Sequence record: EF437941
Strand: one strand, 5' to 3'
Length of the DNA stretch: 64,000 nt
DNA from: Escherichia phage Phi1
A program made the translations under genes and the position numbers. The notes under the pieces are model-generated. The model made no database searches, was not told the origin of the DNA, and was given only the letters and a program-made list of their open reading frames with translations. Below are positions 1 through 64,000 of the stretch, piece by piece. Every line of letters begins with the position of its first letter. The stretch's first letter is position 1.

Positions 1-2109
1 TTAAAATTTAACATTCTTAACCAGTTTCATAAAGTCTTGTGCGCGTTTGTCATTATGCAGAATACGATACCAGTTATCTACAATATCATACAGTAACGGG
101 CTATTCTCTTTAAACTTCGCACAAACTGCTTTAATTCGTTCGTTTGCTGCCGTGAATTTTTCGTCACAGATCTTTTTAGTTTCTTCGTCCATAATCCAAC
201 GAGTACGAAGGAGTAACTTGGAAACCTCTTTATTATAATGACGACCGTACAGTCTGTCAATAAATTCTGGAATACAGCGTTCTAATTCATCGTCATGAAA
301 CAACATAGTGATCACACCCAGATATTCGCCATACCCCAGATGATTGGTCTTAACCTTCTTAGCCAGACCAGCCAGCTTACCGCGAACAAATTCTAGCGCA
401 CATTCCAATTGTTCGTCAACGAGATATTTTTGTGTCTCGTTTCGAGTAATAATATACTTTGTTACCCCGAAGTAGTCAAGCGCCGTGTGTAATGTATTTT
501 CATTATAGATCGATTGACGGCTACGGCTTTCGAATGTATCACCCACGCGGAACATGTGCAAGCCGGATAACTCGCGAATCTCTGCCGCTTTCATGTGATG
601 GCTGGTTTTATGCCAACTGTCACCAATCTTTTCCATGATATACACGTTAGGCAGCTTAGGAGTCGCTTCACGTTGTGTACGCTCGGTCTTCTCCGGCTTA
701 ACTGCTTTAGCACGCAGATCATCGGCCTCGGACACTTTAATCACGGTCATTTCAGATTCATCATAATACTGTTTGATGTACTCGAAAGTCTCCATATGTT
801 TTTCGTTTTTCTGACGGAACACCAGTACCTTTTTATTGATGCCGTATTCCTGGACCATACCGTTAAGAGTCAGTGCACGCAGTTTCGGTTTATCGGTGTC
901 ATCAATAAGACACGTAATATCTTCTTTATGCATCCATACAAAATGCGTAATGTTGTATTGACTGCTAACGAAAGCAGGGCGCAATTTACTGATTGTGTGA
1001 CGAGTATGATACAGAGTATACACTTGACCTTCTACGTCATTTGGCGAATCTTTACCCGCATTCACAAACTTATTATAGATTGCTACCGGGTCGTCCCATT
1101 GTCCGATCTTACCCATCTTGCTAATAATATTGCGTTGCGTCGATGAATACTCGCTCATAAATTGAGCAAGTTTACGCTCTGTTTTAATGTTGGCGATCTT
1201 TTCTTTAACCTTTTCCAACATCATTTCATTGATTTCTGCAATGCGTTTTTCGATGTTAGCTTTAGTCTCAATTGACAAGTGAACTTCTTCACGCGATGGC
1301 ATCAGGTCCAGATCACCCAACTCAAAATTAATGTAAATGGTCTGGTGCTGGCGGTTTACAGCTTCTAACCATGTTCCGCGAACATATTCATACGGGATCG
1401 GATACTGGATCTTACCCATGATTGCATATACCACATACGCATCATTATCTCGACCATTACAAACATAATAATTATCAAAGCTAGGGAAATAATTAATTTC
1501 GATTGCGTTGATATTCGGTTTGTGTTCCCCAAAATGACGCAGTACAAACTGTGCTTCTCGATGCCATGTCTGAATGTCTTTTTCTTTCACCGGAATAGTG
1601 ATTTTCAGACCATTGTCTTCATAGGTCGGTTCGTCGAAAATCTGCACCATTTTCGGCATAGAGTTTTGCACGAATGCGGTAAAGCCATAAGCGCGACCAT
1701 TGTAGTAGTTTACGATTGTAAAGGTGTCGGTGTAGCTATAAGCAGATTTCGCACCCAAACCAAAAGATCCGATATAATCATTAGTTTGGTCTTTTGTTGA
1801 TTCAAAGTAAACCGTAAACAGTTGTTCTAATTCTTTCTTAGACGGAATACCAGTACCATAATCACGCACAGAAAAATACGGTTCGATTGCAGTCGGTAAA
1901 TGAATATCAAACGGACGATCTAAGGTTCCGGCTTCTTTGTGGGTGTCGGTAGCATTGCATGAATACTCACGGACGCAAGCACGCTCACAATATTGATAAG
2001 TGTTCTTAGAAAGCACCATAAAAGCCTTGCTACTTGCTTTCAGTGAAAAATCAACCGCACCGCTCAAGTCACTGCCAAATACTTCTTCATTATCAATATG
2101 CATTTTCAT
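1..2109 (-). CDS. rIIA: rIIA protein (membrane-associated; GHKL/HSP90-like ATPase fold in N-terminal half)
   Basis: 702-aa ORF; GTGIP and GSFGLGAKSAY ATPase-type motifs; GAGGA RBS before ATG; position next to topo II gene as in T4. Confidence 0.8.
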   Translation of the reverse strand: MKMHIDNEEVFGSDLSGAVDFSLKASSKAFMVLSKNTYQYCERACVREYSCNATDTHKEAGTLDRPFDIHLPTAIEPYFSVRDYGTGIPSKKELEQLFTVYFESTKDQTNDYIGSFGLGAKSAYSYTDTFTIVNYYNGRAYGFTAFVQNSMPKMVQIFDEPTYEDNGLKITIPVKEKDIQTWHREAQFVLRHFGEHKPNINAIEINYFPSFDNYYVCNGRDNDAYVVYAIMGKIQYPIPYEYVRGTWLEAVNRQHQTIYINFELGDLDLMPSREEVHLSIETKANIEKRIAEINEMMLEKVKEKIANIKTERKLAQFMSEYSSTQRNIISKMGKIGQWDDPVAIYNKFVNAGKDSPNDVEGQVYTLYHTRHTISKLRPAFVSSQYNITHFVWMHKEDITCLIDDTDKPKLRALTLNGMVQEYGINKKVLVFRQKNEKHMETFEYIKQYYDESEMTVIKVSEADDLRAKAVKPEKTERTQREATPKLPNVYIMEKIGDSWHKTSHHMKAAEIRELSGLHMFRVGDTFESRSRQSIYNENTLHTALDYFGVTKYIITRNETQKYLVDEQLECALEFVRGKLAGLAKKVKTNHLGYGEYLGVITMLFHDDELERCIPEFIDRLYGRHYNKEVSKLLLRTRWIMDEETKKICDEKFTAANERIKAVCAKFKENSPLLYDIVDNWYRILHNDKRAQDFMKLVKNVKF

Positions 2110-2123
2110 AATATAATCCTCAC

Positions 2124-2381
2124 TTAATTAAAATCTTCTTTGTCCATCTCTGCGTAGATTACATCCCACGCCCATAAATCAATAAACGCATTATATGTCA
2201 CGGTGCAATCGTTGTCAATCACTTCTTTCGCATATTTCTTGATGTTTTCGTAGGAAACTTGCGGATCAATTTTGTGTTTACGAAGGTGCGCATATTCATA
2301 CCTCAAACATTTCATAAACAGGTCCATCGATTTCTTTTCTCGATGGTACTTGGCGATCAGAAAATCAAAACTTCGACTCAT
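2124..2381 (-). CDS. hypothetical protein (rIIA.1 position)
   Basis: 85-aa ORF tightly packed downstream of rIIA neighbour genes; no recognisable motif. Confidence 0.5.
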   Translation of the reverse strand: MSRSFDFLIAKYHREKKSMDLFMKCLRYEYAHLRKHKIDPQVSYENIKKYAKEVIDNDCTVTYNAFIDLWAWDVIYAEMDKEDFN

Positions 2382-2392
2382 TTTCTACTCCC

Positions 2393-2587
2393 TTATACAT
2401 TTTCAATCACCCATTGCAGATGGGCTTCTGCGTCAACCAGTTCAGCGCGGCTTTTCTCTAAGAACTTGCTGTATTCTTTACGTTCCCAATCAGCAATTTC
2501 GTTTTTCAGGACTTCTTCATAGTAAGCAATTACGCCTTTCAGGTCTGAAACTTTACGGCTTGCCAGTTCGATGTAATGGTTACGCAT
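2393..2587 (-). CDS. hypothetical protein
   Basis: 64-aa ORF, start overlaps stop of upstream gene. Confidence 0.45.
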   Translation of the reverse strand: MRNHYIELASRKVSDLKGVIAYYEEVLKNEIADWERKEYSKFLEKSRAELVDAEAHLQWVIENV

Positions 2588-2774
2588 TTTGATTCTCCTT
2601 TGTTACTAGATAACGAATTTGGTCTTGCATTGCGATCAGTTCCCAGCGTGCTACTTTCATCATGGAAACTGACTCTTTGAACATAATATTAGCTTTTTCC
2701 TTCTCCCCTGTCAAGTAGATTTCTGCAATTTTTTCACAAAATTTTTGAGTTTCTTCATTCTTAAACGGTTTCAT
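2580..2774 (-). CDS. hypothetical protein
   Basis: ORF track start is TTG; first ATG (MKPFKNEE) chosen; promoter cassette immediately upstream. Confidence 0.45.
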   Translation of the reverse strand: MKPFKNEETQKFCEKIAEIYLTGEKEKANIMFKESVSMMKVARWELIAMQDQIRYLVTKENQNA

Positions 2775-2804
2775 ATAAGTCAACCTTTTGTTTTTGATGG
2801 GGAC

Positions 2805-2833
2805 ATTATGCTATATCCCCGATCCAGTGTCAA
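2805..2833 (-). promoter_or_regulatory. early sigma70-like promoter with stem-loop around -10 (PeSL-type)
   Basis: minus strand TTGACA-N17-CATAAT; GGGGATATAGCATAATGTCCCC hairpin. Confidence 0.5.
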
Positions 2834-2840
2834 TAACTTT

Positions 2841-3140
2841 TTAATCTTTTTTCAGTGCATCCATTACTCGCGCTGCGATCAGTTCTCGTAAGCACTGATA
2901 ACCATGATATTTGATGGCAATATCACGCAGGTCATTAACCAGTTCCCGTACTTCATGGTCTTTCAAATCGTCTCTGTATTTCGATTTAACCGTGTCTTTA
3001 GGTGGATTGCGGATAACCTGAAAACCTTGTTCTGCAATCACTGCGGCTTCTCGCTGGCGTTCATGCTGTACTGTATTTTTGATCAGGTCTACTTCCATGA
3101 ACTTTGCCATACTCATCATCATGTTATTCTTTTTGCTCAT
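2841..3140 (-). CDS. hypothetical protein
   Basis: ORF 2841..3221 trimmed to internal ATG (MSKKNN) because a promoter cassette occupies 3175..3202. Confidence 0.5.
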   Translation of the reverse strand: MSKKNNMMMSMAKFMEVDLIKNTVQHERQREAAVIAEQGFQVIRNPPKDTVKSKYRDDLKDHEVRELVNDLRDIAIKYHGYQCLRELIAARVMDALKKD

Positions 3141-3174
3141 TATTAAATCCTCATAAAAGAAAAGGGAGACTCCC

Positions 3175-3202
3175 ATTATAGAGAATCTCCCTTGTATGTC
3201 AA
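3175..3202 (-). promoter_or_regulatory. early promoter (PeSL-type)
   Basis: TTGACA ... TATAAT with GGGAG..CTCCC inverted repeat flanking -10. Confidence 0.5.
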
Positions 3203-3205
3203 GTG

Positions 3206-5029
3206 TTATGATTGCATCCAAATTTTGCGTTGATCTGCATCTTCACTATAGAGCAAATCGAATAGCTCTTTATAGTTTTCCGGCAACGTGATGATCTCCA
3301 TTACAGGATCGTTGATCACGCGATGATAATCTGATTCTGTAAGAGATGCTAACCCTTTGATATATCGAATGCTATAACCTTTGATATTATCTCGGTCGTT
3401 CTCAAAATCTTCTAGGTCATAATACCATCGAACATCATCACCTTTCTTTGGTTCCGCAATGATAATAGGTGTTTTGATAAACCGGATTCGACCATCTTCG
3501 AACAATTCAGGCCAACGTGCAAAGAAAGAGATCAGACTAGGTTTAATAGACCCGATCCCGTCAGTATCAGCGTCAGTCATAATCGCAATATTTTTGTATT
3601 GCATAACTTCCAATGCATCAACACCAAATTGCAAGCCAGTGATCGCCATGATGTTAAAAATTTCGGCGTTCTTAACGATCTTTGCCTCCGGTTGTTCCCA
3701 CGTTGTAAGAGTTTTGCCTCGCAACGGGAAACCGCCATGTAAATCTTGATCACGTACAGAGATCAGATAGTTGATCGCGGAATCACCTTCCGTCAAAAAC
3801 AGGGTAGTTTCTGCGTCAGTTCCAATAAGGTTAGCTTTAACGTGCTTTGCTACCTTAGCCCGTTTTGCTGCCTTTGCTGCCTTAGTCGCTGCCGCTTTAT
3901 CTGCTGCCTCTTTGCGTGCCAGGACTACAGCAATAATAGGCATAATAATGTTTTCTTTCTTCGCAATGACTTTAGCCAGCTTTTTAAAATCCAGATCAAT
4001 ATGACGCTTGATATCACCAGTTGGATTAGTCAAGCGTTCTTTTGTCTGTGAATCAAAACGAAGGTTAGGCAATTCACGAACAATCAAAATACAGGTCAAT
4101 CCAGACTTAACCGCAGCTTTAGTAACATCAACCTTATATTCTTTCTTGATTCGTTTTACAATCTCTTCACAAAGATCATCTGTCACGTAGTCTACGTGTG
4201 TTCCCCCGTTTTTGGTAAACAGACCATTAGCAAAGGATACTGATTTAAAACCTTCTCCCTCGACCGCAGGAACTAGGGCAAGTGAAAAGTTTTTATCTTC
4301 AATGACAAACGGATCATCATTGTATAGTTTAGCATAATCCTTGAACTTACTAACAATACGTTTACCATTAAACTTAAACGTGATCTTAGGAAAGATTACG
4401 CTCAATGATTGCAGACGATCATGAACAATATCTAAAACAGAGTTGTCCATCATATAACCTTCGAAGTGGTCGAAGTCTGGGCAAAATGTAACCTTTGTTC
4501 CCTTCAATTTTGATGGTTTTGATGACCATGTGATATTTTCAGCACCGTTTGTGCACTGTACGGTCATTTCTGTTTCGCCGTCACAAGTTACACCAGTAAA
4601 CCAATCGCTAAAGAAATTTGACAACGACGACCCCACACCGTTCATACCTTGCGTTAATCGATTGGTATCATCAAAGTTAGACCCTGCTTTTGTTCGTGTC
4701 CATGCGGCTACAGGTTGAGGAATCTGTGTACCCTCTGGGGTAGTAACCATATGTTGAGGAATACCGCGACCATTGTCTGTTACCGTAACAATATTGTTTT
4801 GGATATCGACGCTAATCACATTGGCAAATTCAAAATTAGTGCGGATCGCCTCGTCTACAGAGTTATCGATGATCTCATCAATGATTTTAACCAGTCCAGG
4901 AACATATGAAATTTTTGTCCATTTACCGAACAGGAAACGTTGATGTTCTTCGTAAGTTGTTGATCCTATATACATTCCTGCACGCTTAAGGACATGTTCA
5001 CGATCAGATAAAATGCGAAACTCACTCAT
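3206..5029 (-). CDS. 39: DNA topoisomerase II large subunit (gp39, 39/60 fused form; GyrB-like ATPase + Toprim)
   Basis: 607 aa; GHKL ATPase motifs (NGRGIP, GxxGxG), Toprim EGDSA and DxD motifs; size matches unsplit gp39 of T2-type phages. Confidence 0.9.
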   Translation of the reverse strand: MSEFRILSDREHVLKRAGMYIGSTTYEEHQRFLFGKWTKISYVPGLVKIIDEIIDNSVDEAIRTNFEFANVISVDIQNNIVTVTDNGRGIPQHMVTTPEGTQIPQPVAAWTRTKAGSNFDDTNRLTQGMNGVGSSLSNFFSDWFTGVTCDGETEMTVQCTNGAENITWSSKPSKLKGTKVTFCPDFDHFEGYMMDNSVLDIVHDRLQSLSVIFPKITFKFNGKRIVSKFKDYAKLYNDDPFVIEDKNFSLALVPAVEGEGFKSVSFANGLFTKNGGTHVDYVTDDLCEEIVKRIKKEYKVDVTKAAVKSGLTCILIVRELPNLRFDSQTKERLTNPTGDIKRHIDLDFKKLAKVIAKKENIIMPIIAVVLARKEAADKAAATKAAKAAKRAKVAKHVKANLIGTDAETTLFLTEGDSAINYLISVRDQDLHGGFPLRGKTLTTWEQPEAKIVKNAEIFNIMAITGLQFGVDALEVMQYKNIAIMTDADTDGIGSIKPSLISFFARWPELFEDGRIRFIKTPIIIAEPKKGDDVRWYYDLEDFENDRDNIKGYSIRYIKGLASLTESDYHRVINDPVMEIITLPENYKELFDLLYSEDADQRKIWMQS

Positions 5030-5132
5030 TATTAAACCTCTTCATAACATAACCATAACTTACTGCAACCGCCACAAAGACGGCTGCAACAATCATATTA
5101 AAAATTGAGTGATTGTCAAGTATATGACTCAT
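5022..5132 (-). CDS. small hydrophobic protein (36 aa)
   Basis: short ORF MSHILDNHSIFNMIVAAVFVAVAVSYGYVMKRFNNE; ATGA overlaps both neighbours; not in ORF track (<60 aa). Confidence 0.3.
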   Translation of the reverse strand: MSHILDNHSIFNMIVAAVFVAVAVSYGYVMKRFNNE

Positions 5133-5302
5133 GACACACGCACATTTTTATCGTAATACCCGCCATTAATCCCGCGCGGGGCAGTTAATCCCTGTTTGCA
5201 TTCTTTACCACATTCAGGACATTCTGCCTTTTCACGCTCGGAAATTTTGCGGATTTTCTGAAATTGACCATGTTCTTCACAAGAATAATCATATAATGGC
5301 AT
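5129..5302 (-). CDS. FmdB-family zinc-ribbon protein
   Basis: MPLYDYSCEEHG...CPECG: N-terminal MP-x-Y-x-Y-x-C and paired CxxC typical of FmdB zinc ribbon; internal ATG chosen. Confidence 0.6.
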   Translation of the reverse strand: MPLYDYSCEEHGQFQKIRKISEREKAECPECGKECKQGLTAPRGINGGYYDKNVRVS

Positions 5303-5303
5303 A

Positions 5304-5972
5304 TTATCCCCTTTGTTTCTTAACTGAATTTGGATCTGGATTTTCTGGCAAGTCTTCCAGACCCATAGCATAACGTTGTGCATAGATTAGCATAAGAATA
5401 TCGCGAGCGCAATCATGAATTGCATCATGCGCGATAAATCCGTCTAGCGTACCCATTGGTAACGGACACTCACACATCCCGCGATGCATCAATGTACGCT
5501 CAATGGCGGTACGAACATCTCGGATGTTCCAGAATCGCACAGGTTCAAGATTGAACGTCTCTCGTGTATTGTGTGCACGTCGAATCATATCAACTAGTAA
5601 TGGAATATCAAACGCATTACCGCGTGACCACATTACGGATTTAACCGGATCTACTCCTACGGATTCACAGAATGCGTTAAAACGCGCTAAACCTTCTTTA
5701 GTTGATACTTCCGTACCATTTGTGATTAATTGCTTTCTCATGCCTTCTGAGGCGGTATTCTTCCACCATTCAACCACACCATGATCAAACACCCTTACAC
5801 CTTTCTGGGAAGGAATATCAAATTTTACCAGAAAGGAATTGTCAACCAGTTCTTTAAATGTAGGTGGGTTGTGCGGATCTTCTTTAAATCCGATTGCTGC
5901 CATATTGATCACCGCCCCATCAGGCGGATAACCTAAACTTTCAAAGTCAATCATTAAATCCACAGGAAGCAT
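5304..5972 (-). CDS. dexA: exonuclease A (DexA, DnaQ-like 3'-5' exonuclease)
   Basis: DFESLG exo motif I, HDAIHDC motif III; close resemblance to T4 DexA as I remember it; internal ATG chosen. Confidence 0.85.
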   Translation of the reverse strand: MLPVDLMIDFESLGYPPDGAVINMAAIGFKEDPHNPPTFKELVDNSFLVKFDIPSQKGVRVFDHGVVEWWKNTASEGMRKQLITNGTEVSTKEGLARFNAFCESVGVDPVKSVMWSRGNAFDIPLLVDMIRRAHNTRETFNLEPVRFWNIRDVRTAIERTLMHRGMCECPLPMGTLDGFIAHDAIHDCARDILMLIYAQRYAMGLEDLPENPDPNSVKKQRG

Positions 5973-5973
5973 T

Positions 5974-6216
5974 TTAAATATCCTCCGCGATATGCCGGAA
6001 CAACTCCAGATCGTTTTTATCAAGAATGAAACCACTACAATCAATAATTCCTTTACCGTAATTATCGGTTAACAATCGGTCCGTTGCCATGTATGCGCGT
6101 ACTTTGTTGTTAAAATTCATTACATGTTGTGCATAGTCACAATGAATCTTTTGACGGTTCCACGCGACAATTGACTGTAGATGTATTACATTAGCCATAT
6201 CATTAATAACAACCAT
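5974..6216 (-). CDS. hypothetical protein
   Basis: 80-aa ORF; same TGA-T-ATG junction architecture as the two genes upstream. Confidence 0.45.
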   Translation of the reverse strand: MVVINDMANVIHLQSIVAWNRQKIHCDYAQHVMNFNNKVRAYMATDRLLTDNYGKGIIDCSGFILDKNDLELFRHIAEDI

Positions 6217-6446
6217 ATCAAAAACCTCGCTTAGTGAAATGTTCTGTCATTTTATTGATACATACATCTTGGTAGTCACGAGATTTTTTTGACGAATTAA
6301 GAGCTACAGCCAAAAAATCCTGTAACTGTTCGTTTGTCATTTTTGGCTTACAACGCGTATCTAAACTCTTCGTTCTTCTAGCTTCATTAGCCATATCAAA
6401 AACCTCGCTTAGTGAAATGCTCGATCATTTTATTGATACATGCAGC
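6213..6446. repeat. direct repeat pair (about 56 bp each, at 6213..6268 and 6391..6446)
   Basis: ccatatcaaaaacctcgcttagtgaaatg...cattttattgatacat repeated with few mismatches; covers 3' end of one small gene and start of next. Confidence 0.7.
6218..6394 (-). CDS. hypothetical small protein (paralog, C-terminal CINKMTEHFTKRGF)
   Basis: 58-aa ORF found by manual translation; shares C-terminal 14 aa with next gene. Confidence 0.45.
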   Translation of the reverse strand: MANEARRTKSLDTRCKPKMTNEQLQDFLAVALNSSKKSRDYQDVCINKMTEHFTKRGF

Positions 6447-6563
6447 TTCACTATCGCCGGACACGTTCCAGCCGTATAGACCCCATCTAAAGCACATGGT
6501 AACAGTTCCATTGTGACGGCTTACCGTCACATCATTAAATTCTGGGATACTTCGCATAATCAT
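6396..6563 (-). CDS. hypothetical small protein (paralog, C-terminal CINKMIEHFTKRGF)
   Basis: 55-aa ORF found by manual translation; GAGGA RBS. Confidence 0.45.
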   Translation of the reverse strand: MIMRSIPEFNDVTVSRHNGTVTMCFRWGLYGWNVSGDSEAACINKMIEHFTKRGF

Positions 6564-6573
6564 AATAATTTCC

Positions 6574-7965
6574 TCAAATATAGTCTACTCGATACCGCGC
6601 ACGGGTAACACCCACATATAATAACTGCATTGCCAATTCGAAGTCAACATTGTCTGTACACATGCAAGGAGTATACAGGAACACGCGGTCTACGCTGATC
6701 CCTTGTGACTTATGAATGGTGCAAGCTGGTAATGCTTTTACATTCAAGAACATACGTTTCATAGTCCAGAAAGAGTCCCAATCTGGTTTAAATTTTGGAT
6801 TCTCTTTCTTCATTTCGCGATATTGTCCGGCGACCGTATTCAGATAGATAGAGAAAATGTTCTTCTGACGTTGTTCTGTCAGAATGTTGATTTCTACCAA
6901 ATCCGGTTTATCTGTAGTGATTCCGACTGCATCTAAACCGACTTTCTGATTTAGGATTTCTTTGTCTTCGTCATCATCGACGCTTTCCACTTTCAGAGTA
7001 TAGCCTAAAACTGGTTGCGGGTCTACTCCCGTGCAACGTAATGTAAATTCACGCGGGATGACCTCTTTAACTCGGATCATCTCACCATTGTTAAAAATGA
7101 CATTGGGAATCTTCTTCCCGCGTTCATCTCGCAGATATTCGATCAACGGTTCCTGAGTAACCAGAATTTCATCTACAATCACTGGTTCATCGGTGTTATA
7201 AACGCGCTTGCGCACAATTTCATTGAGTTTTTCGACGCTCTTGTTAGTGTAAGCCAGAATACGGTTTTCTAGAAGGTCTTCCGGCGTTTTAACGGTTTCG
7301 AAATAATGTTTCATAAACTCCGGCAGAGTTGAGCTATGGAATACACCCTCGTTACCGCACTGCTTTTCGAATACCCATTTACCGTTACGGACAGCGGTCG
7401 CCACATCAATGATCGGTGCATTAGATCGTTTAATTTCTGTCAACTCCACGTTTTGAAAATTTTCATCCGTGAAGAAAGGAGAAATTGACGTTGCACCGCT
7501 CGGATCAACTGGTCGTAACTGGTGCGGATCGCCCACGGCAATAATAACAATTCGACCGTTGATACTCTTCATGAGAATATCAAATAACTTCTTATCGACC
7601 ATACTCGCTTCATCAACAATGATGATCTGAACATCATCTAGTTTAGGAGTATCTTTTTGTTCAAATACTTGAGTATCTTCATAGTTGGTCGGGTTAAGAC
7701 GCAATAAAGCATGTAAAGTAAATGCTTGACGACCTACCGCTTTACTCAAAACCTTTTTAGCCTGGTGGGTAGGCGTTGCCAAAACCACACCAGTTACACC
7801 ACGGCGGACCATTTCCTGAACAATGAATTTCATCATTGCGGTTTTACCAGTACCCGCCGCACCCCGGACAGTTGTATGCTTCTTTTGTTCAATGCGTTTC
7901 ATTAGAACATCAAAAGCATGTTTTTGCCCGTCTGTCAACATATCGAAAGTTAATACTCTGCTCAT
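6574..7965 (-). CDS. dda: Dda DNA helicase (SF1)
   Basis: 463 aa; Walker A GAAGTGKT, DEASM Walker B; strong similarity along length to T4 Dda as remembered. Confidence 0.9.
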   Translation of the reverse strand: MSRVLTFDMLTDGQKHAFDVLMKRIEQKKHTTVRGAAGTGKTAMMKFIVQEMVRRGVTGVVLATPTHQAKKVLSKAVGRQAFTLHALLRLNPTNYEDTQVFEQKDTPKLDDVQIIIVDEASMVDKKLFDILMKSINGRIVIIAVGDPHQLRPVDPSGATSISPFFTDENFQNVELTEIKRSNAPIIDVATAVRNGKWVFEKQCGNEGVFHSSTLPEFMKHYFETVKTPEDLLENRILAYTNKSVEKLNEIVRKRVYNTDEPVIVDEILVTQEPLIEYLRDERGKKIPNVIFNNGEMIRVKEVIPREFTLRCTGVDPQPVLGYTLKVESVDDDEDKEILNQKVGLDAVGITTDKPDLVEINILTEQRQKNIFSIYLNTVAGQYREMKKENPKFKPDWDSFWTMKRMFLNVKALPACTIHKSQGISVDRVFLYTPCMCTDNVDFELAMQLLYVGVTRARYRVDYI

Positions 7966-8279
7966 TATCCTAAAATCCTCACCTTGCGAACACAGATAGT
8001 ATTGAGTTCTCGCCGTACCCGTTCTTTTTCATATTCCGGAATTTTATATTCGATACCATCCCGAACAATGTCAGAGGACCGGATTATACCAAATTTCCTT
8101 TTGGGCACAACCTTGTATTTCGGTTCACCTGCTAATAGACTCTCACGATAATCTATCTGATCACACATTGACGCTAACGCAGCATCATGTGTTTCGCAAG
8201 TTAGGACGCGACCCTTCGCGTCCACTGAGTATTGAAAGAATCCGTCTTTATCACGATAACATACAGCAAATACATGCAT
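7965..8279 (-). CDS. hypothetical protein (dda.1 position)
   Basis: 104-aa ORF, stop overlaps dda start (TAATG). Confidence 0.5.
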   Translation of the reverse strand: MHVFAVCYRDKDGFFQYSVDAKGRVLTCETHDAALASMCDQIDYRESLLAGEPKYKVVPKRKFGIIRSSDIVRDGIEYKIPEYEKERVRRELNTICVRKVRILG

Positions 8280-9034
8280 TATAAACCTACCTTCGCTTTC
8301 ATCAATTCAATCCACGACGCATCAATCGGAAGCCCGTATTTCACGCGTTCTTTTTGTGCTGGCGTTAAGTTCTCATACTTAGAAAGAGATTCAATCAAAA
8401 CGCTGGTATATTTTAGCACGATTTCGGTATTGTTTGCAATAGCCTTAAGTTTTTCTTCTTTCTTGTTGATTTCGCTAAGTGCTTGCTTGAGATCTGCAAT
8501 TTTCTGATAACGTTCTTCCATACGGAAGAGAGTATTTTTAATCGCTCGCTCGGCTGCCTCTGCTTTCTCCGGTTCGTTGTGCTTTTTGTGGCGCTCGATT
8601 GCTAATTTCTTTTCTTCGATTGCCAGTTCCTGATTTTTGATGCGATTCTCGTTAAGTTCGATCCACTCGATGTACTTCGCACGTAGGGCAATTTCATCAT
8701 CAGAAAGTTTACCGTTAGTTCCTAGTTCCTGGATCTCTTTAAGAGATTCGATAGTGTGATTGCCACGGAAAGAATTATATTTCAGTTTAACCGGAATTAC
8801 ATTGCCATCAACATATCCCAGATTGCAATCAATGCGCTCTAAGGAGAGTCCGTCATCACCTTCACCGAAAGCCTCACCCGAATAGGCGCAACGAGTCTGA
8901 CGGTAAATGTTGCGCACAGTGACTAAGCTCATAGAGAAGTCTTTGTTGCGACGTGAAGCGCCAGCCATGATAGAGTTCAGACGGAAAACAACCAGCGCCA
9001 ATTCTTCGTTAGATTTAAAAGCAAATAGTTTCAT
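8279..9034 (-). CDS. hypothetical protein at srd position (possible Srd-like)
   Basis: 251 aa, coiled-coil C-terminal half; assignment positional only. Confidence 0.5.
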   Translation of the reverse strand: MKLFAFKSNEELALVVFRLNSIMAGASRRNKDFSMSLVTVRNIYRQTRCAYSGEAFGEGDDGLSLERIDCNLGYVDGNVIPVKLKYNSFRGNHTIESLKEIQELGTNGKLSDDEIALRAKYIEWIELNENRIKNQELAIEEKKLAIERHKKHNEPEKAEAAERAIKNTLFRMEERYQKIADLKQALSEINKKEEKLKAIANNTEIVLKYTSVLIESLSKYENLTPAQKERVKYGLPIDASWIELMKAKVGL

Positions 9035-9063
9035 AATTGATTCTCCTTAGTTGGTATGTGTGT

Positions 9064-9092
9064 ATTATTGTCTATCTGGTTTGTGTTGTCAA
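9064..9092 (-). promoter_or_regulatory. early promoter
   Basis: TTGACA-N17-AATAAT followed by GGAGAATCAA RBS. Confidence 0.45.
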
Positions 9093-9095
9093 CAC

Positions 9096-9599
9096 TTAAA
9101 TTAAAGAAAATTTGTAAATCTCTATCAGATCGCCGTTACACGCGTAAACTTCCTCGATCTCATCAAGGATCATGGTCGTCCCTGTCTTGTATATGCACTC
9201 GCGCTCATCTGCCAACATAGCATACAAAGACAGTCGAGTAGTCGGATTGTCATACTCTTTAGACACCACTCGGTCAATAGCATGTTCGTAATAATTCATG
9301 CAAGGCTTGGTGGGTTTTATCGCAATAATCTTTCCTGTTGCATAAACATCGGTTGCAAAGTCCTCGGCTGTTGATTGCAGTGGCGTAAAGCTCATAGGAC
9401 GCTCTACAACGAAAGAATCACCTACAATTAAGGTATCCAACTTACGGCCTTCTCTTTTGCTCACACCGCGATACAAGGCTTCATGATGCACTAACCGTTC
9501 AGTCTTTTCGATCAATCCATTAAGGATCGACATATCGATATTTTCTTTAGAGTTCATCACTTCATCAATGATATTAAGTTCTTCTGGTGTAAATTGCAT
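9096..9599 (-). CDS. ADP-ribosyltransferase, ModA/ModB-like
   Basis: candidate R-S-ExE triad (YRG ... SFT ... ERE) in order; position between srd-like gene and gene 56 as modA/modB in T4; internal ATG with GGAGG RBS. Confidence 0.5.
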   Translation of the reverse strand: MQFTPEELNIIDEVMNSKENIDMSILNGLIEKTERLVHHEALYRGVSKREGRKLDTLIVGDSFVVERPMSFTPLQSTAEDFATDVYATGKIIAIKPTKPCMNYYEHAIDRVVSKEYDNPTTRLSLYAMLADERECIYKTGTTMILDEIEEVYACNGDLIEIYKFSLI

Positions 9600-9667
9600 A
9601 ATAAAAAGCCTCCAATCTTTCGACGGGAGGCATAATAAAACCATTATAGATTAGTGTCAACTAATTT

Positions 9668-10192
9668 TTAGTAGCCGCGTTCTTGACGGGCGAAGTTTTC
9701 AGCATTTTTCAGATAGTACAGAATAAAGAGTTCTTGAGCCTCAATACCCAGCGGGATCATCTTTGACAGAATGAAGTGGATAGCGTCCACAAATTCAAAT
9801 TTCACTTCAAGCTGATCTTCTGGTGACAGTTCAGAGAATTTACGCGCTCGCGCTTCCCCGTGGTTCTTTTTCCACATTTTCCAGATTGCGCTTGCATCTT
9901 TACCGTTGGACATTCCACCCAGCGATGTGTAAAGCTCTCGTGTTTCGTCTGCGATAGCGTCATCCATCCGTTGCATCCAATCCAGCATTTCACCGCAAGT
10001 CTCTAGCTTAGTTGGATTTGGGACCCAATCAAATTTTTCGGATAATGCAACCTGCAAACCAGTTTGCATTTCGAGCATCACCTGAAACGGATCTTTACCT
10101 TCTGCAATCGCGTGATGATATGCGGCGATAGCCGCGTTAATATCTTTTTCGTTAACCAGACCAGCACAAGAATTAAATTCTGACATATTCAC
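9668..10192 (-). CDS. 56: dCTP pyrophosphatase gp56 (MazG-like)
   Basis: 174 aa; C-terminal LYYLKNAENFARQERGY and central MazG-like helices match T4 gp56 as remembered. Confidence 0.8.
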   Translation of the reverse strand: MNMSEFNSCAGLVNEKDINAAIAAYHHAIAEGKDPFQVMLEMQTGLQVALSEKFDWVPNPTKLETCGEMLDWMQRMDDAIADETRELYTSLGGMSNGKDASAIWKMWKKNHGEARARKFSELSPEDQLEVKFEFVDAIHFILSKMIPLGIEAQELFILYYLKNAENFARQERGY

Positions 10193-10200
10193 CTCATTAA

Positions 10201-11229
10201 TTAAAATTTACAATATTTCATAAACCGCATTTTAGCCATCAGACCTTGTACGGTGTTCTCTTTGATGTATTCCATGATCTGGTCGCGTGTAGCGCCCTCG
10301 TCCTGAATCATGGCATTAACGTCTTTAGAATGCCACGGGCAACGATCCCACAAAACAATCTTTTCCCCTGCATTGATAAACTTTTCCAGTCGGTGCATTG
10401 TATCGGCTGACCGTGGTTCCGCATCAAGTACAAACACTCGTTGGTCTGGGAAAGGGATTTCATCTAATCCCAACGTACCGCCAGTAATTGCACACCCGTT
10501 ATCAATAAACAATGAATCGATCGGACCTTCTAAGAAATACACTGGTTTACTCGGATCGGCGCGTTCAAGACCATAGACCTTACTCGCTAACTCGTGAGTT
10601 TTAATCGTCATATATTTGGTCTTTCCGTAATCCTTTCTCAATGCTCGCCCCTGAATGGATTCTATCTTGTTCTCGCGGTTAAAGATAGGAATCACTAAAC
10701 GCGGTTCAGGTTGTGGATTCTTGAAAGTATCAGCCTTAATGTGATTTGCTACCTTTTGCCATTCTCTCGTGAAATACAGAAGATCCCATTTATCGTGGGG
10801 AATGCAACGATCACTGACATACTTTATTATAGGATGATTAGCCGGAAGAGTATCTAATCTCTCGCAGAAAGGCAATGTTTGCACTTTCTTAATCTCCGGC
10901 TTTTCTACCTTTTTCAGTGGCTTGAACGTGGTGTTCTTGTGGTCGCCTTGTTCCTTCCGTCGTTCCATAAGCCATTCCCTGAATAGGTCCGGCTTATATT
11001 GTTTGAGAAATTCACCTAACGGCTGATTGTAGTTACAGTTGAAACAGCCGCAACGCAAACTATCCTTATAGGTATAGATACGGAATCGCGCTTGAGTATG
11101 ATTTTTCTTTGAGTCACCGCAGATCGGACAACTACAGACCAGCGTAAATGAGCTAGTATGCAACCGTTTAAAATTTCGTTCGCCGTATATGGCTTTTTCC
11201 GCTATTTCATAATCTGCGTAGTAAATCAT
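10201..11229 (-). CDS. 61: DNA primase gp61
   Basis: 342 aa; N-terminal CPICGD zinc ribbon, Toprim-like core, C-terminal MAKMR..KY; same length as T4 gp61. Confidence 0.9.
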   Translation of the reverse strand: MIYYADYEIAEKAIYGERNFKRLHTSSFTLVCSCPICGDSKKNHTQARFRIYTYKDSLRCGCFNCNYNQPLGEFLKQYKPDLFREWLMERRKEQGDHKNTTFKPLKKVEKPEIKKVQTLPFCERLDTLPANHPIIKYVSDRCIPHDKWDLLYFTREWQKVANHIKADTFKNPQPEPRLVIPIFNRENKIESIQGRALRKDYGKTKYMTIKTHELASKVYGLERADPSKPVYFLEGPIDSLFIDNGCAITGGTLGLDEIPFPDQRVFVLDAEPRSADTMHRLEKFINAGEKIVLWDRCPWHSKDVNAMIQDEGATRDQIMEYIKENTVQGLMAKMRFMKYCKF

Positions 11230-11238
11230 AATAACCTC

Positions 11239-11442
11239 TTATAGCTCAAATTTCATGAAAGTTCCTACACTTTCATTTTCATTCTCTCCGTTTTCATCTA
11301 AGCCAAATTTATAGACACTACCATCTGGCGATGTGTAAGAGAATACACGAAAACGGCCTACCGGATCAAGTTCTGTAAATTCATATTCTTTTCCGGCTTC
11401 AAAAAGTGCATATGTGCTTTTAAGACATTTCATCGTAATCAT
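11239..11442 (-). CDS. hypothetical protein
   Basis: 67-aa ORF. Confidence 0.5.
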   Translation of the reverse strand: MITMKCLKSTYALFEAGKEYEFTELDPVGRFRVFSYTSPDGSVYKFGLDENGENENESVGTFMKFEL

Positions 11443-11582
11443 TTAAGCGCCACCGACAACAGAATGAGAACTACACCAACATACATTGTGATCTCGGATA
11501 ACTTTTCTGTTTTTGTTTTGTGTCCAGATAATCCGAAAACAACAACACCGATAATAGCGGACAGCAAGCCAACGATAAACAT
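11439..11582 (-). CDS. small membrane protein (47 aa)
   Basis: manual translation MFIVGLLSAIIGVVVFGLSG...; stop overlaps next ATG. Confidence 0.4.
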   Translation of the reverse strand: MFIVGLLSAIIGVVVFGLSGHKTKTEKLSEITMYVGVVLILLSVALK

Positions 11583-11589
11583 GATGATA

Positions 11590-11766
11590 CTAAGCACCGT
11601 CTTTCTCCTTTTTGCGTTTTTCTTTACCCGCTACACTAGGTCCACGATTGGTAATAGATCCGTTCGTTTCACCTGCTGCGATCTTCTCAGGATTGCCGCC
11701 AGCATCGCCAGCGGTCATATCTTCTTTGAGTTTATTTTCTTCAACAAACTGTTTAAAGCCAATCAT
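11590..11766 (-). CDS. small protein (58 aa)
   Basis: manual translation MIGFKQFVEENKLKEDMTAGDAGG...; ATGA overlap with upstream gene. Confidence 0.4.
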   Translation of the reverse strand: MIGFKQFVEENKLKEDMTAGDAGGNPEKIAAGETNGSITNRGPSVAGKEKRKKEKDGA

Positions 11767-12140
11767 AGAATAATCTCTTTCAGTAAGTCAACAATCTGGT
11801 CTTTTGTCAGTTTATCCTGATTCTCTACAATCTTGATAACACAAGCGTTAACATCTTTTCGAGTCACGCGGGAGATCGTTTTAATACGATGAAACGGTTC
11901 GTAGAAATATACTGCTTCATTATAGAGAGCGGATACTTTACGACGCATTTGATCTTTATCCGACAAGAAAACAAGTGCTGTTTTATGACCTTCTACACCC
12001 GCCACGTTATATAGTTCAGCAACACCCCAGCGACCGTCCGGTTCAATCATTCCGGCGTGTTTACCGTCGATAAAAATAAGAATATCTCCGTTGAATGCGG
12101 TTTTGAATGCTACATCTTCCGGCGTAATCATATTTTTCAT
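11763..12140 (-). CDS. hypothetical protein
   Basis: 125-aa ORF. Confidence 0.55.
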   Translation of the reverse strand: MKNMITPEDVAFKTAFNGDILIFIDGKHAGMIEPDGRWGVAELYNVAGVEGHKTALVFLSDKDQMRRKVSALYNEAVYFYEPFHRIKTISRVTRKDVNACVIKIVENQDKLTKDQIVDLLKEIIL

Positions 12141-12170
12141 AATATAGTCTCCTTAGAGTTTCATTATAAA

Positions 12171-12806
12171 TTAATCTAATGTAGAAAGCAAATGTTTTGT
12201 TTCTTTCAGTTGTCGTTCAAGATTTTTGCGTTTCTCTTTAAGTTGCATTTTAGCATTATTTCGCTCTCTTGTAACCTCTTTATCAATGCTCTTATTCCAG
12301 TTATCAATATCAGAATAAGTTGGCATACCCAATTCTAGACCTAATGCGGTTGGATGCAGGGTAACAGTCCATAAACCGCTAATCTTCTTAAACAGGTCTG
12401 GGTGTATTGTACTACCTACATCTTCCGGTGTCAACTCTTTTTCTTCTTTCAGTGGTGGGGTCTCGTCATATGGTTCCAGTGCATTTACTTTAATATCAGA
12501 TACCTCATCAAAGAATCCTCGTACATCCGCAGGAAATACACAAGCAATTTCCCAACCGTGATCACGCAGAGAAGTAATATTTTTCACTCCCCCACCATGT
12601 GTGATGATTGATGTGACATTGCCATCAAGGTCCACCGAATTTACGAGAAATGGCTTATCGTCTGTCAGATCATTATAAAACTGTGCTTCGGCTGTAGTCA
12701 TCTCCAGAAACAGATCTCGGATCGGACGACCATCAGGTGCGTTACCTTCCTTGAGAGTATAAAAGCGACTTACGATCCATTTTGGCGGTAAAGCATTAGC
12801 GATCAT
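12171..12806 (-). CDS. hypothetical protein
   Basis: 211-aa ORF with C-terminal coiled coil. Confidence 0.55.
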   Translation of the reverse strand: MIANALPPKWIVSRFYTLKEGNAPDGRPIRDLFLEMTTAEAQFYNDLTDDKPFLVNSVDLDGNVTSIITHGGGVKNITSLRDHGWEIACVFPADVRGFFDEVSDIKVNALEPYDETPPLKEEKELTPEDVGSTIHPDLFKKISGLWTVTLHPTALGLELGMPTYSDIDNWNKSIDKEVTRERNNAKMQLKEKRKNLERQLKETKHLLSTLD

Positions 12807-12856
12807 GTTATATCTCCTATCAAATCATTCACCAGCGCCCCGCAGGGCGCATTTTA

Positions 12857-14269
12857 TTAGAAAGTCATGTTATTTGCTAGCTCGTCGAGTTTTTCTCGTT
12901 TCTCGGCTTGCTGTGCGCTTTGTGGTTTAACTTGTGCATTCTCCTGATCTGCGATCTGGTTTGGTACTTCATACCAACGCTGATTGCCTTTTTTCACACC
13001 AACGTTAAACCGTGAATAATAGTTCTTGTCACCGTAACGAGACTTGATCTGCTTCATGAGTTGAACGCCCATTTTAGCCAGGTCTTCGGTTTCGATAACA
13101 CCCAACATAAAATCGGCTGTAGCCGGAAGACCTGCTGATTCAGCGGTATCACTCATGTTAAGGTCGGAAGCATCCCAACCCGCGCGGGTAGTCTGTGCCG
13201 CAGTCCAACCAACAACATCCCACTTAACAAAAAATCCTCGCAGTTCTTCCGCAATCGCCTTAACTAGTGTGTAACTATTTTCAGAGTATACACGCAAGCG
13301 AGACGATGCGCAAATCCCCAGATAGTCAACAATCACAACATCAGGTTTAAACTGTTTCTTGAGTCGCAATTCATTCATTAACGCCTCAAAGTGATTGGAG
13401 TTCGCGCCACCAGTCGGATACTGCTTGATCATCAATTTTCCAACCGGACGATCTCCGATCTTCTTATTCTTAACACGCTTCATACGTGCTGAATATTCCG
13501 CAAAAGAAACATTACCATTATCCAATTCATCTAATGTAATGTCAAGCAAGTTTGCGTCGATACGTTTGGCTACGACATGCTCTGCCATCTCCATTGAGAT
13601 ATACAATACATCATAACCACATTCCATATAATCCGCAGCAAGAGAACACAATCCAAGCGATTTACCAACATTTACACCAGCAAGCAACACATTTAGCGTT
13701 TTTCTTTCCGCCCCTCCTTTCGTGATTTTATTCAACATCGGCAGCTTAAACGGGATCTTATTCGCTTTAGTCTGATATAGCAAGAATCGTTTTTCAAAGT
13801 CATTAAACCAGTCATGACCTACATCAGAATCAAACGTAATGGATAGTGCTTCCTGCATGATCTCAGGAATAGCTCCCTCACTCGGCAATTTCTTATTCTG
13901 TTTCTCTTTTGGTAGTTGTGCGTTCGCCTGAATCTCTAGCGCCCGTGACATTGCATTATACATGGCACGGTCACGAATAAATTTTTCGGTTTCCTTCATT
14001 AACCAATCAAGGTCTTCCGGTGTATTCTCCAGCGAATCGAGAAGAGTTTTAGCCCCTTCATATGTTGTCTGATTGCCTCTCTCCTTGTCCAAAGCAATCT
14101 GTAATGCAGTTGGCGTAGGAATATTGGAATATTCGTCTACGTGCTTTTTAATCAGCTTATAAATCAGTTTTTCTTCGTCTTCGGTGAAGTAGTCCGCTTT
14201 AAGGTGAGGCCATACATTCGTAAAGAATGCGCCATTGTAAATCAACTGTGAAAAGATAGTTTTAATCAT
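12857..14269 (-). CDS. 41: replicative DNA helicase gp41 (DnaB-like)
   Basis: 470 aa; Walker A GVNVGKS; RecA-fold C-terminal domain. Confidence 0.9.
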   Translation of the reverse strand: MIKTIFSQLIYNGAFFTNVWPHLKADYFTEDEEKLIYKLIKKHVDEYSNIPTPTALQIALDKERGNQTTYEGAKTLLDSLENTPEDLDWLMKETEKFIRDRAMYNAMSRALEIQANAQLPKEKQNKKLPSEGAIPEIMQEALSITFDSDVGHDWFNDFEKRFLLYQTKANKIPFKLPMLNKITKGGAERKTLNVLLAGVNVGKSLGLCSLAADYMECGYDVLYISMEMAEHVVAKRIDANLLDITLDELDNGNVSFAEYSARMKRVKNKKIGDRPVGKLMIKQYPTGGANSNHFEALMNELRLKKQFKPDVVIVDYLGICASSRLRVYSENSYTLVKAIAEELRGFFVKWDVVGWTAAQTTRAGWDASDLNMSDTAESAGLPATADFMLGVIETEDLAKMGVQLMKQIKSRYGDKNYYSRFNVGVKKGNQRWYEVPNQIADQENAQVKPQSAQQAEKREKLDELANNMTF

Positions 14270-14583
14270 ACATAGCCCCCAACTACACGCATAACAAAGG
14301 TCTTGAGTTTATACCAGAAAGTTTCTTTTTTCAACTTTTCTTCTGCTTCTTTGATCTGCGCGGTTAACGCCTTAATGACGTGTGGATATACCACATCACG
14401 ATCTGACGGCGTGGAGTAGTCGACCACAATACCTTTAGTGTCTGGATCGTATTCAACATTATGAATATAGACAATATGATGTTCTCCCTCTTCATCAACA
14501 ATTATCAGTTCCTGAATAACTGTCTTCATTGCTTCTTGAATCAAGCCGTGTGCTTCTTCTAAACTTGTTGGCTTCTTATCCAT
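14266..14583 (-). CDS. hypothetical protein (gene 40 position)
   Basis: 105-aa ORF between gp41 and uvsX. Confidence 0.5.
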   Translation of the reverse strand: MDKKPTSLEEAHGLIQEAMKTVIQELIIVDEEGEHHIVYIHNVEYDPDTKGIVVDYSTPSDRDVVYPHVIKALTAQIKEAEEKLKKETFWYKLKTFVMRVVGGYV

Positions 14584-14605
14584 AATATAATCCTCTCTAG
14601 ATATG

Positions 14606-14625
14606 AAAAAGGGGCACGTAGCCCC
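14606..14625 (-). terminator. rho-independent terminator
   Basis: GGGGCACGTAGCCCC hairpin followed by T-run on minus strand, downstream of uvsX. Confidence 0.55.
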
Positions 14626-14638
14626 TTTACTACCATTG

Positions 14639-15709
14639 TTATGCTAACATATCTTCGATTTCTTTGTCAACTGCTTCGTCGCTGATCACTTGCCCCAGCT
14701 TATAATGATCGTTGATTGCTTCGTTAAACTTATCGTTTGTCAGAAGTGGTTTCCAGAACTCAATGCTATTGGTTTCTTTAGCACGGAACTTGCGTTCTTC
14801 GGTTTCCATCTCTCCGGTCTCAGTATTCAGGATTGAACGAGAATACCAGCCGTTTGACGGTTTCACTACCCAGCCTAACTCTACAGCCAACTCCAGCAAA
14901 CCGGAATAAGGATCGATGCCACCGCTAAATGTTACGCTAATCGGGAACTTAGATTTTTCTTTAACGGTTCGTGATTTTTCCGCATTCAGGATAAAATCAT
15001 AACCAGTAATTTCGGTTCCTTCTTTCTGCTGACGACGACCAATAATAAAAACTTCATTGGCTGAATACATTGCGCCAGTACCGCCGGACATAACGGTCTT
15101 ACTAAACATTTCTTGCGTTTCGTAAGTGTGGTTAATAGCGATGCACGGGATATCATTCATAGTCAGATACGGCGTAACCATACGGAACAAGCCTTTAAGT
15201 GCTTTAGCTCGCGTCATATCCTGTGCGGATTTCTCATTAATCGCGTCTTCAACTTCTTTTTTACTTGCTAAGTTACCGATTGAGTCAATAAAGATGATCA
15301 CTTTATCTTCACGGGTAATTTGCTCAAGCTGGTTCATGATTTCAAATTTAAGTTCTTCGATGTTCTTGATTGGAACATGCACCACGCGATCAGGATCTAC
15401 ACCCATAGATTCAAGATAAGCGGATGTAATACCGAACTCAGAATCAAAGAACAAACACGCCGCATCAGGATTCTGTTTCATGTATGCACTAACGCAAGTT
15501 AATCCCATGTTTGATTTAAAGTGCTTAGACGGACCAGCAAAGAAAATCAGACCAGATTGAAAGCCTTTTTTAAGATCACCTGAAAACGCAATATTCAGCA
15601 TCGGGATCTTAGTGCGAGTATTTGTTTTTTCGTTAAAGAAGCTGGATTTAGACAGTACCGCAGTAGTTTTCAGGGTAGAGTTCTTTTTCAGTTTTTCCAG
15701 TACAGACAT
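14639..15709 (-). CDS. uvsX: UvsX recombinase (RecA-like)
   Basis: 356 aa; Walker A GPSKHFKS; RecA core. Confidence 0.9.
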   Translation of the reverse strand: MSVLEKLKKNSTLKTTAVLSKSSFFNEKTNTRTKIPMLNIAFSGDLKKGFQSGLIFFAGPSKHFKSNMGLTCVSAYMKQNPDAACLFFDSEFGITSAYLESMGVDPDRVVHVPIKNIEELKFEIMNQLEQITREDKVIIFIDSIGNLASKKEVEDAINEKSAQDMTRAKALKGLFRMVTPYLTMNDIPCIAINHTYETQEMFSKTVMSGGTGAMYSANEVFIIGRRQQKEGTEITGYDFILNAEKSRTVKEKSKFPISVTFSGGIDPYSGLLELAVELGWVVKPSNGWYSRSILNTETGEMETEERKFRAKETNSIEFWKPLLTNDKFNEAINDHYKLGQVISDEAVDKEIEDMLA

Positions 15710-15720
15710 TATTAATACCT

Positions 15721-15948
15721 CTATTCAGTTAATCCGTAATACTTTAATTGCTTCATTGTTATTCGATCTTTGTAGTGCTCTTGAATTAACTTTTTCATCG
15801 CATCAACATCGATCGTCACAAATACTTCGTTGCTGTGATTTCCGTGAACTTTCTTGAAATGCTCTATGCCTTCCTCACGTTCGCGTTTAATCTTTTCAAT
15901 GTCTCTCATAATATATTTCTCACGTTGGCGGGTATCGTCACCCAACAC
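15721..15948 (-). CDS. hypothetical protein
   Basis: 75-aa ORF between DNA polymerase and uvsX, where T4 carries beta-gt and gene 42. Confidence 0.5.
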   Translation of the reverse strand: MLGDDTRQREKYIMRDIEKIKREREEGIEHFKKVHGNHSNEVFVTIDVDAMKKLIQEHYKDRITMKQLKYYGLTE

Positions 15949-15970
15949 CCGCCATTATACACACTTTATC

Positions 15971-18649
15971 TTAAATGTCAAACAGGTCCGTAAGCGATGC
16001 CACCTTTTCATATTGCAGCTTTGCAGCCGTGGTAATGTTCTCAAGCGGTTTGACGAAAGTCTTATTAAACAACAAAGGCCAGTCTAACCACTTCAACACT
16101 TCTGATTCAATTTCTGGAGGAATACGAGTACCAGACAACCAACCAAAACAGATTTCTCCAAACGGATTTCGATCTTTAAGCGGTACAATCATAACCTTCT
16201 CGCCTTCACGAATCGGATCTAGTCCGAATTTTCGAGCATTACGATTATAACACAATACACTCTTAACCGCATACGGACAACCCTTAATCGGATACCCGTT
16301 TGAATCGCTGTATTTCTGTAGGTTGTTTGCCGATGATACCGCAGCAACCTCAAGATAGTCAAGTTTTCTAAACTCTTGCTCAAAAATACCGTAGTATTCC
16401 TGCAATGACTCTTCACCTTCCTGCAACATACGGCGAATACATTCTTTCAGTGATTTCTGACATGCTTTAGGTGTAGAACTACGCTGTGTTTCCAAACCCA
16501 TGATTTTTAGCTTAGGTTCAGCAAAGCGCGTTCCTTCCATATCCCAAACATTAAGAGCATAGCGTTTTTTACCCGTCCAGAATCCACCGATACCCGCAGA
16601 TTTCAACGGAGGACCAGCAATTGCCTCACGGTCCATAAACATCAAGTGCTCGTAGTTGTTCATGTACTCGCATAACTCGCGATATCCCTTGTCGATAATA
16701 GGTTCCATTCGATGTTTACCGAAATTATCAAGGAAGTCAACAAGTTTTTCGGTATCGTCGAAACGGTCTTCCCCGCCAACCTTATCAATAACATTATTAA
16801 CCAGCACATAAACGGAGTCAGTATCACAATAACGAACATATGCAAAATCGGTTGTTCCGCAAAGCTCGTTTAAGTATTCGTTAATCTTACGCTCAATCCA
16901 CTGAATTGCAAGCTGACCGAACAGTGTGATCGCACTCGCGTTACGGAGATCATAAAAACGGAATTTAGGATTCCCCAACGCACCATAAAGGGAGTTGATC
17001 AAAACTTTACGAGAAAGCTGGTTTGTATTGCACAAGATCGACTCGTCTTTACATTCTTCCAGCAATTTCTCTAAGGCATCTTTACTTAATTCAGAAAGCA
17101 TCGATTTAAACGCTTCATCAAAGTCGTGACGCACTTCAACGCTATAGCTAATGGTTCCCCCATAAACATGATTTTCATCGTGTAGAATCGCTTTACAGAG
17201 TTCAGCATTGCGATCACATGCCAACATCATGTTTTTGTACTGCTTACGCTGATCGAATACCTTTTTAATCTCAATCGGTACGATACCATGAATATCTTTT
17301 CGATACATCCACCCGTTAGGCGAGCAAGAATACTCATCACTAGGACGCGGTGCAGTTTTATTGATATACGCGTGCATCGGTGCAGCATCAAAAGATCCCG
17401 CGATTGTTTCAGGCGAAATATTAACCTGTCGAATAATAGATGGATACAGACTTGTCAAGTCAAAGCTCATCATCCAACGGTAAGCATTCGGCACAGGTTC
17501 TTTTACGAATGCGCCAGGATAAGTCTGCTTCGGCTGTATCTTGTTCTCTGGTACTACTTTACCCTCAGCTTTCAGAGATCCGAAGATAATAGCATCCCAT
17601 ACTTTCATCGGGTTATAAACATGGTTAAATTTAATCTTTGCATAGAAACATAGGCTATACACCAGATCAATAAAACCACGCTTTTTATCAATCGCCAGCA
17701 CACGATCAACGTCGCCGATGTTATAATCGATGTAAAGTTGATGGTTGTCATCACGCAATTTCTTTAACGGACCATCATAATCAACCTTACCGATTCCGGT
17801 CTCATATTCAGCAACATAATCTAATGCATATGTTGGTTGAGTCGTAAAGCTAAATTTCTTGTACAGGTCAATATAATCAAGGCTTTCGATCCCCATGATC
17901 GTAAATGCTTCACGCTCGTTGCCAAAATCATCCTGTGAGATTCGGGATTTAATCTTACCGCACGGGCTTAGACGGTTAGCGGTTCTACTTCCGAACTTAT
18001 TACTGATACGTTTAATGATATATGGAATATCGAATGTTTCTGTGTTCCAGCCAGTGAAACCAACGGGTCGGTTTTCCTCAAAGAATCGGATGTATTCTAA
18101 TAGCAATTCATCTTCTGTGTCATAGACGTTATAAACAACGCGCTCTACAATATCAGGTCGAAGAATAGACTTGCTTGCTTCCCAGATTTCACCGCTTTTT
18201 CCTTTCAAATCAAATACAAAGAAACGATCATGCACGGAATCATAATGCGTAATTGCATCGATAGGATATTTCGCTTCTTCTGGTTTAGGAAATTCCGGTG
18301 CAGTGACCTCGATATCAACCCATGCTACACGGATTTTATTTCGGTCATATCGAATCTCGCCTTTATACGTATCGGACAGATATGAGATGATAAAATCATC
18401 CATCCCTAGTGCCTCTTGCCCCATTTCTCCCATCTTTTTACGCCATTTGTTGGCCTCGTTCATAGATGGGAATTTTTTAGCAATGCAAGGCTTGCCATAG
18501 ATATCTTTATAATTCGTAACCATACCAGGCGCGGCATGATGAAATAAAGTTGGCGTGTATTCAACGTAACGCTCTTGTTCTTGTCCAACATCATCAATAT
18601 AACGCTCGTAGATCTTATCACCCACTCGCTCACATGACAGAAAATACAT
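15971..18649 (-). CDS. 43: DNA polymerase gp43 (family B)
   Basis: exo motifs, DxxSLYPS and YGDTDS polymerase motifs; start set at internal ATG with AAGGAG RBS (MYFLSCERVG). Confidence 0.95.
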   Translation of the reverse strand: MYFLSCERVGDKIYERYIDDVGQEQERYVEYTPTLFHHAAPGMVTNYKDIYGKPCIAKKFPSMNEANKWRKKMGEMGQEALGMDDFIISYLSDTYKGEIRYDRNKIRVAWVDIEVTAPEFPKPEEAKYPIDAITHYDSVHDRFFVFDLKGKSGEIWEASKSILRPDIVERVVYNVYDTEDELLLEYIRFFEENRPVGFTGWNTETFDIPYIIKRISNKFGSRTANRLSPCGKIKSRISQDDFGNEREAFTIMGIESLDYIDLYKKFSFTTQPTYALDYVAEYETGIGKVDYDGPLKKLRDDNHQLYIDYNIGDVDRVLAIDKKRGFIDLVYSLCFYAKIKFNHVYNPMKVWDAIIFGSLKAEGKVVPENKIQPKQTYPGAFVKEPVPNAYRWMMSFDLTSLYPSIIRQVNISPETIAGSFDAAPMHAYINKTAPRPSDEYSCSPNGWMYRKDIHGIVPIEIKKVFDQRKQYKNMMLACDRNAELCKAILHDENHVYGGTISYSVEVRHDFDEAFKSMLSELSKDALEKLLEECKDESILCNTNQLSRKVLINSLYGALGNPKFRFYDLRNASAITLFGQLAIQWIERKINEYLNELCGTTDFAYVRYCDTDSVYVLVNNVIDKVGGEDRFDDTEKLVDFLDNFGKHRMEPIIDKGYRELCEYMNNYEHLMFMDREAIAGPPLKSAGIGGFWTGKKRYALNVWDMEGTRFAEPKLKIMGLETQRSSTPKACQKSLKECIRRMLQEGEESLQEYYGIFEQEFRKLDYLEVAAVSSANNLQKYSDSNGYPIKGCPYAVKSVLCYNRNARKFGLDPIREGEKVMIVPLKDRNPFGEICFGWLSGTRIPPEIESEVLKWLDWPLLFNKTFVKPLENITTAAKLQYEKVASLTDLFDI

Positions 18650-18681
18650 AATATAAACTCCTTCACTTACGAAAGACACTC

Positions 18682-18710
18682 ATTATAGGGGAATCGACTT
18701 AGTTTGTCAA
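18682..18710 (-). promoter_or_regulatory. promoter upstream of gene 43
   Basis: TTGACA-N17-TATAAT on minus strand, about 30 nt before the polymerase ATG. Confidence 0.5.
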
Positions 18711-18731
18711 TACCCCTATCCCATCAGTATC

Positions 18732-19094
18732 TTAGCGTCCGATCTGATATTTCTCGATCAGCGTCCACTCTTCTTTCTGTTTGAAAGACAGTACACGGAA
18801 ATTATTAACTTCGGTAGTTTCAAAATCACTATCAATCAAGGTACACAGATTCCACTGCGCCAGAAGTTTTGCAATGTTATTACGGCGTAATTCATCTTCC
18901 CACGTCATTTTAACACTACGACCATCTAATTTCAACAACTCCTTGAAATGAACGATGTAATAGCGCCCCTTCTTCTGGAGAATATGACAAGACTGATACA
19001 GTGTCTTGTCTCGATTGTTGGCAATGCCGCAGCGGGTTAAAGTTTCCTTAATTTTAAGGAAGTTTTCAGGACTAATCAAATTAATTTCAATCAT
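18732..19094 (-). CDS. regA: translational repressor RegA
   Basis: 120 aa; near-collinear match to T4 RegA as remembered. Confidence 0.9.
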   Translation of the reverse strand: MIEINLISPENFLKIKETLTRCGIANNRDKTLYQSCHILQKKGRYYIVHFKELLKLDGRSVKMTWEDELRRNNIAKLLAQWNLCTLIDSDFETTEVNNFRVLSFKQKEEWTLIEKYQIGR

Positions 19095-19095
19095 T

Positions 19096-19674
19096 TTACC
19101 ACCTTTCTATAATCTTTTTAAGTCGTTTCCTTTCTGTCTGATTCTGAGTAACACCCGCAAAAAGTTCATCGGTCGCATACGGTTTAATGTGCTTCAATAA
19201 CTTGTCCATATATCCCTTTTCATTAGCCAAATCGAGATAAAACCGGGCGTCATCCATATTTACACAATATGCTTTCGCCACTGCCATTAAAACCAATTTT
19301 TGGTCCAATTCTTCTGTTAGTTTAGCCCATTTACCGTATCGTTTCCCCTTAGAAATACTCTGTAAGAGATAATCAAAATGCATTTGATCTGGGAGGCCAT
19401 GACCGATTAAATTCATCACATACGCGCTATATAGACAATCTGCGTGCTGGGAAAGAGCGGTGTTAATCCATCTCTGGTTATATGCAGAATTGTTTCCCAC
19501 ATTAACGCGCTGTTTATCTAAGGTGATATGATCCATCAGAGCAAATAATGCATTGTCGGTTTTCTCGGTGAATGTATCCGCTAATTCAGACACCTTTTCC
19601 CAATCACGAGAGCGCCATGCAATTTCATGCTCGTTTAATTGTGTATCATCTTCACCGAAAAATTGACCTAACAT
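19096..19674 (-). CDS. 62: clamp loader small subunit gp62
   Basis: 192 aa; position between regA and gp44. Confidence 0.8.
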   Translation of the reverse strand: MLGQFFGEDDTQLNEHEIAWRSRDWEKVSELADTFTEKTDNALFALMDHITLDKQRVNVGNNSAYNQRWINTALSQHADCLYSAYVMNLIGHGLPDQMHFDYLLQSISKGKRYGKWAKLTEELDQKLVLMAVAKAYCVNMDDARFYLDLANEKGYMDKLLKHIKPYATDELFAGVTQNQTERKRLKKIIERW

Positions 19675-20648
19675 TATACGAACTCCAATTCAACCATTAA
19701 TTGCATTAACAAAAAGACAATATGAATCTCTTTATCAGCCGCGTGCGCAAACATCTGATTATTTTCACCGATAATCTCAGTGAGACGAATAATAGAAGCT
19801 GGCTTAACTTGAGTATACAACTCATTATAAAGTTTCTTGACAAATTGAGCGTATGTATTGGTATATCGCGGTGCAAGTTTACGCACATTAGCAAACTGTT
19901 TAGTTTTAAGTGCTTCCACCACATCGGTTACTTCGGTATTGCTACTTTCGATAACCATGCTCAATACGCCAGCATCAATTTTACCATGTTTAGCGTAGCG
20001 ATCCAAAAGTTTCATTACGCGCCGGAAGTCTGGAAAGTTCTGCTTAACCAGTTCCGCTAATACGCGCATTTCTTCTACTGGCACACCTTCTTTATCAAGA
20101 ATTGCTTTACACCGGACGATCATTTCTTTCATCATGCGAAGCTGATCATCTTTAGTCGGAGATCCAAACGTGATGGGATCAAATCGAGATCGTAACGCCG
20201 GGATAATACCTTCTAGATCGTTTGCTGTGATAATGAATGTCACGTTGTTTGAGTATGCCTCAGAGAAACTACGCAAGTGTCTTTGAGCGTCAGCTAGCCC
20301 CGCTCGGTCATACTCATCGATAATAACAACTTTGCCTTTTTCTCGTTTTTCTTCATCGAGTGATACACTCTGCGCAAAGCGTGTAATCTCATCGCGGATA
20401 AAATCAATCTTACAATCTGCGCCGTTAACAAACAGATAATCAACACCCACATCTTCGCAAAGCGCCTTAGCAACGGTTGTTTTACCAGTACCCGGCGATG
20501 GGCTATGCAGAATCATTGAAGGGATTCGGCCTTGCTTAACAATCTGCGCGAAGATCTTTTTATCTGCTTCCGGCAGAATACATTCAGAAATTGATTTCGG
20601 ACGGTATTTCTGTTCCCACTGAAACTCATTTTCATTAACACTCAGCAT
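19674..20648 (-). CDS. 44: clamp loader large subunit gp44 (AAA+)
   Basis: Walker A SPSPGTGKTT, DEYD Walker B, SRC motif-like; internal ATG with GAGGTGA RBS. Confidence 0.9.
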   Translation of the reverse strand: MLSVNENEFQWEQKYRPKSISECILPEADKKIFAQIVKQGRIPSMILHSPSPGTGKTTVAKALCEDVGVDYLFVNGADCKIDFIRDEITRFAQSVSLDEEKREKGKVVIIDEYDRAGLADAQRHLRSFSEAYSNNVTFIITANDLEGIIPALRSRFDPITFGSPTKDDQLRMMKEMIVRCKAILDKEGVPVEEMRVLAELVKQNFPDFRRVMKLLDRYAKHGKIDAGVLSMVIESSNTEVTDVVEALKTKQFANVRKLAPRYTNTYAQFVKKLYNELYTQVKPASIIRLTEIIGENNQMFAHAADKEIHIVFLLMQLMVELEFV

Positions 20649-20713
20649 ATAATCACCTCTCACAAATTACATCATTAAAACGGGGAGTATTTACACTCCC
20701 CACAAACATTATA

Positions 20714-21403
20714 TTAGTCGGTGTAGCTGGAGTCAAGGTCACACGCGATCATATAAGATACGGTTTCACTTGCCAGCCATACAGCCTTACGGCGAGTGAA
20801 GCTCAGTTTGTAATCGCCGAAGTCAGTAGCAACCAGTTTCATGTTATCTTTACGAATAAAGAAATGGAAGTCTGCGGTTCCGGTATATTCGCCCATATCA
20901 AGACAAAACATCTCATTAGGATTATTTTTGTCAATCTCTTCCCAGCCTTTGATCATAAGACGACCATCAATCGGCAGAAATTCAAGGCGATCCACTTTAA
21001 GCTGATTGCTCATTTTCATAAGCTGTTTCAGATCGTCGTTGCTCAGTTCGTAATCTACATCGCTTGCAGGTGGAGTAACTCGGCCTTTCGGTGACACGAT
21101 AGCGGCAGCACTAGCACCAGGATAATTAATTTTCAGACGATCATTAGACACACGAATGTTTCCGGTGCGGTCATCAACCGTAATATCTGCTTCATCGCCT
21201 ACCAGATTCAGAATACCCAGGAAAGAGTTAAGATCATAGATCCCAATTTCGTGTTCCAGTTCTTGATTCAGAGTCGCTTCACCATATACAACGTTTGTCA
21301 TGTTTTTGGTGATCAGGACGTTTCCTTTTTTCAGGATGATACCTGGGTTAATAGCGGAAAAGTTTTTCAGGGTAGCAATGGTTTCTTTAGTCAGTTTCAT
21401 CAA
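20714..21403 (-). CDS. 45: sliding clamp gp45
   Basis: 229 aa; position and size. Confidence 0.85.
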   Translation of the reverse strand: MMKLTKETIATLKNFSAINPGIILKKGNVLITKNMTNVVYGEATLNQELEHEIGIYDLNSFLGILNLVGDEADITVDDRTGNIRVSNDRLKINYPGASAAAIVSPKGRVTPPASDVDYELSNDDLKQLMKMSNQLKVDRLEFLPIDGRLMIKGWEEIDKNNPNEMFCLDMGEYTGTADFHFFIRKDNMKLVATDFGDYKLSFTRRKAVWLASETVSYMIACDLDSSYTD

Positions 21404-21430
21404 ATCACCTTTATCATGTTAATCAATTAA

Positions 21431-21808
21431 TTACGGGTTTACTTCGTGTTCGTTACGAATCTTGAGCATTTTGTTTTGGAAGTTTTCCGCAGCTTGCTCA
21501 TCAATATTATGAGTATACTTAAATCCAATGTATGCTGTCAAGTATTGTTGCAGAGCATAGACAGTAACAGGATTCTTTGCGGTCTTCTTGCCTTCTAGAT
21601 ATACCAGATCACCACGAACATCAAACGCAAGTTTACGACGAATCACATTATCAACAAACTCATCAACAACAAAATGCCAAATGTTGCTATCGGTTCCAAT
21701 ATCAAAATTAACCACACAGCCATGTTTGACATAATCAAACGGTATCGGGAATAGTTTATAGTCAAGTTCGATAAACATTAATTGTTCTTTTAAGCTCATA
21801 CGTTTCAT
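21431..21808 (-). CDS. hypothetical protein (rpbA position)
   Basis: ORF downstream of gene 45; start ambiguous. Confidence 0.5.
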   Translation of the reverse strand: MKRMSLKEQLMFIELDYKLFPIPFDYVKHGCVVNFDIGTDSNIWHFVVDEFVDNVIRRKLAFDVRGDLVYLEGKKTAKNPVTVYALQQYLTAYIGFKYTHNIDEQAAENFQNKMLKIRNEHEVNP

Positions 21809-21812
21809 TCTA

Positions 21813-22190
21813 TCACTTCCCATCAGCAATTGCGATCAGACGAGTTACTACTACGCTAGCGGCTTCAATCAGCAGTTCATCAGTGTCAATCTGATAACCC
21901 TTTTCGAGAATATCTTTACCTCGAATAGTTTTAGCGCCTTTAGCAATTGAATCATTATAATACTTGCGCATTGCCGCGATCCATTCTTTTTGCACCATAT
22001 CGTCAATATGCGCGTACAGTTCAAAGCGTGCTTGCTGCGGGATAACCTTCATTTTAGCTTTCTCGCTTTCCGGCATTTGTAGTACCCACGCTTTACGGAT
22101 CTTATTCATTGCTCGGTCAAATTCGAGGCTGGTTTTCTTGTTCTGAATGTCTGCTACAGTAATTTTAGCCAGGTTTGCGGAAGTAGTCAT
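21813..22190 (-). CDS. hypothetical protein
   Basis: ORF 21813..22205 with start moved to ATG after GGAGA RBS. Confidence 0.5.
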   Translation of the reverse strand: MTTSANLAKITVADIQNKKTSLEFDRAMNKIRKAWVLQMPESEKAKMKVIPQQARFELYAHIDDMVQKEWIAAMRKYYNDSIAKGAKTIRGKDILEKGYQIDTDELLIEAASVVVTRLIAIADGK

Positions 22191-22220
22191 AATATTAATC
22201 TCCAAAATAAAATCAGTATA

Positions 22221-22451
22221 TCACGTTCTAAAGTTTGTTGCAACCCCAGCATCAGGGTAATCAAGTTTATCTAAGTTGGGGACCAGCATAAACTCATGAT
22301 GACGACAAGACAACATTTTTGTTATGTCTTCATCGCTGTATATGCTGTTTTTCATATCCCCCATACTAACTACATATTCTTCACCGGAATATAGATTGAT
22401 TAAGGTATACAATTCTAACTCCGGCTGCGTTACTCTGTCAAATGTTAACAT
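22221..22451 (-). CDS. hypothetical protein
   Basis: 76-aa ORF. Confidence 0.45.
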   Translation of the reverse strand: MLTFDRVTQPELELYTLINLYSGEEYVVSMGDMKNSIYSDEDITKMLSCRHHEFMLVPNLDKLDYPDAGVATNFRT

Positions 22452-24120
22452 TCATTTCAGTGAATCGCCCACGTTTAACCATCTTGAGATGACGGCTAAA
22501 ATCATCAGGGTTATGGTCACGATGGCTGATAATATACACGTTATCATCTAACTTGTCAATGATGGAATCAAGTGCTTTTACGCCTTGAACGTCCGTAGCC
22601 CCATCATAAATTTCGTCGAGTACCAACAAAGAAATATTAGTACCAGATACCTTACCAGCAACATCACGCCATGTAAAGAGCATCGCAAGATCAATACGTG
22701 CTTTTTCGCCTTGACTGAATGATGTATACGAAAACGATTCACGCCCCCGTGATTTGATTGTTTCGTTAAACTCTTCATCTAGCGTAAAGATATAATCCGC
22801 TTCCATGATATCAAGATAATACGCAATCCGATCATTGAAATATGGAATATATTTCTTGACGATAGACGCCTTAACACCGGAATCTTTCAACATTTCTGTT
22901 ACAAATCCACGGTGATATTTTTCAAGAACTAGCTTTGATTTTTCATTAGTGATCTCTACCAGTTCGTGTTCCAGTTTAGCAAGTTCTTCGGAATTGTCAA
23001 CCCTTTCTTTTTGCAATTCTTGCATTGCTTTCTGGATCTGCTTAGCACGACCTACAGATGCCGTTAAATTCGCTCTCTGTAACTCTATAGCGCGTTTAAT
23101 TTCCAAGACCTTAGTTTGTGCTGTCTGGAAAGAATTGGCCTTCTCTGCGTACTCTACGCGTTTCTCGTCAATCAGAGACAGTTTATGTTCTGCTTGTGCT
23201 TTTTGTTCGCGTACAGCTTGATCATTACCCTGAATGATCGGTTGTGTGCACGTAGGACAGATCCCGCCTTTCTCATGCATATGAATAACACGGTCAAAGT
23301 TCTGGATCTGCGCACCAATCTGTGCGATGGCCGTATTAATTTTAGCCAATGCCGCGCTAGGATCTTCCGGCATAACAACAGCCAATAGCTCATCGGTCAA
23401 GCGCGTTTCTTCGGCTTTAAACGCTTTAGCTGATTCTACTTCTTTCTCGTACATATTCTGCAAACGCTGTAGATTCTCGGCACTCGCCTTGCTAGCGTCT
23501 TCTATGTACTTTTTATGAGTGTTGATTTGTTGCTGAACGTGATTAGCTTTCATTTCCTGCATTTGGATATTCTGGGTAATCTCGCGCACATACGCTTTAT
23601 TCAGTTTATCCATTTCGCCTAGCGTAGCAATATCTAATAGGTCTTCTACCAGTTTACGGCGACCCGCTGCCGGAAGACTCATAAACGGAACATAACCAGC
23701 AGTGCCTAAAACAACGATCTGTTTGAAGCTGGCTAGGTTCATGCCTATGATACCTTCAAAATATTCCTGAAAGTCTTTGGTGCTTGCGCTCTCGTCGATC
23801 TTTTGACCGTCGCGATGCACTTCGAATACTTCCGGCTTTTGACCACGTTTGATATAAAACTCTTTCCCGTCCAGTTCAAACCAGACTTCGACTAACAGTT
23901 TCTTTTTGTGAACGCTGTTAATCAATTGGCCTTTCTTGATACTACGAAACGGTTTACCGAACAACACAAAGCAAAGCGCCTCGATCATTGTTGATTTACC
24001 AGCACCGTTAACACCAGTGATTAGTGTCTTTTTGAATCCGTCTAGCTGAATCTCTACAGGTTCAGCACCCACGCTCATTATATTTTGATAGCGCAAGGTT
24101 TTAAAATTTAACTTTGCCAT
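22438..24120 (-). CDS. 46: recombination endonuclease subunit gp46 (Rad50/SbcC-like ATPase)
   Basis: 560 aa; Walker A GVNGAGKST, coiled coil with CPTC zinc hook, signature and D-loop at C-terminus. Confidence 0.9.
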   Translation of the reverse strand: MAKLNFKTLRYQNIMSVGAEPVEIQLDGFKKTLITGVNGAGKSTMIEALCFVLFGKPFRSIKKGQLINSVHKKKLLVEVWFELDGKEFYIKRGQKPEVFEVHRDGQKIDESASTKDFQEYFEGIIGMNLASFKQIVVLGTAGYVPFMSLPAAGRRKLVEDLLDIATLGEMDKLNKAYVREITQNIQMQEMKANHVQQQINTHKKYIEDASKASAENLQRLQNMYEKEVESAKAFKAEETRLTDELLAVVMPEDPSAALAKINTAIAQIGAQIQNFDRVIHMHEKGGICPTCTQPIIQGNDQAVREQKAQAEHKLSLIDEKRVEYAEKANSFQTAQTKVLEIKRAIELQRANLTASVGRAKQIQKAMQELQKERVDNSEELAKLEHELVEITNEKSKLVLEKYHRGFVTEMLKDSGVKASIVKKYIPYFNDRIAYYLDIMEADYIFTLDEEFNETIKSRGRESFSYTSFSQGEKARIDLAMLFTWRDVAGKVSGTNISLLVLDEIYDGATDVQGVKALDSIIDKLDDNVYIISHRDHNPDDFSRHLKMVKRGRFTEMNVNI

Positions 24121-24364
24121 TAATCCACTCCGCGATCACACATTCCATAATATTAAATGCTAACACATCTTCATCAATGTTGTAAACACTTGCCGCCTTC
24201 ACTTTAACTAGTGTGTCTTTGCGATCTGGCAACATGATCACATAATCCAGTGTCGCAGGATCATATGTCATAAAGGGATCAATGTAAATCCCTTTATTCA
24301 ATGCCAGATATTCGCGAAGACCTTCTATAACCCTGTGTCTAAGGTAGGTCATCGATAGAATCAT
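24101..24364 (-). CDS. hypothetical protein
   Basis: 87-aa ORF. Confidence 0.45.
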   Translation of the reverse strand: MILSMTYLRHRVIEGLREYLALNKGIYIDPFMTYDPATLDYVIMLPDRKDTLVKVKAASVYNIDEDVLAFNIMECVIAEWINGKVKF

Positions 24365-24957
24365 TTTAGTTTATGTTCCTCTAAAAATTCTTCAATTTCA
24401 CCTTGCAGGTCTTCCGCTTGTTGTTCCAGAATATCGCGAAATTCACCTACAGTCAAGCGGTAATCACATTTCACCAGTCGATGTGGGAGAATATACCCTT
24501 TATACATCGTCTCTGACGCTTCCAGGAATACCCCACTATGCATGACAGAGATCCAACCTGTTAACGTCAATGGAGTATTAGGGAAATAATACTTGCTGGA
24601 TTGTTTCCACTGGACGAAAGCACCATATACAATCGGATTATATTCACCAACCACACTCTTAATAATGGATTCTACTTTGTCTTTTACAAAGTCGCCAATG
24701 CCCATAGTCACCATCAATTCTTGTGGGTGAATCACTTTAAGGTAACGACGGTAGCCGTCATCATACCACATCTTAACAACTGGCTGACCCCACATTTTAG
24801 CAATACGCGCTTTCAGATAACCATAGATCGGATTCTTGTAATATGATTGTTTTATTGTGTATGCGTGCACCAATTCAATAAAATATTCCATTGCTATCGA
24901 ATCAGGATCAGCCGCGACCATAGTCGTATTCATAATATGTTCCTCGTTCAATTTCAT
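24361..24957 (-). CDS. hypothetical protein
   Basis: 198-aa ORF. Confidence 0.5.
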   Translation of the reverse strand: MKLNEEHIMNTTMVAADPDSIAMEYFIELVHAYTIKQSYYKNPIYGYLKARIAKMWGQPVVKMWYDDGYRRYLKVIHPQELMVTMGIGDFVKDKVESIIKSVVGEYNPIVYGAFVQWKQSSKYYFPNTPLTLTGWISVMHSGVFLEASETMYKGYILPHRLVKCDYRLTVGEFRDILEQQAEDLQGEIEEFLEEHKLK

Positions 24958-25225
24958 ATTGTTTCAGGTCTTCTAAAAGTTCATCCACTGCTTGTTTCAG
25001 CACATGACGCAGCGTAAAGTAATAGCTTTCATCAAATTCTATTTCCGCGCGAGGAATAGAGCGAAACTTACACTTAACGGTAGTATCAGTGAGTCGCTTT
25101 TCGACCATCATCCGAACTTCTTCATGCTCTTTGGAATACCATACATCAACGGAGATCCCCTTACGTCGAGCAAACATAGGCAATGCCGCATTAAATTCCA
25201 TTACCTTTTGTGCAAGTGTTTTCAT
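24908..25225 (-). CDS. hypothetical protein
   Basis: 105-aa ORF. Confidence 0.45.
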   Translation of the reverse strand: MKTLAQKVMEFNAALPMFARRKGISVDVWYSKEHEEVRMMVEKRLTDTTVKCKFRSIPRAEIEFDESYYFTLRHVLKQAVDELLEDLKQYEIERGTYYEYDYGRG

Positions 25226-25485
25226 CGTACAGACCCCATAGATCCACGCGCAATAACATTCTGGGTAATATCAGCAACCTTACGGGATACGATGTTTGTT
25301 AGCCCCTCTTTGGTGATATTTTCACGATCAAATGGGATTTCGTCATGAGTCCACAAACCATAGTTAGATCGAAATGATAGCATATACTGACCATCTCGCA
25401 CAACTTCAAATACATGGATCTTAGTGAATTTCGATAAACCTTCGTTGATTTCTTTCAGTGCATTAGCAATCATAACAACCTCCAA
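25222..25485 (-). CDS. hypothetical protein
   Basis: 87-aa ORF. Confidence 0.45.
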   Translation of the reverse strand: MEVVMIANALKEINEGLSKFTKIHVFEVVRDGQYMLSFRSNYGLWTHDEIPFDRENITKEGLTNIVSRKVADITQNVIARGSMGSVR

Positions 25486-25527
25486 TCAATTTTTAGAGAG
25501 TATAACGGGGATTTCTCCCCGCGTCAA

Positions 25528-26553
25528 CTAACTTTTTGCGCTATTTACTTCGGCTAAAAGTTCATCAGAAATACGCTTAACTGCCGCAAGTTCTTCCGGT
25601 TCTAGGTTTTGTTCTTCCAGATATTCGTAGACCATCTGAATAGTGCTTTTAACTTCAATAACACCTGTTTCCTGTGATGCGCTACTCTCCAGCTTATGGA
25701 CCACTTTTAGCTTGTGTACAACGGCCTCTAACGCGCTTTCTAACTTACTTAACCCATTATCAGCAACCGTTGCGATAAGACGCACACTAAGCCCCTTAAA
25801 GCGTTCTACATCGATTTTATCATCTGACGGGTAAGTGATACGCACATGATAAGTTTTGTCATTCTGGATAAACTCTTTTTTGTGTGTATCGGTATCGAAT
25901 ACCCAAAACCCACGCGGATCGTTTTCGTCACCCGCCGTTAGTGTGTATGGTGTACCAATATACGTTACGTTACCGCCATCACTGATAGTATGAAAGTGAC
26001 CGGAAAACACTTCACGGTATTTCTTTAGGAAGTCCGCGCTATAACCTTCGGATTTTAGACCTTTATAGAAATAGTAACCGGACAATTCCCAATGGCCTAC
26101 ACAATATTCGCTGAATGAGTTTTGAATAAACTCTAAAATCTCTGATTTGTTATCATCACAAAACCACGGGAACAGATCAAATGATACACCATCAAAGGTG
26201 AATGTTTCCGGCTTATCAATAACTTTAATACAATCATACTGGCTTAACACTTCACGCGGTGCGTTAGGCTGGATCTTGTTTCGTTTAAACATATCATGAT
26301 TCCCAACCGTGATATAACAAGTAATACCAGCCTCTTCCAGTAGCGGGATAATTTTCGTTCTATTAAAACGCATAGTTGCATGTGTGATTGCTTTTCGGCA
26401 ATCAAACCAGTCCCCTGTCTGAATCCATACCTTAATATTATGCTCTTTGGAGTATTCAACCGCTTTCTTGATGGTATCAAGAATATACTCATGCACCCAC
26501 GGATCATCGCCACCGATACCAGTATGCAGATCACCTAAAAGCAAAATTTTCAT
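25528..26553 (-). CDS. 47: recombination nuclease gp47 (Mre11/SbcD-like)
   Basis: 341 aa; calcineurin-like phosphoesterase motifs GDLH, GDWFD, GNHD. Confidence 0.9.
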   Translation of the reverse strand: MKILLLGDLHTGIGGDDPWVHEYILDTIKKAVEYSKEHNIKVWIQTGDWFDCRKAITHATMRFNRTKIIPLLEEAGITCYITVGNHDMFKRNKIQPNAPREVLSQYDCIKVIDKPETFTFDGVSFDLFPWFCDDNKSEILEFIQNSFSEYCVGHWELSGYYFYKGLKSEGYSADFLKKYREVFSGHFHTISDGGNVTYIGTPYTLTAGDENDPRGFWVFDTDTHKKEFIQNDKTYHVRITYPSDDKIDVERFKGLSVRLIATVADNGLSKLESALEAVVHKLKVVHKLESSASQETGVIEVKSTIQMVYEYLEEQNLEPEELAAVKRISDELLAEVNSAKS

Positions 26554-26599
26554 AGTCTCTTCCTCTCTTCGTTTTCGATGCTCTCACTATATCACAGAA

Positions 26600-26625
26600 A
26601 AATAAAAAGGGAAACCCCTTTCAGA
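26600..26625 (-). terminator. weak hairpin/terminator
   Basis: AAAGGGGTTTCCCTTT followed by T-run on minus strand. Confidence 0.3.
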
Positions 26626-26643
26626 GTCTCCCTTATAAAGCCA

Positions 26644-26958
26644 TTACAGCATACTTAATACCGTTTGCCTTGTACTAATCCACATAGCAGAAAGCAGTTC
26701 TGGCGTGTGTGGCTGTTTGTAGATATCACGTAACTTTCCGATAGCGTAGATATACGCATCACGGTTATCATCGATGATAGCTTGTTCAGCCCACCGCTTA
26801 AGGCGTGCAATCTCTCGCGAGTTCTTACGCAAGATCTTTTCCGCTTTCTTAGCGGCTTTAGCCTCTAGTTCTGCTTGTACTTTGTCTACTTCATTCACTG
26901 CAATCTGGTCATGCTGTTCATCGTAAGTCATGTTATTTTCCTTCCGGGATATAGTCAA
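26644..26958 (-). CDS. hypothetical protein
   Basis: 104-aa ORF. Confidence 0.5.
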   Translation of the reverse strand: MTISRKENNMTYDEQHDQIAVNEVDKVQAELEAKAAKKAEKILRKNSREIARLKRWAEQAIIDDNRDAYIYAIGKLRDIYKQPHTPELLSAMWISTRQTVLSML

Positions 26959-27166
26959 TTATTAAAGAAAATTCATCTTCTGATACATTATAGCTATGTG
27001 AGATTGTACCCGTCAAGACCTCAAGATCCGGTGATTTGATATTGCACGGATCGATAATCACCGGAACACCGCAATCTCTCAAAAATAATTTGGCGAAATA
27101 CGGCACAAGGTCAGTTTCAAACTCGGCTTCTTCCAGCAAACGGGAAATGTTAATTTTCAATCTCAT
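26933..27166 (-). CDS. hypothetical protein
   Basis: 77-aa ORF. Confidence 0.45.
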
Positions 27167-27683
27167 AAAATTGGTCCAGGCTAGGCAATTCCTCGGTCAA
27201 TACATCTTCAACCTTTGGCGCTTTCGGTTTATTGACCGATTCCTCGTAGTTGTTGATTTTATCGTAAATGTCCTGTATGAATGCCTCATCAGCAATCTGG
27301 CACATATCAGCGTCGCGTTCGTCATATACATGATGCACAAAATATTTGTATTTTGCGGCTGTCGCTGTTCTTTCTTTTTTAATGCGCTGCACAAAAGCAT
27401 TAAAGCACGCTTGCGTGATGTAAGCATGAGGATTTTTATACTTTGTCTCGTCAAAATTAATCAAACCCTTGACCGCCGCTTCGATTCCGTCGTCGATCAT
27501 TTCTTCGCGCCATGTTTGACTATAACCAGAAAAGTTAAAACGCCGTGATAGATTTTTAGAGATTTGCATAATTGCCAGGCCGATTTGATCGCTCATTGGC
27601 ACTTGCCGACCTTCTGCTGCAATTCGTTGTTTCCAACGGCAAATTTCTTCGTAAAGCTCTTTATTGTTTACATAATCAGACAT
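27150..27683 (-). CDS. 55: late-transcription sigma factor gp55
   Basis: 177 aa; strong similarity to T4 gp55 as remembered ([31 protein letters not shown]). Confidence 0.9.
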
Positions 27684-27723
27684 TTCGCACCCTCGCTATT
27701 ATTTAGGAAATAACCCTTTCGGG

Positions 27724-29193
27724 CTATTCCCCATTGCCATTATACTTTCTTTGCTTAGTTATCCACACTCTAACCATCTCTACTGATTCGCCGTCAGAGG
27801 GATCAAGAGTTTTTCCTTTTTTCTTCATGCGGTACTTAAATCCGTTAAATCTTGCATTCTCTTGCTCGTTAAAGTCGAACATCTTTTTAAATGATTTTCT
27901 CCCTTTACGCTCACCGCATTCTAGCGGAATCATTCGATCTGTTATTACATTGGCATTAGGCAGAAACGTTTTTAGATAATCCACCAACGCCCAATCAGGA
28001 ACATATAGATTAACATTCTCCTTGCTCTCGTTGTCTCTCAGGTTACAACGCAAACATAATTGAAATGCTGGTTCCAGATAATCAGACACATGACGCGCTT
28101 TCAAAAACTCGTTTGTCGGGAGATCACAACTATTAGCAAGACCTTTTAAAATATCAATCTCCCATCGTTGAGGGTTAAAGCTGAACATCACAGCAACATT
28201 TTTATGATGAATGTAAGAGTTAAGACCATAAGATCCGTAAGGTATCCGCTCACCAATACCATTTGTGCACGCTTCACGGTCCCGATTCACGGTATAAATG
28301 AAGTCATCACCACATTCATTTTTAACCATATCAACAAGACGTTCAAAGGTATTGTTTGTTTCTGACTGGTGACGTGACCAGCGTTCGGAGTCCGTCATAA
28401 GGATGATGTTAACTCTATCTGTATTTTTATACTCTTTGAAATATAGTCTGGATTCTAGCGCACTCGGAACAAAATCGCAATTTGCATAGTATCGTAGATA
28501 CTTCCCACTATATGTATCAAAGAGATTTGCACATGCTATCGTAACCTTTTTAAAGTCTCCCCACGTAACGTGTTTGTTATCGTTCAAGAAAACAATTTTC
28601 GACCCATTCTTCCGGTGTCCTTCGTTATGTTTTACCATAACGTTGATTTTCTTCTCTAATAACGCCTCATAAAGCCCTCTAAGAGAAGAATCGATCATAT
28701 CAGTACCATCCTTTGCACTTTCTATCTTTTCTTTGATAGCGGCCTTCTCAGAGTCTTTTAGAACTAAGTTCTGTAGGCATTCCGATTCGTCGGCGATTGG
28801 TTCGCAATGCTTCGTGATAAGTTCAAGATTAGACTTAAACGGATACTCATTAAATTCAACCAGTTGAGGAACTTCATCAATGTAAAGAGCATATTCACCA
28901 AACATTTTTGAACGTTCCATATTAGATAACGCTGTATGTGTAATGAATATCACATCAGCACCATCTTTAACTGATTGCATTATAGACGCTTGCACTGTCT
29001 TAAGGCTTCTTAGTCTTGTGCTATCAATCAAGACAGCACGACCGCCCATTCTTTTAAACTTATTGTAAGATTGTTCACTTAAAACACGAGATGGCGAAGC
29101 AATAACCGCTTTTTCTTTTGTCTCTAGGACGTGGGAAAGTATAGCATCAGTTTTCCCCGCCGCTGGCAATGCGATTAATGTTTCAATCTTCAT
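27724..29193 (-). CDS. P-loop NTPase, helicase-like (function unknown)
   Basis: 489 aa; Walker A ALPAAGKT at residues 8-15, SPSRVL (motif Ia-like), YIDEVPQ Walker B; remaining 370 aa without motifs I recognise. Confidence 0.65.
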   Translation of the reverse strand: MKIETLIALPAAGKTDAILSHVLETKEKAVIASPSRVLSEQSYNKFKRMGGRAVLIDSTRLRSLKTVQASIMQSVKDGADVIFITHTALSNMERSKMFGEYALYIDEVPQLVEFNEYPFKSNLELITKHCEPIADESECLQNLVLKDSEKAAIKEKIESAKDGTDMIDSSLRGLYEALLEKKINVMVKHNEGHRKNGSKIVFLNDNKHVTWGDFKKVTIACANLFDTYSGKYLRYYANCDFVPSALESRLYFKEYKNTDRVNIILMTDSERWSRHQSETNNTFERLVDMVKNECGDDFIYTVNRDREACTNGIGERIPYGSYGLNSYIHHKNVAVMFSFNPQRWEIDILKGLANSCDLPTNEFLKARHVSDYLEPAFQLCLRCNLRDNESKENVNLYVPDWALVDYLKTFLPNANVITDRMIPLECGERKGRKSFKKMFDFNEQENARFNGFKYRMKKKGKTLDPSDGESVEMVRVWITKQRKYNGNGE

Positions 29194-29498
29194 TAGAAAC
29201 CCTTACGTCGTGCTTTCTGGCATTTCTTAATCATTTTATCAGAAATTTCGCGCTTAGGTGCAATCTCTTTCACACCGAAAGCACTAATGCCAAATTCAGA
29301 GAGAATATATTCAACCAACAATTCACGCACACGCGCTTTACCGATATTCACGCCGTTATTTTTCAGATATGTCTGGCCTTCGACTTGCATCAGATCTAAG
29401 TCTGCGTCGGTAATATTGATTTCTTCCATGCGCCCAAATCGAGAATAAACCATGTGTGCGATTGCATTGTGTACTAACATAATATATTCCTCACTCAA
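29193..29498 (-). CDS. hypothetical protein, translationally coupled to NTPase
   Basis: 101-aa ORF whose stop overlaps NTPase start. Confidence 0.5.
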   Translation of the reverse strand: MSEEYIMLVHNAIAHMVYSRFGRMEEINITDADLDLMQVEGQTYLKNNGVNIGKARVRELLVEYILSEFGISAFGVKEIAPKREISDKMIKKCQKARRKGF

Positions 29499-29501
29499 GA
29501 A

Positions 29502-29660
29502 TTACTTAATGATACTTACTTTACCAGATCCGTGACAATGAGCGCAACACCCATCACCACGCAATCCTGTTCCGTTACAGTGTTTACACTTCTTCAACGG
29601 TAAAGCCATTATAGCAAATAAAGCAATAATGAACACAGAAACTAAATTCTCAATAATCAT
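29502..29660 (-). CDS. small membrane-anchored zinc-finger protein (52 aa)
   Basis: manual translation: N-terminal hydrophobic segment then CKHCNGTG...CAHCHGSG (DnaJ-type CxxCxGxG x2); GAGGG RBS. Confidence 0.4.
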   Translation of the reverse strand: MIIENLVSVFIIALFAIMALPLKKCKHCNGTGLRGDGCCAHCHGSGKVSIIK

Positions 29661-29919
29661 AAATCGCCCTCAGTTCTTTATAGCCTCCAATGTGCTCGTT
29701 GTCAATGAATATCTGGGGGTATACAAATCGGAGGCTCTTTGAGTTCAGCCTCCCCGCCAGTTCTTCAATCATATCACGGTCGGGAATAATGTCAACCCCG
29801 ACCTGCTTGAATACTGGTTTAAGTGTATACGGAATACCCAGATCATCCAGTAGCTTCATTGCACCAATACAACCATAACAATGATAAGCCTCTTTCGGTA
29901 TGCCGTATATCTCGATCAT
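29650..29919 (-). CDS. glutaredoxin/NrdH-like redoxin
   Basis: 89 aa; CYGC dithiol motif near N-terminus, glutaredoxin-like length; nrdH position. Confidence 0.6.
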   Translation of the reverse strand: MIEIYGIPKEAYHCYGCIGAMKLLDDLGIPYTLKPVFKQVGVDIIPDRDMIEELAGRLNSKSLRFVYPQIFIDNEHIGGYKELRAIYDY

Positions 29920-30392
29920 TTCTCAGCCTTTAATCTTTCTAGTTCTTCTTGCAGTTCCTTGATCCGTTGGTCACGTTCAAAGTCACGCTGCAACTTAGTG
30001 GCAAATACTCGTTTAAACTGTTTGTAATCATCGATTTTAAACACTTCTTCTTCGCCATAGCGACGCACAGAAACTTCGTAGTTATTGAAGAATTGTTGCA
30101 TCATTGCTTCGGATGATAGTTCTGCTGATACTACTTTAAAATATTGATCTTCGGTAGGTGAAAACCAATTACAAGCATAAAGATAAACCTTTTCATTGTC
30201 TGGACACTGGTAAGCCTTACCATCGATTTCAATCACAGAAACATATTCAGGTATAGTAGATGAATCAATAGCTAAGACTTTAAACGAACGGTCCCCGATA
30301 AACTCGGAGATCACACGATTCGCATCACTGGTTGCAAAGGCTTTACGCGCTTGTTCGCTTTTCCACTGATAGGTCATACCAACAACAAACAT
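29916..30392 (-). CDS. paralog family A protein
   Basis: MFVVGMTYQWKSEQARKAF...IEIDGKAY...; shares the about 90-aa N-terminal domain with seven neighbours. Confidence 0.55.
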   Translation of the reverse strand: MFVVGMTYQWKSEQARKAFATSDANRVISEFIGDRSFKVLAIDSSTIPEYVSVIEIDGKAYQCPDNEKVYLYACNWFSPTEDQYFKVVSAELSSEAMMQQFFNNYEVSVRRYGEEEVFKIDDYKQFKRVFATKLQRDFERDQRIKELQEELERLKAEK

Positions 30393-30393
30393 A

Positions 30394-31218
30394 TTACCAA
30401 CCTCGCTCTTTACCAATCAAAAATTCAACTTCACGACGTTTAATGTCTTCTTGAAGGTCTTTAATCTTCTGGCGATCTTGCATGATTTCGTCCATTTTGT
30501 CAAGTGCTGCAATAAAATCATCGAAACGTTCAAAGGTTTTACCTTCATTTGCTTCGCCAAATTTAACCATTGTCAGGCCGTAACGACTACTAAACAGACG
30601 TTTCAACTGTCCAACGATCTTAGAATCAGTGGTTATAACTTCCAATTCTTCTACTTCTTGAAAGAATTTTCTATCAGAATCAATAAACCAGCTAGTTCCT
30701 TTATGGTCTTTATCCTCGGTTGCGCTCATTAGAGTATGGTCTTTACCATCAATTTCAATTACATCAATTTGCCCACATGGACTAACCTTTTTAACAGTAA
30801 AAGGTCTATAATTTATTGCTCGTGCAATAACATAATTAAGGTTAGATACGTTTTCAGCATAATGACAGAAGTCGGTCATAGCCTTATCATCTTTCCCAGT
30901 GTAAGTTTTACCAACCTCCCATTTCTGGAGAACTTCTTCAACTTCACGAAAGAATTTTCTATCGAATGGACTAAAGAAATATGTTGCAGTCCAAATGTCT
31001 TTTCCTGTAGCAGTTTTCGCCGTATGATAAACACCGTCTAGCTCTATTGCATTAATCCAACCGTTACCCTCGATCTCGATGATGGTAAATGGCTTGTCAC
31101 CAATAGCTACGCTAATATCGCTATTAAGTGGAGAAAGAACACCTTCTCCGTTAGTAATAAACTCAGTTTTAGAGTTTTCATCTTTCCAAGTGTAAGTTTT
31201 ACCAATTTCCCATTTCAT
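30394..31218 (-). CDS. paralog family A protein (two tandem domain copies)
   Basis: MKWEIGKTYTWKD...DRKFFREVEE then KWEVGKTYTGKD...DRKFFQEVEE, followed by coiled-coil tail. Confidence 0.6.
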   Translation of the reverse strand: MKWEIGKTYTWKDENSKTEFITNGEGVLSPLNSDISVAIGDKPFTIIEIEGNGWINAIELDGVYHTAKTATGKDIWTATYFFSPFDRKFFREVEEVLQKWEVGKTYTGKDDKAMTDFCHYAENVSNLNYVIARAINYRPFTVKKVSPCGQIDVIEIDGKDHTLMSATEDKDHKGTSWFIDSDRKFFQEVEELEVITTDSKIVGQLKRLFSSRYGLTMVKFGEANEGKTFERFDDFIAALDKMDEIMQDRQKIKDLQEDIKRREVEFLIGKERGW

Positions 31219-31230
31219 AATATATTCCCC

Positions 31231-31695
31231 TTAACCGATTTTATCAAGTTCGTTTAATGCTTTCTCTGCTTCCTGTATAGCTTGCACCCTTTCCGGCATT
31301 TTGTCAAGAAAATCTTTCAACTCTTCAAAACTGGAGATATGACGCAAGGCGTTAGCACCGATAGCCGCATGTGATTTGCATTCAAAGCGAATTTTATAAT
31401 TATCCATCGCCAATTTGAGAAGATCAATTAGTTTAGATTCTTCTGGAATACTAATTTCTTCAAATCTGCTACGGTCGTGATCCAGAAACCAACAATATAG
31501 ACCTACATCGGTTGAACTCATATAAGTTCCATCATGAAGATATACAGATCGCACGTATCCTTTTTTCACATCAACCGACGCAACTTTAAACGGTAATCTC
31601 AGATATTTCAAATAATCAACATCATACCATTTAAAAAATTGGTTTGCATCTTTTACATCTTTCCACGCATAGGTCTTACCAACTTCCCATTTCAT
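31231..31695 (-). CDS. paralog family A protein
   Basis: MKWEVGKTYAWKD ... DRSRFEEI; helical C-terminus. Confidence 0.6.
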   Translation of the reverse strand: MKWEVGKTYAWKDVKDANQFFKWYDVDYLKYLRLPFKVASVDVKKGYVRSVYLHDGTYMSSTDVGLYCWFLDHDRSRFEEISIPEESKLIDLLKLAMDNYKIRFECKSHAAIGANALRHISSFEELKDFLDKMPERVQAIQEAEKALNELDKIG

Positions 31696-31699
31696 AATA

Positions 31700-32227
31700 T
31701 CATCTCTCATTTTTGATACGTGATTCTAATTGGATCATACGGTCGCGCGTTTGCTTGTATTCGCGGATAGCACCGATCCGGCTAGGCATACCATCCAGTA
31801 CGCTCTTAATCCCTTCTAGGGTAGTGATTTTAGCAATGCTATTATGTAACCCCATCTTATCGATCAACTGAATGTCGTAGGCTTCCATAAGCAGACCCAG
31901 GCGTTCTAAAGTTAGGTCTTCTTCCTTTTCTTCCGATTCTGGAATCTTAGGTTCAATAGTAACTTCTGTAAAGAAACGACGCTCACCCGACCAAAACCAC
32001 ACGCCGGAACAACCAATAGGGGATTCTTTTAACGTCATAGAGTCGTAACCACTGCCGATAATAGTAATTTCTCTAACATCACCATCATCGTCAATGTCTT
32101 CTACCCTAAACGGGCGACCAGCCAACAAGTCAACAATACATCTGTTAATAGACGACGAAAATTTAGTCAGTTCGGCTTTCGACGCTTCGCATTCAATCTT
32201 GTAAGTTTTACCAACTTCCCATTCCAT
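31700..32227 (-). CDS. paralog family A protein
   Basis: MEWEVGKTYKIE ... ERRFFTEV; helical C-terminus; GAGGTGA RBS. Confidence 0.6.
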   Translation of the reverse strand: MEWEVGKTYKIECEASKAELTKFSSSINRCIVDLLAGRPFRVEDIDDDGDVREITIIGSGYDSMTLKESPIGCSGVWFWSGERRFFTEVTIEPKIPESEEKEEDLTLERLGLLMEAYDIQLIDKMGLHNSIAKITTLEGIKSVLDGMPSRIGAIREYKQTRDRMIQLESRIKNER

Positions 32228-32237
32228 AATAATCACC

Positions 32238-32741
32238 TCAAATAATTTTCACTGGAATACTATTAACAATCTTGTATTGTACTTGATTGTCAGACCCCCG
32301 CCACGGCTTCTTCGTTGGCATATCTTTAATATAACGACCATCGATGAACATGTCAACTGATTCTACAATTTTTCTTTGCTCATCATTCAATTGGTCAAGG
32401 GTATAACCGGACCATAGCCAAATATCTTTATTTGGCATCCATGATTTTACTTCATCGATGATCCGCTGTACACCCTTTAAATTGCGTTTATACAGTGGAT
32501 CTCCACCTAAGAATGTTAGCCCCTGAATAAAATCAGGTCTAAGCAGATCCAGAATCAATCCCATTGTATCATCGGTGAATGGTTCCCCGTTCTTAGGATT
32601 GAGTATACTGGAATTAAAGCAACCATCACATGCGTGTGAACATCCGGTAACGTAAAGGGAGACTCTCACTCCCTCACCGTTAACCATATCACAATCTTTA
32701 ATATCGGCATAGCGTAGTTTGCCGTATGTATCAGAACTCAT
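32238..32741 (-). CDS. nrdG: anaerobic ribonucleotide reductase activating protein NrdG (radical SAM)
   Basis: CSHACDGC (Cx3Cx2C-type cluster) near N-terminus; about 167 aa. Confidence 0.85.
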   Translation of the reverse strand: MSSDTYGKLRYADIKDCDMVNGEGVRVSLYVTGCSHACDGCFNSSILNPKNGEPFTDDTMGLILDLLRPDFIQGLTFLGGDPLYKRNLKGVQRIIDEVKSWMPNKDIWLWSGYTLDQLNDEQRKIVESVDMFIDGRYIKDMPTKKPWRGSDNQVQYKIVNSIPVKII

Positions 32742-32883
32742 ATTCAATTACCCCGAACTCGTTTACAATCTGCGCTTTATAGTAACCGCCGCGAGATGCC
32801 AATAGATAAGCTGGGCTTAGGTATTCGTATTCACGGATTTCTACTTGTGCGTTTTCAGTTTCCCAAATCAGTAAAGTCCACAT
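32731..32883 (-). CDS. small protein (50 aa)
   Basis: manual translation MWTLLIWETENAQVEIREYEY...; preceded by cassette RBS GGAGAATCAAAT. Confidence 0.4.
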   Translation of the reverse strand: MWTLLIWETENAQVEIREYEYLSPAYLLASRGGYYKAQIVNEFGVIEYEF

Positions 32884-32924
32884 ATTTGATTCTCCTGTAA
32901 AGTTGTATCTCGTCTTGATGAATA

Positions 32925-32955
32925 TAGTATAGGGGATCTCGCGATCCCAGTCAAG
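32925..32955 (-). promoter_or_regulatory. early promoter (PeSL-type)
   Basis: TTGACT GGGATCGCGAGATCCCC TATACT: the 17-nt spacer is a perfect hairpin. Confidence 0.5.
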
Positions 32956-32958
32956 CGT

Positions 32959-33486
32959 TTATTTTAAATTTTTTCGAATGTATTCAGACCATTCCTTCCC
33001 TGTCATTTCGGACCCGTTCTGGAAACTGAAATATTCATACGGCATCGAGTCAAGATAAAACAGGATCATACATCGCGCCATATAATACCAATCACGATTA
33101 AAGTAAACTACGTTATCACCAGTACCATCAACCCCTTTATCATAACCATCGCGGGTACGGGAGACCCATTGAATAGTATCAGTTTTCTCACGGATAGTAA
33201 CAGGTTCCCAATATCCAGCACATCCAGCATGACCACACGAACAAGTAAGGAAATATTGTCCTTTTGCTTTGTTGTCATCCCATTCACGATGGATTGGTTC
33301 GATCTCGTGAAACAGTGCCAAACAATCATGATTATGCAACACTGGCTTACCATCAATCAATGCATGGAATGTATGCAAACGACCAGTAGACAAATAGCTA
33401 TCCTCACGCTCAACCAGTTCAATAGCAATCCTTTTAGCTCGTTCTTTGTGTCGTTGTGCTTTACGCTTACGGTTTAATGATTTCAT
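32959..33486 (-). CDS. hypothetical Cys/His-rich protein
   Basis: HNHDC ... CSCGHAGCAGYW; start at ATG after GAGGTGA RBS. Confidence 0.5.
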   Translation of the reverse strand: MKSLNRKRKAQRHKERAKRIAIELVEREDSYLSTGRLHTFHALIDGKPVLHNHDCLALFHEIEPIHREWDDNKAKGQYFLTCSCGHAGCAGYWEPVTIREKTDTIQWVSRTRDGYDKGVDGTGDNVVYFNRDWYYMARCMILFYLDSMPYEYFSFQNGSEMTGKEWSEYIRKNLK

Positions 33487-33503
33487 ATTCACCTCACACA
33501 TTA

Positions 33504-34046
33504 TCAAAGGTCGCGATATAGTACATTATGAAAATGAGAACTTGCATTACCAATATTGTAGATAATAAATTCTTCATCCGGCGCTTGCGCTACAAATTGA
33601 GTATGAGCAACCGCCACAACCTTAAAAATACGATCCGTTATCTTGTGTTTAATTTCTGCTCCTACTTCCATAGGAACATATTCCTGTGTTTCTGTTTCAG
33701 TCGCAAAACAGCCATCTTCTTCATAAGCACGAACAAATCGATCGCAATCAGTACGCTTAACAAATTCAAGAGTATACAATTCTCGTGAATTGTCGGTATA
33801 GACCAATACAGAATTATTATGATAGCGAATCACATACAGGTTATTATCATCGTCAATTACGCAAAAGCTACGGATTCCTTCGCCTTTACTCCAGCAGATA
33901 TTAACCACCGTTCCTCTAATAAAAAAACTTTCCTTTAAATTAAAACTAGTCAATGTGCTAGCGTGCATTTTAACAACAACACCATCGCCAATTTCCAGTT
34001 TACGAAGTTTAACTTCTTTGCTCAGTACACAAAACATCATCATCAT
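33504..34046 (-). CDS. hypothetical protein
   Basis: 180-aa ORF. Confidence 0.5.
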   Translation of the reverse strand: MMMMFCVLSKEVKLRKLEIGDGVVVKMHASTLTSFNLKESFFIRGTVVNICWSKGEGIRSFCVIDDDNNLYVIRYHNNSVLVYTDNSRELYTLEFVKRTDCDRFVRAYEEDGCFATETETQEYVPMEVGAEIKHKITDRIFKVVAVAHTQFVAQAPDEEFIIYNIGNASSHFHNVLYRDL

Positions 34047-34075
34047 GTTGTCCTCTCGTTGTTTTCGATGTGAGC

Positions 34076-34103
34076 ATTATACATTAGCTAATCACGTTGT
34101 CAA
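34076..34103 (-). promoter_or_regulatory. early promoter
   Basis: TTGACA-N16/17-TATAAT. Confidence 0.5.
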
Positions 34104-34113
34104 CACCCCAAAA

Positions 34114-34140
34114 CGAAAAAGCCGACCCTTTCGGATCGGC
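34114..34140 (-). terminator. rho-independent terminator after nrdD
   Basis: AGCCGATCCGAAAGGGTCGGCTTTTTCG; same hairpin family as terminators at 47362 and 53276. Confidence 0.6.
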
Positions 34141-34146
34141 TAAAAA

Positions 34147-36009
34147 TTACATGTGCTTAACGCGGTTTACCATCTCGGAGTGTTTCCCGTGGTTAAATGG
34201 ACGCAGATCAACAGATCCAAGATATCCACTAACGCGACGGATAACATTCATTTTTTCCAGATTATCATTGCCGCAATCAGGACAAACAAAACCAGTCTCG
34301 GTCGCTCTCATTTCCTTAGTAGATCCGCATACATGACACACATCAGAAGGAGTATTAACACCGAAGTAGTGCAATTTATCCATTGCATAGTCTACTACAG
34401 TTTCAAGACCTTTCAGGTTGTTTTTCATGTCTGGGAACTCAACATAAGAGATCATGCCACCGGACGCCAGCCAGTGATAATCTTTCTCAAAGTCGATTTT
34501 CTCAAATGGAGTGACTTTCCGGTCTACGTCGAGGTGGAATGAGTTGGTGTACCAGTCTTTATCGGTAGCGCCCTTAACAATACCAAATTGCTCTCGGTCC
34601 AGTCGATTAAATCGATAGCAAAGGCTCTCGGCTGGCGTACCGTAAAGACTAAACCCAAGTCCGGTTTCGTCCTTCCATTTTTCAGTATAATGACGCAAGA
34701 TCTTAAGAATATGTTTACCGTATCGCTGCACATCTTCCGAATCAAACGGATGAACACCAAACAGGACGCTCAATACCTCATGTAAACCAATATATCCAAG
34801 AGAGATACTAGCGCGACCATCTTTCAGCACTTCAAAAATTTCATCGTTTTGATGAATACGGAAAAATGCACCTTCGGTATACAGTACAGGAGCAACATTG
34901 GCTTTAGCCCCTTTTAAAGCGTCTACGCGACTCATGAGCGCATCAAAGCAAATAGGCATACGATTAGCTAGCTCTTGTTCGAATAGCTCAATTCTGCGCA
35001 TTACAGACGCTTTACCAGCACGACGCGCGGCAATAAGGGCAATACGCGGAAGATTCAGAGTCACAACACCTAAGTTATTACGTCCGTCTAATACTTCTTC
35101 GCCTTTCTCATTATGCCACACACCCAGGAAGCTACGACAACCCATCGGGCTAACCGGAACACTAGATCCAGTGATACTACGGTTATTCTTCGCAGAGATA
35201 TAATCAGGGGTAAGACGCTTACTAGAACATTCCAATGCAAGTTGCTTAATGTCGTAGTTCGGATCTTCCGGGTTAAGGTTTAATCCTTCTTCTAAGAACA
35301 TCACCAGCTTAGGAAACACCGGAGTTATACCATCTTTACCTAAACCTTTAGTTCGAACTTTCAGGATCGCTTTCTGAATCAGTTTTTCTTCCCAGCTAGT
35401 ACCCATACCAAATGTTAAAGTCACAAAAGGCGTTTGACCGTTGGTGGAGAACAAAGTGTTGATTTCATATTCCAACGCTTGATACCCGTCTAGCGTTTCT
35501 TTTTCTGTCTTCTCTTGTGCATAGAGAGTATCAGCTTTGATTCCGTAGGTTTCGGCATCAGCAAGGTGTTTATGATATGTTTTCTCAACATACGGTGCTA
35601 ACACCTGATCGATGTTTGCAATTGTGGTCCCGCCATATTGATGACTTGCCACCTGTGCGATAATTTGAGCGGTTACAGCACAAGCAACACCGATCGATTT
35701 AGGACTTTCGATTTGTGCGCTACCCAATTTAAAACCATTCTCTAACATGTCTTTGAGATTAACAAGACAGCAGTTAGTAAACGGCATAGCGGGTGCATAA
35801 TCCATATCATGATAATGAATATCACCGTCTACATGCGCTTTATAGATGTGCTCAGGTAACACGGTTTTAGCAATCTGTTTAGACACAGCGCCAGCAATCA
35901 GATCTCGACGTGTCGGGAATGTTCGCGCGTCTTTGTTCGCGTTCTCTTTGCTTACTTCGTTTTCTTTACCCGTTGCGATCTCTGTAATGTCTTTGATTAG
36001 TTTTTCCAT
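34147..36009 (-). CDS. nrdD: anaerobic ribonucleoside-triphosphate reductase NrdD
   Basis: 620 aa; C-terminal zinc ribbon CHVCGS...CPDCG and glycyl radical motif RVSGYLG; continuous ORF (no intron). Confidence 0.95.
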   Translation of the reverse strand: MEKLIKDITEIATGKENEVSKENANKDARTFPTRRDLIAGAVSKQIAKTVLPEHIYKAHVDGDIHYHDMDYAPAMPFTNCCLVNLKDMLENGFKLGSAQIESPKSIGVACAVTAQIIAQVASHQYGGTTIANIDQVLAPYVEKTYHKHLADAETYGIKADTLYAQEKTEKETLDGYQALEYEINTLFSTNGQTPFVTLTFGMGTSWEEKLIQKAILKVRTKGLGKDGITPVFPKLVMFLEEGLNLNPEDPNYDIKQLALECSSKRLTPDYISAKNNRSITGSSVPVSPMGCRSFLGVWHNEKGEEVLDGRNNLGVVTLNLPRIALIAARRAGKASVMRRIELFEQELANRMPICFDALMSRVDALKGAKANVAPVLYTEGAFFRIHQNDEIFEVLKDGRASISLGYIGLHEVLSVLFGVHPFDSEDVQRYGKHILKILRHYTEKWKDETGLGFSLYGTPAESLCYRFNRLDREQFGIVKGATDKDWYTNSFHLDVDRKVTPFEKIDFEKDYHWLASGGMISYVEFPDMKNNLKGLETVVDYAMDKLHYFGVNTPSDVCHVCGSTKEMRATETGFVCPDCGNDNLEKMNVIRRVSGYLGSVDLRPFNHGKHSEMVNRVKHM

Positions 36010-36054
36010 TGTATCACCTATGAAAAAGCGGGATTTTCTCCCGCTCGTTGATAG

Positions 36055-36549
36055 TTATTTTACCAGTTCTGCTAATTCTTTTTCTTTAGCTTCCAGTTCA
36101 GCCTTAAGCTGTTTAATCTCTTGTCGCTTCTTATTAGCGGCTTCCTGCTTACTATTTCGGATAATCTGATCTAGATACAACTCCCAATCCTGAATATTTT
36201 TGATAATATAACCGTCAACATTAATTGGTCGGATATTTAGTACAGCTTCCAGTTTAGTCGCAAAAACTTTAATTGCTGGTGTGAAGTATTCATATTCGTT
36301 ATCTTCAAACCAATAACCTAGACTTGCATTCTCAATGCGAAGACGAAGTTCAAGATCAAGGTCTTTATCTTCGGTGTAAAGATCTTGCACATGTCCCATC
36401 GAGCTAACAACAACTTTAAAACGAATTTTATCAACACCACCAAACACATCAGTAAGGATACCAGCAATTGAGCTATTAGCGCAAGATTGGTCGCTGAATG
36501 CGTCAAGGTTTTCTTTAGTTACAGTATACCAAACATCTTGTACCCACAT
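36055..36549 (-). CDS. paralog family A-like protein (divergent)
   Basis: divergent copy of the N-terminal domain plus coiled-coil C-terminus (KQLKAELEAKEKELAEL). Confidence 0.5.
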   Translation of the reverse strand: MWVQDVWYTVTKENLDAFSDQSCANSSIAGILTDVFGGVDKIRFKVVVSSMGHVQDLYTEDKDLDLELRLRIENASLGYWFEDNEYEYFTPAIKVFATKLEAVLNIRPINVDGYIIKNIQDWELYLDQIIRNSKQEAANKKRQEIKQLKAELEAKEKELAELVK

Positions 36550-36579
36550 AATATAATCCTCTCGTTGTTAAGTGGGAGT

Positions 36580-36607
36580 ATTATAGCATACTCCCTTTGC
36601 ATGTCAA
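36580..36607 (-). promoter_or_regulatory. early promoter (PeSL-type)
   Basis: TTGACA ... TATAAT inside GGGAGTATGCTATAATACTCCC hairpin. Confidence 0.5.
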
Positions 36608-37782
36608 GCACGAACTTTTTTCTTTACTGCTTTCACCTTCTGGCGAATTGCTCGAATCTCTTCGATCTCTTTTTCAGTCTCTTTAACAATTTCTTTGCGA
36701 TTCTGAATATCTGTATCGAGATTATCATCAAGTTTAGGCAGCATGTCAATCAAGAACTTTTTAAAGTCTTTCAGGTTTCGGATAACAGCACCTTCACCCA
36801 TTACCGCCACCCCTACACCATCCGGCAGATCACCAAACAGCTTAACCAGTTCAGATAGATGACCATGATCTTCTAGTGCTTCTTCCGGTTCAGATGGCAG
36901 TTCAACAAAGTAATAACGTTCATCATTGCTGATCAGGTGATACCAGCAAAGCCCAAAAGATTTAGGAGTATATTCTACACCACCAACTTCAACCGCGTCA
37001 ACACTTCCGAAAGAATCTACTTTAGTTACCTTAAATCCATGTTCCAGCGTTTTAATAATTTCAATAACATGACTGGATACGGTTTCAGTATTAAACCAAT
37101 GAGGCAAATTATGTGGATTTGGTTTGTATCGTTCGCCTACTTTAAATCTCTGACCACGCTCTTGCATACGGACATATTCAACTCGCGTGATTTCCGCGAA
37201 GTATTCAAATTCGCTACCGTCAAACAAGCAATTCCATTGATCACAAAAACGATCCGCCTTAACGGTTTCACCTTTCGCGGTGATCATGGTAGCCGACCCG
37301 TGCAATTCTTCTTCAACTAAAAAGCCATATTCGACAAAATCAACAAGTTTCATGGCTTCTTTGTGCTCTGGATCATGCTCTCCCCAGAATCGCTTAAATT
37401 CTTGCAAACCTTCCGGGGTAAACGAATAACATTTACCTTTTTCAAAGTAAGTCGGCATTGCATCCTCTTTCTTGTTCATCGCTTCGTATGCCTCTTTTGA
37501 GATACGTTTAAAGAATTTACGCTCATCGTGCATAAGCATAACAGCCCAATAATAAACGATATCCTCAGCGGAATAAACTACATCTCCAGCTTCAATAGTA
37601 ATAACATGACCGTGGTCATCTTTTTCTAATACTTTAAAGCCCTTTTCTACGATTCCAGCAACCCGAATATGACCACGGCGCGAAGCATCGGTCGGAATAG
37701 TTGAATAGCGAGAAAAGTCTAGAAACTCATCTTTACCACCTTCACGGAATGCATAGTAATGCCCTTCAAAGAATTTAGCCAT
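36604..37782 (-). CDS. paralog family A protein (multi-domain, 392 aa)
   Basis: three to four repeats of the family domain (e.g. HDERKFFKRI, NDERYYFVEL) plus coiled-coil tail. Confidence 0.6.
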   Translation of the reverse strand: MAKFFEGHYYAFREGGKDEFLDFSRYSTIPTDASRRGHIRVAGIVEKGFKVLEKDDHGHVITIEAGDVVYSAEDIVYYWAVMLMHDERKFFKRISKEAYEAMNKKEDAMPTYFEKGKCYSFTPEGLQEFKRFWGEHDPEHKEAMKLVDFVEYGFLVEEELHGSATMITAKGETVKADRFCDQWNCLFDGSEFEYFAEITRVEYVRMQERGQRFKVGERYKPNPHNLPHWFNTETVSSHVIEIIKTLEHGFKVTKVDSFGSVDAVEVGGVEYTPKSFGLCWYHLISNDERYYFVELPSEPEEALEDHGHLSELVKLFGDLPDGVGVAVMGEGAVIRNLKDFKKFLIDMLPKLDDNLDTDIQNRKEIVKETEKEIEEIRAIRQKVKAVKKKVRA

Positions 37783-37813
37783 AATATAATCCTCTCGTTG
37801 TTTAAATGGGAGT

Positions 37814-37842
37814 ATCTTACTACTCCCGTTTCATCATGTCAA
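37814..37842 (-). promoter_or_regulatory. early promoter (PeSL-type)
   Basis: TTGACA-N17-TAAGAT with GGGAGTAGTAAGATACTCCC hairpin; -35 overlaps upstream stop codon. Confidence 0.5.
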
Positions 37843-38405
37843 GCGTTAAATGACTTTTGGATCTCTTTCAGTTCAGCTACTTTATCGGCGCTATACTTTG
37901 CTTGATGTTCCATGCGCTTAAGCTCACCTTTGATATAGGTTTCTAGCTTAGGTTTATTCTCAATCAGAAAATCTTTCAAGTCATCGGCATTTTTAAAGTA
38001 TAGCTGATTATCAAAGCTAAAATCTTCCAGCGTCAATGATACCAAAGAAGACTTCGCAAACAAGTTAATCAGATCTTCCAGAGATTCTTCTTTCTTAACT
38101 GGTTTCATTTCTTCAAACTGCTTTTTAGTGATGCGTTTAAAGTATTTGCGCTCGCTTGCATCAATCATTATTGACGCGCCCTCATAATCATGAGTTTCTA
38201 CCAAATACACTTTACCCATAACATTAACCGTAAGAACTTTAAAGCCCCGGTGAAGCACACCATACAGGAACTTGTTATGTTGTGGATAGCGTTTAACAAA
38301 TTCCTCTGCGGACTCAGAATTACGGAAAGTGTAATAACGACCTCGTTCAAAAACAGCATCATTTGAAGACTTAGACGGATACAATTTATACGTTTTCTGT
38401 ACCAT
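37839..38405 (-). CDS. paralog family A protein
   Basis: MVQKTYKLY ... SERKYFKRI; helical C-terminus. Confidence 0.55.
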   Translation of the reverse strand: MVQKTYKLYPSKSSNDAVFERGRYYTFRNSESAEEFVKRYPQHNKFLYGVLHRGFKVLTVNVMGKVYLVETHDYEGASIMIDASERKYFKRITKKQFEEMKPVKKEESLEDLINLFAKSSLVSLTLEDFSFDNQLYFKNADDLKDFLIENKPKLETYIKGELKRMEHQAKYSADKVAELKEIQKSFNA

Positions 38406-38419
38406 AATATAATCCTCTA

Positions 38420-38692
38420 TCATTTCACTAATTGAACAGCACGAAACAGAATGCGGTCACACGGAAGCAGCATAAATTCCCAACGCGGATCAAAGTCTTT
38501 AGCGGTGTATGTTTTCCCATCAACAGAGATTTCACTTACATAACCAATAGGTGACACTTTAAGAACAGTAAATCCATTCTTGATTGCTTCGTAGGTATCT
38601 TTCAGACCTTCGTAGTCGTCCTCTAAGAAGTCTTTACGTGCTTGCTCAGATTTAAAAACATAGGCCACGCCAGCTTTAAACATCTTACGCAT
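38420..38692 (-). CDS. paralog family A protein (single domain)
   Basis: MRKMFKAGVAYVFKSEQARKDF ... VDGKTYTAKDF; AAGGAGAATCAACA RBS. Confidence 0.55.
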   Translation of the reverse strand: MRKMFKAGVAYVFKSEQARKDFLEDDYEGLKDTYEAIKNGFTVLKVSPIGYVSEISVDGKTYTAKDFDPRWEFMLLPCDRILFRAVQLVK

Positions 38693-38723
38693 TGTTGATT
38701 CTCCTTCTTGATTAGATGGGAGC

Positions 38724-38752
38724 ATTTTACTACTCCCATTTCTTATTGTCAA
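38724..38752 (-). promoter_or_regulatory. early promoter (PeSL-type)
   Basis: TTGACA-N17-TAAAAT with GGGAG..CTCCC hairpin. Confidence 0.5.
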
Positions 38753-38755
38753 CTA

Positions 38756-39229
38756 CTATCTTAATCTTTGTATGAATTGTTTCTTATACTTCTTCGTGAT
38801 TTCTTCTCGTGTATCAGCGTCGCAGTAATCGAAACCTTCTGCGTCCATAATAGCAACCATCTCCGCTCGTGTCAAGCGTGAAAATCGTTTTACTTTATCA
38901 ACGGCATATTGAGGATGTAAATGATTGTTGGTGTAGTCTCCTTTGATGTAATTAACATAGTTTGTAGCCCAAACAACGAAATCAGCACCTAAAGCACCAA
39001 CACCAAACCGTTTAAAGTCTCCGGTCAACGATCCTTCTAGGCGGTTGCAACACGAATGAAGCAATCCCCTTACGCGGCCTTGCCCTTTCCCTTCTAGATC
39101 GTGGTCGTGGTCAAGATGGTTTTTGCTCATATCCTCAAAAAGTGGCAATTGACAAAGGGGGCAAATGCCCCCCTGTTTTTCGAATAGTTCTTGTTTGTAC
39201 TCTTTAGCACTCTTAGCAGTCAGTAACAT
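38756..39229 (-). CDS. 49: endonuclease VII (gp49, Holliday junction resolvase)
   Basis: 157 aa from internal ATG; CPLCQ ... HLDHDHDL ... RGLLHSCCN zinc/His-Cys box matches T4 endo VII. Confidence 0.9.
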   Translation of the reverse strand: MLLTAKSAKEYKQELFEKQGGICPLCQLPLFEDMSKNHLDHDHDLEGKGQGRVRGLLHSCCNRLEGSLTGDFKRFGVGALGADFVVWATNYVNYIKGDYTNNHLHPQYAVDKVKRFSRLTRAEMVAIMDAEGFDYCDADTREEITKKYKKQFIQRLR

Positions 39230-39253
39230 AAATTCACCCTCCAAAGAAGGTAT

Positions 39254-39535
39254 TTAACCATTAATCTTGTTTTTGACTACAAAGGATCGGAACTCATCAA
39301 AGCCACCGATATAATCACCATCATAGAAAATCTGCGGCATGGTGGCAATAACTTCTACCCCTGCGCGATCCTGAATATCGGCAATGATAGAATCAATCTT
39401 TACCGGGCGACCGTTTTCGTCCACACCATCATTAACCGGAATGTAGATGTAAGGGATCTTACGCGCTTCACAAAGGCGCTTTGCATTCTGGCAATACTTA
39501 CAGTTGTAACCTTCAAAACCAAAAATTTCTACCAT
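39254..39535 (-). CDS. nrdC: NrdC thioredoxin/glutaredoxin
   Basis: CKYC active site followed by NAKRL as in T4 thioredoxin (CVYC..NAKRL); about 93 aa. Confidence 0.75.
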   Translation of the reverse strand: MVEIFGFEGYNCKYCQNAKRLCEARKIPYIYIPVNDGVDENGRPVKIDSIIADIQDRAGVEVIATMPQIFYDGDYIGGFDEFRSFVVKNKING

Positions 39536-39543
39536 GTTATACC

Positions 39544-40356
39544 TCAATCTACGTTAGTTACATAAACTTCTTGCGTATCAGAAGACTTGCCACCTGAACG
39601 ATCTAGGCAATAGGTCTTATTCAACAAGACGCAGTTTAAATCATTCCGCTTGATAAAGTCAAGAAGATGATCATTTGCCTTTCCCTTATGATGCGTGACA
39701 TTACTTATACCAAACTGAAAACCACGCGCCATAATAGATTCTACCCACTGATAGAATTTAATCTCTTCCTCGTCACTCCAGAACTTATTATATTCCGCAG
39801 AAGTGATAAGGTACGGCGGGTCCAAATAAACGAAATCACCTGGCAAGATCTCGATCTCGTCATAACGACCGGACGTAAAACTGATTCGACCGTCTTTGTT
39901 TTCTTCCTTAAAATTCAGGACACGCTCTACCGCGTTTTCGTTAAAAGTCCGGCGACCAAAATTAGCATTAAATTCGCCCTTCCTGTTATGGCGGTTAATG
40001 TTGCTAAAACTGTGCTGAATCAGAACAAACAGAGATAGCGGATCTGGATTCTCATTATACTTCTTACGGAATGCCATGTAAGCATCTTTATCATCACGAG
40101 ACAAATCATTCTCGGCAATAATCCGCTTGATCGTAGAAACCGGATCAGGACACTCGTCAATCGCTTTGTACGCTTCAATTAAGCGGTGATCATAGTCATT
40201 AGCCAGCACATCCCCTTCGACGTACAGAGACACGCTCAAGCCGCCACAAAAGGCATCAACAAAGCGGTTATAGTGCTTAGGGAAATACTTACTAACACCT
40301 GGCAATAGCTTTTCCTTATTGCCAGTATAGGGAATTAAACCTAATGCTTTCTTCAT
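39544..40356 (-). CDS. dam: DNA adenine methyltransferase Dam
   Basis: 270 aa; FCGG SAM-binding motif and DPPY catalytic motif; collinear with T4 Dam as remembered. Confidence 0.9.
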   Translation of the reverse strand: MKKALGLIPYTGNKEKLLPGVSKYFPKHYNRFVDAFCGGLSVSLYVEGDVLANDYDHRLIEAYKAIDECPDPVSTIKRIIAENDLSRDDKDAYMAFRKKYNENPDPLSLFVLIQHSFSNINRHNRKGEFNANFGRRTFNENAVERVLNFKEENKDGRISFTSGRYDEIEILPGDFVYLDPPYLITSAEYNKFWSDEEEIKFYQWVESIMARGFQFGISNVTHHKGKANDHLLDFIKRNDLNCVLLNKTYCLDRSGGKSSDTQEVYVTNVD

Positions 40357-40787
40357 TATCCCTTCCTCAAATAAGTTCTCTCAATCTCTACCAGTTCGAA
40401 AAATTCTTGCCAATCACACGGAAAATTGCAGTTTCCGAAATGATCCTCTTTGTAAAGTTCTTTACCGGATGGCAGCTTAATATCTGTTACGCTGTAGTAT
40501 CCGCAACAATCGCAATCACCCTCTGTATATTTTGTTTTAGTCGGAATATCCATCATTGCCAGATACAAAGGTACATCGTCTTGCTCAAAGTTCATGTAAC
40601 CTTCATGGTCGAATGAAACAAAGTTATCATCGCCACCGAAAGGGATATAATGGTCATAATCGGTTACAGGTTGACCGTGTAATTCCCATTCTACAATTTT
40701 AACATTACCACTAAACTTTATACCCATAATTTCAACAAGAAAATGAGTATCGTCAATGTAAATCTTACTAGGGGTTGGATAAACCAT
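40356..40787 (-). CDS. hypothetical protein
   Basis: 143-aa ORF. Confidence 0.5.
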   Translation of the reverse strand: MVYPTPSKIYIDDTHFLVEIMGIKFSGNVKIVEWELHGQPVTDYDHYIPFGGDDNFVSFDHEGYMNFEQDDVPLYLAMMDIPTKTKYTEGDCDCCGYYSVTDIKLPSGKELYKEDHFGNCNFPCDWQEFFELVEIERTYLRKG

Positions 40788-40797
40788 TATATAATCC

Positions 40798-41094
40798 TCA
40801 TATCTCAGAGAATAGAATCTCTGTTAGCTTCACTGACTGCTCTCTGAATGTTAGCGTATACTCGAAAGGAAAGTCAACACCTAATTTCAGAAGAGAATAG
40901 CCTACCGCCTCTTTATGTTTATCGGTTAGGGCGATCCTAACCAATTCCCGTTGAATCTCTTTAGGCGGTGAATGGATAGTAACACGGGTATCATGTAATG
41001 TCCAGTCACCATTTCGAATTAAGATTAACGGTTTATCATCATTGAAGATCACCGACCCCTTTCCGGTCGGTGAGTGTTTTATATTAATCATCAA
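40798..41094 (-). CDS. hypothetical protein
   Basis: 98-aa ORF. Confidence 0.5.
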   Translation of the reverse strand: MMINIKHSPTGKGSVIFNDDKPLILIRNGDWTLHDTRVTIHSPPKEIQRELVRIALTDKHKEAVGYSLLKLGVDFPFEYTLTFREQSVKLTEILFSEI

Positions 41095-41305
41095 ATTCTA
41101 AGAAATATTCTGGAACGATATAACCGTTAAAGTCATTACACTTATAAAAATGTGGTGCATTTAATGCTGGATGAGCATTAGTAAAGAGTTTACCCTCTAG
41201 AAACAGAATGTAATTAATAGGTCTAATACCGACAGAATCAGGGTCTAAACCTTTTTCTTTCAGTTCAGCCAGCGTTAAAACTCGTCCAGATCGTAACTTA
41301 GCCAT
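41084..41305 (-). CDS. hypothetical protein
   Basis: 73-aa ORF. Confidence 0.45.
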   Translation of the reverse strand: MAKLRSGRVLTLAELKEKGLDPDSVGIRPINYILFLEGKLFTNAHPALNAPHFYKCNDFNGYIVPEYFLEFDD

Positions 41306-41591
41306 GATTTACCCCCAATTCATCAAGATTATGTCGCAGCATTTCAGAGTATTTTTCTACTTCCTTAATCTTAGTGTGGATCTCCACGATCTCATCTTCA
41401 CTATCAGAAAGTTTAATGGCAATAGGGGTGCTGCTTTTACCCACCTTGATCGCTTCTTTCAGTTCAACCAACATGTCCGCGTGTTTCAATAGTAATTCTT
41501 CACGTTGAACATAAGCTACGGTCAAAGCCTCATCAGCGATTTCTAAAGCATTTTCAGCGACACCAACAACCATTTTACGAGTAGACAGCAT
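41298..41591 (-). CDS. hypothetical protein
   Basis: 97-aa ORF. Confidence 0.45.
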   Translation of the reverse strand: MLSTRKMVVGVAENALEIADEALTVAYVQREELLLKHADMLVELKEAIKVGKSSTPIAIKLSDSEDEIVEIHTKIKEVEKYSEMLRHNLDELGVNHG

Positions 41592-41605
41592 AAATTCACC
41601 TCACA

Positions 41606-41914
41606 TTATTTCACATTAACGCCGTCATCAATCCAGCCGACGCTATTTGGTTTAACAGTTTTACCATAGGATGCATACTTAATCAAGCATGGTTTAACAT
41701 CATTATCAAATCTTCCTAAACGTACCCCAAGATCAGGAATATCCATGTATGCGGCTTTATATCCCCATGTGCCATATTCAGAATCAATCTCAACCGGACG
41801 GCCTTTAAAAGCATACACTACACCGTGACGGTCAACGATAACATAGCAATAACCAGCCGGAAGATACACAGTTTCGCCGTAAACTTTAACTGGAGTAGCA
41901 GAAGAGATAAACAT
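41606..41914 (-). CDS. hypothetical protein
   Basis: 102-aa ORF. Confidence 0.5.
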   Translation of the reverse strand: MFISSATPVKVYGETVYLPAGYCYVIVDRHGVVYAFKGRPVEIDSEYGTWGYKAAYMDIPDLGVRLGRFDNDVKPCLIKYASYGKTVKPNSVGWIDDGVNVK

Positions 41915-41984
41915 AATATAATCCTCACATCGTTCATTTGATGCGGTTATTATAGATTAACCGCATTTTCATGTCAAACAGTTT

Positions 41985-42293
41985 TTAAAAATCTTCTTCC
42001 GGTTTATATCGACCGTCATCGACTGGTTTTGGACTGAATCCGGTATGTGTGCGCGGCTTCGCTTCCGGTTTACCGGCAATCATCAAACCAAAACATTTCA
42101 GCCCTTTATAACACATAACAATATTAACCACGCTCCAAGTTATAGGCCATATAATAGAACAAATGGCATATGCTCCAATATCGACCTCTTTGGTGTCCTT
42201 GTCGAATCTGGCATACAAGCAAATTATAAGATAGGTGATCATTGCACCAGTAGGCCAAATATAAAGCACATTAACAATATCTTGTGTTGTCAC
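41985..42293 (-). CDS. hypothetical membrane protein
   Basis: 102 aa, two hydrophobic segments. Confidence 0.5.
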   Translation of the reverse strand: MTTQDIVNVLYIWPTGAMITYLIICLYARFDKDTKEVDIGAYAICSIIWPITWSVVNIVMCYKGLKCFGLMIAGKPEAKPRTHTGFSPKPVDDGRYKPEEDF

Positions 42294-42302
42294 GTTATCC
42301 TC

Positions 42303-42581
42303 CTACATGTCTTGCAGAGCATAAAAGCATTTTTCTTCGTAGTCATAGAAAATGTCAAAGTATGCTTTTTCTACATACTCACCATTGATCCAAGCGGCAG
42401 TAACAATCAGAGTGGTCCAGTTAGATCCGCTCTCAACGGTAAAGGTTTTAATACCCAGCTTAACAGCCAAGTCACGAGCAAACTGGTCGCAACCACGACA
42501 GGATGTGATATTGGAAGTTTTGATTTTAAAGCCACCGCGAGTTTTAGAAATTTCTACTTTAGCGAAAGACAGGTTGCTCAT
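42303..42581 (-). CDS. hypothetical protein
   Basis: 92-aa ORF with cassette RBS. Confidence 0.5.
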   Translation of the reverse strand: MSNLSFAKVEISKTRGGFKIKTSNITSCRGCDQFARDLAVKLGIKTFTVESGSNWTTLIVTAAWINGEYVEKAYFDIFYDYEEKCFYALQDM

Positions 42582-42623
42582 TTTGATTCTCCTTAAGAAA
42601 GTATGTTTCGTTTTGATGTGTGT

Positions 42624-42652
42624 AGTATAGGGGATACGTGATCCCCTGTCAA
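42624..42652 (-). promoter_or_regulatory. early promoter (PeSL-type)
   Basis: TTGACA GGGGATCACGTATCCCC TATACT: spacer is a perfect palindrome. Confidence 0.5.
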
Positions 42653-42659
42653 CAACTTT

Positions 42660-42989
42660 TTATGATTTTAGTGAATTAACTACTACATCAAAATGATGTA
42701 CAGAGTACACCTTACGAAACACGTATTCATCATGTTTAGGAATCGCCCCTAACCGCTCTATTTCGCTCGCTGACACGATAAACCGCTTATCTGGTGCATT
42801 TACCTTATATGCTTCAACAACGCACGGAAAACGCGTTTTAGCGAGTTCTGGATAGTTTTCCGAATCCATCAGGACAATGAATACCCTATTACATTGATTG
42901 TAGAATCCTGTTTTTGATTTCATCAAGTTTTCTTCTCTGTGAAATTCGTGCAATCTTCCTTTCATGATTTCGTTGGTTCCTGTCTTCAT
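42660..42989 (-). CDS. hypothetical protein
   Basis: ORF; start uncertain (overlaps upstream ORF). Confidence 0.45.
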   Translation of the reverse strand: MKTGTNEIMKGRLHEFHREENLMKSKTGFYNQCNRVFIVLMDSENYPELAKTRFPCVVEAYKVNAPDKRFIVSASEIERLGAIPKHDEYVFRKVYSVHHFDVVVNSLKS

Positions 42990-43230
42990 AGTCTACCCAC
43001 TCAACAAGGTCTTTACCTAACTCGAAAGCCCATTCTCGGTCCTGCTTTACGTTTTGTAGGTATGGGCTTTCCGACACTCGACGAAGTGATGTTGTCGTAA
43101 CAAGAATGATCCCAGGAATGGTCGGATGTTCCTTGCCATATACAATAGGACGCGAGTTACTATCAATACCTTGTAAGAAGGTGTATCCTGAATCACTTAG
43201 AATCATATACTTTTTCATTTCACACATCAC
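42889..43230 (-). CDS. hypothetical protein
   Basis: 113-aa ORF. Confidence 0.45.
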   Translation of the reverse strand: MMCEMKKYMILSDSGYTFLQGIDSNSRPIVYGKEHPTIPGIILVTTTSLRRVSESPYLQNVKQDREWAFELGKDLVEWVDYEDRNQRNHERKIARISQRRKLDEIKNRILQSM

Positions 43231-43487
43231 AGTTTCCTCAACCAGTTATTAAAGCGAGTAAACCATGATGCTTTTCGTGCTTCTTCTTCGGCTTTGCACG
43301 CACGCAAACCACTGAAACACCATTCATAATCATCACTGAAACATGATTCAACAGGAACACCCGCATTTCGTAGTTCTCTGGTCGTTATCATGAATCCTTG
43401 ACATAATGGGCGACCTTCAACAATGATAGGAAGTTTAACTTTTTCCATGAAAGTATACCCAGCACGGTCAATAATTTCAATCTTCAT
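43227..43487 (-). CDS. paralog family B protein
   Basis: MKIEIIDRAGYTFMEKVKLPIIVEGR...; paralog of 43505..43702 and 45820..46041. Confidence 0.5.
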   Translation of the reverse strand: MKIEIIDRAGYTFMEKVKLPIIVEGRPLCQGFMITTRELRNAGVPVESCFSDDYEWCFSGLRACKAEEEARKASWFTRFNNWLRKL

Positions 43488-43504
43488 AATATAATCTCAA
43501 TTAG

Positions 43505-43702
43505 TTATACCGCCCAGGCTTCATTTGCACGAAAACACCATTCATACTCAGGAAAATAACCTTTAATTGGTACGCCAGCTTTTTGTAGTTCCTGCGTTTC
43601 TACAAGATAATCAAGCCCATAACGACGACCTTCCACGATGATAGGAAGTTTAACGCCATTCATGAAAGAAAATCCACCGTCATCAATAATTTCAATTTTC
43701 AT
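43505..43702 (-). CDS. paralog family B protein
   Basis: MKIEIIDDGGFSFMNGVKLPIIVEGR...YEWCF. Confidence 0.5.
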   Translation of the reverse strand: MKIEIIDDGGFSFMNGVKLPIIVEGRRYGLDYLVETQELQKAGVPIKGYFPEYEWCFRANEAWAV

Positions 43703-43946
43703 TTACATTATCTCCATAGATCTTTCCAGCAATATCAATTTCACCAGCGCGAACATCTAGGATAAGATGCGGTAGGTGTATGCAGTTTTCCCACCCTACG
43801 CGCTTCATTTCTTCTACGGTAACGTAAGCCCACCCGTTCGCTGTAATAAAGTCTACTTCAACCTTGATAGGAAAGCAAGACTTTTCTATGTCTTCGAATC
43901 CGACAATATGTTTTGTTGTTGAATATGGAATATATCCGGTGATCAT
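43692..43946 (-). CDS. hypothetical protein
   Basis: 84-aa ORF. Confidence 0.45.
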   Translation of the reverse strand: MITGYIPYSTTKHIVGFEDIEKSCFPIKVEVDFITANGWAYVTVEEMKRVGWENCIHLPHLILDVRAGEIDIAGKIYGDNVNEN

Positions 43947-44404
43947 TTTGTGATCTCCTTATACTCAACACACCATAAGCGGGTAGCCCATGATAAACGC
44001 TCATAACGCTGGCAGAAATCGGACCATAGATATTGTGCACCGTTCGGCATAGTTGAAATATGCGTTTTCTCTCCAACTTTCACGAAAGAAGTATTCGATT
44101 TTGTGATCTCGACCGGAGTATATCCGAAAGCGGGTTCCAATCCAACATCTGAACTAAATTCCAATTTAACAGAATTTGTTTTTCTGACCGCTGTACGGTT
44201 TCCTTCTGGGTATAGCACAGCAGGTTTAGCGCCTAAGCGGATAAACTCAGTGTTTTTAATAAACAGAATATCATGATAACCGTCATATTCCGACACTTCC
44301 ATAGTAACAGGAAAATCGATATGTGCTAAACCTGGTAGATCTCGCATATCATGAAATGTAGCCATCAACTTTTTCATCTTGTATGCCTCACTCTTCTGTT
44401 TCAT
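43943..44404 (-). CDS. hypothetical protein
   Basis: 153-aa ORF. Confidence 0.5.
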   Translation of the reverse strand: MKQKSEAYKMKKLMATFHDMRDLPGLAHIDFPVTMEVSEYDGYHDILFIKNTEFIRLGAKPAVLYPEGNRTAVRKTNSVKLEFSSDVGLEPAFGYTPVEITKSNTSFVKVGEKTHISTMPNGAQYLWSDFCQRYERLSWATRLWCVEYKEITK

Positions 44405-44624
44405 TTCTTTTATATGGTACTATAACAGGATTAATACAGCAAGCACCAATTACGTTATGAGCACCACAATTTAAACATTTATAGTCATGGAACTTATTAA
44501 GAAATCGACCAAACTCATAACCGACTAGCGCCGCATGTACTTGAGTCTCGATCTCATCCATATCAGCCAATGTTTTAACCTTCATAGTATAATCCTCAAA
44601 TGGTAGTTTTGCGAAGATGGTCAT
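44388..44624 (-). CDS. hypothetical protein
   Basis: 78-aa ORF. Confidence 0.45.
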   Translation of the reverse strand: MTIFAKLPFEDYTMKVKTLADMDEIETQVHAALVGYEFGRFLNKFHDYKCLNCGAHNVIGACCINPVIVPYKRNETEE

Positions 44625-44886
44625 TACATGCTTTTAATGCATCGGTCGCGGTGTCATAGCGAGTATTATCATAGCACCAATAACCATCTGTCAACTGATA
44701 AATTAATCCATCCTTTTTAGCTTCGATGAAAGACAACTCTTTGAAAGTTTCTACTTTCTTTGCTGATACTCCACGGTCACGGCGTTTATAGAGTTTAGCT
44801 AAAATGCGTTCAGCTTGTTCCTCTTTATCGCCAGACAGATCCCAGATGATGCTTCGGATATGCTTGATTAATTGTTCAGTGGTCAT
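44596..44886 (-). CDS. hypothetical protein
   Basis: 96-aa ORF with cassette RBS. Confidence 0.5.
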   Translation of the reverse strand: MTTEQLIKHIRSIIWDLSGDKEEQAERILAKLYKRRDRGVSAKKVETFKELSFIEAKKDGLIYQLTDGYWCYDNTRYDTATDALKACNDHLRKTTI

Positions 44887-44915
44887 CTTTGATTCTCCTT
44901 AGTTGGTATGCGTGC

Positions 44916-44943
44916 ATTATAGCATTGTGATTATCTTTGTCAA
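44916..44943 (-). promoter_or_regulatory. early promoter
   Basis: TTGACA-N16-TATAAT. Confidence 0.5.
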
Positions 44944-44947
44944 CACC

Positions 44948-44981
44948 CAAAAAACAAAAAAGGCTATCCCGAAGGATAGCC
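44948..44981 (-). terminator. rho-independent terminator
   Basis: GGCTATCCTTCGGGATAGCC hairpin followed by T-run on minus strand. Confidence 0.6.
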
Positions 44982-44988
44982 CATAAAA

Positions 44989-45765
44989 TTACACGCGAGC
45001 ACCGTAGATCGTGCCTACTTTATCCCAACGAGGGGCATTACCAGTAACGGCTTTACCAGCAGCACCACCGTTATATTCTGTACCGTTACCCTGAGTATTA
45101 CATCTTCCTCCAGCAGCACCAACGTTACCTCCAGCACCGCCTGTATATGCACTAAGAGACCCCGAACCAACAGATCCTTTACCTGGAGCGGAAATGGAGC
45201 CAGCGGTTGCACCAGAACCCATATTAGAGGAAGACCCACCAGCACCGAATGGGCGACCACCGCCACCACCAAATACTAGTATACCCCTGTTACCGCCACC
45301 ACCACCGCCACCGCCGCCAACGATAGCACCGTTATTTGTAATTCGTAGACGTGTACCGATAGCGTTATTGATTGCGTTTCCACCAGCAGCGCCAGCAGCG
45401 TTACTACCACCATTACCCCCACGTCCGTAGACAGTCACACCGGAGTTAATGATCAATGTTACATATTCGTTTGTTAACGAGCTAGGGAAGTCAAGACAAG
45501 GAACGCCAGTAGAATGAGAAACAATATTACCAGTGATAGTAATTACTACCGGAGTAGATCCTTGTGCTTTCATCCAGTTAATAAGAGTGTCTTTATTGTA
45601 AGAGTTACTAGCACCAATGCTATAATGAATCTCTTTAGAGCGTCCGACCATTGCCGACATATACGCCGGACGACCTAAGCGTACAGCTTGCATTGCGGCG
45701 CTCATCCACCGTTGACCAGTCTCGGACACCGCAGATGATCCTACCCATCCAGAAGATATTGCCAT
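44989..45765 (-). CDS. glycine-rich protein (function unknown)
   Basis: 258 aa; globular N-terminal region then long Gly/Ala/Ser/Asn low-complexity region with G9 run; GAGGA RBS; own terminator. Confidence 0.6.
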   Translation of the reverse strand: MAISSGWVGSSAVSETGQRWMSAAMQAVRLGRPAYMSAMVGRSKEIHYSIGASNSYNKDTLINWMKAQGSTPVVITITGNIVSHSTGVPCLDFPSSLTNEYVTLIINSGVTVYGRGGNGGSNAAGAAGGNAINNAIGTRLRITNNGAIVGGGGGGGGGNRGILVFGGGGGRPFGAGGSSSNMGSGATAGSISAPGKGSVGSGSLSAYTGGAGGNVGAAGGRCNTQGNGTEYNGGAAGKAVTGNAPRWDKVGTIYGARV

Positions 45766-45819
45766 AAAATTTCCTCACAAGAAAAGCCCCAATTAAGGGG
45801 CATTGATTGATAATATTAC

Positions 45820-46041
45820 TTAGATGACCTCTGCTTCACCATCCAGGAAGAAAGACCATGTTTTGTTAGGATAGCGAAGCGCCCATGATTCAGCAGTTTT
45901 AACACCAGCTTCGAACAATTGACGGCTGGTTACTTTAGCCATACCATCTTCGATGGCAACGTTTTCAATAATCATCGGGTACTTAGCGCCACGCATGAAA
46001 CCGAAACCAGCGGAAGATTTGATAATTTTAACAGTTGCCAT
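45820..46041 (-). CDS. paralog family B protein
   Basis: MATVKIIKSSAGFGFMRGAKYPMIIENV...; internal ATG after GGAGAATCAAAA. Confidence 0.5.
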   Translation of the reverse strand: MATVKIIKSSAGFGFMRGAKYPMIIENVAIEDGMAKVTSRQLFEAGVKTAESWALRYPNKTWSFFLDGEAEVI

Positions 46042-46080
46042 TTTTGATTCTCCTAGAAAGTGTCGTGTTTCGATGGGTGT

Positions 46081-46110
46081 ATTATGCAATAACACCGGAA
46101 CGATGTCAAC
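46081..46110 (-). promoter_or_regulatory. early promoter
   Basis: TTGACA-N17-CATAAT. Confidence 0.5.
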
Positions 46111-46127
46111 ACTTTCTAAGAAAAATT

Positions 46128-46412
46128 TTAAATTAATCGAATATAGCCCAGAATTTCAGCACCTTTAGCTAGTCCTAAAACCTCCCATTCAAGGTCGCCG
46201 TAGTCATAATTTGCAACCATCAGTTCACCGTTTTTCATGCAGCAATCATGAGAGAAAATTTGCCCCGCATAAACTACGATAGTAATAAACTTTCCTGATT
46301 CTGGCGGTATGGAAGACAAAGCGACCATATGACCATTCAGCTTAGTCACCAGTGATGGAACAATAAAATTCGGGCTTACCTGAATACCGTTAAATTCGTT
46401 TGTGTCTTTCAT
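46128..46412 (-). CDS. hypothetical protein
   Basis: 94-aa ORF. Confidence 0.45.
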   Translation of the reverse strand: MKDTNEFNGIQVSPNFIVPSLVTKLNGHMVALSSIPPESGKFITIVVYAGQIFSHDCCMKNGELMVANYDYGDLEWEVLGLAKGAEILGYIRLI

Positions 46413-46759
46413 GCCAGACCTCGCAAAACACTAATAGCATAATCATGCTGGTTATTCATAATATCAATTGCATTGTGATAACGAGCTAAACCATCAAGGA
46501 TAAATTCTTGTTTATCCTGTTTCAGTTTGGTATCACGCGCAGCCATAAGAGCATCGAGAACAGGTCCAAAGTGATTATCTAATTCATCTTCGGTTGCAAT
46601 GTTTCCTATTGCATCGTCGATCCGTGATTCTAATGCTTGCTTTTCGTTGATCACTTGCTGGGTATATTCCAACACATCAAGAATATCGCGGGTAACGTCG
46701 CCATGATAAGGTATCCCCGCATGAAGATGATCAATTAATCGCTGAATATCAATGTTCAT
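46409..46759 (-). CDS. hypothetical protein
   Basis: 116-aa ORF. Confidence 0.5.
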   Translation of the reverse strand: MNIDIQRLIDHLHAGIPYHGDVTRDILDVLEYTQQVINEKQALESRIDDAIGNIATEDELDNHFGPVLDALMAARDTKLKQDKQEFILDGLARYHNAIDIMNNQHDYAISVLRGLA

Positions 46760-47094
46760 TTGTAACCCTCCTCTGAAAGCACATCCCAGATCGTTGCGTC
46801 AAGATGCATTAAATTCCACATAATAGAGTCATAACTACCGAAGCCAGAAGTAAAAATTACATCACACTGGCGATAAGTCTTATGAAAATCGGTAGCGGTC
46901 TTTGCGTCAATAGGCATATCGTCACCGGAAAGCACCAGACATTTAAGAATCATAACTCTGTTAGCCGTTGGCGCTTGCTTAGTCTTTTCAGCATATTTTT
47001 CGATGATCCGTTTTGCCTTTTCTTCTTTGATACGTCCAGACCAAATCCGGTTTCGGTATTGATTCATAATAATTTCAATCACATCATTTTGCAT
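46756..47094 (-). CDS. hypothetical protein
   Basis: 112-aa ORF. Confidence 0.5.
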   Translation of the reverse strand: MQNDVIEIIMNQYRNRIWSGRIKEEKAKRIIEKYAEKTKQAPTANRVMILKCLVLSGDDMPIDAKTATDFHKTYRQCDVIFTSGFGSYDSIMWNLMHLDATIWDVLSEEGYK

Positions 47095-47293
47095 TCTTCA
47101 CGGTCTCCATAATTGTTTTGTAAGCCAGTTTAAGATGATCACCGAAAAACTTTGCAGTGTTACCCTTCGGATCGCGGAGCATGGTTTCTACGATCTCATC
47201 GGCAGTAACAATTTCTCCTTTCTTTGCTGCATGTTCTACCATATACTTCAAAGTTTCTTCGGAAGCAAGTGCTGCGGCTACTGGATTAATCAT
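47084..47293 (-). CDS. hypothetical protein
   Basis: 69-aa ORF with cassette RBS. Confidence 0.5.
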   Translation of the reverse strand: MINPVAAALASEETLKYMVEHAAKKGEIVTADEIVETMLRDPKGNTAKFFGDHLKLAYKTIMETVKNAK

Positions 47294-47322
47294 TTTGATT
47301 CTCCTTTGTTGTCGATGTGTGC

Positions 47323-47351
47323 ATTATGCTATACCATGATCCGGTTGTCAA
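47323..47351 (-). promoter_or_regulatory. early promoter
   Basis: TTGACA-N17-CATAAT. Confidence 0.5.
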
Positions 47352-47361
47352 CACCTAAAAA

Positions 47362-47387
47362 CGAAAAAGCCACCCTTTCGGATGGCT
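47362..47387 (-). terminator. rho-independent terminator
   Basis: AGCCATCCGAAAGGGTGGCT hairpin followed by T-run. Confidence 0.55.
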
Positions 47388-47402
47388 TTTGATTATATTT
47401 TA

Positions 47403-47700
47403 TTCACGTCCATTTGTATAGTAGTGTTTGAATCGACCGTAACCAGTTTCAATGGTCATTGTTCTTTGGTGAACAATAGCCCAATAACCGTTACAGGAAT
47501 ATTGCAGATACAAATCTTTACCTTTCATAAACTCATTAAAGATTGTTTCTGCCAGTCATAATAGACAACATCTTCAAGTTACCCATCCATGCGGGTCTTC
47601 CGATTCGGCAGTAATTGAACACGCGAAAGTATGAGGAAGCCAAATGGTTGTGTTAATGCTAGTTTTCTTTTACTTCTGGTATGTATCCCACTGTGACTAA
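47403..47700 (-). pseudogene. possible decayed gene / gene remnant
   Basis: three short minus-strand ORF fragments (14, about 40, and 42 codons) in different frames, no long ORF, no obvious RBS. Confidence 0.25.
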
Positions 47701-47702
47701 CA

Positions 47703-48101
47703 TTAAGCCAGTCGAGTGAGTTTATAAATTGTTTTAAAGCATAGAGCTTTGATATCGTCTAAAACACTCTGTAACGAGCTATCAACATCATTATAAATCT
47801 CACTAGCCATTTGCGTTAACTCTTGCAAATAGGCAATTTCGCTAATCTCCTTGCGGACGACCAACGTTGGCTGATAACGACCAGTGATCCCAATATTGGT
47901 TTCAGTGAAATTATCAACCAATTCTTGCATTTCAAGATAGAACTCTTCTAGAGCCTTATGTTTTGCATAAGACCCCGGACCAGTTACCCCAAAATGCGCA
48001 GAATGCATATAAGTAACACTCATCAGACATTCACCGATAAAGCGGTCAACTTTATTAGCTTTCCCATCTTCGGACGTCTTTCGAAAATCACTGAATTTCA
48101 T
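47703..48101 (-). CDS. hypothetical protein, possibly ferritin/Dps-like
   Basis: YMHSAHFGVTGPGSYAKHKALEEFY resembles Dps helix-A/B signature; shorter than Dps; start set at internal ATG. Confidence 0.45.
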   Translation of the reverse strand: MKFSDFRKTSEDGKANKVDRFIGECLMSVTYMHSAHFGVTGPGSYAKHKALEEFYLEMQELVDNFTETNIGITGRYQPTLVVRKEISEIAYLQELTQMASEIYNDVDSSLQSVLDDIKALCFKTIYKLTRLA

Positions 48102-48390
48102 GTTCTCGATTCTCCATATTATGCAACATAACAAATTGTTGTGCGGCATATTCCCCCATAATAAAACACTGCTTAGAATCCATACATTTACTACGAGCAT
48201 ACATCTTCATAATATGGGCATGAAATTTCTGGCTGGTTTCAATGGAAGGAGATATTTTGTTTACATATACTATCATTGCACCGTCGAAATAATCAGTAAA
48301 GTCACCAGTTGGATCATATTGATCAGCACTAACGCTTCCGACCGCAGTAAAGCATATTGCCGCTGTTAGAGTTTTACGAATAAATGACAT
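48088..48390 (-). CDS. rI: RI lysis-inhibition antiholin-like periplasmic protein
   Basis: 100 aa; N-terminal signal/anchor; two Cys in C-terminal domain; adjacent to tk; late-promoter motif upstream. Confidence 0.55.
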   Translation of the reverse strand: MSFIRKTLTAAICFTAVGSVSADQYDPTGDFTDYFDGAMIVYVNKISPSIETSQKFHAHIMKMYARSKCMDSKQCFIMGEYAAQQFVMLHNMENREHEIQ

Positions 48391-48423
48391 AAGTCATTCC
48401 CCCAGATTTAAAATATTCAGTTA

Positions 48424-48431
48424 TATTTATA
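48424..48431 (-). promoter_or_regulatory. T4-type late promoter motif TATAAATA
   Basis: exact TATAAATA on minus strand about 35 nt upstream of the rI-like ATG. Confidence 0.45.
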
Positions 48432-48458
48432 ATCTGGGGCTTTATTTATGATTAACTC

Positions 48459-49055
48459 TTATTTGGTAGTACCGTCAATAAAATGTTTACGGCACACAGA
48501 AACATATTTATCCTCTGCACCAACTTCTATTTGAGCACCATCGCGAATAACATTACCATCTTTATCTACTCGAAGGACCATTGTTGCTTTCTTGCCACAA
48601 TGACAAATACCCTTCATTTCGACCAGCTTATCGGCAAATGCCATTAATGCCGCAGATCCTTCAAATAGATTGCCCTGAAAGTCAGTGCGAAGGCCATAGC
48701 ACAGTACAGGGATATTTGCATCATCAACAAGCGCACACAAGCCTAAAACATGCTCTTTAGTCATAAATTGGGCTTCGTCTACAAAAACTGCATCTGGACG
48801 CCATCGATCCGGTCTACGCTTACCTAACGATTCACGATAAACCAAGTCGAAAAGATCATCAGATTTAGTGAAGGTGATCGCTGGAGCACTTAGGCCAATT
48901 CGGGAAACGACTTCACTTTCTGAATCTCGATTATCAATCGCTGGCTTAAGAATTAATACTCGCATATCACGTTCGGTATAGTTATAAGCACTTTGTAATA
49001 GGGAAGTTGATTTGCCAGCGTTCATAGATGCATAGTAGAAATATAATTGCGCCAT
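48459..49055 (-). CDS. tk: thymidine kinase
   Basis: 198 aa; P-loop MNAGKST, VDEAQF, zinc ribbon CHCGKKA ... CRKH. Confidence 0.9.
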   Translation of the reverse strand: MAQLYFYYASMNAGKSTSLLQSAYNYTERDMRVLILKPAIDNRDSESEVVSRIGLSAPAITFTKSDDLFDLVYRESLGKRRPDRWRPDAVFVDEAQFMTKEHVLGLCALVDDANIPVLCYGLRTDFQGNLFEGSAALMAFADKLVEMKGICHCGKKATMVLRVDKDGNVIRDGAQIEVGAEDKYVSVCRKHFIDGTTK

Positions 49056-49348
49056 TAATTAATCTCCAAAAATCCAGCAAGACCTAAACCGATATAAGTC
49101 CATATACCAATAAAAAAGATGTTAATGCTCATGGCAAGGATAAACCCTTTCAGCGTTTTGGGATACCCAACCCAATATTCCCGACCATCTTCTAACCGGA
49201 TCAACTTATTGCCTTGCGAGTCCATATCAACTACAACATGTTTATTTCGAGATTGCACTAGATATTGTTTTACAATCTCTACACCCGCCATAATAACAAT
49301 AACGAAAATAAAAGTCCACACAACAAGATTAATGATAGTCTCAAGCAT
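49055..49348 (-). CDS. hypothetical membrane protein
   Basis: 97 aa, two hydrophobic segments. Confidence 0.5.
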   Translation of the reverse strand: MLETIINLVVWTFIFVIVIMAGVEIVKQYLVQSRNKHVVVDMDSQGNKLIRLEDGREYWVGYPKTLKGFILAMSINIFFIGIWTYIGLGLAGFLEIN

Positions 49349-49391
49349 TTTCTATCACCTCCACCCAATCAGGTGTTTCCTGAAAGACTCC

Positions 49392-49583
49392 TTAGCCTTC
49401 ATGATGGTCGCAACCTTTATTGCTACAGTACATCCACCAATCCCACATTCCCCACGGTAAACGCTGCATATCGTCGTTACAACAAGTGAAGATGATAGGC
49501 CAACCACATCTAACACATCGGCAGTTTTCTTTCATGTGAGCGGTATTAGGCTTCTTCATAGATGACTCCAATATAATCGACAT
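49392..49583 (-). CDS. Cys-rich small protein
   Basis: 63 aa; CRCVRCG ... CCND ... CSNKGC. Confidence 0.4.
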   Translation of the reverse strand: MSIILESSMKKPNTAHMKENCRCVRCGWPIIFTCCNDDMQRLPWGMWDWWMYCSNKGCDHHEG

Positions 49584-49786
49584 TTACATTTAGGGCAATG
49601 CGGTTCTTTAATATAATACCCGTCTGTCTTTGGAACACTAACAGGAGCGGTTTTTATATTATATTCAGTGAAACAACGAAAACAAGTTACGTTTTCTACA
49701 GACTGACGTTTCACCCAATCACCGGAATATAGATCATTTTTATTTGTCATATTCAACCACCACAATGTTAATGTCTGGAGTAGCAA
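49556..49786 (-). CDS. Cys-rich small protein (zinc-ribbon-like)
   Basis: CFRCF ... CPKCKC. Confidence 0.4.
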   Translation of the reverse strand: MLLQTLTLWWLNMTNKNDLYSGDWVKRQSVENVTCFRCFTEYNIKTAPVSVPKTDGYYIKEPHCPKCKCRLYWSHL

Positions 49787-50195
49787 TATTAATAATCTCT
49801 TCTACACATTCCCACTCAAGGCCACCGATACCGCAACCGATTTTAGGAATATAGAAAGGCTGTATAGCACCTTCAAAAACATCATTGAGAGACTCAAATC
49901 CTTTCAGGATAGCACCATATTCAGCATTTGGACCCGGTCGGAATTGGGTATAGAGATTCACCCCGCACCAGTTATAACCATTAACTTGATGCGTCCAGAT
50001 ACTAAACCCACCCAACTTTTCTACCTTACCGCGAGAAGTTTGCTTGTCAATCTCTAACGCTTGCGGGAACTCTTTCGCGATCTTTGCAGCAATACCAGCG
50101 CCCATAGTATGAAAACAATTACAACCATGAATTAAATGACCGTTTCCTTGTTTAAACAGGGCGATGAGATCGCCCTTTACAGTATCAATAATCAT
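49740..50195 (-). CDS. macro domain protein (ADP-ribose binding/processing)
   Basis: 151 aa; HGCNCFHTMGAGIA and GCGIGG motifs typical of macro domains. Confidence 0.65.
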   Translation of the reverse strand: MIIDTVKGDLIALFKQGNGHLIHGCNCFHTMGAGIAAKIAKEFPQALEIDKQTSRGKVEKLGGFSIWTHQVNGYNWCGVNLYTQFRPGPNAEYGAILKGFESLNDVFEGAIQPFYIPKIGCGIGGLEWECVEEIINIATPDINIVVVEYDK

Positions 50196-50210
50196 AATAT
50201 AAACCTCTCA

Positions 50211-50570
50211 TTAGTCACGGGAAGACAACCCAGCCATAAAACGGCTTAACAGTGTGTCGCGATAAGCAAAGCATAATTGCTTATCAGGGGCAGTATCACA
50301 CAGGTTGCGTTTTGTTTTAGCAAAGCTGGCAATACTCAGATCCCATGCTCGATTTTTTCGTTTTTCGTCTCGACCTTGTTTGTATGCTTCATCAAGTTCG
50401 AGCGCGATAAAATCACTACACATGTTATCATCATCACAGAAAGTTTTAATTATCTTTTTGTTGATCTCAAATCCTTTGTATTCGAACTTTGGATAAGGGC
50501 GCTCATTACTAGCAAGCGCACCAGCCGAGAACATCATAGCAATCATAGCAATTATTGTCAACTTTTTCAT
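50211..50570 (-). CDS. secreted/periplasmic hypothetical protein
   Basis: 119 aa; N-terminal signal peptide (MKKLTIIAMIAMMFSAGALA), four Cys. Confidence 0.5.
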   Translation of the reverse strand: MKKLTIIAMIAMMFSAGALASNERPYPKFEYKGFEINKKIIKTFCDDDNMCSDFIALELDEAYKQGRDEKRKNRAWDLSIASFAKTKRNLCDTAPDKQLCFAYRDTLLSRFMAGLSSRD

Positions 50571-50577
50571 ATATTCC

Positions 50578-51168
50578 TCAATAGCGTTTAGTCTTAAGAA
50601 TGCCTTTACTCTTTAGATGGTTAGCCTTTTTTAGTACGTCATCAGCATAACCTAATCCGGCTTTATAGTTCCATCCAGCATTGTAAGAAGCTAGCGCGAG
50701 TCGGATATTACCGTTTCGAATATCCAGCCAGTATGCTAACTCATCCATCGCGTAGAATGCAGAAACCTCGCGATTCATGATAAAGTTGATAGTCTGGCGA
50801 TCACTCATTTTAACACCACGCTTTGCATTTTTCGCTTTCACCGTTTTAAGGTAATTTTGAAATAATCCATAAGCATGATGATTTTTCTTTGGTGCTAAGT
50901 TTGCACCCGCGCTTGATTCTTGCCATGCGATACCCGCTAGGATGTGGCCTAAACCCTTTCCGTTATAGCGAATATTCGGATGGTACTTTTTCAACTTACC
51001 GCTTTTCTCGAATTGCTCGCCGTATTGATAGGCGAAATGTAAATTATCTAGTTGGTGTGCTGTAAAGTTGTCTATCGGCGCTTTTTTGATCGGTGCGCTA
51101 GTCGATGCGTGTGTAGCACCAACGGCTAGTGACAGACTCAATACTATCGCTTTTAGAACTTTTAACAT
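50578..51168 (-). CDS. soluble lytic transglycosylase-like protein with signal peptide
   Basis: 196 aa; signal peptide; SLT motifs GIAWQES (catalytic Glu) and SYNAG. Confidence 0.65.
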   Translation of the reverse strand: MLKVLKAIVLSLSLAVGATHASTSAPIKKAPIDNFTAHQLDNLHFAYQYGEQFEKSGKLKKYHPNIRYNGKGLGHILAGIAWQESSAGANLAPKKNHHAYGLFQNYLKTVKAKNAKRGVKMSDRQTINFIMNREVSAFYAMDELAYWLDIRNGNIRLALASYNAGWNYKAGLGYADDVLKKANHLKSKGILKTKRY

Positions 51169-51204
51169 TAATTTCTCCTGTTTGGCTTAACTTTCTGATT
51201 CCAT

Positions 51205-51231
51205 AATATAGCCCTATCACCAGAAAGTCAA
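51205..51231 (-). promoter_or_regulatory. promoter (TTGACT-N15-TATATT; possible MotA-box-like TGCTTGA)
   Basis: minus strand AATGCTTGACT...TATATT upstream of SLT gene. Confidence 0.35.
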
Positions 51232-51254
51232 GCATTATTTTTAACCAATTTCCA

Positions 51255-51677
51255 TTATTGGTCTACCTTCAAAACAACCGCCGACATTTTACCCGCCAGT
51301 CGTTTTGGATTCTCTATAATCATTCGGCAGCATAGACCGTGATATGGCTTACCCTCTTCGATTAGATCTACTGTCATCCCGATCCACATGTTACCGTCAG
51401 TAATTTCTAATCGATTAGGTCGGTCTTCCATTTTCAGGAAGTCGAAGATCTCCGGCAAACGAGTTTCTATCTTATTGAATAGTTCCATTGTCTTATGTTC
51501 ATCAATATGACGATCGGTTAGACGGTCGATCATATGCGGACTAAAGCGAATGAAAATATACTCACCATAACCATCATTCAAGCACTTTTCTTTGATCTTC
51601 GCATTGGTTTTGCGCATTTCGGTTTCGAAGAATCTACGCAGCTTACTACGGCGAACATGTACGTTAATTGTTTCCAT
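51255..51677 (-). CDS. regB: RegB site-specific endoribonuclease
   Basis: RRSKLRRFFETE, RLEITDGNMWIGMTV, CRMIIENPKRLAGK match T4 RegB as remembered; start at ATG after AAGGA. Confidence 0.85.
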   Translation of the reverse strand: METINVHVRRSKLRRFFETEMRKTNAKIKEKCLNDGYGEYIFIRFSPHMIDRLTDRHIDEHKTMELFNKIETRLPEIFDFLKMEDRPNRLEITDGNMWIGMTVDLIEEGKPYHGLCCRMIIENPKRLAGKMSAVVLKVDQ

Positions 51678-51681
51678 TTTA

Positions 51682-52017
51682 TTATCCTTTCTTAAACAAA
51701 TTGCGAATCCAGTATACAAACGGGATTTCTTTAAACTTGAATTTCTCTATAGTTAATTCTTTAGTAGCAAGATGAATACCATAAGCATCATGTGTCACGA
51801 TATGCCATTTTCTATAGTCCAAATGTGAACAACCGTCTGGATCTAGGTTAATAAGAGTTTCTCGCTCACTAGGATTATTTTTCCACAATTTTGTAATAGG
51901 ATCGCACATAATTCGACCTAGCGTACCATGAATAATCTCACAACGGTAAAGTTTTCCAGCAGTGAGATAGGCGCACCCGTCATAGTCGGTATAAACAAAC
52001 ACTTCTTTAACACTCAT
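51682..52017 (-). CDS. paralog family C protein
   Basis: DGCAYL ... DPDGCSHLDYRKW; internal ATG after AAGGAG. Confidence 0.5.
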   Translation of the reverse strand: MSVKEVFVYTDYDGCAYLTAGKLYRCEIIHGTLGRIMCDPITKLWKNNPSERETLINLDPDGCSHLDYRKWHIVTHDAYGIHLATKELTIEKFKFKEIPFVYWIRNLFKKG

Positions 52018-52045
52018 TTTAATACTCCTTTGTTTCGATGGGGGT

Positions 52046-52074
52046 ATATTACTACCCCCGTTTTGTTGTGTCAA
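52046..52074 (-). promoter_or_regulatory. early promoter (PeSL-type)
   Basis: TTGACA-N17-TAATAT within GGGGGTAGTAATATACCCCC hairpin. Confidence 0.5.
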
Positions 52075-52320
52075 CTACTTTTTCAAGATTTTTTTAATTG
52101 CGTTCCAAAGACCTTTATTCTCAGGTTGTTTTGGTTCTTCGATCAGTGTCCAGGTTCGACCGTCTAAGTGTGCACAATTTTTAAGACAAATAAAAATCTG
52201 GTGTCCCTTATCATCACGGATATAACCACTATTCGCAAATCTTTCATGTGGTGTATATTCATACAGTGTATTTGGTGTAATATACTTGCGGTTACTATAA
52301 GGTGTCATCACATACATCAT
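52075..52320 (-). CDS. paralog family C protein
   Basis: NCAHLDGRTW motif. Confidence 0.5.
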   Translation of the reverse strand: MMYVMTPYSNRKYITPNTLYEYTPHERFANSGYIRDDKGHQIFICLKNCAHLDGRTWTLIEEPKQPENKGLWNAIKKILKK

Positions 52321-52511
52321 GGTACTAACTCCCATTTATCACCGCGAAGATGAGAACATCCACCATCAAGAAGGATCGTAATACGAAACCCCGCATCATC
52401 TTCAATATACCCGATAGTCGGTGGATATTCGTCGTCTCGTGCCGGGGTAAAATCATACATCTTTCCCGGTGTGATATCAGTGCCTTTATTGCTATTGGTA
52501 TAAACTTGCAT
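52317..52511 (-). CDS. paralog family C protein
   Basis: GGCSHLRGDKW motif. Confidence 0.5.
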   Translation of the reverse strand: MQVYTNSNKGTDITPGKMYDFTPARDDEYPPTIGYIEDDAGFRITILLDGGCSHLRGDKWELVP

Positions 52512-52532
52512 TTTCTTAATCTCCTATATTAA

Positions 52533-53231
52533 CTAACCACGGGTATAGTGTTCCAGAACAACTGTCAGATGAATATATTCTAATAGATCTTTCCAAAAGT
52601 CAACATCTGGTTCTTCCGGCATACCGTTTTTCTTTGCCTCTTCACGAGCGAGTTTAACACGCTCGTAGAGATCTTTCAATTCTTCCCGCACATTATCAAA
52701 GGTTCTTTCTCCTAACTTACACGCTAAAATAGAAGAACGTCGCGCGAGCGGGAATTGTAGATCACCTGTCTGATAGATTTCAAGTAGCTGATAACCAACA
52801 CGCAGAGCATGAGAAAGATCTTTCCAGTTACTGAAATACTTTTCAGATTTGGCTACCTGTTTCTTGAGATAACCAGACAAACCCCACATCCCAACATGAT
52901 AGAATTTATCGCGATGTGTTCGGATGTATTCCCATTCTCTGGAGGATTCGATCAACATGTTACTAGGAGCGTGCACCATGTCAATAGCGCCGATATCACC
53001 TTTACATGCCAGATTGATAAACCGTTTTAGACTGAACATATTAACGTCAATATCGTCTTTGGTGTTCTTGATACCTTGACCGCTAGTGCTTTGGTCATAG
53101 TGTTCTTTCATCGATCCTAAGATAATTTCTTTCGCAGTCGGAACAAAGATACCACGATAATCTTTATCGGAATTTTCAGTATCAAGGCCGTATAAGTGAG
53201 ATCCGAAGACCATTTTAACCATTGTATGCAT
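52533..53231 (-). CDS. Pol-beta superfamily nucleotidyltransferase (function unknown)
   Basis: 232 aa; N-terminal FGSHLYG-x6-SDKD = G[SG]x(9-13)DxD nucleotidyltransferase signature; helical C-terminal half; GAGGG RBS. Confidence 0.65.
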   Translation of the reverse strand: MHTMVKMVFGSHLYGLDTENSDKDYRGIFVPTAKEIILGSMKEHYDQSTSGQGIKNTKDDIDVNMFSLKRFINLACKGDIGAIDMVHAPSNMLIESSREWEYIRTHRDKFYHVGMWGLSGYLKKQVAKSEKYFSNWKDLSHALRVGYQLLEIYQTGDLQFPLARRSSILACKLGERTFDNVREELKDLYERVKLAREEAKKNGMPEEPDVDFWKDLLEYIHLTVVLEHYTRG

Positions 53232-53275
53232 AATTAAACCCTCAGTTGATTAAGAGATTGCATCATATCATCATA

Positions 53276-53308
53276 AAACGAAAAAGCCAACCCTTTTCGG
53301 ATTGGCTT
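53276..53308 (-). terminator. rho-independent terminator
   Basis: GCCAATCCGAAAAGGGTTGGC hairpin followed by T-run, downstream of grcA-like gene. Confidence 0.55.
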
Positions 53309-53317
53309 GATGAAAAA

Positions 53318-53734
53318 TTAGAGAGATTCGGTAAAGGTACGCGCGATAACGTCACGCTGCTGGTCTGGAGTCAGACTATTGAAGCGCACCGCGTAACCAG
53401 AAACGCGAATTGTAAGCTGCGGGTACTTCTCAGGATGTTCAACAGCGTCCAGCAACATTTCTCGTAACAATACGTTAACATTCAAATGCTGACCACCTTC
53501 GACAACCGGAGCACCATTATCTACAATGACAGGGCGGAAGCTAGTTGTGTGCAGTGCCAGCGAATCGACGTCTTCTGCGGTGATCACATGATCTTCTGCG
53601 AAAGTTTTACTAACAATTACTTTAGCGCCGATCAGTGCTTTCGGTTCGGATACCAGAATCATAGGCGCGAAGTGTCCACCAATAATAGTACCTTTATGCT
53701 CACCTTTCATGATTTGAATTGCTTTAAATTCCAT
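53318..53734 (-). CDS. grcA: autonomous glycyl radical cofactor GrcA/YfiD-like protein
   Basis: 138 aa; C-terminal about 60 aa nearly identical to E. coli GrcA as I remember it ([11 protein letters not shown]...[32 protein letters not shown]). Confidence 0.85.
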
Positions 53735-53744
53735 AATTCACCTC

Positions 53745-53870
53745 TTATAGATCAGGACGTTCGTCATTAACTTTTCCAACCAAAACACCATAGAGTTTAT
53801 CAGGTTGGACTTTACGATTCTTTTTAATTGTAGCACGAAATCGACGAGCTACGCTATCTTTATTTTTCAT
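53745..53870 (-). CDS. small basic protein (41 aa)
   Basis: manual translation MKNKDSVARRFRATIKKNRKVQPDKLYGVLVGKVNDERPDL; TAATG overlap with upstream gene. Confidence 0.35.
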   Translation of the reverse strand: MKNKDSVARRFRATIKKNRKVQPDKLYGVLVGKVNDERPDL

Positions 53871-54355
53871 TAGTTGATACCTAAGCCAATGAAAATAGGT
53901 TGGTCTTCTACATTACCCATCCCAACACTAAGTCGATTTACTTCTAAAAACTGCAATACGCTGTCAGTAAATCCGCGCATGGTAGTATCTAGGATAAAAA
54001 TTGTTTTGTCAAGACTACGACCTCGCCATGTGATCGGATTCAGGAAAGTTCGGATCGACGTACAATCTACATTTGAAATATTTACATTTTCACCGCGACC
54101 GCGATCTCGGATCGTTTTGACATGTTCCCGCGTTGTTGAAACGATAAAGACACTATAGCCTTTTCGCGTATAATGATCATATAACTTGATTGTAGCGTCT
54201 GTATGCCCTGTTTGACGGCCTAAATTGATTGAGACGATGGAATCTAGGTCATCAGCAAAATTGCGTCGCTTACGGCGTTCTATGATGCCATTTACGGCAG
54301 ATACACACGCAGCATAAATCAAATCTTTACTTTCTAATTTTACATCAATATTCAT
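53870..54355 (-). CDS. hypothetical protein
   Basis: 161-aa ORF. Confidence 0.5.
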   Translation of the reverse strand: MNIDVKLESKDLIYAACVSAVNGIIERRKRRNFADDLDSIVSINLGRQTGHTDATIKLYDHYTRKGYSVFIVSTTREHVKTIRDRGRGENVNISNVDCTSIRTFLNPITWRGRSLDKTIFILDTTMRGFTDSVLQFLEVNRLSVGMGNVEDQPIFIGLGIN

Positions 54356-54417
54356 GGTAAAGTCTCCAGTGAACGGGGAGAGATCCTTAGATGGTCTCCC
54401 CGTTGATGGTTAATATT

Positions 54418-54807
54418 TTATTTTTGGTCTGGGTATTTGCTGTGTGGTAATTGTAGATGAGGACCATCTTTAAACGATACCCAATCCCCACCCCATTCAA
54501 CAGGAACACCCAATTCTCGACCAGCTTGTTTAAATGCATCAGCGATCATGCGGTAATATTTCATATTCCATGTATCTTTATCTTTCGGATACGCTACAAC
54601 GTCAACCGCGAAACCGTGAAGATGACGAGATTTCATAGTCTTAGATTTACCTTCCGCAACATATTTCTTTTGCGTTGCGAGACTACGCACACCTTCCGTA
54701 ATACCAAAATCGACCGGAGTCAGTTCTAACGCACGATGAACGACTTTTACCAGGTCTGGATGTACACCAACAAGCCGATCTTTGCTTCTTTGAGATAATT
54801 TAAACAT
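54418..54807 (-). CDS. endolysin, L-alanyl-D-glutamate peptidase (peptidase M15/VanY-like)
   Basis: 129 aa; SRHLHGFAVDV zinc-binding motif (SxHxxGxAxD) and C-terminal His; occupies the position of lysozyme e. Confidence 0.8.
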   Translation of the reverse strand: MFKLSQRSKDRLVGVHPDLVKVVHRALELTPVDFGITEGVRSLATQKKYVAEGKSKTMKSRHLHGFAVDVVAYPKDKDTWNMKYYRMIADAFKQAGRELGVPVEWGGDWVSFKDGPHLQLPHSKYPDQK

Positions 54808-54835
54808 TATTCACCCCCTTTGTGAGTGATAATAT

Positions 54836-55027
54836 TTAGATTCCGGCGATCCTGCATAGAGTTCTTGTATTAGCACCAATAAGGATAGCATTAACGACAA
54901 CCATTCCCCAATCAACCCACGGATTATTATAAATGTTAAATCCGTTTGTTAGGCCAAATACAAGCATTCCAGTACACATACTCAGAGCAACAATCAACAT
55001 CACGGTAAAACCAAATGCAAATCTCAT
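54836..55027 (-). CDS. small membrane protein
   Basis: 63 aa, two hydrophobic helices. Confidence 0.45.
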   Translation of the reverse strand: MRFAFGFTVMLIVALSMCTGMLVFGLTNGFNIYNNPWVDWGMVVVNAILIGANTRTLCRIAGI

Positions 55028-55028
55028 A

Positions 55029-55295
55029 TCATTTTCCTTTTCTCTGTTTACGTTTATAAAAGTAATACATTACATCATCACGTCCGGTGATCCAACATGC
55101 TAGGGCAGTAAACAGGTTTACAATTCCCAACACACCTACTGACGCGGCGCTGTCAACAGACATAGGAACAGTAAAGGCCATAGCTAACATAGCAACGCCA
55201 CAAATGACATTAAGCACCATTATAATAAGACCGAAGAAAACCATTGTCAATCCTCCCAAATAAGAAAACCAACAATCACGCCAGTGATAAGACAT
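55029..55295 (-). CDS. small membrane protein
   Basis: 88 aa, hydrophobic. Confidence 0.45.
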   Translation of the reverse strand: MSYHWRDCWFSYLGGLTMVFFGLIIMVLNVICGVAMLAMAFTVPMSVDSAASVGVLGIVNLFTALACWITGRDDVMYYFYKRKQRKGK

Positions 55296-55438
55296 GATGC
55301 GCCGCTAATAAGACAACCCGCGCCAAGTGATTCCCACCAGATCAGAGAAGCGACAATAACGCAAAATCCCCAGACTACCGCAATCACAACATAGGCAATG
55401 GTCGCCCAAAACATATATTTGTTCATAATAAACCCCAT
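55247..55438 (-). CDS. small membrane protein
   Basis: 63 aa, hydrophobic. Confidence 0.4.
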   Translation of the reverse strand: MGFIMNKYMFWATIAYVVIAVVWGFCVIVASLIWWESLGAGCLISGASCLITGVIVGFLIWED

Positions 55439-55611
55439 TCACCAAACAAATAAGAAAAAAGCCATATCAACAGAAACGAGGCAATTGATCCGGCAAGCAA
55501 AATGATATTAGAGAATCCGCCGTCTATCCAGGCGACAAAACAGAATACGCCAGTATAGAAGCATAAACCCATTACAAAGCATACTATAAGCAACCATAGA
55601 CAAAACGCCAT
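55423..55611 (-). CDS. small membrane protein
   Basis: 62 aa, hydrophobic. Confidence 0.4.
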   Translation of the reverse strand: MAFCLWLLIVCFVMGLCFYTGVFCFVAWIDGGFSNIILLAGSIASFLLIWLFSYLFGEWGLL

Positions 55612-55672
55612 AGAAAGCCCTCCATCGAGATAAATTAGTGCGGGTAGGGGACTGCACTACCCGCTTTGTTAA

Positions 55673-55831
55673 TCAACGCAGAGCTTGTTCTAGCGCGATC
55701 CCAAACCATCCACAAACAACGCCCATACAGACAGCTACAAGAAGATTCATTCTCTCTTTAGGGATCATTGCAATCATAACAACAACCATACAGAAAGCCA
55801 TTACCATTGAAGTTAACATTTGTTCAACCAT
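55673..55831 (-). CDS. small membrane protein (52 aa)
   Basis: manual translation MVEQMLTSMVMAFCMVVVMIAM... Confidence 0.35.
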   Translation of the reverse strand: MVEQMLTSMVMAFCMVVVMIAMIPKERMNLLVAVCMGVVCGWFGIALEQALR

Positions 55832-55833
55832 TA

Positions 55834-56172
55834 TCACACCTTTAAAGTCATAGACGCATAAACATTAATGCCAGGCCAGTTAGGATCGCAATTATACTCA
55901 ACATCCCACAAATAAAGCGGTTTAGATGTATCAGCCAAGTTTTTAAAATCTTCTACCCACATTTCAATGCTATATGATGGATAAACTAGGCTGTCATATC
56001 CTCCGTAACGTTGGCCTACTGGTCGGTCAGTAAAAACTACCTCAAGATCCGGTAATTCTTTTTCAAGGATAACCGCCAGCGCATAAATCAGACGGTCTTC
56101 CTTGTTACGCTGCCGAAGGACCGTTGTCAGTTGGTTTTTCTGGTTCACTAGCAAGCACCTCCACATTTTCAC
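55834..56172 (-). CDS. hypothetical protein (start uncertain; overlaps upstream ORF by 68 nt)
   Basis: 112-aa ORF. Confidence 0.4.
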   Translation of the reverse strand: MKMWRCLLVNQKNQLTTVLRQRNKEDRLIYALAVILEKELPDLEVVFTDRPVGQRYGGYDSLVYPSYSIEMWVEDFKNLADTSKPLYLWDVEYNCDPNWPGINVYASMTLKV

Positions 56173-56425
56173 AGAATGAAATTTTCACAGACACAATTTT
56201 ACCATAAGTGAAGAATGAATATACATTATCGATATATTCAACGTCACCTACAATCACATCAAACTGCGGATCAGCAACCGCCGCAACATATTCTACCAGT
56301 TCATCAAGAGAATGCAACTTAATTTCATCAATTCGGCTGTATTTGGTTGCATCTTTGATTTTAAAACCACGTTCTTTCAGCTTATCAATTAGAATTTCAC
56401 GCGGAGTTTCAAACAGTTTGCTCAT
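56105..56425 (-). CDS. hypothetical protein
   Basis: 106-aa ORF with GAGGATT RBS. Confidence 0.5.
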   Translation of the reverse strand: MSKLFETPREILIDKLKERGFKIKDATKYSRIDEIKLHSLDELVEYVAAVADPQFDVIVGDVEYIDNVYSFFTYGKIVSVKISFCENVEVLASEPEKPTDNGPSAA

Positions 56426-56446
56426 AATATAATCCTCACATTAAAT

Positions 56447-56647
56447 CTAAAATTTGTTAACGACGAATTGCATAATTAGACTAATCACAAACATTGCAAA
56501 CCAAGTATAAATGCAACAGATAAAAGCTACATACAATTCAATCTGGTCAGAGAATACACCGGGTAAAAGCATTAGCAAAATAACAACAGTAAAGACGCTA
56601 GCGATACCCGCAACAAAACCAATATCATTTTTACTAATCGTCATCAA
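56447..56647 (-). CDS. small membrane protein
   Basis: 66 aa hydrophobic. Confidence 0.45.
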   Translation of the reverse strand: MMTISKNDIGFVAGIASVFTVVILLMLLPGVFSDQIELYVAFICCIYTWFAMFVISLIMQFVVNKF

Positions 56648-56853
56648 GTCACCGTTTTGTAAAGAAACACAATAAAATCCAAGACAAGAAAGACAGTGTA
56701 AATGATCATCGTCAAGACAGTAAACACTGTCAAATTTTCATCGTTAGTTAATTCATAGTCGCCCATCCATACAATCACAAGATATAGCATTGAAAGAATG
56801 GAAGCACCTACGAAGTTAAAAAACATATTCTTGAGCGTCATATTAACAACCAT
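56644..56853 (-). CDS. small membrane protein
   Basis: 69 aa hydrophobic. Confidence 0.45.
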   Translation of the reverse strand: MVVNMTLKNMFFNFVGASILSMLYLVIVWMGDYELTNDENLTVFTVLTMIIYTVFLVLDFIVFLYKTVT

Positions 56854-57025
56854 CGCGGCTTAAGTCAACAGCAATTGCATACAGCATAATGAATATGCTA
56901 GCAGATCCAAGAATCAATACACCCTCACATTTTGAAACTCGCTCATCAAAATGTAACATTATCCATCCGAGGATGTTAAAGGCGCAGACCGCGCCTATGT
57001 TCGCTAACCAATTAATCTTTTTCAT
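56843..57025 (-). CDS. small membrane protein
   Basis: 60 aa hydrophobic. Confidence 0.4.
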   Translation of the reverse strand: MKKINWLANIGAVCAFNILGWIMLHFDERVSKCEGVLILGSASIFIMLYAIAVDLSRDGC

Positions 57026-57033
57026 AATATACC

Positions 57034-57360
57034 TTAGAAAGAAACAGTTTTCAAGAAATCCAGATTTTCAGTACCGAAAACAGAAAAGTAGTGTTTTCCT
57101 TTTTCGGTTTTAGAGAAAGCGATTGTCTTCTCTACATGGTGACGGAAGCCAGACAGACGATCACCCAGGTCAAGGCGGCAAGCGTAAGTAGTGCCGTTTT
57201 CGAAAGTAACCTCGATTTGAGTTTTGTCATATTCGCTTTCATAGGCTTTTGCTGCCGCGTCCTGTGCTTTACGCTCGAAGTCTTCGAAGTGGAATACTTC
57301 GTTTGCGTTAGCGAATACAGAAGATTCAGAGAAGATAACTTTAACAGATACTGGTTTCAT
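57034..57360 (-). CDS. hypothetical protein
   Basis: 108-aa ORF with cassette RBS. Confidence 0.5.
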   Translation of the reverse strand: MKPVSVKVIFSESSVFANANEVFHFEDFERKAQDAAAKAYESEYDKTQIEVTFENGTTYACRLDLGDRLSGFRHHVEKTIAFSKTEKGKHYFSVFGTENLDFLKTVSF

Positions 57361-57402
57361 TTTGATACTCCTTAGTAGTTCGTGTTTCGTTTCGATGGGT
57401 GT

Positions 57403-57431
57403 ATTATGCTATACACCCTCTTGTGTGTCAA
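57403..57431 (-). promoter_or_regulatory. early promoter
   Basis: TTGACA-N17-CATAAT. Confidence 0.5.
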
Positions 57432-57439
57432 CAACTTTT

Positions 57440-57628
57440 TTAGTCTTTTTTCATAATTTCTAGAGCAGTTTCTACAGCACCTTTCCAACCCTCCCACATA
57501 ATGGACATAGTAATGAAGTTAAAGCACCCGCAGGAATCAACCTTTTTAGAGATAAACCATTCAACAAATCCTTCGCTCATACCATGCTCTTTAGCGGATT
57601 CGCGTAATTGTTCAATTTGGTCTTCCAT
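57440..57628 (-). CDS. hypothetical protein
   Basis: 62-aa ORF. Confidence 0.45.
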   Translation of the reverse strand: MEDQIEQLRESAKEHGMSEGFVEWFISKKVDSCGCFNFITMSIMWEGWKGAVETALEIMKKD

Positions 57629-57637
57629 AGTATCACC

Positions 57638-57826
57638 TCAACACTTAACGTTATTCAAACGATTTTGAAAGTACATATAGCAAGCATAATTTTGCTTTGG
57701 TTGTACCGTATCAGATAGACACGCTTTTACAGCCTCGCGGTCCGATGGATCTACACCCTCAGCTTTAAGTAATGCTAAAATCTGGTTATATCGTACTCTT
57801 AGTTGTACTAATGGTTTATCCCCCAT
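57638..57826 (-). CDS. hypothetical protein
   Basis: start at internal ATG after GGGGG RBS. Confidence 0.45.
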   Translation of the reverse strand: MGDKPLVQLRVRYNQILALLKAEGVDPSDREAVKACLSDTVQPKQNYACYMYFQNRLNNVKC

Positions 57827-57836
57827 ATTACCCCCA

Positions 57837-58064
57837 TTATAGTTGATCAGCAATGTATGCGGTGCATTTGCGGAGTTTAGCCATAGCACCACCTTTCATG
57901 TCGCTTGCGCCTACAATGTTCATGATCTCTAAGCGATCAGCCGGATTCAGTCTAGTAGCCCAGATCTGGTTAGCCAGTTCCATTTTACCCATCTGCGGTT
58001 CCATCTCAAACAGTTCACGCTCAAAGTCGATAATTTCTTTTGCGGCGTCTTTAAAGTTAATCAT
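57837..58064 (-). CDS. hypothetical protein
   Basis: 75-aa ORF with cassette RBS. Confidence 0.5.
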   Translation of the reverse strand: MINFKDAAKEIIDFERELFEMEPQMGKMELANQIWATRLNPADRLEIMNIVGASDMKGGAMAKLRKCTAYIADQL

Positions 58065-58093
58065 TTTGATTCTCCCGTTTCGTTGATGGTTGT

Positions 58094-58122
58094 ATTGTAG
58101 GGGAGTTATCCTCCCCTGTCAA
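58094..58122 (-). promoter_or_regulatory. early promoter (PeSL-type)
   Basis: TTGACA GGGGAGGATAACTCCCC TACAAT: spacer is a hairpin. Confidence 0.5.
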
Positions 58123-58130
58123 CACTTTTA

Positions 58131-58316
58131 TCAGAAATATGCAATATAGTTTGCCAGTCCTACAGAGTCATCATTCGGCATTGCTTTTACTGCCAGTTCA
58201 AACCCTGCTTCAACTTTCTGTTTAGCGGATTCTTCGTTATAACCCCAGATTACCAGAATAGCTACTACGTTTTCTTTGCTTACTGCTTTCAGTGCTTTAG
58301 TGATGCGACGTGCCAT
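58131..58316 (-). CDS. hypothetical protein
   Basis: 61-aa ORF. Confidence 0.45.
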   Translation of the reverse strand: MARRITKALKAVSKENVVAILVIWGYNEESAKQKVEAGFELAVKAMPNDDSVGLANYIAYF

Positions 58317-58362
58317 AATTTGATTCTCCGTTTAAGAAAGTGTGTTTCGTTTCGATGGGTGT

Positions 58363-58391
58363 ATTATGCTATAGGCCGGATCTGGTGTCAA
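58363..58391 (-). promoter_or_regulatory. early promoter
   Basis: TTGACA-N17-CATAAT. Confidence 0.5.
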
Positions 58392-58415
58392 CAACTTTTT
58401 TAAAAAAATTTTAGG

Positions 58416-58444
58416 CAATAAAAAAGCCACTCCGAAGAGTGGCT
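58416..58444 (-). terminator. rho-independent terminator
   Basis: AGCCACTCTTCGGAGTGGCT hairpin (UUCG loop) followed by T6. Confidence 0.6.
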
Positions 58445-58448
58445 TATA

Positions 58449-58590
58449 GGGAAGGTAGCGAATCTTCCTTGTCTCCAACCTGCTAGCGGCCTAGCAAGTG
58501 AATGCTTTAGCGTACCGGATCGCCCACATACGCTGTAATAAATGCGGCTAGGTGACGTCCAAATCATTCTAACCGCGCTGTCTTTAGTTC
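58449..58590 (-). ncRNA. candidate small structured RNA (untranslated region between late-promoter motif and terminator)
   Basis: no plausible ORF; two stable hairpins; TATAAATA motif at 58596..58603 upstream and terminator downstream. Confidence 0.25.
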
Positions 58591-58594
58591 ACTA

Positions 58595-58813
58595 TTATTT
58601 ATATCGCTTTCTCTCGCGACGTTTTTGATCTTCTTCCTTGATAGAGTTAAATGCATCAAAAAGACACATGACACTGATAATGAACATAACCGTATTTTCT
58701 ACGATATCCAACGGCTTCGCATCAGTACAGATCACCCAAACGGTAAGAAATGCAAATAAGGCAGAAGAGATCACAAGCATGATACTTGCTAAGATATAAA
58801 AAGTCATTTTCAT
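58595..58813 (-). CDS. small membrane protein
   Basis: 72 aa, two TM helices then basic tail. Confidence 0.45.
   Translation of the reverse strand: MKMTFYILASIMLVISSALFAFLTVWVICTDAKPLDIVENTVMFIISVMCLFDAFNSIKEEDQKRRERKRYK
58596..58603 (-). promoter_or_regulatory. T4-type late promoter motif TATAAATA
   Basis: exact TATAAATA on minus strand. Confidence 0.35.
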
Positions 58814-59004
58814 GGTTTTACCTCAATTCTTCGATATTCATCACACATCCACGCAGTAAGCAAGAATCCCAACACATAAGCAACAAAATACGTTAATGCT
58901 TCTTCTGGTTCGGTGCTATGCGCCATCATCAGACCAGCGAGAAAGGTCTTAACAATTACATTTAAAATAATTAGCCACGCAAATAATTTCATCGTTTGCC
59001 CCAT
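58810..59004 (-). CDS. small membrane protein
   Basis: 64 aa. Confidence 0.45.
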   Translation of the reverse strand: MGQTMKLFAWLIILNVIVKTFLAGLMMAHSTEPEEALTYFVAYVLGFLLTAWMCDEYRRIEVKP

Positions 59005-59228
59005 TTCGGACGAGTCTTTTCAAACTTATACATTACGCAACAATCTCGAATCATCCACGTAACAAGAGCACCAGTCAACACAGACAACACACAGAAGAAG
59101 TAAAACGGTCCGGTTGCATTATCAACATGAGCAAGCCATGTAAAGAAAACACATGCAAGGAATGTAAAGAACATCATAAAACACAAGAAAGCAAAATATT
59201 TTATGCTACTCATAGCGCCACCATACAA
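58989..59228 (-). CDS. small membrane protein
   Basis: 79 aa. Confidence 0.45.
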   Translation of the reverse strand: MYGGAMSSIKYFAFLCFMMFFTFLACVFFTWLAHVDNATGPFYFFCVLSVLTGALVTWMIRDCCVMYKFEKTRPKWGKR

Positions 59229-59316
59229 CAGATCATAAGAAAACCCAACGCAATAAGAATTGCATCAAATTTAGTGAACTCCGGTCCACCTATCAACATC
59301 ATTCGTTCCTGTTCAG

Positions 59317-59559
59317 TTATAGATCACAGAGCCATCTTAAAGCACCACATAAAGCGAGCAGAATACTAGGTATAAACGAGATCAAAACAAGTTTGCAAAA
59401 ATCATCTAAGGTAACACCGGAATAGCTACCAACTGTAACAACACCGATCATAAGACACAGAAAGAAAACAAATGCAATCAGAAACAAAGTATTGCTAAAC
59501 AGTTTAGTGATCATTAGACACCCCACGACGGTCAATTTCAAAAACTTTTTTATCATCAA
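59317..59559 (-). CDS. small membrane protein
   Basis: 80 aa. Confidence 0.45.
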   Translation of the reverse strand: MMIKKFLKLTVVGCLMITKLFSNTLFLIAFVFFLCLMIGVVTVGSYSGVTLDDFCKLVLISFIPSILLALCGALRWLCDL

Positions 59560-59707
59560 CGAAGCATGTCACAACTGCCTCGTTGACTTCCGCAAATTGT
59601 TGTGTTACCCACTTAAGGTCAGATCGAAACAATGTTCTATTAATAACAAATGTTTTACCGCTCTTATCCTTACCCATAAATTTTGCTTTAACCATATCCA
59701 ATTCCAT
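59504..59707 (-). CDS. hypothetical protein
   Basis: 67-aa ORF with AAGGTGA RBS. Confidence 0.45.
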   Translation of the reverse strand: MELDMVKAKFMGKDKSGKTFVINRTLFRSDLKWVTQQFAEVNEAVVTCFVDDKKVFEIDRRGVSNDH

Positions 59708-59716
59708 ATTATCACC

Positions 59717-59875
59717 TTATTTGCTAATCGCTAAACCTAATCCGAAGAGAGCACCCGACGCTACAGTATACCCGAAAGTTTCAAAGGCAGTAAAGATATC
59801 TAAGCCACCAGCTAACAGAGTTGCAGTAAACAGAGTACCAGCTACGAACATAAAAGTTTTACCGATAAATTTCAT
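59717..59875 (-). CDS. small membrane protein (52 aa)
   Basis: manual translation MKFIGKTFMFVAGTLFTATLLAGGLDIF... Confidence 0.4.
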   Translation of the reverse strand: MKFIGKTFMFVAGTLFTATLLAGGLDIFTAFETFGYTVASGALFGLGLAISK

Positions 59876-59906
59876 TTTGATTCTCCTTTCGTTTGTTTGT
59901 GGGGGT

Positions 59907-59935
59907 ATCTTACTACCCCCGTTTCATGTTGTCAA
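59907..59935 (-). promoter_or_regulatory. early promoter (PeSL-type)
   Basis: TTGACA-N17-TAAGAT inside GGGGGTAGTAAGATACCCCC hairpin. Confidence 0.5.
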
Positions 59936-59941
59936 CTATTT

Positions 59942-60316
59942 TTAAGAATATTTTACTTCGTCTACAATGTCTTTCATGACATTGATTTCCATTCCGGTCA
60001 GAACACGTTGGAACATGTGCTGAACATACGCTTTCAGGTATTCATTTGATGGCTTGCTATCGAAAGTCTTTTTAGTGTAGTAGTCATCACCGAAAGCTAC
60101 TGTAATTACATTTTCGTCGTCGTTCCAAGCGATATAAGCAAATTTGCCGTTATCCCAGAAGCGAGCACTAATTGCTACTTTTGTTGAATCGAATCCTACT
60201 TCGCTGTGAGATTCAAGAACTACTTGCGTGCCAGTTTCTTTATGAATGTAGTAGCGGGATACTAAGTCAAAGTTACGGGTGTAGTGACATTCGAACTTAT
60301 CTTTAAACATCATCAT
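59942..60316 (-). CDS. hypothetical protein
   Basis: ORF with GGAGAATCAAAA RBS. Confidence 0.5.
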   Translation of the reverse strand: MMMFKDKFECHYTRNFDLVSRYYIHKETGTQVVLESHSEVGFDSTKVAISARFWDNGKFAYIAWNDDENVITVAFGDDYYTKKTFDSKPSNEYLKAYVQHMFQRVLTGMEINVMKDIVDEVKYS

Positions 60317-60354
60317 TTTTGATTCTCCCAAGTGTTTTTCGTTTCTATGTGTGC

Positions 60355-60383
60355 ATTATGCTATAGTCGTTTATGGTTGTCAA
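60355..60383 (-). promoter_or_regulatory. early promoter
   Basis: TTGACA-N17-CATAAT. Confidence 0.5.
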
Positions 60384-60391
60384 CACATAAA

Positions 60392-60420
60392 AACAAAAAA
60401 ACCCCGAAAAATTTTCGGGG
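60392..60420 (-). terminator. rho-independent terminator
   Basis: CCCCGAAAATTTTTCGGGG hairpin followed by T-run. Confidence 0.6.
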
Positions 60421-60427
60421 TATAGAA

Positions 60428-60898
60428 TTACAGTTTGGTCGTCCACTCCAGGTCTAGATCTTCGACATATTCATGAGATCGGACAATCTCTAAATCGAAC
60501 TCTAGGTCAGTGCCAAATTTACGCGCACCAACATCATAAGAAAGCGTGATATGCGGTACATATTCAGGATAATCCCACGTCGCACCTAAAGCAGTTCCGA
60601 TATCGTGTCTGAATTGCATGTAGTCGCTTTCAAATGCCAACACAAGCGCATTAGTACCGGATTGAGTTTCAAACACTTTCAGATGGCATAGAGAGCCTAA
60701 AAACTTTTCACCCTCTTCTGGGATAAACGGAACATAGACACGAGAATATAAGATAGTGCTATGCAGTTTATCACGAGGAACGGCATTAGGCAGATCGTAG
60801 AACTCCTGCAATTTTTCAATGCGGTCTAGTGTATCCTCAGTGAATTTAACAGCCGCATATGTACCTTTAACGGATTCTCGAAACGGGGTCATAATCAA
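60428..60898 (-). CDS. 57B: 2H phosphoesterase, gp57B/Acb1-like (anti-CBASS cyclic-nucleotide phosphodiesterase candidate)
   Basis: 156 aa; two H-x-T/S-x motifs (HSTI, HITL) at the spacing of 2H phosphoesterases; immediately downstream of 57A-like and gene 1 as in T4. Confidence 0.65.
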   Translation of the reverse strand: MIMTPFRESVKGTYAAVKFTEDTLDRIEKLQEFYDLPNAVPRDKLHSTILYSRVYVPFIPEEGEKFLGSLCHLKVFETQSGTNALVLAFESDYMQFRHDIGTALGATWDYPEYVPHITLSYDVGARKFGTDLEFDLEIVRSHEYVEDLDLEWTTKL

Positions 60899-61161
60899 GC
60901 CTCCGTGATCAGTTCTACTTCCTCTTTATCGTCTTCCGCTGCTTCGTCTTTAGGGAGAAGTGCTTTCACTTCTTCGACAATCGCATCAAGGGAAACAGTG
61001 CCGTTTTCGTCTGGCTGAATACCCAGAATGCGTACCAGTTCCATCAATACACGCTCACGATCTTTCAGTTGGCCTTCTAAGAATGCGGCCTTTTCTTGAG
61101 TGTCAAACAGACGTACTTTCAGGACATTAATCATTTGTTCATGCTGATTGGACATATTCAC
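60895..61161 (-). CDS. 57A: tail-fibre assembly chaperone gp57A-like
   Basis: 88 aa, acidic coiled coil; position between gene 1 and 57B. Confidence 0.55.
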   Translation of the reverse strand: MNMSNQHEQMINVLKVRLFDTQEKAAFLEGQLKDRERVLMELVRILGIQPDENGTVSLDAIVEEVKALLPKDEAAEDDKEEVELITEA

Positions 61162-61187
61162 ATCTCCTACTTGTTGATAACTTTTTA

Positions 61188-61844
61188 TTAAATGTTCGCG
61201 AGAATCGCGCTTTCAAATTCTTCTAATGTGCCATTATTTATAATGATGGTTTCACCGTCAATAGGCAAAATTCCTTTTTCGGTGGAGTGAGTCGATACAA
61301 TACCAGTATCACGCTGAATATGCAACACCTTAGCACCCATAGAACGCATGAGAGCAATTTCAATAGGCTGACGCACATCAACCACTACAAAATACCCTTC
61401 TTCATTTTTGCGCTTCATAAACTCATCCACAAAGAGATTACACCAATAAAGCGGATTGATCAAGTTAACCATTATATCAGTACCGAGAGTGGTTAACATG
61501 AGACGAATAGACCAGACGTTATTATGTTTTTCGCCGATCTCATTAACGACCTTGTAAATCTCAGCCAGACGATCACAAGTAAAGGAGCTACCGCCATACT
61601 TCGAATCTAGCATAAGCAGACACTGAATAAACCACTTATGCGCGGTGTAGGTATCAATACCTAGATCGGCTTCTCTGTCACGCCCTAACCCGTCAAAGTC
61701 AAGATAAGTCAGACCTAAGTCTGGTTGACATTCGCATAAGATTTCTTTGATCGGTGCTGCCAGTTGATAACTGTGTCCATCAATGATTAACGCGGCAGTG
61801 TCTTTTCCTACTCGCTTTTTACCACAAAGTGCAATCAATTTCAT
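61188..61844 (-). CDS. 1: deoxynucleoside monophosphate kinase gp1
   Basis: 218 aa; P-loop GKKRVGKDT, TLGTD, VVVDVRQ; collinear with T4 gp1 as remembered. Confidence 0.85.
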   Translation of the reverse strand: MKLIALCGKKRVGKDTAALIIDGHSYQLAAPIKEILCECQPDLGLTYLDFDGLGRDREADLGIDTYTAHKWFIQCLLMLDSKYGGSSFTCDRLAEIYKVVNEIGEKHNNVWSIRLMLTTLGTDIMVNLINPLYWCNLFVDEFMKRKNEEGYFVVVDVRQPIEIALMRSMGAKVLHIQRDTGIVSTHSTEKGILPIDGETIIINNGTLEEFESAILANI

Positions 61845-61859
61845 TATATAAGCCTCTTA

Positions 61860-62450
61860 TTACTTTCTAAAAGCAGGGTGCATAGCTTTAATACCTTCCA
61901 CCCGCTGACGATCCGCCGCCTGAATTGCTGGGCGAGGAACGATCAGTTGACCATCACGTTCAATGCTCATTGTTTTAAATGGAAGAATTGCAGTACACAC
62001 CAGAGATTCATGCATATCATCGGTGTATGTTAACTCAAGTTCCCCCAATTGTGAACACCAACAACCATAAAAGTTAAAGGTGCAAACAATGTTACGTCGT
62101 TCATTGTCCATCATGTGAACTTGAACGGCTTCCGGCATTGAATCCTTCCACGCTGTGGAATTACCGTTATTGTAGTCTACTATAGAAAGCATCCATGTGT
62201 AAAGGTTTAGATAGCTTTCTAGATGTTCATCGACAATAAACCGAACTACCAACGGGTCAAACTCCACATGACTAGACGGATAATCAGCAACCGCCAAACC
62301 ATATTGACCAGCAACTTGCTTAGTCGGTGGAATGGTTATAGCAGGAAGTGTAACACCTTGACAGTTTAAAGTAAAGCCTTTTGTTAGTTGTCCATCTGGA
62401 ATATTGATCTGCCAGTTACTAGGGTTAGCATAGTTAAAGAGATTAGACAT
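61860..62450 (-). CDS. hypothetical protein at gene 3 position (possible tail completion protein)
   Basis: 196-aa ORF following gene 1; positional inference only; GAGGAA RBS. Confidence 0.4.
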   Translation of the reverse strand: MSNLFNYANPSNWQINIPDGQLTKGFTLNCQGVTLPAITIPPTKQVAGQYGLAVADYPSSHVEFDPLVVRFIVDEHLESYLNLYTWMLSIVDYNNGNSTAWKDSMPEAVQVHMMDNERRNIVCTFNFYGCWCSQLGELELTYTDDMHESLVCTAILPFKTMSIERDGQLIVPRPAIQAADRQRVEGIKAMHPAFRK

Positions 62451-62639
62451 TACTGATTCCTCAAATGAAAATATTTATTAACAATTGTCGCTTTGCGACG
62501 TGCCGTAGGCACTGACTACTTTTTAACCGAAACAAATTTTTATTATTCTAAAGATCTTTCTTCGTTTTGGTTATGTTTTAACCAATAACTATATTTTTAT
62601 ACAGTAATAAATAAAACGGGTACTATACGAGGACTTCTT

Positions 62640-62894
62640 ATGACAGAAGACATTTTGTTAAAACTCTATGATCGTTTGGATAACGAATTAGCAACATTGC
62701 GGGGTGAAGTTCTCTATTTGTCTAAATGCAATACAGATCTGCTTAAGCAGATTGCAGAAAGGGATGACCAAATAAAATCCCTTTCAGGTGCATTACGTGA
62801 TCGCGACAAGGCATTAGAGATTTTACAGCGTGTTACCAATAAGGAAGAATTAAAAGACTTCTTACATGGTTATGCTCATGCTATCGATCTATAA
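62640..62894 (+). CDS. hypothetical coiled-coil protein (plus strand)
   Basis: 84-aa ORF with GAGGA RBS 7 nt upstream; followed by strong bidirectional terminator. Confidence 0.5.
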   Translation: MTEDILLKLYDRLDNELATLRGEVLYLSKCNTDLLKQIAERDDQIKSLSGALRDRDKALEILQRVTNKEELKDFLHGYAHAIDL

Positions 62895-62895
62895 T

Positions 62896-62926
62896 AAAAA
62901 AGCCCGTCAATGACGGGCTTAATTTT
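62896..62926. terminator. bidirectional rho-independent terminator
   Basis: AAAAA AGCCCGTCAATGACGGGCT TAATTTT between convergent genes. Confidence 0.6.
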
Positions 62927-63977
62927 AATATGTATCAGCTAATTTAATTATGTTATCAAGTTCCGTGATTGGTAAAGTTTCTGTGTATCCATCTTTCAAC
63001 ATGGATTTGTCAACAACGCCACAATGATAAGTTCTCTTTATTTCCTTTTCAAGTTCCCACGGAATCCAGCCATCAACACTTTGTTTGACGTAAACAAGTT
63101 TGTGAACAAACTTAGATTTCTGCATATGTTGTTTCATTCTGGTTTCTGGTAATTCATTGGTTACACCAAACTTTATAAATTTATCATCTAACGTCTGGAT
63201 ATAAAAATATCCCATCTCAGATGGACGATAGCCAGAAGAACTACATTTCGGACACCCTTTAGATCTATGACCATCAAAAGTACAAAATCTAACAGAAAAC
63301 TCCTGATTGTGTTTATTGCACTTCATTTTCAACCATGATTTATCAGATCCTATCCATCCACCATCAAATTCAATAAAACTATAATTTAATTGGTCGCATC
63401 TTTCAATTATTCGTTTAATAGCCACACTTTCTGGTAACAAGTGTGTTGTCTTTTTACTTTCGTTTACACATTTCTTACAACCACATGTCCCACACTTCGT
63501 GAAGTTAAAGAATTGTGTGTTCTTCCAAATATGGTTATGTTTCTTACATTTTAATATCATTTTAGTAGTGACGTGCTTCCACGCACCAACAAAACCTAAA
63601 AATTCATAGTTTAATTCCTCACATCTTTCTTTTGCTATTTTAATAGCGTCTTCTTCTAGTAAAGACCCGTTACACTGCGGACAGCCTACTATAACCTTTT
63701 TACCATAGAAACTATTGCTAGAAACATCATAGATAGACCCGTGCTTATTGCATTGGATAACAGATCTAGTCAATTTTCCTTTCCATTCTCCAGAAAATCC
63801 TAAGAATGTATGGTCGACAAGTTTACACCTTTCAATAACTTTATCCGCAAATTCTCTAGGAGATTTTGTTACCTTGTTTACTCTGTATTCTATTTCTTCC
63901 GGTTGACGAAGATCATAAACGTGGGGATTGCTCCCCACGGAATTAATATTACGCATCTTTCCACACCTTCCTTGCAT
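62925..63977 (-). CDS. multi-zinc-ribbon protein with C-terminal T5orf172/GIY-YIG-like domain (homing-endonuclease-like)
   Basis: 350 aa; three repeated modules with CxxC pairs; C-terminus GYFYIQ...KFGVT...R...E pattern resembling GIY-YIG/T5orf172. Confidence 0.5.
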   Translation of the reverse strand: MQGRCGKMRNINSVGSNPHVYDLRQPEEIEYRVNKVTKSPREFADKVIERCKLVDHTFLGFSGEWKGKLTRSVIQCNKHGSIYDVSSNSFYGKKVIVGCPQCNGSLLEEDAIKIAKERCEELNYEFLGFVGAWKHVTTKMILKCKKHNHIWKNTQFFNFTKCGTCGCKKCVNESKKTTHLLPESVAIKRIIERCDQLNYSFIEFDGGWIGSDKSWLKMKCNKHNQEFSVRFCTFDGHRSKGCPKCSSSGYRPSEMGYFYIQTLDDKFIKFGVTNELPETRMKQHMQKSKFVHKLVYVKQSVDGWIPWELEKEIKRTYHCGVVDKSMLKDGYTETLPITELDNIIKLADTY

Positions 63978-64000
63978 CGTAATTTTTTCCCTTTGACAAG

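Follow-up and report, generated by a model that had tools for sequence, protein, structure and literature searches.

A probable homing endonuclease gene of the CapR–T5orf172 class beside gene 2 of the T4-type coliphage Phi1

Introduction

In bacteriophage T4, nothing lies between genes 3 and 2. In Escherichia phage Phi1 (record EF437941), a Krischvirus, that is, an RB49-like T4-type coliphage, the same junction holds a plus-strand gene of 84 codons, a bidirectional terminator, and a minus-strand open reading frame (ORF) for a protein of 350 amino acids. The original prediction for this locus, made from the bare sequence of the 64,000-nucleotide stretch analyzed here (hereafter, the window), had read both genes as one mobile insertion of the homing-endonuclease type. 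Does this junction carry a mobile element, and if so, which of the two genes belongs to it? We conclude that the 350-aa ORF is, with a probability of roughly 78%, a free-standing homing endonuclease gene (HEG) of the CapR-zinc-ribbon/T5orf172 class (GIY-YIG superfamily), spreading by the route proposed below. Meanwhile, the 84-aa gene is a genus-specific, fixed core gene and a mere neighbor of the mobile element.

Gene neighborhood of the insertion

The gp3-like ORF, the 84-aa ORF, the terminator, and the 350-aa ORF with its three repeats were all found where the original prediction had placed them (Table 1). The T4 gene order 3-2-4, described there as interrupted, does contain an insertion; gene 2 nevertheless follows beyond it, with its last 52 nt within the window and the remainder running past the window edge. 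The terminator is common to the 84-aa gene on the plus strand and to a gp4-gp2 transcription unit, with or without the endonuclease gene, on the minus strand. The 84-aa ORF had been considered the only convincing plus-strand gene, which is consistent with our annotation: the four longest other plus-strand ORFs of the window had no PHROG match and were treated as shadow ORFs.

Table 1 Features of the region between the gp3-like ORF and gene 2 (window positions; residues numbered in the 350-aa frame)
Feature	Position	Strand	Evidence
gp3-like ORF	61860-62450	-	Pfam Phage_T4_gp19 and PHROG "tail tube" matches; labeled gp3 in relatives
84-aa coiled-coil ORF	62640-62894	+	PHROG 17832 (2e-57), function unknown
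Bidirectional terminator hairpin	62900-62920	both	Terminator-like score on either strand
Putative free-standing homing-endonuclease-type gene (350 aa, longest ORF; stop codon 62925-62927)	62925-63977	-	ORF call, PHROG 681
C-terminal nuclease domain, residues 249-350 (GIY-YIG superfamily, putative T5orf172/MUG113 branch)	62928-63233	-	Motifs Y259, K269-F-G271, R280, E310, E333
Recombinant cassette, residues ~76-255 (repeat 1 zinc knuckle plus repeats 2 and 3)	63213-63752	-	Sliding identity
CapR-type zinc-ribbon repeat 3, residues 180-249 (C220-x2-H223 … C242-x2-C245)	63231-63440	-	Repeat alignment, AlphaFold
CapR-type zinc-ribbon repeat 2, residues 107-174 (C144-x2-H147 … C167-x2-C170)	63456-63659	-	Pfam, repeat alignment, AlphaFold
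CapR-type zinc-ribbon repeat 1, residues 39-106 (C76-x2-H79 … C99-x2-C102)	63660-63863	-	Repeat alignment, Pfam CapR, AlphaFold
GC-rich hairpin, 8 bp (6 G-C) followed by TTTAT; codons 6-12 of the 343-aa frame	63920-63939	-	Terminator-like scan and folds
Gene 2 3′ end (DNA end protector), ending …LSKGKNYDARKVWKDA; stop codon 63949-63951	63949-64000	-	Translation, alignments

The endonuclease gene has a GC content of 34.7%, compared with a window mean of 40.3%, placing it among the lowest 0.8% of same-size stretches. GC content reaches its minimum for the window across the whole interval 62200-63977 (intergenic DNA 29.6%, 84-aa ORF 36.9%). Searches with tblastn detected no further copies of the endonuclease family within the window.

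The 350-aa frame is the longest possible one. The true start is more likely a second ATG at 63956, yielding 343 aa; this codon and the gp2 stop share nucleotides (ATGCGTAA), and the gene models of the closest relatives begin there. The GC-rich hairpin begins 9 nt past the gp2 stop codon. In the metagenomic contig L005 the stem is conserved but the loop differs; at the corresponding position, the inserts of the JSE type described below have another hairpin, and empty sites have the terminator. It is possible that the hairpin acts as an attenuator or translational brake on the endonuclease gene. No copy of the T4 late promoter TATAAATA occurs near the region (its count in the window is below chance expectation), and a scan for sigma-70-type promoters performed no better than on shuffled sequence.

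Distribution among Krischvirus genomes and divergence of gene 2

Comparison of the junction across 57 Krischvirus records, a set of near-identical genomes, revealed that the endonuclease gene is not uniformly carried: it occurs in nine of them, always as an intact ORF. In RB49 and most of the others the site is empty, and the gp2 stop codon is followed by CATTAAGCCCG and the terminator, with only 4 nt separating stop codon and terminator. Homology to RB49 breaks off exactly at the ORF stop codon, beyond the terminator, and at the gp2 stop, delimiting an insertion of ~1,024 bp with the gp2 stop codon on one side and the convergent terminator on the other. Such a presence/absence polymorphism at one site with conserved flanks is what would be expected of a HEG, and it bears out the proposal that the 350-aa ORF is a homing-endonuclease-type element.

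The adjoining conserved gene carries a further mark expected of an intergenic HEG, a tract of divergent sequence. In all nine carriers, the final ~75 nt of gp2 match the RB49 allele at ~80% identity, compared with 96-100% in the records devoid of the endonuclease gene, except for MIZ4, MIZ5, and kvi. The gene 2 end within the Phi1 window is of this variant type. MIZ4, MIZ5, and kvi lack the endonuclease gene yet have the variant gp2 end. Three natural states exist at this site: without the HEG, with the HEG, and with the variant flank alone. The variant gp2 allele is not strictly tied to the endonuclease gene, which could reflect gene loss or an older allele. The 3′ end of gene 2 is likely the neighborhood of the cleavage site in genomes without the HEG.

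The site also houses another insert. A relative 28% identical to the Phi1 protein lies at the same position in five records (among them JSE, G37-3, PTE-Eco09, and AV108), with its own junctions and a divergent gp2 tract of ~460 nt. Other endonuclease genes were found in the gp3/orf84 and gp2/gp4 gaps of some genomes, Cognac being one with such a gene between gp2 and gp4. The gp3–gp4 stretch is thus a small hotspot, with four different endonuclease genes in three intergenic gaps among the 57 genomes. An exact-sequence look-up found no identical copy of the 350-aa protein on record, the nearest being 89% identical (P0001), and tblastn relatives of the endonuclease came from T5, Aeromonas, and Vibrio phages.

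A target-site duplication, which the original prediction had advised looking for, did not emerge. The two junctions share only a 5-bp ATTAA microhomology, which we do not count as a duplication because it is short, partly stop-codon context, and set in AT-rich DNA.

Zinc-ribbon repeats and nuclease domain

The three zinc-ribbon-like repeats anticipated from the sequence are supported both by matches to CapR and by the alignment of the repeats with each other. The three tandem units of ~68 aa each display the pattern ERC…F.GF.G.W…C-x-K-H…G-C-x-x-C. All three contain two zinc-ligand pairs ~20-26 residues apart, and these ligands are kept in relatives. The protein matched Pfam CapR (PF21817) with 40.8 bits (gathering cut-off 24.2; E 2.5e-10); the best stretch, residues 114-167, falls within repeat 2, and three stretches were matched at a permissive threshold. 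In the AlphaFold model, repeat 1 forms a helix followed by three strands. An NCBIfam scan of the endonuclease and 84-aa genes gave only noise-level matches.

The GIY-YIG/T5orf172-like motif set proposed for the C-terminus also stood up. The predicted structure of this domain is that of the GIY-YIG fold, namely a β-hairpin bearing both motifs, followed by α, β, and α elements. Of the two observations that the original prediction had named as refuting it, uniform carriage of both genes by related phages and the lack of a predicted nuclease fold, neither was made. The 350-aa ORF matched PHROG 681 ("endonuclease", 1.4e-76). Its C-terminal domain has 778 relatives, many of which match T5orf172 or MUG113. 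Among 54 aligned relatives of the domain, no substitution occurs at Y259, K269, G271, E310, or E333, and at least 90% retain R280. Family conservation points to a catalytic tyrosine in the first motif, an arginine, and a metal-binding glutamate. By motif order, and not by superposition, the Y259/R280/E333-type residues would correspond to the Y/R/E residues of I-TevI and to E180 of Odn.

The branch to which the domain belongs was approached with the Pfam models PF10544 (T5orf172), PF13455 (MUG113), and PF01541 (GIY-YIG), using their gathering scores. The C-terminal part of the window protein scanned alone scored 14.5 bits against GIY-YIG, below the cut-off of 22.6 (E 0.046), and neither this part nor the full-length protein had a match to T5orf172. 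At E<0.01, 22 of the 54 aligned relatives match MUG113 and 17 match T5orf172, and some pass the cut-offs (26.4, 25.9, and 25.5 versus 22.3 for MUG113; 22.9 versus 20 for T5orf172). Placement of the window protein in the T5orf172/MUG113 branch is therefore transitive, as suggested by these relatives, its own sequence being sub-threshold.

Other searches returned matches that we discarded. Foldseek of the full-length model against the PDB gave low-TM matches (tandem dsRBD proteins and RnlA) that we judged meaningless, since the model consists of four loosely connected domains; the C-terminal domain was subsequently re-modeled on its own. The C-terminal profile retrieved HP1 chromodomains from PDB sequences at E ~0.5, chance only. 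A single weak ThsB/TIR-like match in PADLOC (E 0.002, 16 bits) was judged spurious.

Exchange of the DNA-binding cassette and selection

The Phi1 gene is a recombinant. Over the cassette that spans the zinc knuckle of repeat 1 and the whole of repeats 2 and 3, identity to the ECD7/Cognac allele falls to 47-75% in sliding comparisons, compared with 98-100% in the surrounding gene. The dS within the cassette is 1.54, against 0.02-0.04 in its flanks, demonstrating that the central zinc-ribbon cassette was exchanged by recombination. The best GenBank identity of the cassette is 71.5-72.1%, while the metagenomic contig L005 is 78-90% identical to it. Purifying selection acts on all three segments of the ORF (dN/dS 0.05-0.22; 0.17 in the cassette).

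These data allow a tentative suggestion. A 540-nt block, ~28% divergent in nucleotides (dS 1.5) and with no GenBank phage match, has been swapped into an ECD7/Cognac-like gene, and this might be a case of natural retargeting. If the block sets the target, the recombinant enzyme could cleave gp2 variants, such as the MIZ4/kvi type, that are resistant to the more common one; we regard this as an idea that is rather less probable than not. Were it true, the swap of a DNA-binding cassette would represent retargeting in an endonuclease-target arms race, and the two natural enzymes would form a matched pair from which the recognition code of CapR-type zinc ribbons could be read.

Alternative explanations

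The strongest competitor is a domesticated derivative of a HEG that no longer homes and acts either as a regulator, like the CapR of PLE, or as a nuclease against competitors, satellites, or host DNA, like Odn of ICP1. The family offers documented examples of either kind of domestication (PMC8096241; PMC8263062), purifying selection across all ORF segments is expected of a domesticated gene, and swaps of DNA-binding cassettes occur in phage-satellite conflicts. Yet carriage in 9 of 57 records is sporadic, a distant relative lies at the same site in other genomes, and the divergent tract in the adjoining essential gene is the usual signature of homing. In addition, CapR lacks a nuclease domain, whereas the nuclease motif residues are intact here, and PADLOC gave no credible match. 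We consequently regard domestication as unlikely.

Even less probable, in our assessment, is that the ORF is ancestral to the genus, has been deleted in most lineages, and persists as a decaying remnant, possibly devoid of nuclease activity. Loss would explain the variant gp2 end seen in MIZ4, MIZ5, and kvi despite the absence of the endonuclease gene. The sequence at their junction, TAA-GATTAAG, is identical to that at the 3′ junction of a metagenomic HEG allele, which fits a deletion between the two stop codons, and short ATTAA repeats lie on both sides of the insert. Decay is at odds with the low dN/dS and the intact ORFs of all carriers seen; likewise, ancestral presence does not account for a second, distant gene with different junctions at the same site, nor for the foreign composition of the endonuclease gene. 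Gene loss is also a normal stage of the homing-endonuclease life cycle, and so losses are compatible with invasion.

The original reading, in which the 84-aa gene, the terminator, and the 350-aa ORF form one mobile cassette between genes 3 and 2, might draw on the empty T4 junction and on the low GC content of 62200-63977 (the 84-aa gene may be an old acquisition), but it is refuted for the present-day element, and we give it almost no credence, by the presence of the 84-aa gene in 57/57 records (95-100% amino-acid identity), regardless of whether the endonuclease gene is there, and by RB49 homology that continues unbroken through this gene and the terminator. Origin and timing therefore differ between the two genes: of the supposed insertion, the 350-aa ORF is variable and the 84-aa gene is fixed. 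Outside Krischvirus, the 84-aa gene had no match at E<=1e-3.

Proposed mechanism

Under the favored reading of the 350-aa ORF as a free-standing HEG, we propose the following route. The endonuclease gene is most likely read from the gene 4/gene 2 transcript, because it lacks its own promoter-like site and is oriented like genes 4 and 2. Translation would most likely start at the ATG overlapping the gp2 stop (ATGCGTAA), coupling expression to that of gene 2, and the GC-rich hairpin just downstream of this start probably limits it. The three tandem zinc ribbons would recognize a long DNA site, which the C-terminal GIY-YIG-type domain would cut. In mixed infections, the HEG-less allele is expected to be cut at the 3′ end of gene 2 or close to it, after which recombinational repair would copy the endonuclease gene, along with neighboring markers, into the broken genome. 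The substitutions clustered in the final ~75 nt of gene 2 would protect the phage's own genome. The exchanged central cassette of the Phi1 allele may have altered its target preference.

For annotation, the 350-aa gene is best described as a putative T5orf172-type homing endonuclease, and the 84-aa gene as a separate genus-specific gene.

Comparison with known systems

HEGs that combine CapR/DUF723/DUF4379 zinc-finger repeats with T5orf172 are known from ICP1, T5-like, Plateaulake, and VpaJT-like phages (Barth, Dunham & Seed 2023, PMC10448857; Netter et al. 2021, PMC8096241). The Phi1 gene resembles the ICP1/T5-like class (PMC10448857) in its N-terminal array of CapR-type zinc ribbons and its probable T5orf172/MUG113-type GIY-YIG domain at the C-terminus. 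It is likewise free-standing, adjoins an essential structural gene at a boundary of sequence exchange, and has recombined inside repeated DNA-binding modules. It differs in residing in a T4-type phage (Krischvirus); T4 itself has no T5orf172 genes (PMC10448857). Its zinc ligands are CxxH…CxxC, as opposed to the CxxC…CxC reported for CapR (PMC8096241), and its nuclease domain is a divergent branch that, unlike the described T5orf172 class, alone falls below Pfam thresholds. The names ECD7, JSE, RB49, Krischvirus, and GEC-3S are absent from the supplementary files of Barth et al. 2023 (PMC10448857).

The likeness to the Seg and I-TevI endonucleases of T4 (Edgell et al. 2010, PMC2988022) lies in genomic behavior: a free-standing gene in an intergenic gap, in the orientation of its neighbors, apparently without its own promoter, and with a divergent or co-converted flank in the neighboring gene. 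The proteins are built differently, as the nuclease domain is C-terminal here and N-terminal in I-TevI and Seg, and a triple zinc-ribbon array takes the place of the Seg/I-TevI modules in DNA binding. Together with the sub-threshold PF01541 score, this sets the gene apart from the T4 seg genes; it is predicted to work like a seg gene without being one.

Odn (Gp88) of ICP1 couples a T5orf172 nuclease to a RepA_N DNA-binding domain and cleaves DNA in a glutamate-dependent manner (Barth et al. 2021, PMC8263062). Biochemical evidence for DNA cleavage by the T5orf172 branch comes from this protein alone. The Phi1 protein would share this type of domain, and the glutamate required by Odn matches E333 by motif order. 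Odn differs in being a domesticated anti-satellite weapon with another DNA-binding domain, and we saw no sign of a satellite target for the Phi1 gene.

The closest parallel in position is the 380-aa endonuclease of JSE (YP_002922206), which has the same insertion site and orientation, CapR/DUF4379 repeats with a T5orf172-like C-terminus (E 0.0068), and a hairpin past the gp2 stop codon. Amino-acid identity is nonetheless only 28%, and the JSE gene, unlike that of Phi1, comes with an intergenic spacer and a ribosome-binding site of its own. The JSE insert also replaces the last two codons of gp2 (KDA-stop to KLF-stop) and is accompanied by the far longer divergent tract.

Collectively, these comparisons identify the Phi1 gene as a new allele within a class, CapR–T5orf172, already reported in ICP1 and T5-like phages, and thus as an ordinary though clear case. 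They document T4-type Krischvirus coliphages as carriers of a class mainly known from ICP1, T5-like, Aeromonas, and Vibrio phages. The Krischvirus set provides ready comparative material, in easily grown phages of E. coli, for the study of the cut site, the gene 2 immunity substitutions, and the specificity of the cassette.

Genus-wide survey of the gene 3-gene 2 junction

The window derives from a T4-type coliphage of the RB49-like genus Krischvirus, and all of the 57 phage records that match positions 61800-64000 (88-99% identity) belong to this genus. The original prediction regarded an 84-aa gene, a terminator, and a 350-aa ORF as a possible mobile insertion after gene 3, and its description of these features was accurate, as each was found in the ORF list and in the sequence. 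The upstream neighbours are the dNMP kinase (gp1), gp57A, and the Acb1/57B phosphodiesterase. The gene at the 57B position (60428-60898, minus strand) matched the Pfam family Acb1, an anti-CBASS phosphodiesterase, at 1.5e-51, and is labelled 'RNA ligase' in several phage records. At the end of the window, the minus strand encodes the final 17 codons of gene 2 (…LSKGKNYDARKVWKDA*), indicating that gene 2 still comes after gene 3, with extra material intervening.

Features of the junction between genes 3 and 2 (window coordinates)
Feature	Position	Strand	Basis
gp3	61860-62450	-	ORF list and sequence
84-aa ORF	62640-62894	+	ORF list and sequence
Hairpin, 9-bp stem	62900-62920		Both strands score as terminator
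350-aa ORF	62925-63977	-	ORF list and sequence
Gene 2 stop codon	63949-63951	-	Minus-strand reading of window end

RB49, a reference without a homing endonuclease gene (HEG) at this site, displays the order gp3, 84-aa gene (plus strand), terminator, and immediately gp2. Homology between the window and RB49 is continuous from gp1 through the terminator, and its end coincides exactly with the 350-aa ORF's stop codon; in RB49 this position is taken by the gp2 stop codon. When the RB49 gp3-gp4 segment was used as query against the 57 records, the majority displayed an 'empty' span of 2,372 bp. An extra ~1.02 kb, representing the gene of the window, was present in G2248, FL37, FL38, ECD7, ELT3, Skers, pEJ01, and Cognac, while JSE, G37-3, PTE-Eco09, and AV108 carried another gene (380 aa) between gp2 and the terminator. 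Occupancy of this junction is thus variable among related phages, with homologous flanks.

The 84-aa protein (PHROG 17832, function unknown) was present in 57 of 57 Krischvirus records with amino-acid identities of 95-100%, and had no match outside the genus. Since this gene is fixed and the 350-aa ORF is variable, the mobile unit is the 350-aa ORF alone, and the proposal that both belong to one element is not supported. GC content across the window is lowest in 62200-63977, a stretch that comprises, besides the endonuclease gene, the intergenic region (29.6% GC) and the 84-aa gene (36.9%). The latter may have been acquired earlier and since become fixed.

Other endonuclease genes occur nearby. 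In AV108 and phiS, the gap separating gp3 from the 84-aa gene holds a gene for a 177-aa HNH-AP2 endonuclease (3682-4215 and 1123-1656 of comparison loci L004 and L008). AV108 homology breaks off at the position of this gene, window 62482/62483. This second insertion site lies 32 nt upstream of where gp3 starts. Two small adjacent hairpins, GTCGCTTTGCGAC and GTGCCGTAGGCAC, lie at 62487-62512 in the gp3/orf84 intergenic region (62482-62512). Makalu_002, PHB13, and Cognac carry a 340-aa plus-strand endonuclease gene in the gp2-gp4 gap (L006 3535-4557, L007 2514-3536), annotated 'HNH family homing endonuclease' in Makalu_002, the end of which overlaps that of gp4. Cognac has both this gene and the window-type gene, so that its gene 2 has an endonuclease gene on either side. 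The gp4 homologue (head-completion protein) of the metagenomic contig L005 (2696-3172) bears a precomputed Pfam annotation to Tn7_TnsA-like_N, a nuclease-like domain. Further Krischvirus members of the same family as the 350-aa protein, ~31-33% identical, were found elsewhere in the genome in GEC-3S (138977-139900), FL04 (70240-71160), and GoldenSnicker (53024-53947); the 64-kb window contains no such further member.

Domain architecture of the 350-aa protein

Residues 39-249 comprise three ~68-aa repeats in tandem, each built from a helix that terminates in ERC, a strand of the pattern F-x-G-F-x-G-x-W, and a zinc site of the form C-x-K-H … G-C-x-x-C. The protein matched Pfam CapR (PF21817; 40.8 bits, cut-off 24.2) and PHROG 681 'endonuclease' (1.4e-76). 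In the Vibrio cholerae satellite PLE, CapR serves as the capsid-operon repressor; it was recognised as a DNA-binding domain domesticated from putative ICP1 homing endonucleases (PMC8096241). In five relatives (P0007, P0009, P0010, P0012, and P0013), the zinc-ribbon array is followed at the C-terminus not by a T5orf172-type domain but by another one, which bears the motif IE(Y/F/I)DG.QHF; hence one DNA-binding array has been combined with at least two C-terminal modules.

The C-terminal part alone (residues ~249-350) matched GIY-YIG below threshold (E 0.046), as did the JSE relative to T5orf172 (E 0.0068). Scanning all 1.8 billion representatives with HMMER retrieved 778 relatives of this domain; among 54 that were aligned, 22 matched MUG113 and 17 T5orf172, several exceeding gathering scores. 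The AlphaFold model of the domain was confident (pLDDT 93.8, pTM 0.86), with a β-β-α-β-α-β-α topology. Y259, K269, G271, E310, and E333 were invariant among the aligned relatives, and R280 nearly so. By motif order, these residues would correspond to the GIY Tyr, a 'KIG' variant of YIG, the catalytic Arg, and the metal-binding Glu. The 'KIG' variant is typical of T5orf172. DNA cleavage depends on the equivalent Glu in ICP1 Odn, the only protein with a T5orf172 domain to have been tested biochemically (PMC8263062). The predicted fold, the CapR match, and the relatives matching MUG113/T5orf172 support a GIY-YIG/T5orf172-like nuclease with zinc ribbons.

Exchange of the DNA-binding cassette

The gene has 34.7% GC, against 40.3 ± 1.8% in windows of the same size. 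Identity of the window to ECD7 and Cognac is 98-100% over the stretch reaching from gp1 to 63212, nuclease domain included, and once more over the N-terminal part of the gene (63753-63932); across the intervening 540 nt it drops to 47-75%. This block covers residues ~76-255, namely the repeat 1 zinc knuckle and the entire repeats 2 and 3. No GenBank phage was more than 72% identical to it; L005, of 17.8 kb, was 78-90% identical in the block, and its protein P0001 89% identical overall. A look-up of the exact 350-aa protein found no record. The block displayed a dS of 1.54 (0.02-0.04 in the flanks) and a dN/dS of 0.17, showing that it was swapped by recombination rather than altered by rapid point mutation. 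Against the metagenomic allele, dN/dS was 0.05-0.17 in all segments, and such low ratios indicate that the gene is functional.

Junctions and the variant end of gene 2

The empty site reads GATGCATAAC-ATTAA-GCCCG… and the occupied site GATGCGTAAT-ATTAA-(about 1,019 bp)-ATTAA-GCCCG…. This 5-bp repeat, all that was found in the search for a target-site duplication, was rejected as one for being too short and too AT-rich. Homing generates no target-site duplication. The second ATG of the ORF (63956), within ATGCGTAA, overlaps the gp2 stop codon and is already there in HEG-less genomes, within the last gp2 codons; the closest relatives (343-344 aa) are called from its equivalent. A GC-rich 8-bp hairpin followed by TTTAT (63939-63920) lies 9 nt past the gp2 stop. 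The metagenomic relative retains the stem with a different loop, and the equivalent position holds a different hairpin in the JSE-type insert and the terminator itself in the empty site. This hairpin might be a device that holds endonuclease expression low.

For its first 720 nt, gene 2 of ECD7 and Cognac is 97-100% identical to that of RB49; identity then declines to 80-83% in the final ~100 nt, a change that includes amino-acid replacements (YMPTYQFMSKGKKY to YLNTYKFVSKGKNY) and directly adjoins the endonuclease gene. This variant end, 79.7% identical to RB49 across the final 75 nt, occurs in all nine carriers of the 350-aa ORF, while HEG-less genomes are 96-100% identical to RB49 there, except for MIZ4, MIZ5, and kvi. 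These three have the variant end without the endonuclease gene (1444-1604 of L009 for MIZ4 and of L010 for kvi), and their junction, TAA-GATTAAG, is identical to the one at the 3' side of the metagenomic allele. These genomes could have lost the gene, or could carry the older allele of the lineage first invaded, and may represent natural 'resistant or lost' alleles. The kvi tract is itself recombinant, its last ~25 nt being back to the RB49 type. In JSE-type carriers the divergent tract is longer (~460 nt, 60-83% identity). The consistent variant end, together with presence or absence at one site, supports the original view of a homing-endonuclease-type element.

Comparison with known endonucleases

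GenBank relatives already carry the labels 'endonuclease' or 'putative GIY-YIG nuclease family protein', and the class is published; the 350-aa gene is thus a new allele within a known class. Of modest interest are the finding of the CapR/T5orf172 class in a T4-type genus, the hotspot of four endonuclease genes near genes 3, 2, and 4, the clean association with the variant gene 2 end, and the swapped DNA-binding cassette. Barth et al. 2023 (PMC10448857) showed that, among endonuclease genes of the T5orf172 type, 87% bear at least one CapR, DUF723, or DUF4379 zinc-finger domain; these domains are frequently repeated and shuffled, in agreement with the block exchange described here. For the free-standing endonucleases of T4, the cut falls within a conserved gene next door, with co-conversion of flanking markers (PMC2988022). 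The divergent gene 2 end beside the 350-aa ORF follows the same pattern, which suggests by analogy that gene 2 of HEG-less genomes is the likely target, at its 3' end.
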